Source: Microcystis aeruginosa NIES-843
GTDB taxonomy: Bacteria; Cyanobacteriota; Cyanobacteriia; Cyanobacteriales; Microcystaceae
Assembly: GCF_000010625.1 (NCBI RefSeq)
Contig: NC_010296.1
Coordinates: 2,160,001-2,192,000 of the forward strand
DNA length: 32,000 nt
Reading direction: 5' to 3'
Shown here: positions 1 through 32,000 of the stretch, one piece after another
Layout: each line of letters starts with the position of its first letter
Numbering within the stretch: position 1 is the first letter of the stretch
Translations under genes and position numbers: made by a program
The notes under the pieces: model-generated
What the model was told of the DNA's origin: nothing
Database searches by the model: none
Seen by the model: the letters and a program-made list of their open reading frames with translations, nothing else

Positions 1-232
1 CGATCGTCAAGCATTGTTAACAATTCTTAAAGAAGGTTGTGAATACGCTTCCTCTCTGGGTTTGCGGGTGAATGCTGGTCACGGTTTGACCTATGGGAAT
101 GTTTATGCCGTCGCCTGTTTGCCCAATATGGAAGAATTGAACATTGGTCACACAATTATCAGTCGTGCGGTTTTGGTCGGGTTGGAACGGGCTGTTAGGG
201 AAATGAAATTGGCTATGCGTGGACAATTGTAA
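1..232 (+). CDS. pdxJ: Pyridoxine 5'-phosphate synthase PdxJ, C-terminal fragment (5' end outside window)
   Basis: The frame is open from base 2 to TAA at 230-232. The translation ...[15 protein letters not shown]...[25 protein letters not shown] matches the conserved PdxJ C-terminus (NAGHGL and ELNIGH motifs). Confidence 0.9.
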
Positions 233-296
233 AAGCCATCAGCTATCAGCTAATCTACCGACTAACGAACAATTACACTGAAAAATTAAAGGAAAG

Positions 297-611
297 ATGA
301 TGACAACTTATTATTATTTGGTAGCCAGTCAAAAGTTTTTAGAAGAAGAAGCGATCGAAAAGGAAGTTTTGAAGGAAAGAATCAGGAATTATCAAGAAAA
401 AGGTCAAGAAATTGATTTTTGGTTAATTGCCAATCCAGCTTTTTTAGATACTCCCGCTTTTGCCGATATCAAAAAGAAAACTCCCCAACCGGCAGCGGCG
501 ATTGTTTCTCTCAATCAACAGTTTATTACTTGGCTGAAATTGCGTCTAGAATACGTTATTACTGGACAGTTTGAAGCTCCTTCCGATAGTATTCCCGAAC
601 CGTTAAAATAA
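297..611 (+). CDS. ycf54: Ycf54-like protein (Mg-protoporphyrin monomethyl ester cyclase complex factor, DUF2488 family)
   Basis: 104 aa. TYYYLVASQKFL at the N-terminus, IDFWL, and FITWLKLRLEYVITGQFEAPS recall cyanobacterial Ycf54 (Slr1780-type). Size is typical. Confidence 0.65.
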   Translation: MMTTYYYLVASQKFLEEEAIEKEVLKERIRNYQEKGQEIDFWLIANPAFLDTPAFADIKKKTPQPAAAIVSLNQQFITWLKLRLEYVITGQFEAPSDSIPEPLK

Positions 612-631
612 CCCTTTTTTGTCTGTGGTAA

Positions 632-765
632 ATAAGTGGTTATAATTAAATAGAAGATAGATTTTGGGTTCGATCCCCCCTGCCCCCCTTGATAAGGGGG
701 GTGCCGATAGGCGGGGGGATCCCCCTTAATAAGGGGGGCTGACGATTTTAACACCTACCTACTTA
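632..765. repeat. MITE-like repeat, copy 1 (same family as 30645..30789)
   Basis: About 134 bp. Shares with copy 2 the left end ..TAAGT.GTTATAATTAAAT.GAAGATAGATTTTG and the right end TTTTAACACCTACCTACTTA. The termini are imperfect inverted repeats (TAAGTA.GTAG). The interior holds G6/C6 palindromes (CCCCCCTT.ATAAGGGGGG). It lies between convergent ycf54 and the PLD gene. Confidence 0.65.
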
Positions 766-830
766 GCTTGCCGTAACAAGGGAAAATTGCTAGTTTTTGT
801 CTATGGCAAAAAATACAGACGAGGCACTGA

Positions 831-2480
831 TCACCAGCTGACTTTGCCTTTGAGCTTGCTAATTTTTCCCTGACCGATTCCCGATACTCGATCCAAATCT
901 TCTAGGGAAGTAAAGGGTTTTTGTTGCCTGGCAGCGATAATTTTTTCGGCTAATTTGCCACTGATACCGGGTAAACTATCTAGTTCTTCTTTGGTGGCGG
1001 TGTTTAAATTAATTAAGCGATCGCTTTTAATTGTTACAGATTGGGGGCAGTTTTTTCTATCCTGTTCGATCCGATTTTTAATAGTTTCCGGCAGTCCTAA
1101 TTTAGCGGTACGGTAAAGATATTGAAATTCTCGATCGAAATGAGCGGCAACGGTGGGATTATCGATAATAACTAAAGCTTCATCGTTTTGATGGTTAGCG
1201 GCTCTTGACCAATTATGAGAACCAGTAATCACAATTTTATCATCGATTAAACCGAATTTATGGTGTAATTTATCTCCCCGGGCTAGATCGGGAACTCCTA
1301 GAGTATTAATTGGGTTTTGCCAAGGCTGATTATCTGGTTCATAACGACATTTATTACTGAGAGCAACTCCTAATAAATCTAATCCTTCGCTATAGTATCG
1401 GAAGGCAAAACTAGGATCAATTAAAGCTTTAATTTCTATCCCTTTTTGATGTCGTCTGGCGAGAATATTAGCTAGAGGCTGTTCCGTAAAGACAAACAGG
1501 GCTAAATCCACGGATTTTTCAGCTTTATTTAAAGTTTCACCGATCAGACCATTGCTAGTAATTGCCCAGGGATAAGCGGTAGAATCGGGGGAAAATTTGA
1601 CCGTCAGACTACTATTACCGATAGGAATTTTTTGCGGTTTTCTTTGGGGTTTATCTAACCCAAATTTAGGCCGATCTTCCCTTCCCCACATCAGATTAAA
1701 TTCTTGTTGAAAAACTCTAGCTAGTGGGGGATTATTAATGACTAATAAGTGATTGGCATTCCCGACAGTTTGGGTATTAGAAAAGTCTCCATGAATATCA
1801 CTTAAGGTATAGTTAGCTGAACTGATTAAAGTAGTGTAATTATCAATAACCATGAATTTATGGTGCATTAAACCGCTACCTTTTGAGCGATCTGCCCTAT
1901 CATCAATTAGGGGAATACCAGCTTTTTTGAGGATAGTAATTGCATCTCTTTGGGCGATTTCCTCCGCACTTAATTTACCATCTCGATTTAGATCAACTAA
2001 GTCAAAAAGGTTTTGATAACGTTCCTGTTCTCGATCGCTTGATTTTTCTTGGTTTTTGGCTAAACTATGAATAGGTTTATTGTAAATATTTTCGAGGATA
2101 ACCCTAACTTTAATTCCCTGCTGCTGACGAGCAACTAAAGCTTGAGCAATGGCGGGTAAACGTAACTCTTGCACTGCTAGATCGATCGAACTTTTGGCCG
2201 AGTTGATATTATCAATAATAACCTGTTCTAAATTATCCCCCGGGCGATTAATTTGGCGATAGGGATCGGTATAATTTGACCCCTGGGCCTGATTATAATT
2301 AAAATAGACTTGAATATATTGATCTTGGGGCAAGGGTTGCGGACGATTTTGGATAGCATTCAAAGAATGACAGCCACCCAAAAGAGAAACTGTTCCTAAC
2401 AAAAATCCCAACTGTCCCATAGGCCGAATTTTTTTTAATCTCAATTTATCTATTGCCATTTTTGTCCACATAATTATCAT
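831..2480 (-). CDS. Phospholipase D-superfamily (two HKD motifs) lipoprotein with an EF-hand and a C-terminal ComEA-type helix-hairpin-helix DNA-binding module; probable secreted or periplasmic nuclease
   Basis: Two HxKxxxxD motifs (HHKFMVID..SSANYT and HHKFGLID..GSHNWS). Canonical EF-hand loop DLNRDGKLSAEE. C-terminus LNTATKEELDSLPGISGKLAEKII...LDRVSGIGQGK resembles ComEA HhH. Lipobox LLGGC follows a hydrophobic N-terminus. The real start is probably an internal Met (MAIDK or MGQLGF). Confidence 0.85.
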   Translation of the reverse strand: MIIMWTKMAIDKLRLKKIRPMGQLGFLLGTVSLLGGCHSLNAIQNRPQPLPQDQYIQVYFNYNQAQGSNYTDPYRQINRPGDNLEQVIIDNINSAKSSIDLAVQELRLPAIAQALVARQQQGIKVRVILENIYNKPIHSLAKNQEKSSDREQERYQNLFDLVDLNRDGKLSAEEIAQRDAITILKKAGIPLIDDRADRSKGSGLMHHKFMVIDNYTTLISSANYTLSDIHGDFSNTQTVGNANHLLVINNPPLARVFQQEFNLMWGREDRPKFGLDKPQRKPQKIPIGNSSLTVKFSPDSTAYPWAITSNGLIGETLNKAEKSVDLALFVFTEQPLANILARRHQKGIEIKALIDPSFAFRYYSEGLDLLGVALSNKCRYEPDNQPWQNPINTLGVPDLARGDKLHHKFGLIDDKIVITGSHNWSRAANHQNDEALVIIDNPTVAAHFDREFQYLYRTAKLGLPETIKNRIEQDRKNCPQSVTIKSDRLINLNTATKEELDSLPGISGKLAEKIIAARQQKPFTSLEDLDRVSGIGQGKISKLKGKVSW

Positions 2481-2610
2481 TACCCTAGGATTCAGGAGGG
2501 AATTTTTACCTAAGGAGGTTCTCGGAAATCGGTATGTACTAAATTGATTATAAGTAGTCGGACATAAATTCTGTTGTCTATCTTAAGAAATGTAAATTGC
2601 CGCAATTCTT

Positions 2611-2638
2611 ACTGACTACTGACTACTGACTACTGACT
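2611..2638. repeat. Heptanucleotide tandem repeat (ACTGACT)x4
   Basis: Four perfect contiguous 7-nt units in the divergent PLD/dynamin intergenic region. Confidence 0.95.
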
Positions 2639-2818
2639 CCTTACCCCACAGTTAACTTTACTTTTGTCCAACTACTTAATCAATCCTGATTCTAGATTGA
2701 AGACGATGGCTTTGTCTTTGATTGCTTAAATCGCTGACCAAAGATGTGACATCTAGTTAGGGAATTTTGTTATAATCTGGGGAACAATAGCACTGTTCTT
2801 CTAGATTTGGGTTTTACC

Positions 2819-5245
2819 ATGACTGAACTTTTACCCCAATGCAGTAATCTGGCTGGTAATGTTAACAGTATAATTGAACTATTCAAAGGCGAATCCTCTC
2901 TCCGCAATCAACAGGATACCAGCAAGATAGAAATTGCCCTACAAAAAGCCATTTCTCCCAAATTTGAAATCGTTTTTGCCGGTGCTTTTAGTGCCGGGAA
3001 ATCAATGTTAATCAATGCACTTTTAGAGCGAGAATTGCTGTATAGTGCCGAAGGACACGCAACGGGTACAGAATGTTATATTGAGTACGCAGAAGCTGAT
3101 GAGGAAAGAGTGGTTTTAACCTTTCTCAGCGAAGTAGAAATTCGTACTTTAGTCGATACCGTCTGTCAAAATCTGCAATTAACTAATCCCAGTAACATTA
3201 ATTCCCACGAATACTGTAGTCAGTTAAACCAATACTGTCAAAAAATTATCGAACAGGAAGGGGGAGAAGGCAAATCCGAGCGAGCTAAACAAGCTCAGGG
3301 TTTAAAATTATTAATTGAAGGATTTACTCAAAATCGTGAGCGGATCCATACGCTGCATAATGCCACCTATTCCATGGAACAATTTCACTTTTCTAATTTA
3401 GCAGAAGCGGCAAGTTTTGCCCGTCGTGGTAGCAATAGCGCCGTCTTAAAACGTCTAGAATATTACTGTCATCATCCTCTCCTTAAAGATGGTAACGTTT
3501 TGGTAGATTTGCCCGGTATTGATGCCCCAGTCCAAAAAGATGCCGCCTTAGCCTATCGTAAAATAGAGCATCCTGATACTTCGGCAGTGGTTTGTGTTTT
3601 AAAGGCTGCTTCTGCGGGAGAATTAGCCACAGAAGAAACGGAATTACTCGAAAAAATTCGCTCTAATGCTGGTATTCGTGATCGAGTTTTTTATGTTTTT
3701 AACCGCATCGATGAAACCTGGTACTCAGCCCAACTAAAACAGCGTTTAGAAAACCTAATTCAAACGCAATTTCGTGATACTTCCCGCATTTACAAAACCA
3801 GCGGACTTTTAGGGTTTTATGGGTATCAGGTGAAAAATCAAACCAATATTAATCAGCGTTATGGTTTAGATTCTATCTTTACCGAAAGTGTTAAAAATTT
3901 AGGAGGAGAAGAAGAAACACCGCAATTTGTCAGCGAGTTTAATAACTATTGTGCCAACTCCGGTAAATTACTGGCAACTCCCTTTAAAGTTTCCATCCAC
4001 GGTTATGAAACTCCTAATAAAAATTACTTCCGAGTTTTAAGCGAGTGGGGAACTCCTTTACTAGAGCAGTTAATTGCTGATAGCGGTATCGAAGAATTTC
4101 GCAGGGCAATTACTCGTTATCTCACCGAAGAAAAACGCCCGCAATTGTTTGCAACTTTAGCTGATGATTTACAATCTCTCTGTATCACTCTCAAAAATCA
4201 TTACCAGGGTATTTATCGTGATTTAGAAAGTCAACCACGAGAAATTGAGGCGATGAAAGCTCTGGAGTTAAATCACCTCAATCAAGAGTTAAAGGAAGTG
4301 GGAGAGAAATTAACTAAACATATCGAGGGTTATGTCAATGCTATCGTGGTTAATAGCGATGAAAACTTTGAAGAAGACTTTAAAAAACTGAAAGCGAGAA
4401 TGGTATCAAGATTGGATGAGTTATTAAATACTTTTTCTGTTAAAAATGCTTACTCGCAAGCGACTTTAAACCATCCCCGCAATGCTACAGCACCTTTATT
4501 AGCAGTATTAGTGGAAGCTTTTTATTATCTGTCTAACCAGCTAGAAGATGTGTTAATTGAGGAGTCAACCAGTTTAATTAGTCGCTTTTGTCAGCGTCTT
4601 TTAGATGCGGTAAGACAAGGTGATTATTATCGACAAATTTACCGCTTATTAGGCAATGATGGCCACCTAGAAAGTCAGCTAAAACAGCTAGAATTGCAGT
4701 TAATTCATGCCTTGATTTCCGAAGCAAAAACTGAGTGTGATCGCTATGTACGAGAAAATCATAATTTTTACAACGAAGGCACTTTTTCGATCTTTCAATT
4801 TCGGCAAACTGTGCAACAAACTGCCCAAGGTTATGACTGTGAAAGTATTCTTGCTGCCGAACCTGCTATCCGTCAATTACTTAAGTTAGATTTTGAGCCA
4901 AAAGTATCAGCGACAATTCATAAAAATTTCCGCCAAACTGTTAATAATACTCTGAAAAATCAATTGATACCAATGGCAAAAAAACAAGCGGCTACTATTC
5001 TACAACAGTTCAATCAAGCTCGTTCTTATCTAGAACAAACTTTAGAACAGGAAGCAGCGGAAAAAATTGCGAATAATGCCCGCAAACAGGAAGAAATTCA
5101 CCAAACAATTGAGGATTATAACCAAGCGATAAACTCTCTCAATACTTGTTTAACTGCTATGGGTTTACAGAAAAATCATTTACCTGTAATTGGTGAACAA
5201 GAATTAGAGATTGTCCCTGAAGTTGTTAATGACTCCAGCAATTAA
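2819..5245 (+). CDS. Bacterial dynamin-like GTPase (dynamin family protein)
   Basis: G1 P-loop GAFSAGKS, G3 DLPGID, G4 FNRID, followed by about 550 aa of predicted helical or coiled-coil stalk. The ORF track starts at TTG 2807. ATG at 2819 (MTELLPQ...) is the more likely start. TATAAT lies at about 2771. Confidence 0.8.
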   Translation: MTELLPQCSNLAGNVNSIIELFKGESSLRNQQDTSKIEIALQKAISPKFEIVFAGAFSAGKSMLINALLERELLYSAEGHATGTECYIEYAEADEERVVLTFLSEVEIRTLVDTVCQNLQLTNPSNINSHEYCSQLNQYCQKIIEQEGGEGKSERAKQAQGLKLLIEGFTQNRERIHTLHNATYSMEQFHFSNLAEAASFARRGSNSAVLKRLEYYCHHPLLKDGNVLVDLPGIDAPVQKDAALAYRKIEHPDTSAVVCVLKAASAGELATEETELLEKIRSNAGIRDRVFYVFNRIDETWYSAQLKQRLENLIQTQFRDTSRIYKTSGLLGFYGYQVKNQTNINQRYGLDSIFTESVKNLGGEEETPQFVSEFNNYCANSGKLLATPFKVSIHGYETPNKNYFRVLSEWGTPLLEQLIADSGIEEFRRAITRYLTEEKRPQLFATLADDLQSLCITLKNHYQGIYRDLESQPREIEAMKALELNHLNQELKEVGEKLTKHIEGYVNAIVVNSDENFEEDFKKLKARMVSRLDELLNTFSVKNAYSQATLNHPRNATAPLLAVLVEAFYYLSNQLEDVLIEESTSLISRFCQRLLDAVRQGDYYRQIYRLLGNDGHLESQLKQLELQLIHALISEAKTECDRYVRENHNFYNEGTFSIFQFRQTVQQTAQGYDCESILAAEPAIRQLLKLDFEPKVSATIHKNFRQTVNNTLKNQLIPMAKKQAATILQQFNQARSYLEQTLEQEAAEKIANNARKQEEIHQTIEDYNQAINSLNTCLTAMGLQKNHLPVIGEQELEIVPEVVNDSSN

Positions 5246-5451
5246 TATGGGGAGTAGGAAGGTGGGAAGTGGAGGGAAAACCATCCATCTATCAAAAACC
5301 GATTTGCTGTCAAAGCAAAAAATTAATTAAAATTAAAACTCATCGGGGGATAAGCGATCGAAGTCTTGTTATTCTTAAACTGGTAGGTTTTGGGATTTTT
5401 CTAGGCCCGCAGCTTAACCCGATCAACCGATAACCGATAGAGGGGTGCAGA

Positions 5452-6315
5452 ATGGGAGAATGGTTAGATTTTACCGATGAAGTGGTCACTGTTAATGGCA
5501 AAGGTGAGGAAATTAAACGGGAAAAAGTCACTAATCGAGGTTATAAATATTTTTTAAGCAAAAAAACCTTTTTAGAAATGATTTCTATCCCTAGCGGTCA
5601 ATACCTCATCGGTGCGCCCAAAAGCGAGTTAGGCTGGAAATTGAGTCAAAGTCCCCAATCTCCGGTTAATATTCAGGCTTTTTGTCTGAGTCGCTACCCA
5701 ATTACCCAACGACAATGGCGCGAGGTGGCAAAATTAGAACCGGTAAATATTGAACTTAATCCCTATCCGGCCCATTTTGAAGGTTATGATCGCCCAGTAG
5801 AACAAATTAACTGGTGGGAAGCGGTGGAATTTTGCGATCGCCTATCCCGTCTCACGGGACTCAATTATCGTTTACCCGCAGAAAAAGAATGGGAATACGC
5901 TTGTCGGGGAGGAACATCAACCCCTTTTCACTTCGGCCCGACAATTTCCACTGATTTAGCCAACTATTCCGGGGTGGACTGGGATTATGGCGGCAAAGTG
6001 TGCAGTTCTGGTCGTTATGGGGAAGGTCGCCTAGGTTGCGATCGCAGGGAAACCACACCAGTGGGAATGTTTGCCGTCGCTAACCCTTTCGGACTCTACG
6101 ATCTGCACGGAAATGTCAGGGAATGGTGTGCAGATTACTGGCGCGATAACTACGAAGCAGCCACAATAGAAGATAGGGACAGACGAGTTTTACGCGGCGG
6201 TTCTTGGAATGACGGCCCTAACAAATGTCGCTCGGCCTACCGAGTCAAATTTATGGCTACTGCTGGACTCTACGATATCGGTTTTCGTGTCGTTAGCGAT
6301 AATTCTCCTTTATAG
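5452..6315 (+). CDS. Formylglycine-generating-enzyme (FGE-sulfatase/SUMF1) domain protein, stand-alone
   Basis: RLPAEKEWEYACRGGT, LYDLHGNVREWCADYW and RVLRGGSWNDGPNKCRSAYR are hallmark FGE-sulfatase domain motifs. An in-frame stop at 5431 excludes a longer N-terminus. Confidence 0.85.
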   Translation: MGEWLDFTDEVVTVNGKGEEIKREKVTNRGYKYFLSKKTFLEMISIPSGQYLIGAPKSELGWKLSQSPQSPVNIQAFCLSRYPITQRQWREVAKLEPVNIELNPYPAHFEGYDRPVEQINWWEAVEFCDRLSRLTGLNYRLPAEKEWEYACRGGTSTPFHFGPTISTDLANYSGVDWDYGGKVCSSGRYGEGRLGCDRRETTPVGMFAVANPFGLYDLHGNVREWCADYWRDNYEAATIEDRDRRVLRGGSWNDGPNKCRSAYRVKFMATAGLYDIGFRVVSDNSPL

Positions 6316-6330
6316 AACCGATCAATCTTT

Positions 6331-6591
6331 GTGTCCTTTGTGTCTTTGTGGTTCGTTCCAGTCGCTCACTGGCAGGAATGTATCTTAGAATACATTTTAC
6401 CCACCAAACCCAAGAGAGCCGATAGTGTTTCTTGGGGACTTCTGGAGTTTTCGAGGATGAAACGGGAATTAGAGAATTTATTGGGACGGAAAGTTGATTT
6501 GCTAACGAAAAAATCGATCGAGCAGAGTCATAATTGGATTCGTCAACGAGAGATTTTAGGGACAGCGCAAGGGATTTATGTGGCGGGATAA
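6331..6591 (+). pseudogene. Truncated MntA-type nucleotidyltransferase (antitoxin of a HEPN/MNT module); only the C-terminal half is recognisable
   Basis: The C-terminal segment FSRMKRELENLLGRKVDLLTKKSI..IRQREILGTAQ matches the end of minimal nucleotidyltransferases. The N-terminal GSxxRG/DxD catalytic part is absent and replaced by unrelated sequence. The stop overlaps the ATG of a DUF86 remnant (ATGTGGCGGGATAA). Confidence 0.55.
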
Positions 6592-6748
6592 GGCTTTTTT
6601 ACTAGATATTGTCCGAGCAGGTCAATTAGCTCAATAATTTGCCGATCAACTGGCAAAATTTGCAGGTGTTTGTCAGAAAAATTTTTAAAATGTACCGCTC
6701 CTCGATCGAGAGTTAGAATTGATTTTAGAGACAATAAAGGTGATTTAA
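6578..6748 (+). pseudogene. Degraded HepT/DUF86 (HEPN) toxin remnant
   Basis: ATG at 6578 gives MWRDKAFLLDIVRAGQLAQ*, a typical DUF86 N-terminus, stopped after 19 codons. A different frame ending at 6746-6748 reads NVPLLDRELELILETIKVI*, like a DUF86 C-terminus (DLPxL). The middle, including the RxxxxH motif, is lost. Confidence 0.45.
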
Positions 6749-6752
6749 CCAA

Positions 6753-7352
6753 ATGATTGCTAACTTTGACCATAACTATCTTTCCCCGGAAGATTATTTA
6801 GCAACGGAGAGAATAGCCAAGGATAAACACGAATATATTCGCGGTCAAACCTACGCCATGGCTGGTGCAAGTAAAGCCCACGGTATGATTATTATCAACT
6901 TAGCCACACTTTTAAAAAACCGGCTGCGGGGTAGTGGTTGTCTTGTCTATGCCACAGATATGAAAGTTCGTCTAGAAATAGCTAATAGTTATTTTTATCC
7001 CGATCTTGTGGTCACTTGCGACTCGCGAGATAATCAGTCTTTCTCGGAAGATTTTATCCGTTATCCGCGCTTGATTGTAGAAGTATTATCCCCCACTACG
7101 GCTGCCTTTGCTCGCAACGCGCTCGCGAAGCGAGATCGGGGTGATAAATTTGCCGACTATCGTTCCCTTGAAACTTTAGAAGAATACGTTCTTATCAGTC
7201 AAGAACGCATCAGTGTGGATTGTTTTCGTCGCAATGACGAAGGATTCTGGGTTCTTTATCCCTACAGCAAAGGAGCAGATATTTATCTAGCTAGTATCGA
7301 TTTTCACTGTGCGATCGAATCTTTATACGAAGATATAACAGAAATCCGTTAA
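6753..7352 (+). CDS. Uma2 family (DUF820) restriction-endonuclease-fold protein
   Basis: EYIRGQTYAMAGASKAHG, YPDLVVTCD, LIVEVLSPTT, DRGDKFADYR..LEEYVLISQ follow the Uma2 PD-(D/E)xK pattern common in cyanobacteria. Confidence 0.8.
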   Translation: MIANFDHNYLSPEDYLATERIAKDKHEYIRGQTYAMAGASKAHGMIIINLATLLKNRLRGSGCLVYATDMKVRLEIANSYFYPDLVVTCDSRDNQSFSEDFIRYPRLIVEVLSPTTAAFARNALAKRDRGDKFADYRSLETLEEYVLISQERISVDCFRRNDEGFWVLYPYSKGADIYLASIDFHCAIESLYEDITEIR

Positions 7353-7401
7353 AAAATCAGATAAGTTTTTTTCTATGTACTATTTACTTTTTACTTGATT
7401 A

Positions 7402-8286
7402 ATGCTTGCTATTCTCTCCGCTATTGTTCCAGTGGGTTTTATCATCCTCATCGGTGTGATAGCAGGAAAAATTCTCACTGTGGAAGTGCATTCCCTTTCC
7501 CAAATAACGGTGTATATTCTTGCTCCCGCTTTAGTGATTGATGGACTCTATCGCACCACTTTATCCGGCAGCAATATCGGTTTAATTCTCCTAGGTTTTG
7601 CTCTTATTTCACTGGTAATGGTGATTATCGTCGAAATTATCGCCTATTGTCTTAGTCTCGATGGTGATACCCGCAAAAGCCTCATGGCTGCCGCTGTGAT
7701 GCCCAATAACGGCAATATGGGTTTACCGGTGGCTAGTTTTGCCCTGGGTGCGGCTGGACTGGAAAGAGCGATAATCTATATGATTGGTTCTAGTATTCTG
7801 TTATTTGGTATTAGTCCCGCTTATTTGCGAGGAAAAAGCTTTCTTTCAGGATTTCGCCTGGTTTTTCAATTGCCCTTAATCTGGTCAATTTTTATCGGCA
7901 TTAGCTTTCAAACTTTCTCTTTTCATCTTCCCCTGCAATTAGATAAAAGTATTAGCTATCTAGGACAATCGGCAATTCCTTTGGCTTTAATTATCCTAGG
8001 TATCCAATTATCTCAGCAAAAATTAGCGATCGGTAAATTAGAATTATTAGGGGCTGGTTTGCGTCTTTTAGTCGCTCCTCTTTTGGCATTTGCGATCGGC
8101 AATAGTTTAGGATTAACCGGTATGGATCTAAAAATTCTTATCCTACAAAGTGCCATGCCCACCGCCGTTAATACCGTCATTTTAGTCACAGAATTCGGTG
8201 GTTCAGCAGCTTTAATGGCCCGCACAGTTGTGGTCACTACCCTTGCTAGTTTTCTGACTATTCCTTTCTTTCTTTGGTTATTATAG
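7402..8286 (+). CDS. AEC (auxin efflux carrier) family transporter
   Basis: 294 aa, about 10 hydrophobic segments. The N-terminus MLAILSAIVPVGFIILIGVIAGK and the C-terminal half SAMPTAVNTVILV are typical of the AEC/membrane transport protein family. Confidence 0.8.
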   Translation: MLAILSAIVPVGFIILIGVIAGKILTVEVHSLSQITVYILAPALVIDGLYRTTLSGSNIGLILLGFALISLVMVIIVEIIAYCLSLDGDTRKSLMAAAVMPNNGNMGLPVASFALGAAGLERAIIYMIGSSILLFGISPAYLRGKSFLSGFRLVFQLPLIWSIFIGISFQTFSFHLPLQLDKSISYLGQSAIPLALIILGIQLSQQKLAIGKLELLGAGLRLLVAPLLAFAIGNSLGLTGMDLKILILQSAMPTAVNTVILVTEFGGSAALMARTVVVTTLASFLTIPFFLWLL

Positions 8287-9231
8287 TTATTTCAAATAAG
8301 AACGAGACACTAGGCGACACAATAAGTACGAATAATTTCATCAAGGGGTGTCCCCACAGGAGCATACATTCTTGCCCTCTTTAATGCACTAAAATCATGT
8401 TCGATATCATTTAAATCAGGAGAGTATTTTGGCAAAAACACGACCTGATGACCTGCTTCCTCTACCAGTTGTTTAATGACTGTCTTCCGATGAATTGGTG
8501 CATTATCCATAATTAATACTGATGTTATGGTTAGAGAGGGCAACAAATATAAAGATAACCACCCTTCAAAACCTTCGGCATTCAGGCTTCTCGTAAATAC
8601 CATCGGTGCAATAAAGTCTTTTTTTCCCTTTCTTCTACCAGCGACAAGGTTCTCTCTTTTTCCTCGTTTTCCTTGTCTATCTCCAAAGACTTTCTTCCCT
8701 TTTTTTGACCAAGCATAAAAACAGGCTTGAAATTCTTCAAACCCTGACTCATCAATAAATACAAGGCTTTCACTTCCATATATTTTAATCAATTCTCTCA
8801 GCACTCTGTAGTATTTCATTCTTTCTTCTCGGTTTCTTTCTCTATAACGAAGTTCCTTCTTTTTTCTGGTAACTTTCATGTTTTTTAAGGCATAGCAAAT
8901 GGCACTTGGTCTCACTCCAAATTTCTCGGCTCTGTCTCTTAATCTTGCCTCGGGATTTTCTTGGACATCTTTTGACAGTGCTTTCCAGTCCAGCTTTCTC
9001 TGACGGTGTTTTACCTTTGTTGCTTCCAGTTTTTCCCTACCTAGCCATCTATATATCGTCGCTCTTCCTATATTAAATAGAGCGGCGGCTTTGGTTATGC
9101 TTCCCCCATTCTCTACATAATCGATTACTTTTTTTCTCAAGTCTAGGCTATAAGACATTTTTCTGTATGGGTTGCTCGTTTCTCTTGATTTTACCTTATT
9201 TTTCCCTCGTCTCACACTTATTTGAAATGAC
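8286..9231 (-). mobile_element. IS630-family insertion sequence, apparently intact, flanked by a TA target duplication
   Basis: Terminal inverted repeats GTTATTTCAAATAAGAACGAGAC (8286-) and GTCATTTCAAATAAGTGTGAGAC (reverse complement of -9231). TA lies at 8284-8285 and 9232-9233. It contains a single DDE transposase ORF. Confidence 0.85.
8310..9215 (-). CDS. IS630-family DDE transposase
   Basis: N-terminal HTH (SITKAAALFNIGRATIYRW). Catalytic triad context VFIDESGF, LIMDNAPIHR, YSPDLNDIEHDF (DD35E-type spacing). The likely true start is MSYSLDL at 9158; the ORF track extension runs into the terminal repeat. Confidence 0.9.
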   Translation of the reverse strand: MRRGKNKVKSRETSNPYRKMSYSLDLRKKVIDYVENGGSITKAAALFNIGRATIYRWLGREKLEATKVKHRQRKLDWKALSKDVQENPEARLRDRAEKFGVRPSAICYALKNMKVTRKKKELRYRERNREERMKYYRVLRELIKIYGSESLVFIDESGFEEFQACFYAWSKKGKKVFGDRQGKRGKRENLVAGRRKGKKDFIAPMVFTRSLNAEGFEGWLSLYLLPSLTITSVLIMDNAPIHRKTVIKQLVEEAGHQVVFLPKYSPDLNDIEHDFSALKRARMYAPVGTPLDEIIRTYCVA

Positions 9232-9249
9232 TATAAAAGTCTATTTATA

Positions 9250-9294
9250 AGTAGGGTTTGCGGCAAAAAGTTTGTTGGTGGGGTTAGGAGTCAG
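9250..9294 (+). repeat. Gene-3'-end repeat family, copy A (AGTAGGGTTTGCGGCAAAAAGTTTGTTGGTGGGGTTAGGAGTCAG)
   Basis: Nearly identical to 16019..16062 (one substitution, one deletion). The first 25 nt also occur inverted at 20871..20895. Confidence 0.85.
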
Positions 9295-9573
9295 GAGTCG
9301 GTCGTCAGGAGTCAGGATTCTCCGAGTCAGGAGTCAGGAGTCAGGAGATAGGAGATTATTTTATTTATTCTCCCCACACCCCACACCCCACACCCCACAC
9401 CCCACACCCCACTTCCCCACTTCCCCAATTCCCACACCCCACACCCCACACCCCACACCCCACTTCCCCAATTCCCACACCCCACACCCCACACCCCACA
9501 CCCCACACCCCACACCCCACTTCCCCACTTCCCACTTCCCACTTCCCACTTCCCAATTCATAATTCATAATTT
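9286..9573. repeat. Composite heptanucleotide tandem-repeat tract: (AGGAGTC)n, then (CCCCACA)n/(CTTCCCA)n, then (AATTCAT)2
   Basis: Contiguous 7-nt units visible by eye. The minus strand reads (GGGGTGT)n. The four overlapping track ORFs here translate to low-complexity PHTPHP / GVWGVG strings. Confidence 0.95.
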
Positions 9574-10859
9574 AACCTTTGACTCACCCCGGCAATAGCA
9601 GCCAAGAGAAACCAAACAATAGTATTAATCTTGACATCGGAGAGGGTGACATCGACGAGATTAAATAAAACACAAGCGCCAAAAGCTACCAGATAGGTAA
9701 AGATAATTAACTCCCCCCCGGCTTTTTGTTGTCGTAAAAAGATTAATAAACGCACCCCTTGGGCATAAATCCAACCCACCCAAGCGGACAATAAAATTAA
9801 GCCAATAATTCCCGTTTCTGCCATTAACATCAAATATAAATTATGGGGATGACCTAACCATAATCCCTGACTTTTTTCGTAGAGAGGTGTAAAACTGCGT
9901 AATCCCCAACCGAATAGGGGTCTTTCTTGGGTCATTTCGAGAGTAAAACGCCATTGAGTTGATCTGAGAGTCGCTAGAGGGCGATCAGGGAACATTTCAT
10001 CGGATAATCGCGCCCAAATCGTCCTAGGAACCAAAAAACGCACACTATCCCTTAAAGGATTTGGTCCCCAAGAAGCGAGGGAAATCACCCCCCCCAAGAG
10101 GATAAAACCGGCGACTAAGGCATTCCAACCCAGATAAAGGGCGAAAATTAGGCCTCCTAAAAAGGCTAAGGCCCAAGCATTGCGAGAATTGCTTAAAAAT
10201 AGCCCTACACCGTCGATCAATATGGTTAAAGTTAAAAACCCGACTTTGAGATTTAAAAGGGTATTTCTTTGTCTGTGCCACTGCCGCAAAGTTAGAATTA
10301 ATAAACCGATCGCTAAAATCAGAGTTATTAATAAATAAGCCCCCAAAAGATTAGCATACATAAAAACCGAAGACATCCGCCCGCTCGGTTCACCCCCCGC
10401 CCCGTAGGGCCAGGTAAAAATCCCTTTTAATGCTTCCGGTTTTTGCCAACCGAGAAAAATTTGTCCCCATCCCATCACCACTACCCAAACCGACGGAATA
10501 ACCATCACCCAAGCTAGTTGACGCAATTGAGAGGGTTTTTTAATTAATTGCCGAATATTGCTAAAAAAGAAGAAAAAAGGCAGGAAATTTCCTAAACCAA
10601 TCCAAGCATCCCCCGGAGTTGGGGAAAGACTGGCACTAATCATCAACCAAAGAGTGACGATACCGAGACCTTGATTAAGACGTGACCGGATAATTGCCCG
10701 AAAATTGCCGGTAAAAACCCTAATTAAGACGATAATAATGCCGATACCCGCTAACTCCGGCAGCATCATGGCAATAAAAACTGAAAAAAGTATTAAATTC
10801 CACTCCCACCCTTGACAAAAAATTTTTTTCATGCTATGCAGGCTGCCAACAATCGTCAC
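9558..10859 (-). CDS. O-antigen ligase (Wzy_C) domain membrane protein, IctB-like
   Basis: Polytopic membrane protein with the Wzy_C-type loop WRFTLEMTQERPLFGWGLRSF and GHPHNLYLMLMAETGIIG. Cyanobacterial IctB homologues have this architecture. The alternative start MKKIF at 10832 would remove the overlap with the upstream gene. Confidence 0.65.
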   Translation of the reverse strand: MTIVGSLHSMKKIFCQGWEWNLILFSVFIAMMLPELAGIGIIIVLIRVFTGNFRAIIRSRLNQGLGIVTLWLMISASLSPTPGDAWIGLGNFLPFFFFFSNIRQLIKKPSQLRQLAWVMVIPSVWVVVMGWGQIFLGWQKPEALKGIFTWPYGAGGEPSGRMSSVFMYANLLGAYLLITLILAIGLLILTLRQWHRQRNTLLNLKVGFLTLTILIDGVGLFLSNSRNAWALAFLGGLIFALYLGWNALVAGFILLGGVISLASWGPNPLRDSVRFLVPRTIWARLSDEMFPDRPLATLRSTQWRFTLEMTQERPLFGWGLRSFTPLYEKSQGLWLGHPHNLYLMLMAETGIIGLILLSAWVGWIYAQGVRLLIFLRQQKAGGELIIFTYLVAFGACVLFNLVDVTLSDVKINTIVWFLLAAIAGVSQRLNYEL

Positions 10860-11661
10860 GGGTCAGACGAATTTGGGCGATGGCAAAAATAGTCGGGATA
10901 ATCCGGCCGTAATCGGTGGCGATCGCTTTCCAACCGAGGTCAGCAATAAACCAACCCCATAGAGCCGGTCCTACCAAACTTAACACGGTTCTGACCGCTC
11001 CGTAGCGGGCCGCCGCCGTAGTCATGCCCTGTTTAGCCGTTTGTAGGGCGATTTGATTAGCAATTGCCCCACCCTGGACTAGGGCAGTTTTTGCCCCTTG
11101 ATAGCGGACAAAATGGAGAGCGAACTGCCCGGCGATATGTTTGAGCAGAATCGGTTTCAGGATAGAATTAACGGCGATGACGCTGCCGCCTTTGAGGACT
11201 ATATCGAGGGGATTGTGTTGTAGGTGAACGGGTAAGGGTTGGGGAGTGTGGGAATCCGCGAGCGCTTTTTGAATTTGAATCGAGAGGGATTTTTGTTCCG
11301 ATGGGGGGAGACGTTTCCAAGCTTTGTTAACCAGATGAAGATAGATTTCCGCTTCAATTTCCGTTGTCGGCATTTTTTGGGAGTAGGGAACCTTGAGGAA
11401 ATGACAGACACGGACGAGAATTTGACGATAACTAACTTTTTCGGTTTGACCTTTTAATACTGTCACACCATCGGCAGCCAAGTAACGAAAACGATCCTCG
11501 ACGCTATCTAACCAACTATCCCAATCTTGACTTTGAACGGCGATTGCGTCCGGCGCTCGTAGATAATCGAGAGGGTTAAAACGACGGCAAAAGAGGATGT
11601 TAGTGATTTGCTGTAGTTCCTCCTCGGTGGCTAACTCCAAAGCTGTGCGTAATTCGTCCAA
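10834..11661 (-). CDS. YaaW-like (UPF0174) conserved protein
   Basis: The N-terminus DELRTALELATEEELQQITNILF, a central block YRQILVRVCHFLKVPYSQKMPTTEIEAEIYLHLV..AWKRL and a glycine/alanine-rich C-terminus resemble E. coli YaaW family organisation. Function unknown. Confidence 0.5.
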   Translation of the reverse strand: MDELRTALELATEEELQQITNILFCRRFNPLDYLRAPDAIAVQSQDWDSWLDSVEDRFRYLAADGVTVLKGQTEKVSYRQILVRVCHFLKVPYSQKMPTTEIEAEIYLHLVNKAWKRLPPSEQKSLSIQIQKALADSHTPQPLPVHLQHNPLDIVLKGGSVIAVNSILKPILLKHIAGQFALHFVRYQGAKTALVQGGAIANQIALQTAKQGMTTAAARYGAVRTVLSLVGPALWGWFIADLGWKAIATDYGRIIPTIFAIAQIRLTRDDCWQPA

Positions 11662-11758
11662 TGTGGTTTGTCCTCCTCAGCCCCAATAATCAACTTAGTT
11701 TCGCTAGTGCTGATTACTACTAATATTAACTCAAGGGTTCACAGGATTAGGAAGGCTA

Positions 11759-12703
11759 GTGACAAATTTTTCGATTAAGGTTGGGATCATTGGTGCGGGT
11801 TTAGCCGGGTTAACCTGCGCTCGTCAGTTGTGCGATCGAGGTTATACTGTTAAGCTATTTGATAAGTCTAGAGGCATTGGTGGTCGTTTAGCCACACGAC
11901 GGGTTAACCGAGTCAATCAAGTGATTGCTGTGGATCATGGTTTGCCTTTTTTGACTATTCAGGGCGAAAAAACGGCGGCTTTAATTGATAATCTCCTGAG
12001 AGAGAATCTAGTTACTTCTTGGTTTGATTCTAGCTATGTTGCTCCTTCTGGCATCAATAGCGTGGCGAAATTTTTAGCTAAAGGTTTAGAAATTGAACGA
12101 GATTTTCTGGTTACTCGTCTGGAAAATCGTCAAGAAAAATGGGTTTTAAACAATAACGGTCAAATTCGGGGAGAGTTTTCGGCGATTGTCCTGGCTATTC
12201 CCGCCCCGCAAGCAGCGTTATTGTTAGAAAACTCTCTCATAACTACTATGCCAGAATTGCGATCGATCGTTTACGATCCCTGTTTAACGGTAATGGCGGG
12301 TTATGGCGATTCTTTACCCGCAGTTGCTCCCTCCACCGATATCGCTTGGTTAGGACTTGATAGCAGTAAACGGCAATCATCCCCTGATTATGTCTTTGTT
12401 GTGCATAGTAGTGGAGATTTTGCGGTTAAATATCTCGATAGCGAGGATTTAGAAGCAGTTAAGCTAGATTTGCTCGCTCGTGCTTCTTTGCCTCTCCCCG
12501 ATTGGTCCTGGATTCACCGTTGGCGTTATGCTTTAGTCCGTCAGGGTTTAGCTGTACCCTGTTTAAGTGTTAATAGTCCTTTACCTCTAGTTGCCTGTGG
12601 TGATTGGTGTCAAGGGGGAGATTTGTCGAGAAATTCTTCCCTAGAAACGGCCTTAACTTCTGGGATAGCGGCGGCTAATCAAGTTCAGCAGCTACTCTCT
12701 TAA
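11759..12703 (+). CDS. NAD(P)/FAD-dependent oxidoreductase (renalase-like, COG3380-type)
   Basis: GTG start preceded by AGGAAGG. Rossmann dinucleotide motif VGIIGAGLAGLTCA...LFDKSRGIGGRLATRR. C-terminus ACGDWC. Confidence 0.75.
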   Translation: MTNFSIKVGIIGAGLAGLTCARQLCDRGYTVKLFDKSRGIGGRLATRRVNRVNQVIAVDHGLPFLTIQGEKTAALIDNLLRENLVTSWFDSSYVAPSGINSVAKFLAKGLEIERDFLVTRLENRQEKWVLNNNGQIRGEFSAIVLAIPAPQAALLLENSLITTMPELRSIVYDPCLTVMAGYGDSLPAVAPSTDIAWLGLDSSKRQSSPDYVFVVHSSGDFAVKYLDSEDLEAVKLDLLARASLPLPDWSWIHRWRYALVRQGLAVPCLSVNSPLPLVACGDWCQGGDLSRNSSLETALTSGIAAANQVQQLLS

Positions 12704-12801
12704 GAATCTAGAGACAGGTTTAAATTCTTAGGTTAAGCTTAAGTTAACAAAAGTTTAAATATATAATAATGTAGATATCCTATACTGGGGGGTCGGTAAC
12801 A

Positions 12802-13056
12802 ATGGAAAAATTCAATTCTAAAGATAACTTTCTCTACCCTAAAACCAGCTACAGGGGTTTATTCACGCCACAAAATTTAGTTTTTAACGCTAATTTGCAG
12901 GAATTCGCCCTGAGAGTCTCTTTTATCGCTGGTTTACACAGTGGGGGAAAGCTTACCTCCACGGAAGCTTACGAGAAAATTAACCAGCTTTGGCAAGAGT
13001 TGAATACCAGTCAAAAATTCCTACTAGCTAATCATTTTGAGGATCACGGAGATTGA
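12802..13056 (+). CDS. Hypothetical small protein (84 aa)
   Basis: Clean ORF with GGGG..GGTAACA upstream. No motif I can recognise. Coding status rests only on ORF length and composition. Confidence 0.4.
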   Translation: MEKFNSKDNFLYPKTSYRGLFTPQNLVFNANLQEFALRVSFIAGLHSGGKLTSTEAYEKINQLWQELNTSQKFLLANHFEDHGD

Positions 13057-13071
13057 GAGATGGGGGTTTTT

Positions 13072-13106
13072 CAGTGATCAGTAAACAGTAAACAGTAATC
13101 AGTATC
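13072..13106. repeat. Heptanucleotide tandem repeat (CAGTRAW)x5, preceded by GTGAT
   Basis: CAGTGAT CAGTAAA CAGTAAA CAGTAAT CAGTATC. Same unit and orientation as the array at 19275..19309. Confidence 0.95.
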
Positions 13107-13289
13107 TAAAGTGCCACATTGACAAAAGTGGGTCAAGTAGTTCTTAGTTATGTCAGAGCTTTCTGGCCATAGCTGGCTTTCATCTTCTAGATAAAAATGT
13201 TATCAAAAGACAAAAGCGGGTAATTCTGCCGCTACAATATGATAGCGAGTTGTCAAGAGAACAGTAAAAGAACTGCCAATTGGATCTAG

Positions 13290-15353
13290 ATGCCTCAATA
13301 TACTACTAAACAAGCAACGGAAAACCCTGTTGTGTCCGACCAGTCCGCCAAGAATCCCTTTTCACTATTTGGTCAATTTTGGGAAAGCCTAAAAATTGTC
13401 GCTCAACCCTATTGGTATCCAACGGAGTTAAATGGACGTGCCTTTGGAGATGTGATCATTTCTTGGGGGATGTCAGCTTTGATTCTTTTAAGTATCTTGG
13501 CAACGGTGGGGGTAGAAGCTTTTAGTAGCTACTGGAATCGTTATGTACTCGACATTATTATTGAAGATAGAGATCTTTCTAAATATCTAAATACGCTGTG
13601 GTTATCCAGTTTGTTGATTATATTAACAACGGGGTTATTTGCTTTTTCTCAATTTATTCGTCGCAAAGTAGCCTTAGATTGGTATAAGTGGTTAACGAAA
13701 CAAACCGTCAAAAAATATCTCAATTATCGCGCTTATTATAACATTGATTTTACCTCAGCTTTAAAAAATCCCGATCAAAGATTATCTCAAGAAATTGAAC
13801 CAATTACGACCATGACCCTAAGGTTGTTAATTACCTTCGTGGAAAAAGGGTTACAAATGATTACTTTTGCGATTATTCTTTGGACAATTTCTCGGCAAAT
13901 TGCGGTTTATCTAATAATTTATACGATCGCAGGAAATTTCATAGCAATTTATCTAACTCAAGAATTAAACAAGATTAATCAATCTGAGCTTAATAATAAA
14001 GCTGATTATAATTATGCTTTAACCCATGTGCGTAACCACGCCGAATCCATTGCTTTTTTTCAGGGAGAAGAGCAGGAAGAAAAAATCATTGAAGGCCGTT
14101 TTGAACGGGTTATTCAAAGCTCGGAAAAACTGATAAATTGGGAACGGTTTAATAATCTTTTTAATCGAGGTTATCAGTCAGCGATTAGTGTATTTTCAAT
14201 GTTTATTTTGACCCCGATGTTTATTAAAAATGAAATCGATTATGGGGAAATAAGTCAAGCGAGTTTATGCTGTTTCCTTTTTTCTAATGCCTTGGGACAA
14301 TTAATTACTGAATGGGGAACATCGGGTAAAGTTTCAAGTTATATTGAACGGTTAGCTACCTTGACAGATGCCTTAAAAGTTGCCAGTGAAGAGCCGAAAA
14401 ACTTAAGTCGTATTATCACCCTGGAAGATAATCGTCTAGCTTTTGAAAATTTTACCCTACAAACTCCCGATTATGAAAAGGTAATTGTGGAGAATTTATC
14501 GGTTTCTGTCCCTTTGGGAGAAAGCCTACTGATTATTGGCCCCAGTGGTCGAGGAAAAAGTTCCTTGTTACGAGCAATCGCCGGTTTATGGAAAGCAGGT
14601 AGCGGCCGTTTAGTGCGTCCTCCTTTAGCTAAAATGTTATTTTTGCCCCAACGTCCTTATATTATCCTTGGCAGTTTACGCCAGCAATTACTTTATCCCC
14701 ATACCAATGATCAGGTGAGCGATGAAGAATTAGAAAATATCTTAAAAAAAGTCAACCTGCAACATTTATTAACTGACAAAAATAGCTTAGATAAAGAAGT
14801 CAACTGGGAACAAATTTTATCTCTGGGAGAACAACAAAGATTAGCTTTTGCTCGACTATTAATCACTAAACCTACCTTTACTATCTTAGATGAAGCAACT
14901 AGCGCTTTAGATTTGGCCAATGAAGCCAGCTTATATCAGCAATTACAGGAAAGTGAAACCACTTTTATTAGTGTTGGTCATCGGGAAAGTTTATTTAATT
15001 ATCATCGATGGGTCTTAGAGTTAACAGAAAATTCCCATTGGCAGCTGTCAACTGTAGAAGATTATCAGCGCAAAAAAGTGAATAACCTAGTGATGATGTC
15101 AAAAAAATCAGAAAATTTTTCGGCGGTAAAAATAGAGACTTTGTCTGAGGTTAAAACTGAGCATGATGCGGAAATTGCAGGAGTTTCTGAAATAGCCGAA
15201 GGTTTGTCCCATCAACAAATGCAGTCCCTAACTGATTATTCTTTAAGTAGCGTTCGTAATCGAGCCAGTTTAGGTAAAATCATTACTGCCAAAGATGGTT
15301 TTAATTATCGTTACGATAAAGACCCAAAAACCTTAAAATGGGTGAGAATATAG
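13290..15353 (+). CDS. ABC transporter, fused permease/ATPase of the ABCD / SbmA-BacA-like type (ABC membrane 2); positional candidate for microviridin transporter MdnE
   Basis: Walker A GPSGRGKSS, signature LSLGEQQRLAFARL, Walker B FTILDEATSALD. The TMD ends with NHAESIAFFQGEEQE, like the ABCD-family EEIAFYGG motif. A tail of about 90 aa beyond the NBD has no recognisable motif. Confidence 0.85.
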   Translation: MPQYTTKQATENPVVSDQSAKNPFSLFGQFWESLKIVAQPYWYPTELNGRAFGDVIISWGMSALILLSILATVGVEAFSSYWNRYVLDIIIEDRDLSKYLNTLWLSSLLIILTTGLFAFSQFIRRKVALDWYKWLTKQTVKKYLNYRAYYNIDFTSALKNPDQRLSQEIEPITTMTLRLLITFVEKGLQMITFAIILWTISRQIAVYLIIYTIAGNFIAIYLTQELNKINQSELNNKADYNYALTHVRNHAESIAFFQGEEQEEKIIEGRFERVIQSSEKLINWERFNNLFNRGYQSAISVFSMFILTPMFIKNEIDYGEISQASLCCFLFSNALGQLITEWGTSGKVSSYIERLATLTDALKVASEEPKNLSRIITLEDNRLAFENFTLQTPDYEKVIVENLSVSVPLGESLLIIGPSGRGKSSLLRAIAGLWKAGSGRLVRPPLAKMLFLPQRPYIILGSLRQQLLYPHTNDQVSDEELENILKKVNLQHLLTDKNSLDKEVNWEQILSLGEQQRLAFARLLITKPTFTILDEATSALDLANEASLYQQLQESETTFISVGHRESLFNYHRWVLELTENSHWQLSTVEDYQRKKVNNLVMMSKKSENFSAVKIETLSEVKTEHDAEIAGVSEIAEGLSHQQMQSLTDYSLSSVRNRASLGKIITAKDGFNYRYDKDPKTLKWVRI

Positions 15354-15392
15354 CTAATGGGGTGACAAACAGATTGAAAGTGAGACAGAGTA

Positions 15393-15455
15393 TTCAGACT
15401 TCCCCCTCTCAGGAGAACTAGAGAATCAGGTTTTTGCTGGGTAAGTTGATTAACA
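15393..15455. repeat. Left arm of a perfect 63-bp inverted repeat flanking mdnD
   Basis: TTCAGACTTCCCCCTCTCAGGAGAACTAGAGAATCAGGTTTTTGCTGGGTAAGTTGATTAACA is the exact reverse complement of 16112..16174. Confidence 0.95.
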
Positions 15456-15464
15456 AGCTACTAA

Positions 15465-15481
15465 CTGATAACTGATAACTG
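15465..15481. repeat. Heptanucleotide repeat (CTGATAA)x2.5
   Basis: Lies just inside the left IR arm and mirrors the longer (TTATCAG)7 array inside the right arm. Confidence 0.9.
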
Positions 15482-15499
15482 GTATAGGAGTTTTATCAC

Positions 15500-16033
15500 A
15501 TGAAAGCACTGGAAAAACTGGTGACGGAACGATTATATTTAGTCCCCTTCAAGCTTGAACTTCTCAAGGCCGCAATTATAGGTATCGATGAATTAGCAAC
15601 AATTTTGGGGGTAAAAGTTGCAGCTGACTGGGCCGAACAAGAGTTGATTCAAGCTTTCCCTGATATTGCGAATATTTTGCTGCAATTCCCCTTACAAAAT
15701 GAGTGGGGGTGGGGGAGTTTAATTATTCATCAAACAGAAAATACCCTTATTGGTCATGTGATGATCAAAATTATTCCTGATGTCACAGGTTTACCCACAG
15801 ATGCTGTAGAAATTGGCTATCAAGTAGCGCCGTTATATCGACGACAAGGCTACGCATCTGAGGCGACAAAAGCAATGATGGACTGGACACTTTCTCAACC
15901 TGGTATGCAAACAGTGACCGCTGGCTGCGCTCCCGATAATATAGCTTCAAAGCGAGTTTTAGAAAAAATAGGCATGGATCTGATAGAAGCACGAGAGAAA
16001 GTCTTGGTCTGGAAATTAAGTAGGGTTTGCTGA
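15500..16033 (+). CDS. mdnD: GNAT family N-acetyltransferase, microviridin N-acetyltransferase MdnD candidate
   Basis: GNAT motif A (YRRQGYASEATKAMMDW). RimJ/RimL-like N-terminus (TERLYLVPF). AGGAG RBS 9 nt upstream. Adjacent to mdnC. Confidence 0.75.
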   Translation: MKALEKLVTERLYLVPFKLELLKAAIIGIDELATILGVKVAADWAEQELIQAFPDIANILLQFPLQNEWGWGSLIIHQTENTLIGHVMIKIIPDVTGLPTDAVEIGYQVAPLYRRQGYASEATKAMMDWTLSQPGMQTVTAGCAPDNIASKRVLEKIGMDLIEAREKVLVWKLSRVC

Positions 16034-16062
16034 AAAAGTTTGTTGGTGGGGTTAGGAGTCAG
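16019..16062 (+). repeat. Gene-3'-end repeat family, copy B, overlapping the last four codons and stop of mdnD
   Basis: AGTAGGGTTTGCTGAAAAAGTTTGTTGGTGGGGTTAGGAGTCAG. Compare 9250..9294. Confidence 0.85.
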
Positions 16063-16111
16063 TTATCAGTTATCAGTTATCAGTTATCAGTTATCAGTTA
16101 TCAGTTATCAG
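16061..16111. repeat. Heptanucleotide tandem repeat (AGTTATC)x7, the reverse complement of the CTGATAA family
   Basis: Seven perfect contiguous units immediately inside the right IR arm. Confidence 0.95.
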
Positions 16112-16174
16112 TGTTAATCAACTTACCCAGCAAAAACCTGATTCTCTAGTTCTCCTGAGAGGGGGAAGTCTGAA
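16112..16174. repeat. Right arm of the perfect 63-bp inverted repeat flanking mdnD
   Basis: Exact reverse complement of 15393..15455. Confidence 0.95.
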
Positions 16175-16181
16175 AAATTTT

Positions 16182-16213
16182 CCCTACACCCCACACCCCA
16201 CACCCTACACCCT
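16182..16213. repeat. (CCCTACA/CCCCACA) heptamer tract; the minus strand is G-rich (GGGTGTR)n
   Basis: CCCTACACCCCACACCCCACACCCTACACCC. Same unit family as 9372-9520 and 20828-20862. Confidence 0.9.
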
Positions 16214-16296
16214 CTTTCAAGTCAGTAGTCGGGGGGGAAATCTGGAGTCAGAGCCTCGTCGATGCGATAAAATACTCTGGCTCTGTATTTGTTGGT

Positions 16297-17271
16297 TTAT
16301 GAGTTAACTAGGATTTCAGCGATCGCCTGGGAGATAGGAAAATAAGGAGGATAAAGTTCTAGCCAGAAAAACTCGCCAACGGGATTAATTTCTAAAAAGA
16401 TATAACGTTCATCTGGTGTGACAATCATATCAATTGCACCATAATTAAGACCGAAATATTTCACTAATTCTAGTAGTTGTTTTTCAATAGTTTTCGGTAA
16501 ATCGTAGGGTTGCCATTGTTGATGGAGCGCTCTTCCCTCTTTTCGCCAATCGTAGATAGCACCGTCTAATTGTTGGGAATTAATCGCCGCCGTAAATATT
16601 TGTTCACCGACGATAGTGATGCGTAATTCCAAAGCTTTAGGAATGTTTTCCTGAAAAGTCATTGGACAAAATTGCAAACCTTCCAAATTATCTAGGTCTT
16701 CCTTTGTAACAGGACTGGTAAAAACAACCATTTCCTCTTGCTTGTCTCCATAAATAGCAAATTGAGAAAGCATTTTAGTCACAATTCCCGTCGCTTCAAA
16801 CTCCTGAGCAAATTGCTTGACAGCTTCAGGATTATTAGAAGTTAAAGTCCCCGGAATTAATAAACCTAATTGTTGCGCCACTTGTAACTGCAATTGTTTA
16901 TGATTGGCATGATCTACCTTAGCAATTGGATCAAGATGAAAGCCAGATAAACTAGCAATCATTCCTCGAATACTTAACCGACATTCCTTAAGAGAAGCTT
17001 CGCGAAATTGACTATCCATCCCATCGGGTAATTTTAGTCCGTATCTCATGCGTCGATACCAGACAGAAGAAACTTCTTTTAGCTCTAATTTTTGTTCTCC
17101 ATCGGTAATAATTCCGCCTTTTTGACCGCCTGAGTAAAGATCAACTTTCACCTCTGTAGGGAAGCGATCAGTATCAAAACGGAAGGCTTTTTTACCCATG
17201 GCTTCTATGGCTTTGATTACCAGAGGAATACTTTCATTATCGTGGCTAAAAGTAACAATTAAAACGGTCAT
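16297..17271 (-). CDS. mdnC: Microviridin ATP-grasp ligase MdnC (omega-ester / lactone-forming)
   Basis: ATP-grasp fold motifs (ELRITIVGEQIF, YDWR, YIFLEINPVGEF). From memory the sequence matches Microcystis MdnC, which starts MTVLIVTFS. That ATG at 17271 has an AAGGA RBS. The track ORF start at 17328 is an upstream extension overlapping mdnB. Confidence 0.9.
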   Translation of the reverse strand: MTVLIVTFSHDNESIPLVIKAIEAMGKKAFRFDTDRFPTEVKVDLYSGGQKGGIITDGEQKLELKEVSSVWYRRMRYGLKLPDGMDSQFREASLKECRLSIRGMIASLSGFHLDPIAKVDHANHKQLQLQVAQQLGLLIPGTLTSNNPEAVKQFAQEFEATGIVTKMLSQFAIYGDKQEEMVVFTSPVTKEDLDNLEGLQFCPMTFQENIPKALELRITIVGEQIFTAAINSQQLDGAIYDWRKEGRALHQQWQPYDLPKTIEKQLLELVKYFGLNYGAIDMIVTPDERYIFLEINPVGEFFWLELYPPYFPISQAIAEILVNS

Positions 17272-17324
17272 AGATTTCCTTGAAAACTTAATATTAACAA
17301 TTTTTTGAGCGCCAGCTTTGCCGA

Positions 17325-18305
17325 TCAACCGAAGACTAAAAAATCAGCGATCGCATTAGAAATAGGTAAATCTAAATCCCGTTCTAACATTCCCCACTCA
17401 CCACCCGGATTAACTTCTAAAAAAACGTATTCTCCCCCAGGAGTTAAGATAAAATCAAACGCCCCAAAATTCAACCCTAAATTAGCCATAAAAATCTGAA
17501 GTTGCTGCAATAGTGAATCAGGTAAAGTATGATGTTGCCAAGCACCCGGATCAATACCCGGTCTTCGCCAATCTACGGCAGAATTATTATACTGAGAAGA
17601 TTCTAAAGCTCCCACAAATGTCTGTCCATTAACCACGACAACTCTCAATTCTAATTGTTTGGGAATTTCCGCTTGAAAAACCATAGGACAATAGCGTAAA
17701 GATTCCGCTTCCTCAAGGTCTTCTGCTTTCACCCTACTGGTATAAAGAAAAAATTCCGGCGACTCCATACTTCTGGCGATCGCAGTTAACAATTTACTCA
17801 CCATTCTTCCCTGAACCTGGGAAAAAAACTCCCGGGCAGCATCAGGATTATTGGTAACTAAAGTGGGGGGGATAATCAAGCCAACTTCTGAGGCCAAACG
17901 AAGTTGTAATAACTTATTTTTAGCCCTCTCAATTTGCGCTAAATTATCTAACCAACGCGCTGACCTTAAACTATCCCAAAAACTAGCCAAAGTCGTCTGG
18001 GATTCTCGCACACAAGCCTCCCGAAACTGAGGATCTAAATCCGCTGTTATTTCAGGTTGCCAAATACGTCTTGTCCAAACAGATTGCACCTGTTCACTAT
18101 CAATAGATTGATGGTTATAGGTTAATTGATAAAAACTTTTTTTCCCATTAAATTGGGCTGCTAATTGAACCTCTAAGGGAAATTTATCGGTATCTAAGCG
18201 AAAAGGTGTGGCTCCTTTTTTTTCTATCGCCTCAGCCACGCGGTCAATCGTGAAAAAATCGCCGCTATGGGTCAACAATAAAACAACTTTAGGCGATTCT
18301 TTCAT
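17325..18305 (-). CDS. mdnB: Microviridin ATP-grasp ligase MdnB (omega-amide / lactam-forming)
   Basis: Paralogue of the downstream ATP-grasp (ELRVVVVNGQTF, VDWR, YVFLEVNPGGEW). First enzyme gene after the precursor, as in mdnABC. Confidence 0.9.
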   Translation of the reverse strand: MKESPKVVLLLTHSGDFFTIDRVAEAIEKKGATPFRLDTDKFPLEVQLAAQFNGKKSFYQLTYNHQSIDSEQVQSVWTRRIWQPEITADLDPQFREACVRESQTTLASFWDSLRSARWLDNLAQIERAKNKLLQLRLASEVGLIIPPTLVTNNPDAAREFFSQVQGRMVSKLLTAIARSMESPEFFLYTSRVKAEDLEEAESLRYCPMVFQAEIPKQLELRVVVVNGQTFVGALESSQYNNSAVDWRRPGIDPGAWQHHTLPDSLLQQLQIFMANLGLNFGAFDFILTPGGEYVFLEVNPGGEWGMLERDLDLPISNAIADFLVFG

Positions 18306-18583
18306 GTCAATTGCAAATCCCTATATTTTAACCCATTTTAAGGCTTTTGGGCGGATATTTATCGAGAAGAATCTCAATAAAAGGCGGAAAAAATTGCTGC
18401 TTTTGCTTAACTAATTGCAGTATTTGTTTTTTTCTTGAGTAATTACTAAAGTTACTTTACAGCACTTCTCAGGATCTCAACGTGCAGTTTTTTTGGCTGC
18501 GAGCCTTGCTTAGTGGAGCTTTTAGCTTTTTGTCTGTACGGTGTAATCAAGAAAAGTGCTGCAATTACTCAAGTGATCTGAGT

Positions 18584-18736
18584 TTAATAATCTTCCCAGT
18601 CAGAAGGGTATTTAAAGGTGCCCCCGTAGGTAGGCTCAGGGGAAGGAGACTTGATGGAAGATTCCTCTTTGCTTACGGACAAGAAACGAGCAAAGAAAGG
18701 AAGTGCTTTACCTTGTTGATCGTTGGGATATGCCAT
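18584..18736 (-). CDS. mdnA: Microviridin precursor peptide MdnA (50 aa); not present in the supplied ORF track
   Basis: The reverse complement of 18736..18584 reads ATG GCA TAT CCC ... GAT TAT TAA = MAYPNDQQGKALPFFARFLSVSKEESSIKSPSPEPTYGGTFKYPSDWEDY*. It has the PFFARFL leader recognition motif, the TxKYPSDWE(D/E) core and a GAGGA RBS 6-7 nt upstream. Confidence 0.93.
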   Translation of the reverse strand: MAYPNDQQGKALPFFARFLSVSKEESSIKSPSPEPTYGGTFKYPSDWEDY

Positions 18737-19274
18737 AGTTATTCCTCTGGTAATTTCGAGTGAATAGGTTTAATCACTCAGACAAAACTAACCACCTGCA
18801 ATAACCCCTGAAAGCTTTGCTGTGCATGGCTTTCAGAATTGGGATTGTGCAAATAATTTGCCTTTGTTTGGGTGATGGAAAACATCATAAGCACTAATCC
18901 GGCCAATGTCAAGCACTTAAGAACAATTTCTGCTAAATCCGACATTCAGCACATCTTCATATACTTGTATATGTTTTTACATTCCCCAAGATGTTTTAAC
19001 GAAAAACCTTGATTGTAGAAACTACTATTGAGAACATTTTCAATAATTGATTTTTTCTGAGAAAAAAATTGACAATTCTTCACCTTGATCAAAATCAATG
19101 ATTGTAGCTATAATCCTTACTGGACAAGGATTGTAAGCAATATATTGGTAAAAATTATTAATTGAATGTTAAGAAGTGCGGAAAGTGGGTTTCCCACTCT
19201 ACTAAATCTGCTCAAATATTAATTACCTAAGCAAAATTAATTATACATCTAAGCCGTCAGCTTTTTGCCGTGAT

Positions 19275-19309
19275 CAGTAAACAGTAATCAGTAAACAGTA
19301 ATCAGTAAA
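19275..19309. repeat. Heptanucleotide tandem repeat (CAGTAAW)x5, preceded by GTGAT
   Basis: CAGTAAA CAGTAAT CAGTAAA CAGTAAT CAGTAAA. A direct copy of the 13072..13106 array type. Confidence 0.95.
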
Positions 19310-19357
19310 AATACAGTAGGAAACTTCTATTTAATACTCCACACTTAAAACTCAAAT

Positions 19358-19378
19358 CTGATAACTGATAACTGATAG
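19358..19378. repeat. Heptanucleotide repeat (CTGATAR)x3
   Basis: CTGATAA CTGATAA CTGATAG, just downstream of the rodA-like gene's stop codon. Confidence 0.9.
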
Positions 19379-19390
19379 CTGTACAACTAC

Positions 19391-20683
19391 TTAGTACAAA
19401 CGCTTACGGGGGCGATAATTAGCCACGGATTCCACTAAACCCAAGGCAATAAAATTGGTTAATAAAGATGAACGTCCATAACTTAACCAGGGTAAAGGAA
19501 TCCCTGTAATCGGGGCTAATCCCACGGTCATGCTAATATTAAGAATTGCCTGAAAAGCGATCATCGAGAGAACACCGATCGCTATTAAAGAACCAAAGTT
19601 TTCTTTAGCAGTATTAGCAATGACTAACAAACGCCAACAAACTAACCAGAAAGCTATTAAAACTAGAATACTGCCGACAAAACCGAATTCTTCCCCGACT
19701 ACGGAGAAGATAAAATCGGTGTGTTGTTCGGGAATAAAATTTAATTGGGTTTGGGTGCCTTGGTGTAATCCCCGTCCCAATAATTCTCCCGATCCGATGG
19801 CAATGCGGGATTGAATTAATTGATAACCTCCCCCCAAAGGATTCTTTTCTGGGTCAAGAAATAGGGTTAAACGATCTTTTTGATATTCTTTTAATAAACC
19901 CCAAAAAACCTCGCCTAATTTACCCACTGCCAGATTAGTTGCCACCACGATGAAAGTAGATAAAAAACGGTAGGGAAGGGTAAACCAAGCAAGCACAGCG
20001 ATGATAATTGCTAAAACAATCCAAGCAGGAAAAAGTAAATTAAACAGAAAAACCGATGCGAGGGGAGATAAGAGGATAATCATCCAAGGCAGTTTCGCAT
20101 TAGCCCAGTAAATCATGCCTAGGGTAATTGCCCCAAAGACTAATCCCGTCCCCAGGTCCGGCTGCGCCATAATTAACACCCAGGGGATGGCAGTGACGAC
20201 AAAGACACGAGCGATCGCAAAAAGATTATCGGCGGGACGATGATGTAGGAGGGCTGCTAGGGTGATAATTAAACCTACCTTGGCAAATTCCGACGGTTGC
20301 ACGTTAAAACTGCCGATATTAATCCAACTTTGCGCCCCATTCGCCGTCACCCCCAGGACAATTACTGCAATTAGGGAGAGATTGGTGAGAAGATAGGTTA
20401 ACCAGTGCCATTTCAGCAGACTTTCGTAACGACAACGGGCCAGAAATAAAGCGATCGCCACTCCCCCGGCCCCGAATAACCAGTGTTGCCACCAGTCGAG
20501 AGCAGTGGTATGTCTTTCGGCACTACGAATCATTAAACCACCGAAAACGGTTAAACCCGTCACCAAAACGAACAAAAGCCAATCAATTTGGGCTATATCC
20601 CGGAAAATGAAGCTAAACCGCTCATTAAAACCGCTTAGTTTCCTACTAATAAGGGACTGTCTTCTCACCATTTCTCTCCCCAA
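19391..20683 (-). CDS. rodA: FtsW/RodA/SpoVE (SEDS) family peptidoglycan glycosyltransferase, RodA-like
   Basis: About 10 TM segments. IDWLLFVLVTGLTVFGGLMIRSA N-terminal pattern, SEFAKVGLIITLAALL, PEQHTDFIFSVVGEEFGF, GIPLPWLSYGRSSL. The RodA versus FtsW assignment is tentative. Confidence 0.8.
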   Translation of the reverse strand: MGREMVRRQSLISRKLSGFNERFSFIFRDIAQIDWLLFVLVTGLTVFGGLMIRSAERHTTALDWWQHWLFGAGGVAIALFLARCRYESLLKWHWLTYLLTNLSLIAVIVLGVTANGAQSWINIGSFNVQPSEFAKVGLIITLAALLHHRPADNLFAIARVFVVTAIPWVLIMAQPDLGTGLVFGAITLGMIYWANAKLPWMIILLSPLASVFLFNLLFPAWIVLAIIIAVLAWFTLPYRFLSTFIVVATNLAVGKLGEVFWGLLKEYQKDRLTLFLDPEKNPLGGGYQLIQSRIAIGSGELLGRGLHQGTQTQLNFIPEQHTDFIFSVVGEEFGFVGSILVLIAFWLVCWRLLVIANTAKENFGSLIAIGVLSMIAFQAILNISMTVGLAPITGIPLPWLSYGRSSLLTNFIALGLVESVANYRPRKRLY

Positions 20684-20827
20684 ATTTACTAACTAACTAG
20701 GGTTTGCTCAATAAATCTAAAAACATTGTTCGATAATACTTTTAGACCTTTTTGAAATCCAAAAGTACCGGCCATTGGAGTGATCGGGGGGAAAATTTAG
20801 GGACTTTTTCCCTGAAAATGGGTAAAA

Positions 20828-20862
20828 CCCTACACCCTACACCCCACACCCCACACCCTGCC
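20828..20862. repeat. (CCCTACA/CCCCACA) heptamer tract; the minus strand is G-rich
   Basis: CCCTACA CCCTACA CCCCACA CCCCACA CCCTGCC. It lies in the 3' region of the Mrp/ApbC gene. Confidence 0.9.
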
Positions 20863-20870
20863 CCCAAGAA

Positions 20871-20895
20871 AAACTTTTTGCCGCAAACCCTAACT
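20871..20895 (-). repeat. Gene-3'-end repeat family, copy C (inverted), overlapping the stop codon of the Mrp/ApbC gene
   Basis: The reverse complement reads AGTTAGGGTTTGCGGCAAAAAGTTT. The TAG within it is the stop of the 20890..21972 CDS. Confidence 0.8.
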
Positions 20896-21972
20896 ATAGG
20901 CTGCTACGGATACTTTCGCCGCCACCTGACGAGCGATCGCTATCAGGGCTTTAGCTGAGGCCGATTCCGGTTGCCCCAAAACCACTGGTACACCAGTATC
21001 ACCGCCCTCCCGTAGGGCTATCTCCAGAGGCACACATCCCAGTAAAGGAATGCCCAATTCTTGCGAGGTTTTTTCCCCACCACCGGACCCAAATAGATCA
21101 TAGGAGCGATCGGGCTGATCGGGAGGGATAAAATAACTCATATTTTCCACGATACCCAAAACCCGCGCCCCTAGCTGTTGGAACATTTTTAAACCCCGGC
21201 GCGCATCAATTAAAGAAACCGTCTGGGGAGTGGTGACAATCACCGCACCCGCTAGGGGGACCGATTGAATTAAAGTTAATTGTGCATCCCCGGTACCGGG
21301 AGGCATATCGACGATTAAATAGTCTAAATCGCCCCAATTGACTTGATAGAGAAACTGACGGATAATGCCGTTTAACATCGGACCGCGCCAGATTACCGGT
21401 TGATCGGGGTTGATCAAAAAGCCCATGGAAACCATTTTGATGCCATGGTTAAAAGCGGGTTCCAATATCTCGCCATTTGCGCCCTGTACGGTCACTTGTG
21501 CGTCATTTAAGCCCAACATTGTCGGGGCGTTGGGGCCGTAGATGTCCGCGTCTAATAGCCCCACTTTTGCCCCTAAATGAGCCAAGGCGACGGCGATATT
21601 GACAGCCACGGTACTTTTTCCCACACCGCCCTTACCACTGGAAACGGCGATAATATTTTTAACCCCCTCCACGCCTTGGCGATCGGGTAAAGCTTTTTGT
21701 TGCGGGGTTTCGGCAGTTACGTCCACAGCGACACTTTCCACCCCGGGCAGCTGTTTAACGGCTTTTTGGCAGTCTTCCACGATAAATTCGCGCAAAGGAC
21801 AGGCAGGAGTGGTCAAAACTAGGGTAAAGCTAACTTTTCCGCCATCGATCGCCACATTGCGGATCATGTTCAATTCCACTAGGCTTTTTTGCAGTTCCGG
21901 ATCTTGAACGGGACGTAATACTTCTAAAATCGATGCGGTATCAAGGGGCATGGTTTCAGTGTCTCTAATCAA
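20890..21972 (-). CDS. Mrp/NBP35/ApbC family Fe-S cluster carrier ATPase with N-terminal DUF59 domain
   Basis: Deviant Walker A SGKGGVGKST, DMPPGTGD, and an N-terminal DUF59-like segment (VLRPVQDPELQKSLVELNMI). The true start may be the internal MPLDTAS. Confidence 0.9.
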   Translation of the reverse strand: MIRDTETMPLDTASILEVLRPVQDPELQKSLVELNMIRNVAIDGGKVSFTLVLTTPACPLREFIVEDCQKAVKQLPGVESVAVDVTAETPQQKALPDRQGVEGVKNIIAVSSGKGGVGKSTVAVNIAVALAHLGAKVGLLDADIYGPNAPTMLGLNDAQVTVQGANGEILEPAFNHGIKMVSMGFLINPDQPVIWRGPMLNGIIRQFLYQVNWGDLDYLIVDMPPGTGDAQLTLIQSVPLAGAVIVTTPQTVSLIDARRGLKMFQQLGARVLGIVENMSYFIPPDQPDRSYDLFGSGGGEKTSQELGIPLLGCVPLEIALREGGDTGVPVVLGQPESASAKALIAIARQVAAKVSVAAYS

Positions 21973-22191
21973 GTATTGTTCTTATGGTTATTTATCTTAA
22001 CCTTGATGCCCGCACAGTTATCAGTGGGGAGTGGGGAGTTTTTTGCTGTGAACAGTGAACAGTAAGTAGTCGTGCAAAATTAATTTCCTAGTGAAGATAG
22101 GCAAGAGGCAAAAGGCAATAGGCAAGAGCGGGGTTAGATATGTGTAATTAATTTTGCTTAGGTACTTAATCAGTGAACTGAAAACTCACAT

Positions 22192-22233
22192 CTGATAACT
22201 GATAACTGATAACTGATAACTGATAACTGATAA
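22192..22233. repeat. Heptanucleotide tandem repeat (CTGATAA)x6
   Basis: Six perfect units. The neighbouring (AGGCAAN)x4 at about 22099-22127 and (TAGATCTC)x2.5 at about 22245-22266 overlap the MOSC stop codon region. Confidence 0.95.
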
Positions 22234-22260
22234 CCCCTATCCCCCTAGATCTCTAGATCT

Positions 22261-23052
22261 CTAGATTACGGTAATAGGATCGCCGACTTTAATTGTACCT
22301 GTCTTTTCGGGGATGACATTTTCTCCGAACATGATGCCCCCGGGGAAACTGCGAAAAGTGCTTAAGGTTTTTAAAGGTTCTTGCTGGGGATTTCTCCTAC
22401 CTGTTTCTTGATCGGTGGTGGTGATAATACAGCGACTACAGGGTTTAACTAGGGCATAATTTATCTCTCCAATTGTGATCTTTTGCCAACTACTTTCGCT
22501 AAAAGCTCGATCGCTACTAATAACAATATTAGGCCGAAAACGATTCATCGGCACCGGTGCAACTAAACGCCGATTTAAGTCCTCTAAAGAAGCAGTATTA
22601 GTTAATAAAATTGGATAACCATCGGCAAAGCTGACGGGAGTATGATCATTCCCTGCATAGCGAGGATTCGCGGGACGTGGATAATCGGGAGATTGTCGCA
22701 CTAAACGACAAGGAATGTCGAGAATTTTCTCGAACCATTCGGCGATTTCATCCCCTTGATCCATGGCTATGGTTTGAGATTCCCAGATTTGAACCGCTCT
22801 TTTTTCTCCTGTGAAATTAGGCTGGAAAGTCAGGGAATCTTGAGATGTTTTTAGAGAAAATTTATCTCCTGTCATCGTGACAGAAACCCTGGCTAATTGC
22901 GGATATTCCCTTTGGGTGATAAATTTACCCTTGCCATCCACTAACATCATTTCTCGATCCCAGAGTAAACCCTTAGGAGTCACTTCAGCTTGGGATAATT
23001 GAATACCTCGACAGGATTTAATCGGGTAGATATAGAGATCAGTAACCTGCAT
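22261..23052 (-). CDS. MOSC domain protein (MOSC_N beta-barrel plus MOSC)
   Basis: N-terminus VTDLYIYPIKSCRG, and the conserved cysteine region KPCSRCIITT typical of YcbX/mARC-like MOSC proteins. Confidence 0.85.
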   Translation of the reverse strand: MQVTDLYIYPIKSCRGIQLSQAEVTPKGLLWDREMMLVDGKGKFITQREYPQLARVSVTMTGDKFSLKTSQDSLTFQPNFTGEKRAVQIWESQTIAMDQGDEIAEWFEKILDIPCRLVRQSPDYPRPANPRYAGNDHTPVSFADGYPILLTNTASLEDLNRRLVAPVPMNRFRPNIVISSDRAFSESSWQKITIGEINYALVKPCSRCIITTTDQETGRRNPQQEPLKTLSTFRSFPGGIMFGENVIPEKTGTIKVGDPITVI

Positions 23053-24316
23053 TTTCTTTCAGTAGTTCTACATATTTTTTAGCCACATCTTCCCAAGTCC
23101 AGAGATTAATTTTATTGGGGATATCTTCGGGTAACAAGCGAGGAATTGGATTGAGGATAAATTGTTCTAAACAGTTGGCTAAACTTTCCGCATCTTCCCT
23201 AGGATAGAATTGCACTCTTTCAGGACAATTATATAATTCCACCTGTTCTTGAAACACTTCTAAATCGGAAGCGATAACGGGAATACCTTGTAAAATGGCT
23301 TCCGCTATTGCTAATCCAAAACCTTCGTATTTTGAGGGAAATACCACAGAGGAACAGGTTTGATAATAAAACTGCAATGTTTCATAGTCTTGATAACCTA
23401 ATCCCTTGAAATGACTCTCGAAAATTTCTTGATTTTCCCGATAAAGTCGGGTACATTCTTTGAGATAATCTTGGTATTCTTGGGTTTGGGACTGTTGAGA
23501 TAATTGCAAATTTCCACTAACTAGATTATCGGTTTCCTTGCCAATCAAAACAACCTTGAAGTTTAAGCCTTTTTTGGCTAGTTGTATAGTTGCTTTGAGC
23601 AAAGTCAGATGATCTTTGTAGATACCAAAGGAGGAGGGAAAATAAAAAGTAACTAGCTCACTTTTGACTAAATCACTCTTGGGATTAGACTGCTCGACAA
23701 ATCCTGCTAAGGGTACAGCTTTTAATTTACTAGCATAGGTAGCATTGGGAAAAACTTTTAAAACATCGTCTTTAGTTTTTTGGGAAATTGTGAAGAGTAG
23801 ATCGGCCCGATCTAACCATTCTTTTAAGACTTCATTGTAGGGTTCTTGATAGGATTCTGAGTAAGTTAAGGGAGCAAATTGCCAAAAGACATCATAAATA
23901 ATGCCACTTAAAGTAACCTTGACATTGGGGGGAGAAATCCGATTAGTCATTCCATACAAACAGTGATCAGCTTGGTAACGCTTGATAATCTGATTAATTC
24001 TTGCTTCGATGCGTAAAAGGTCAATTCTACGAGAGAAAAGACGATGAATCGAAGTCAGTCTTAGGGTTTTGTAAAAATTCGCTAGAGGACCATAAAAATA
24101 GATTAAACTTGTCTCAAAACTCTTGGGGGAAAAATCAAGTTCCTCATAGATAAGTTTATCGGAATCAGGCATTAAAAACTTAAAATATTCAATGTCATTA
24201 CGAGGAATAACGATAATAATTTTTTCGACGTATTCTAATAAGCTAGGTATTAAAGAGATAATGACTCTTTCTACTCCTCCTTTGCGATAAAACACGATCG
24301 GGATGACAATTTTCAT
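23039..24316 (-). CDS. Glycosyltransferase, GT4 (GT-B fold) family
   Basis: C-terminal EX7E-type region FPSKYEGFGLAIAEAILQGIPVIASD. Overlaps neighbouring genes by 14 and 4 nt, suggesting an operon. Confidence 0.8.
   Translation of the reverse strand: MKIVIPIVFYRKGGVERVIISLIPSLLEYVEKIIIVIPRNDIEYFKFLMPDSDKLIYEELDFSPKSFETSLIYFYGPLANFYKTLRLTSIHRLFSRRIDLLRIEARINQIIKRYQADHCLYGMTNRISPPNVKVTLSGIIYDVFWQFAPLTYSESYQEPYNEVLKEWLDRADLLFTISQKTKDDVLKVFPNATYASKLKAVPLAGFVEQSNPKSDLVKSELVTFYFPSSFGIYKDHLTLLKATIQLAKKGLNFKVVLIGKETDNLVSGNLQLSQQSQTQEYQDYLKECTRLYRENQEIFESHFKGLGYQDYETLQFYYQTCSSVVFPSKYEGFGLAIAEAILQGIPVIASDLEVFQEQVELYNCPERVQFYPREDAESLANCLEQFILNPIPRLLPEDIPNKINLWTWEDVAKKYVELLKENAGY

Positions 24317-32000: not shown

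What the first reader, a model, noticed from the sequence alone, without database searches (positions are those of the whole stretch)
15393..16174. Perfect 63-bp inverted repeat brackets the acetyltransferase gene mdnD: possible invertible or RNase III-excisable cassette
15393..15455 and 16112..16174 are exact reverse complements (63/63). Just inside each arm lies a CTGATAA-family heptamer array (2.5 units on the left, 7 on the right). Only mdnD, its RBS and repeat copy B lie between them (656 bp). Perfect identity over 63 bp in non-coding DNA implies very recent duplication, gene conversion or selection. Two consequences follow.
1. Homologous or site-specific recombination between the arms would flip mdnD between co-orientation with the ABC gene (the present state) and co-orientation with mdnABC (the canonical state). 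This would be a switch for N-acetylation of the peptide.
2. Any read-through transcript from the ABC gene would fold into a 63-bp perfect dsRNA stem enclosing the mdnD mRNA, an ideal RNase III substrate analogous to rRNA processing stems.

I did not see this 63-mer elsewhere in the window.
Basis: partly seen in the sequence, partly recalled or inferred. Interest (0 to 1): 0.75.

Follow-up and report, generated by a model that had tools for sequence, protein, structure and literature searches.

The report
Strain-specific inverted spacer copy around mdnD
The perfect 63-bp inverted repeat around the microviridin acetyltransferase gene is real. It is a rare, recent inverted copy of the upstream spacer pasted into the downstream spacer between heptamer-repeat arrays, and nothing suggests it is a gene-flipping switch.

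Summary
Window 15393-15455 and 16112-16174 are exact reverse complements (63/63), 656 nt apart. They enclose only the ribosome-binding site, mdnD and a repeat "head".

The left arm is the ordinary, single-copy mdnE-mdnD spacer of Microcystis. It is present in 31 of 36 loci examined and occurs once per genome. The right arm occurs only in the window and two other assemblies.

The right copy matches the reverse complement of a long-form upstream spacer allele, found in other strains, for 76 nt. It is bounded by TAACTGA-type and CCCCACA-type heptamer arrays. These arrays occur in inverted orientation in both spacers. The simplest origin is gene conversion or template switching anchored in those arrays.

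The same downstream spacer carries at least three other alternative inserts in other strains.

mdnD has the same orientation in all 36 Microcystis loci, and this is the normal Microcystis arrangement. In two other cyanobacterial loci (one from Nostoc minutum) mdnE→mdnD is a conserved co-oriented pair. The window encodes no invertase.

The 63-mer is dispensable. Five loci lack it and three carry a MITE (miniature transposable element) inside it.

A roughly 100-bp double-stranded RNA stem would form if both arms are co-transcribed. That is plausible but untested, and the stem is not conserved. Interest is low to moderate.

The parts
13290..15353 (+). mdnE, the ABC transporter (687 aa). It forms a conserved co-oriented pair with mdnD.
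   Evidence: Pfam ABC_membrane_2 and ABC_tran. mdnE→mdnD adjacency on one strand in all Microcystis loci and in L027, L029 and L030.
15354..15392 (+). Outer part of the upstream spacer, 'short form'. It lacks the (GGGTGTG)n-GGGAAAATTTT segment that long-form alleles carry here.
   Evidence: Comparison of spacers across loci.
15393..15455 (+). Left arm: the ancestral, single-copy 63-nt 'linker' of the mdnE-mdnD spacer.
   Evidence: Present at 96-100% identity in 31 of 36 Microcystis loci (in three of them split by a 104-bp MITE), always at this position. One copy per genome in 5 species-representative genomes. Absent from viral contigs, phages and plasmids. No intrinsic RNA fold (z +1.06).
15456..15461 (+). 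AGCTAC, part of a 9-nt indel (AGCTACTAA) between arm and array. It is absent from the right copy and from allele L016.
15462..15481 (+). Left TAACTGA-family heptamer array, 2.9 copies (1 to 17 or more CTGATAA units in other strains).
   Evidence: Tandem Repeats Finder. Copy-number variation.
15485..15490 (+). Shine-Dalgarno sequence TAGGAG of mdnD, 9 nt before the ATG.
   Evidence: Sequence. This segment is conserved even in the 90%-identity relative L027.
15500..16033 (+). mdnD, GNAT N-acetyltransferase (177 aa).
   Evidence: Pfam Acetyltransf_3. Identical protein recorded for M. aeruginosa NIES-843 (BAG02230.1).
16019..16058 (+). Cassette 'head' AGTAGGGTTTGCTGAAAAAGTTTGTTGGTGGGGTTAGGAG. It resembles a MITE terminal inverted repeat, supplies the mdnD stop codon, and has a paralogue at 9251-9290.
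   Evidence: (D7).
16059..16111 (-). Right TAACTGA-family array, 7.7 copies. It is the only one of five such arrays in the window in inverted orientation, and it forms the inner homology anchor.
16112..16174 (-). Right arm: the derived inverted copy of the 63-nt linker.
   Evidence: 100% complementary to the left arm. Present only in the window, L004 and L010 among 36 loci.
16175..16187 (-). A further 13 nt (AAAATTTTCCCTA) of the copied patch. It matches the long-form upstream allele of other strains, not this chromosome's own left spacer.
   Evidence: Exact 76-nt match of 16112-16187 to the reverse complement of the L008 and L048 upstream spacers.
16182..16213 (+). CCCTACA/CCCCACA heptamer array, the outer homology anchor. 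It is the inverted counterpart of the (GGGTGTG)n array in long-form upstream spacers.
16238..16290 (+). Hairpin followed by a U-rich tail on the + strand, a candidate mdnD/mdnC terminator. It places the right arm inside the mdnD 3' untranslated region.
   Evidence: Fold -17.1 kcal/mol, z -1.8. The sequence is present in every downstream spacer read in full, with some substitutions. The simple consensus terminator scan did not flag it.
16297..17328 (-). mdnC, ATP-grasp ligase, convergent with mdnD.
   Evidence: Pfam ATPgraspMvdD.

Best explanation
The right arm is a recent, lineage-restricted inverted copy of the ordinary mdnE-mdnD spacer 'linker', pasted into the mdnD-mdnC spacer.

In Microcystis the two spacers flanking mdnD are paralogous heptamer-array cassettes in inverted orientation. 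Upstream the cassette reads TTGAAAG-(GGGTGTG)n-linker-(CTGATAA)n, and the mirror image lies downstream. Normally the two linkers differ: the 63-mer plus GGGAAAATTTT upstream, and TTCACTGAGAAAACTCCCC downstream.

In the window's lineage, pairing of the inverted arrays on both sides of the linker allowed a non-reciprocal transfer. The mechanism was RecA-type gene conversion or a replication template switch. A patch of at least 76 nt from a long-form upstream allele overwrote the downstream linker. The result is a perfect 63-bp repeat relative to the present short-form left spacer.

Shown: the mosaic structure, the patch boundaries, the polarity (left ancestral, right derived), its rarity, and the invariant orientation of mdnD.

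Inferred: the molecular mechanism, and that the repeat is a by-product of recombination rather than a selected device.

Expected side-effects, also inferred:
1. mdnD is probably co-transcribed with mdnE and terminates at the hairpin at 16238-16290. If so, the RNA forms a stem of about 100 bp enclosing mdnD, a likely RNase III target.
2. Homologous recombination across 63 bp could invert mdnD at a low spontaneous rate. That would break the mdnE→mdnD unit.
For: - **Polarity and rarity.** The left arm is in 31 of 36 loci. The right arm is in 3 of 36 (window, L004, L010), which are 100% identical across the 3' end of mdnE, the arm and mdnD.
- **Single copy.** A 24-nt arm core gave 5 hits among 185,579 species genomes. 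All were Microcystis, one per genome, all in the mdnE-mdnD spacer. Viral contigs, phages and plasmids gave none.
- **Mosaic structure.** The window's downstream spacer equals the common downstream allele up to the TTATCAG array and again from the CCCCACA array onward. Positions 16112-16187 are an exact 76-nt match to the reverse complement of the L008/L048 upstream spacer.
- **Junction variant.** The arm-CTGATAA junction of the right copy, which lacks AGCTACTAA, exists as a left-side allele in L016.
- **Pre-existing imperfect inverted repeat.** The upstream spacer and the reverse complement of the downstream spacer align collinearly in ordinary alleles, differing mainly in the linker.
- **Recurrence at this site.**
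  - Five loci carry the downstream-type linker inverted in the upstream spacer. This gives a 57-nt (96%) plus 41-nt (90%) inverted repeat without any 63-mer.
  - L008 and L015 carry the body of the cassette found at window 9245-9400.
  - Eight loci carry a MITE.
- **Published mechanism.** Template switching between inverted repeats is reported to homogenise repeat arms and to create RNA hairpins (abstracts of PMC8604942 and PMC8794818). MacGregor 2015 reports 265 TAACTGA repeat sets in NIES-843 and suggests a role in genome rearrangement (PMC4679880).
Against: - No direct observation of the event or of its mechanism.
- The 656-nt spacing is large for classical intrastrand template switching, so RecA-mediated conversion may be the better mechanistic label.
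- The donor allele (long form) is not the one now on the same chromosome. An extra step is needed: a later deletion or replacement of the left outer segment, or an incoming donor from another strain.
- Two independent alleles with long inverted repeats around mdnD could also be read as selection for a stem.
- Only three repeat-bearing assemblies were available, so low-frequency inversion cannot be excluded.
- The origin of the reciprocal allele's linker is ambiguous, because related linker motifs occur at other array cassettes.
Confidence: 0.72

Rival explanations
1. RNA-level device. The two arms, plus the inverted TAACTGA arrays, form a long double-stranded stem in an mdnE-mdnD transcript. 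RNase III cleaves the stem, separating and stabilising or destabilising the mdnD message, and so tunes N-acetylation in this lineage.
For: - The predicted minimum-energy structure of 15380-16195 contains about 100 long-range pairs. The arm duplex alone is -121 kcal/mol, and -156 kcal/mol with the arrays.
- No terminator-like site lies between mdnE and mdnD. A hairpin with a U-rich tail lies beyond the right arm. mdnE→mdnD adjacency is conserved across genera, which fits an operon.
- A second allele class (L036 type) also brackets mdnD with a long inverted repeat of different sequence.
Against: - The 63-bp pair is present in only 3 of 36 loci.
- Eight loci have no downstream TAACTGA array at all because a MITE occupies the spacer, and mdnD is intact there.
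- Five loci lack the 63-mer and three have it interrupted.
- Predicted Shine-Dalgarno accessibility is not lowered by the repeat: 0.71 unpaired against 0.01-0.67 in other alleles.
- No transcript data were available, and Rfam gave no family match.
- Gene conversion alone produces such stems without selection.
Confidence: 0.15
2. Invertible DNA switch. Recombination between the arms flips mdnD, turning N-acetylation on and off.
For: A perfect 63-bp inverted repeat, plus about 20 bp of array, exceeds the minimal homology needed for RecA-dependent recombination (general knowledge). Occasional inversion is therefore physically possible. The arms bracket exactly one gene.
Against: - mdnD orientation is invariant in 36 of 36 loci, including all three repeat-bearing ones.
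- The inner junctions are in the parental configuration in all three.
- No invertase or integrase is encoded in the 32-kb window. The only mobile-element gene is an IS630 transposase about 6 kb away.
- The paired arms are not conserved.
- Flipping would break the conserved mdnE→mdnD pair.
- No promoter-like site lies in the arms.
- A metagenome scan for the arm-CTGATAA junction found only a left-side indel variant, with mdnD in the usual orientation.
Confidence: 0.05
3. Mobile-element ends. The arms are terminal inverted repeats of a MITE-like or composite element that carries mdnD.
For: Microcystis spacers here are full of MITEs. Examples are the 104-bp insert in L002, the roughly 330-bp insert in L042, the element at window 20700-20893, and the sequence resembling a MITE terminal inverted repeat at the mdnD stop codon.
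Against: - The arm is single-copy per genome and always at this locus.
- The left arm exists without the right one in 28 loci.
- No target-site duplication flanks the arms.
- mdnD sits next to mdnE in genera that lack the arms.
Confidence: 0.02
4. Assembly artefact: a fold-back chimera.
For: Inverted duplications can arise from assembly or amplification errors (general knowledge).
Against: The same structure, base for base, is present in two independent assemblies from different samples (L004, L010). Logan contigs break at the arm boundary, as expected for a true repeat.
Confidence: 0.01

Closest known systems
Homogenisation of inverted-repeat arms by template switching or gene conversion (quasipalindrome-associated mutation)
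   Same: An imperfect inverted repeat is made perfect by copying one arm's sequence into the other in inverted orientation. The patch boundaries fall in shared homology. The event can create long RNA hairpins without selection (PMC8604942, PMC8794818, PMC7202029).
   Different: The arms here are about 650 nt apart and enclose a whole gene. The homology anchors are tandem heptamer arrays rather than short unique repeats. The donor allele differs from the present left spacer, which implies an extra recombination step.
TAACTGA heptamer direct repeats of cyanobacteria and Beggiatoaceae (MacGregor 2015, PMC4679880)
   Same: The inner arrays are TAACTGA repeats. [quoted passage not shown] Microcystis is reported to hold hundreds of such sets mixed with other heptamers.
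   Different: That work proposes translational regulation and, for long arrays, a possible role in rearrangement, but gives no example. Here the arrays are seen as the boundaries of an actual sequence transfer.
Site-specific invertible segments (fimS, Hin/Gin, shufflons)
   Same: Inverted repeats bracket a short segment.
   Different: There is no cognate recombinase and no alternative orientation in any genome. The arms are long, perfect and not conserved. The segment carries a whole gene rather than a promoter or alternative gene ends.
RNase III processing stems flanking rRNA or operon segments
   Same: Long complementary sequences flank a functional RNA and would pair in a read-through transcript.
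   Different: The pairing is not conserved across strains, and cleavage and co-transcription are unverified. A 63-bp perfect duplex is far longer than typical mRNA RNase III sites.

Membership tests
Site-specific invertible DNA switch | Inverted repeats flank the segment | tested here: met
   63/63 inverted repeat, 656 nt apart.
Site-specific invertible DNA switch | A cognate invertase or tyrosine recombinase is encoded nearby | tested here: not met
   Pfam scans of 29 window ORFs (27 of them at least 90 aa, two shorter ones near mdnA; one 108-aa ORF lying within heptamer arrays was not scanned) found none. There is only an IS630 DDE transposase at 8310-9215.
Site-specific invertible DNA switch | Both orientations occur among genomes or reads | tested here: not met
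   mdnD is in the same orientation in 36 of 36 loci, including the 3 with both arms. Read-level data were not available.
Site-specific invertible DNA switch | The paired repeats are conserved in relatives | tested here: not met
   The right arm is in 3 of 36 loci and in 0 of 5 species-representative genomes.
RNase III processing stem | Long, near-perfect intramolecular double-stranded RNA | tested here: met
   In silico only: about 100 long-range pairs, with an arm duplex of -121 kcal/mol.
RNase III processing stem | Both arms lie on one transcript | not testable with these tools
   Indirect evidence only: no terminator-like site between mdnE and mdnD, a hairpin with a U-rich tail beyond the right arm, and a conserved mdnE→mdnD pair.
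RNase III processing stem | The stem is conserved or covaries among relatives | tested here: not met
   The 63-bp stem is confined to one lineage. MITE alleles have no complementary downstream array.
RNase III processing stem | RNase III-dependent cleavage | not testable with these tools
   This needs RACE or RNA-seq in wild-type and rnc backgrounds.
MITE or composite transposon | Multiple dispersed copies of the terminal repeats | tested here: not met
   One copy per genome, always in the mdnE-mdnD spacer. None elsewhere in 328 kb of fetched loci.
MITE or composite transposon | Target-site duplication flanks the element | tested here: not met
   The outer flanks are ...GAGTAT and AAAATTTT..., with no direct repeat.
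Inverted-repeat homogenisation (template switch or gene conversion) | A pre-existing imperfect inverted repeat provides homology on both sides of the converted tract | tested here: met
   The upstream spacer and the reverse complement of the downstream spacer are collinear cassettes with G-rich and TAACTGA arrays on either side of the linker.
Inverted-repeat homogenisation (template switch or gene conversion) | The converted tract is identical to the other arm's allele, and the ancestral state is retained in relatives | tested here: met
   A 76-nt exact match to the reverse complement of the L008/L048 upstream spacer. The ancestral downstream linker is present in the nearest relatives L003 and L009.
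Inverted-repeat homogenisation (template switch or gene conversion) | The mechanism is observed or shown to depend on genotype (RecA, replication) | not testable with these tools
   Requires experiments.
TAACTGA heptamer repeat sets | Two or more tandem TAACTGA units in intergenic DNA | tested here: met
   2.9 and 7.7 copies flank mdnD, with three further sets in the window.

The most novel reading that the evidence does not exclude
Heptamer-array cassettes in Microcystis act as portable homology anchors. They repeatedly copy unique spacer sequence between intergenic regions in either orientation. Around mdnD, the resulting 60-100-bp inverted repeats arose at least twice with different sequences. 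On this reading they are retained because the double-stranded RNA stem they form makes mdnD expression, and hence microviridin N-acetylation, RNase III-dependent and variable between strains.
Probability: 0.08. Interest if true: 0.6.

Novelty: new member of a known kind. Interest (0 to 1): 0.3.

Why it matters
The finding gives a concrete, base-resolved example of how the abundant heptamer arrays of Microcystis can drive rearrangement. Until now that role has only been suggested. Sequence between two arrays can be overwritten from a paralogous cassette, even in inverted orientation.

For microviridin work, it shows that the spacers around mdnD are a hot spot. At least five allele classes differ in repeat content, and some alter the C-terminus of MdnD. 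This could underlie strain differences in mdnD expression.

It also warns against reading a perfect inverted repeat around a gene as a switch without population data.

Tried and rejected
- **Dispersed-repeat test.** A 24-nt arm core was scanned against species-representative genomes. It gave 5 single hits, all at the mdn locus, so the dispersed-repeat and MITE readings were rejected.
- **Search for a flipped isoform.** The diagnostic arm-CTGATAA junction was scanned in metagenome contigs. The one locus found (L016) turned out to be a left-side indel variant with normal orientation.
- **Limit of short-read graphs.** With k=31, graph contigs cannot reveal inversion between 63-bp perfect arms, because no new k-mers are created. 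The Logan contigs are therefore uninformative about orientation (reasoning).
- **Exact-protein look-ups.** The window's MdnC (343 aa) is not on record. MdnB and the ABC protein were found only in non-NIES-843 records. The window is therefore not NIES-843, although its MdnD is identical to the NIES-843 protein. Its MdnA core YGGTFKYPSDWEDY has a calculated acetylated tricyclic mass of 1714.7. This matches the 1715 listed for microviridin L (PMC7823629 Table 2). No conclusion about acetylation in this strain was drawn.
- **Rfam scan** of 15000-16600: nothing relevant.
- **Consensus scans:** no promoter in the arms and no terminator called.
- **Fold of the 63-mer alone:** no structure.
- **Phage, plasmid and viral-contig searches:** no match.
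- **Shine-Dalgarno accessibility model:** the repeat does not occlude the ribosome-binding site. Long-range predictions of this kind are noisy.
- **Literature.** Ziemert 2010 (PMC2876452), which might state the published gene orientation, is not held.
- **First script** with fuzzy regex timed out.
Full report
**Observation.** Window 15393-15455 and 16112-16174 are exact reverse complements (63/63), 656 nt apart. No third copy exists in the 32-kb window at up to 3 mismatches, and shuffles expect none. TAACTGA-family heptamer arrays lie just inside each arm, with 2.9 copies at 15462-15481 and 7.7 copies at 16059-16112. The enclosed segment holds a Shine-Dalgarno sequence (15485-15490) and mdnD at 15500-16033, a 177-aa GNAT acetyltransferase. 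It also holds a 40-nt 'head' (16019-16058) that is repeated at 9251-9290. The same two-arm structure is present base for base in two independent metagenome assemblies, L004 and L010, so it is not an assembly artefact.

**Gene context.** The order is mdnE/ABC (13290-15353, +), mdnD (+), mdnC (16297-17328, -), mdnB (17325-18305, -), mdnA (18584-18736, -). The MdnA core is YGGTFKYPSDWEDY. Its calculated acetylated tricyclic mass (1714.7) matches the 1715 listed for microviridin L (PMC7823629). MdnD is identical to the NIES-843 protein. The window's MdnB and ABC proteins are not those on record for that strain, so the source strain is a different Microcystis.

**Population comparison.** I collected 36 Microcystis loci spanning mdnE-mdnD, most of them also reaching mdnC, through exact-protein look-ups of MdnD variants and DNA pattern scans.
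- Gene orientation is the same in all 36.
- The left arm is present at 96-100% identity in 31 of them, always in the mdnE-mdnD spacer.
- The right arm is present only in the window, L004 and L010.
- A 24-nt arm core scanned against one genome for each of 185,579 species gave five hits. All were Microcystis, one copy each, all at this spacer.
- Viral contigs, phage records and plasmid records gave none.

The 63-mer is therefore neither a dispersed repeat nor a transposon end. The left arm is ancestral and the right arm is derived and rare.

**Anatomy of the derived copy.** The window's downstream spacer is a mosaic.
- From the mdnD stop through the TTATCAG array it equals the common downstream allele.
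- Positions 16112-16187 are an exact 76-nt match to the reverse complement of the long-form upstream spacer of other strains (L008, L048). That is the 63-mer plus 13 further nt, AAAATTTTCCCTA, which the window's own short-form left spacer lacks.
- From the CCCCACA array onward it again equals the common downstream allele.
- The inner junction of the copy (arm directly followed by CTGATAA, without AGCTACTAA) exists as a left-side variant in L016.

In ordinary alleles the upstream spacer and the reverse complement of the downstream spacer align collinearly as paralogous cassettes. The pattern is TTGAAAG-(GGGTGTG)n-linker-(CTGATAA)n, and they differ mainly in the linker. The arrays on both sides therefore provide inverted homology. 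The patch is what a non-reciprocal transfer anchored in them would leave.

**Recurrence.** The same site shows other body swaps.
- Five loci (L032, L036, L037, L039, L043) lack the 63-mer. They carry the downstream-type linker inverted in the upstream spacer, giving a 57-nt (96%) plus 41-nt (90%) inverted repeat around mdnD.
- L008 and L015 carry the body of the cassette found at window 9245-9400.
- Eight loci carry a MITE.

The 63-mer is dispensable. It is absent in those five loci, and in L002, L041 and L044 it is split by a 104-bp MITE with the terminal repeat TACCAATTCTCCAAA. mdnE and mdnD are intact in all of these. It is not conserved in a relative whose MdnD is 90% identical (L027), where only the ribosome-binding region is recognisable.

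**The switch hypothesis.**
In Microcystis the window's arrangement is the universal one (36 of 36).
- In two distant loci (L029; L030, Nostoc minutum NIES-26) mdnE and mdnD are adjacent on one strand. L029 shows the full order A-B-C-E-D, and L030 has an ATP-grasp gene upstream on the same strand. The conserved unit is therefore mdnE→mdnD. Relative to L029, Microcystis differs by inversion of that whole pair, not of mdnD alone.
- No recombinase is encoded in the window. Pfam scans of 29 ORFs found only an IS630 transposase at 8310-9215, with its own terminal repeats.
- The three repeat-bearing assemblies all have the parental inner junctions.

Low-rate RecA-dependent inversion across 63 bp cannot be excluded from assemblies. 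Short-read graphs cannot show it either, because no new k-mers are created.

**The RNA hypothesis.** If both arms are on one transcript, the minimum-energy fold contains about 100 long-range pairs. The arm duplex is -121 kcal/mol, and -156 kcal/mol with the arrays. Co-transcription is plausible for three reasons.
- No terminator-like site lies between mdnE and mdnD.
- A hairpin with a U-rich tail lies beyond the right arm at 16238-16290.
- The mdnE→mdnD pair is conserved.

Against a designed function:
- The stem is confined to one lineage, and many strains have no complementary downstream array.
- The 63-mer alone has no structure (z +1.06).
- No Rfam family matches.
- Modelled accessibility of the Shine-Dalgarno sequence is not reduced by the repeat.

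RNase III cleavage is a reasonable expected side-effect, not an established function.

**Relation to what is known.** Template switching between inverted repeats is reported to homogenise repeat arms and to create and maintain RNA hairpins (PMC8604942, PMC8794818). TAACTGA repeats are described in cyanobacteria, with 265 sets in NIES-843 and a suggested role in genome rearrangement (PMC4679880). The present case is a new, well-resolved example of these known kinds. It is an array-anchored inverted conversion that happens to bracket a biosynthetic tailoring gene.

**Verdict.** The invertible-switch reading is not supported and rests on a wrong premise about the canonical orientation. The RNase III reading is untested and not conserved. 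Interest is low to moderate (0.3).

Noticed in passing
window 18321-18351 versus 15323-15353: A 31-nt inverted copy (90%) of the last codons of mdnE sits in the mdnA-mdnB spacer. The same copy is present in other strains' loci (L017, L018, L019, L021 and L023). It may be a scar of the rearrangement that inverted the mdnE-mdnD pair in Microcystis.
   Followed up: partly
window 16019-16058, 9251-9576 and 20700-20893; L042 upstream spacer: The mdnD stop codon lies inside a sequence (AGTAGGGTTTGCTGAAAAAGT...) that resembles the terminal inverted repeat of a MITE family seen at 20700-20893 and inserted in L042. A paralogous 'head + heptamer arrays + CCCCACA array' cassette sits at 9251-9576. Variants reading GCGGCAAAAAG remove the stop codon, as seen in L015, whose strain (LSC13-02) has a 197-aa MdnD in the 196-210-aa cluster P0002.
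   Followed up: partly
L002 5826-5928; L041 and L044 (same insertion): A 104-bp MITE (terminal repeats TACCAATTCTCCAAA / TTTAGAGAAATGGTA, apparent TAA duplication) is inserted inside the left 63-mer in three loci.
   Followed up: partly
window 8281-9236: An IS630-family element (transposase 8310-9215 on the minus strand, terminal repeats 8281-8308 / 9209-9236). No such gene is called between the Wzy_C-domain (O-antigen ligase-like) gene and the left edge of other strains' loci such as L001.
   Followed up: partly
L018 3530-3700: An mdn locus with the same MdnA as the window has no mdnD or mdnE after mdnC. It carries instead what looks like a remnant of a second microviridin core (…WKWPSDWED).
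   Followed up: no
window 15465, 16063-16111, 19358, 22192-22233, 27341-27403: Of five TAACTGA array sites in the window, four are in + orientation. Only the one downstream of mdnD is inverted. MacGregor 2015 noted a possible chromosome-wide orientation bias in NIES-843.
   Followed up: no
window 669-740 and 30689-30760: A palindrome-containing repeat of about 35 nt (GATCCCCCCTTAATCCCCCCTTAATAAGGGGGGTG) occurs as two perfect tandem copies at 30689-30760. Diverged tandem copies (63-66% identity) lie at 669-740. Similar flanks are shared 30 kb apart (629-681 versus 30646-30698, 87%).
   Followed up: no
window 16297-17328 and 17325-18305: The longest mdnC ORF (343 aa, TTG start) overlaps the end of mdnB by 4 nt. 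Some other assemblies call a 324-aa product with a 50-110-nt gap, so the mdnC start is uncertain.
   Followed up: no
upstream TAACTGA array, window 15462-15481 and homologous sites: The number of CTGATAA units between the 63-mer and the mdnD ribosome-binding site ranges from 1 to at least 17 among strains (L005, L015). This is heptamer slippage directly upstream of a start codon, of the kind proposed to affect translation.
   Followed up: no

What the first reader, a model, noticed from the sequence alone, without database searches (positions are those of the whole stretch)
18584..18736. Unlisted 50-codon precursor gene mdnA hidden under a spurious antisense ORF
The ORF track shows only a 93-aa plus-strand ORF (18482..18763) here. 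The minus strand encodes MAYPNDQQGKALPFFARFLSVSKEESSIKSPSPEPTYGGTFKYPSDWEDY, with a GAGGA RBS. PFFARFL is the leader helix recognised by the ATP-grasp ligases. By analogy with microviridin B (Ac-FGTTLKYPSDWEEY, whose precursor has the same leader as I recall it), the predicted product is Ac-YGGTFKYPSDWEDY. Its cross-links would be the Thr4-Asp10 and Ser9-Glu12 esters and a Lys6-Asp13 amide, with Asp rather than the more common Glu at position 13. Phe5 is the residue that largely sets protease specificity and predicts a chymotrypsin or subtilisin-type target. I recall this core as microviridin L of strain NIES-843, but that must be verified.
Basis: partly seen in the sequence, partly recalled or inferred. 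Interest (0 to 1): 0.7.

Follow-up and report, generated by a model that had tools for sequence, protein, structure and literature searches.

The report
Known microviridin L precursor gene mdnA
The small minus-strand ORF is real, but it is the already annotated and experimentally studied precursor gene (mdnA) of the protease inhibitor microviridin L from Microcystis aeruginosa NIES-843, so the finding is correct but not new.

Summary
Window 18584..18736 (-) encodes exactly the 50-aa peptide quoted, with GAGGA 6 nt before the ATG. It passes the curated cut-offs of both microviridin family models. It sits directly upstream of an MvdC-type (MdnB, amide) and an MvdD-type (MdnC, ester) ATP-grasp ligase. 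A GNAT acetyltransferase and an ABC transporter lie convergently beyond them.

The peptide is identical to BAG02233.1 / WP_012265555.1 / UniRef B0JH81 ("Microviridin", M. aeruginosa NIES-843). Three neighbouring proteins match NIES-843 records exactly, so the window is that genome or a near-identical one.

The core YGGTFKYPSDWEDY is listed in the literature as microviridin L of NIES-843. The computed mass of the acetylated peptide minus three waters is 1714.69 Da, against a published value of 1715.

The 93-aa plus-strand ORF is in exact codon register with mdnA. It stays open only because mdnA uses no TTA, CTA or TCA codon, and it matches no family.

Four small corrections apply:
- The gene is unlisted only because of the ORF track's length cut-off.
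- The closest natural analogue is microviridin A (one change, E13D), not B.
- Asp13 is not rare.
- The best measured target is subtilisin.

Verdict: already known, low interest.

The parts
18584..18736 (-). mdnA, the microviridin L precursor gene (50 codons plus TAA stop at 18584..18586)
   Evidence: Translation. PF12559 and NF033738 both above their cut-offs. Exact match to BAG02233.1 / WP_012265555.1 of M. aeruginosa NIES-843.
18629..18736 (-). Leader peptide, residues 1-36 (MAYPNDQQGKALPFFARFLSVSKEESSIKSPSPEPT). The PFFARFL recognition helix lies at 18680..18700 and the Pro-rich C-terminal end is SPSPEPT.
   Evidence: Motif located at 18700. The leader is identical in the microviridin B precursor P0028. 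Residues 1-33 are identical to chain P of 5IG9. The role of the motif comes from the review PMC7823629.
18587..18628 (-). Core peptide, residues 37-50, YGGTFKYPSDWEDY (microviridin L), with the TxKxPSD motif starting at 18619
   Evidence: Core listed as microviridin L / NIES 843 in PMC8310014 Table 2. Mass match. The N-terminal part of the core is the hypervariable cassette among Microcystis loci, with in-frame indels.
18743..18747 (-). Shine-Dalgarno GAGGA, 6 nt upstream of the ATG
   Evidence: Read directly. AGAGGAA is invariant in 9 Microcystis sequences.
18884..18912 (-). Promoter-like site TTGACA-17 nt-TATGAT (11 of 12 consensus matches), about 140 nt upstream of mdnA. Its function is inferred.
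   Evidence: Consensus scan. The -35 hexamer is invariant, and the -10 hexamer is invariant except in L009 (TACGAT). No transcript data.
18306..18583 (-). Conserved, structured mdnA-mdnB intergenic region with long inverted repeats (18434-18444 / 18563-18573 and 18457-18487 / 18534-18564)
   Evidence: RNA fold -68.1 kcal/mol, z = -3.87. Inverted repeats. High conservation but no informative covariation. No Rfam match. No terminator-like site.
17325..18305 (-). mdnB, an MvdC-family ATP-grasp ligase that forms the Lys-Asp/Glu lactam
   Evidence: TIGR04185 equivalog 534.9 bits against a cut-off of 425. PF21068. Exact match to BAG02232.1.
16297..17271 (-). mdnC, an MvdD-family ATP-grasp ligase that forms the two lactones. 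The likely start is the ATG at 17271; the mechanical ORF runs back to a TTG at 17328.
   Evidence: TIGR04184 equivalog 555.1 bits against a cut-off of 475. PDB 5IG9_A aligns from ORF residue 20, E = 6.5e-216.
15500..16033 (+). mdnD, the GNAT N-acetyltransferase that acetylates the core N-terminus
   Evidence: PF13302 and PF00583. Exact match to BAG02230.1. Role.
13290..15353 (+). mdnE, an ABC transporter without a C39 peptidase domain, proposed as a scaffold and possibly an exporter
   Evidence: PF06472 and PF00005. Exact match to BAG02229.1. A cluster member is named 'microviridin synthetase E'. Role.
18482..18763 (+). 93-aa antisense shadow ORF, not a gene
   Evidence: Its codons are in exact register with mdnA (18584 - 18482 = 102). 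mdnA has no TTA, CTA or TCA codon. No Pfam or NCBIfam hit. The same antisense frame carries stops in 44 of 72 distinct mdnA-like genes.

Best explanation
This is mdnA of the microviridin L biosynthetic gene cluster of Microcystis aeruginosa NIES-843, a class I graspetide (RiPP) precursor.

Steps shown for this family in the literature and inferred here:
- The 50-aa prepeptide is translated from its own strong ribosome-binding site.
- The PFFARFL helix of the 36-aa leader docks onto the two ATP-grasp ligases.
- MdnC (MvdD type) forms the Thr4-Asp10 and Ser9-Glu12 lactones.
- MdnB (MvdC type) then closes the Lys6-Asp13 lactam.
- A protease not encoded in the cluster removes the leader.
- MdnD acetylates Tyr1.
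- MdnE stabilises the complex at the membrane.

The product, Ac-YGGTFKYPSDWEDY minus three waters (1714.69 Da), is a cage-like serine protease inhibitor. Residue 5 (Phe) occupies the protease S1 pocket. The published best target is subtilisin.

The overlapping 93-aa plus-strand ORF is a codon-register shadow of mdnA.
For: - Sequence and translation.
- Family models above their curated cut-offs.
- Exact identity to BAG02233.1 / WP_012265555.1 / B0JH81, named 'Microviridin' of NIES-843. MdnB, GNAT and ABC are exact matches to BAG02232, BAG02230 and BAG02229 on the 5,842,795-bp contig.
- MdnB and MdnC are equivalog-level matches to MvdC and MvdD.
- A solved MdnC-MdnA complex, 5IG9, has a near-identical leader.
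- The core is listed as microviridin L / NIES 843.
- Mass 1714.69 Da computed against 1715 published.
- Heterologous production from this cluster in E. coli is reported.
- Phe5 mutagenesis and a subtilisin IC50 of 5.8 uM are reported.
- Enzyme roles come from the review.
- The sense-frame motifs PFFARFL and TxKxPSD are conserved across cyanobacteria, Acidobacteriota, Planctomycetota and myxobacteria next to MdnB homologues.
- The same FtsW-mdnA-B-C / D-E layout occurs in four other Microcystis genomes.
Against: - Nothing in the sequence argues against it.
- The primary papers (Ziemert 2010, Weiz 2011, Li 2016) could not be read here. The Lys6-Asp13 linkage and native production therefore rest on reviews, on analogy with microviridin A, and on my recollection.
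- No transcript data were examined. The promoter call is only a consensus match.
- The leader peptidase for the Microcystis-type leader is still unknown, and no candidate lies next to the cluster.
Confidence: 0.97

Rival explanations
1. The plus-strand 93-aa ORF (18482..18763) is the real gene, and the minus-strand peptide is incidental.
For: It is the longer ORF. The antisense frame stays stop-free over mdnA in all 12 Microcystis MAYPN-type loci examined. Given the local codon usage (61% of Leu codons are TTA or CTA), the chance of this is only about 0.08.
Against: It has no family match. Its codons are in exact register with mdnA, so its openness follows from just 2 Leu and 7 Ser codon choices. 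The same frame is interrupted in 44 of 72 distinct mdnA-like genes, while the sense motifs are conserved across phyla. The minus-strand peptide is a deposited and experimentally exploited protein.
Confidence: 0.01
2. mdnA is intact but silent (cryptic) in the native strain, so the peptide is made only on heterologous expression.
For: The production reports found here are mostly from E. coli. I recall the original paper speaking of 'cryptic' variants. Core-deleted alleles exist in nature.
Against: The review states that microviridin L was detected in NIES-843. The promoter-like site, ribosome-binding site and all five genes are intact and conserved. The exact allele recurs on 7 metagenome contigs.
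Confidence: 0.02

Closest known systems
Microviridin L precursor MdnA of M. aeruginosa NIES-843 (BAG02233.1 / WP_012265555.1 / UniRef100_B0JH81)
   Same: Identical over all 50 residues. The neighbouring proteins are also identical.
   Different: Nothing. It is the same gene.
Microviridin A precursor of Microcystis viridis NIES-102 (P0029, UniRef D5GUY9; product Ac-YGGTFKYPSDWEEY)
   Same: Identical leader, and 13 of 14 core residues are the same. It has the same tricyclic topology.
   Different: Glu13 instead of Asp13, so the lactam ring has one more methylene. Mass 1729.7 against 1715.
Microviridin B precursor of M. aeruginosa NIES-298 (P0028, UniRef B2G3C3; Ac-FGTTLKYPSDWEEY)
   Same: Identical 36-aa leader and the same KYPSDWE motif.
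   Different: Four core positions differ (F1Y, T3G, L5F, E13D). Leu5 goes with elastase-type inhibition: the review links microviridin B and the F5L mutant of microviridin L to elastase inhibition.
MdnA of M. aeruginosa MRC (microviridin J) in complex with MdnC, PDB 5IG9
   Same: Leader residues 1-33 are identical. MdnC matches at E = 6.5e-216.
   Different: The core is ISTRKYPSDWEEW (13 residues, with Arg5, which inhibits trypsin).

Membership tests
Microviridin / graspetide class I precursor (MdnA/MvdE) | Matches the curated family HMMs above their cut-offs | tested here: met
   PF12559 31.9 bits against 21. NF033738 36.9 bits against 26.
Microviridin / graspetide class I precursor (MdnA/MvdE) | PFFARFL recognition motif in the leader | tested here: met
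   Residues 13-19, window 18680..18700.
Microviridin / graspetide class I precursor (MdnA/MvdE) | Single C-terminal core with TxKxPSDx(E/D)(D/E) | tested here: met
   The core carries TFKYPSDWED and there is only one such motif in the window.
Microviridin / graspetide class I precursor (MdnA/MvdE) | Adjacent pair of ATP-grasp ligases, one MvdC type (amide) and one MvdD type (ester) | tested here: met
   TIGR04185 534.9 bits against 425, and TIGR04184 555.1 bits against 475, for the two ORFs immediately downstream.
Microviridin / graspetide class I precursor (MdnA/MvdE) | GNAT acetyltransferase and ABC transporter in the cluster (Microcystis/Planktothrix type) | tested here: met
   The layout is shared with L009, L012, L013 and L019.
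Microviridin L specifically | Core sequence YGGTFKYPSDWEDY from strain NIES-843 | tested here: met
   Exact protein identity to the NIES-843 record. The core is listed as microviridin L.
Microviridin L specifically | Mature product is N-acetylated and tricyclic, with a mass of about 1715 Da | not testable with these tools
   The computed 1714.69 Da agrees with the 1715 tabulated in PMC7823629. No chemistry can be done here.
Microviridin L specifically | Lys6-Asp13 lactam, Thr4-Asp10 lactone and Ser9-Glu12 lactone | not testable with these tools
   Inferred from the microviridin A topology described and from the enzyme roles. The primary NMR paper is not held.

The most novel reading that the evidence does not exclude
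The conserved 278-nt mdnA-mdnB intergenic region (18306..18583, minus strand) folds into a long, unusually stable stem. This stem could be an undescribed cis-acting RNA element. It might be a processing or stability site, or a partial attenuator, that uncouples the abundance of the precursor mRNA from that of the ligase mRNAs in Microcystis mdn operons. The mdnA gene itself offers no novelty.
Probability: 0.15. Interest if true: 0.3.

Novelty: already known. Interest (0 to 1): 0.08.

Why it matters
The result matters mainly as a check on the scan. A tool-less reader recovered a real 50-codon RiPP precursor that a length-filtered ORF track missed, and named the product correctly. It shows that short precursor genes hide under longer antisense shadow ORFs. 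Biologically it adds nothing new. Microviridin L, its gene cluster, its heterologous production and the role of Phe5 in specificity have been published since 2010-2014. The remaining open question for this subfamily is which protease removes the Pro-rich Microcystis-type leader, and this window does not address it.

Tried and rejected
- **Primary papers.** I tried to read Ziemert 2010 (DOI and PMC2876452), Gatte-Picchi 2014 (PMC3911057) and Li 2016 (PMC5117808). None is held. A full-text search for the core as a one-letter string found nothing. The confirmation came instead from a table in PMC8310014.
- **Antisense ORF in close relatives.** I tested whether stops break the antisense ORF in close relatives. 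They do not: it stays open in all Microcystis MAYPN-type loci, so that test was uninformative. The codon-register argument and the deeper homologues settled the question.
- **Terminator or known RNA family downstream of mdnA.** I found none. Covariation in the intergenic stem is uninformative because the stem is invariant in the seven loci compared.
- **Second precursor gene in the window.** None is present.
- **Leader peptidase near the cluster.** The neighbours are FtsW/RodA, an Mrp/ParA-type Fe-S protein, MOSC, glycosyltransferases, an amidase, an O-antigen-ligase-like protein, an FAD oxidoreductase and an IS630 transposase. None is a convincing candidate.
- **The 55-aa ORF at 18778..18945 (-).** I rejected it as a gene. 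It overlaps the promoter-like site and carries 5-nt and 11-nt indels among Microcystis loci.

Full report
**Observation.** The minus strand of window 18584..18736 reads ATG...TAA and translates to MAYPNDQQGKALPFFARFLSVSKEESSIKSPSPEPTYGGTFKYPSDWEDY. The mechanical ORF list shows it as a 50-aa ATG ORF once the length threshold is lowered. It also shows the 93-aa GTG ORF at 18482..18763 on the plus strand. GAGGA lies at 18747..18743, 6 nt before the start codon.

**What it is.** The peptide scores above the curated cut-offs of both microviridin family models. Pfam PF12559 Inhibitor_I10 gives 31.9 bits against 21. NCBIfam NF033738 'microviridin/marinostatin family tricyclic proteinase inhibitor' gives 36.9 bits against 26.

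The two ORFs immediately downstream on the same strand are equivalog-level matches to the two ATP-grasp maturases:
- 17325..18305 matches MvdC/MdnB (TIGR04185, 534.9 bits against 425).
- 16297..17271 matches MvdD/MdnC (TIGR04184, 555.1 bits against 475).

The mechanical mdnC ORF starts at a TTG at 17328. The solved MdnC structure 5IG9_A aligns from ORF residue 20 (E = 6.5e-216), so the ATG at 17271 is the likely start.

Two further genes lie convergently on the plus strand. One is a GNAT acetyltransferase (15500..16033). The other is an ABC transporter without a peptidase domain (13290..15353). Together these make the canonical mdnA-E set.

**Provenance.** An exact-sequence look-up shows that the 50-aa peptide is BAG02233.1 / WP_012265555.1 / UniRef100_B0JH81, named 'Microviridin', from Microcystis aeruginosa NIES-843. 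MdnB, the GNAT and the ABC transporter are exact matches to BAG02232.1, BAG02230.1 and BAG02229.1, on a contig of 5,842,795 bp. The window is therefore that genome or a near-identical one, and the gene is annotated in public records. The same allele also occurs on seven metagenome contigs.

**Product.**
- PMC8310014 Table 2 lists both 'M. aeruginosa NIES 843' and 'Microviridin L' as Y-G-G-T-F-KYPSD-W-E-D-Y.
- I computed 1714.69 Da (monoisotopic) for the N-acetylated core minus three waters. The review PMC7823629 tabulates microviridin L of NIES-843 at 1715.
- The review also reports expression of the cluster from a fosmid in E. coli. Wild-type microviridin L inhibits subtilisin best (IC50 5.8 uM). 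Changing Phe5 re-targets it: F5L to elastase, F5R to trypsin, F5Y to chymotrypsin, and F5M gives 0.09 uM on subtilisin.
- Other reviews list the same heterologous production.

**Mechanism.** This paragraph rests on the family literature, and its application to this locus is inferred. The PFFARFL helix of the leader is the recognition element for both ligases. MdnC/MvdD makes the two lactones first. MdnB/MvdC needs the bicyclic intermediate and makes the lactam. MdnD acetylates after leader removal. MdnE is proposed to scaffold the complex. PDB 5IG9 contains MdnC with an MdnA whose first 33 residues are identical to this leader. By analogy with microviridin A (Thr-Asp and Ser-Glu(I) esters, Lys-Glu(II) amide), the links here are Thr4-Asp10, Ser9-Glu12 and Lys6-Asp13. 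The leader peptidase for the Pro-rich Microcystis-type leader remains unidentified. No obvious candidate flanks the cluster.

- The microviridin B precursor (P0028, B2G3C3) does share the identical 36-aa leader, as recalled. The closest natural analogue, however, is microviridin A of M. viridis NIES-102 (P0029, core YGGTFKYPSDWEEY). It differs only by E13D.
- Asp at position 13 is not unusual. Among the precursors fetched, 14 carry W-E-D and 23 carry W-E-E. Microviridins E, I, SD1684 and 1777 also have Asp there.

**The antisense ORF.** Since 18584 - 18482 = 102, the plus-strand ORF's codons coincide exactly with mdnA's codons. In that register an antisense stop can arise only from a sense TTA, CTA or TCA codon. 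mdnA's two Leu codons are CTT and TTG, and its seven Ser codons are TCC, TCT or AGC. Local genes use TTA or CTA for 61% of Leu codons, so the chance of this is about 0.08, a mild coincidence.

The frame remains open in all closely related Microcystis alleles, which makes that comparison uninformative. Across 72 distinct mdnA-like genes found next to MdnB homologues in cyanobacteria, Acidobacteriota, Planctomycetota and myxobacteria, 44 carry stops in that frame. The sense-strand PFFARFL and TxKxPSD motifs persist throughout. The 93-aa product matches no family. It is a shadow ORF.

**Local anatomy.**
- A promoter-like TTGACA-17-TATGAT (11 of 12) lies at 18912..18884 (-). It is conserved in all Microcystis loci aligned, as is the ribosome-binding site.
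- In that alignment the leader DNA is nearly invariant.
- The first five or so core codons form a hypervariable cassette with in-frame 3-nt and 9-nt indels.
- The KYPSDWE codons and the downstream region are conserved again. This is the usual RiPP pattern.
- The FtsW / mdnA-B-C / mdnD-E / FAD-oxidoreductase layout, with D and E convergent, is shared by four other Microcystis genomes.

**Side observation.** The 278-nt mdnA-mdnB spacer is highly conserved and folds more stably than shuffles (-68.1 kcal/mol, z = -3.87). The fold is built around long inverted repeats. It has no U-tract and no Rfam match. The stem is invariant in seven loci, so covariation says nothing either way. A role in setting the precursor-to-enzyme transcript ratio is possible but untested.

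**Verdict.** The object is the known, annotated and experimentally characterised microviridin L precursor gene. Novelty: already known. Interest: low.

Noticed in passing
window 18306..18583 (-): The mdnA-mdnB intergenic region is highly conserved among Microcystis. It folds into a long stem (11-nt perfect arms at 18434-18444 / 18563-18573, and 31-nt arms at 74% complementarity at 18457-18487 / 18534-18564) with z = -3.87. It has no U-tract, no Rfam hit and no informative covariation.
   Followed up: partly
L008 8241-8430, L009 5911-6100, L010 8810-8999, L014 8241-8430; Snowella L015 and L016; remnant at L002 3562-3678: Several Microcystis and Snowella genomes carry a second, divergent precursor gene (core ...PVWTWKWPSDWEDS) about 260 nt downstream of mdnC. 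It resembles the second precursor of Planktothrix (L017, L018). It is absent from this window. L002 carries the same microviridin L allele and retains a partial copy.
   Followed up: partly
L011 about 5496-5760: A partial tandem duplication of the leader end plus the core (…KSPEEGRQTLKYPSDWEESF* followed by a second …SSIKSPEEGRQTLKYPSDWEEIP copy) lies inside an mdnA locus of a Microcystis MAG.
   Followed up: no
L088 1779-1904 and L089 4069-4218 (proteins P0021, P0022): These are naturally occurring mdnA alleles with the core deleted and a frameshift after the leader. In L088 mdnB is also split into 73-aa and 227-aa pieces, which suggests decaying clusters. Assembly artefacts in mixed populations are an alternative explanation.
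   Followed up: partly
window 18778..18945 (-): A 55-aa ORF just upstream of mdnA is called as a gene in some metagenome annotations. It overlaps the promoter-like site, has no family hit, and shows 5-nt and 11-nt indels among Microcystis loci. It is probably spurious.
   Followed up: yes
L028-L085 (many Pyrinomonadaceae / Acidobacteriota MAGs): Precursors with PFFARFLEGQ leaders and one to five TLKYPSD(R/G/S)DE cores sit next to MdnB homologues of about 50% identity. The family is abundant in soil Acidobacteriota, Planctomycetota and myxobacteria.
   Followed up: no
window 8310..9215 (-): An IS630-family transposase (HTH_Tnp_IS630 plus DDE_3) lies about 4 kb beyond the mdnE end of the cluster. 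A Uma2-family putative endonuclease is at 6753..7352.
   Followed up: no
window 16297..17328 (-): The mechanical mdnC ORF starts at a TTG that overlaps the mdnB stop codon. Alignment to PDB 5IG9_A and to TIGR04184 starts at ORF residues 20-22, so the true start is probably the ATG at 17271 (324 aa).
   Followed up: yes
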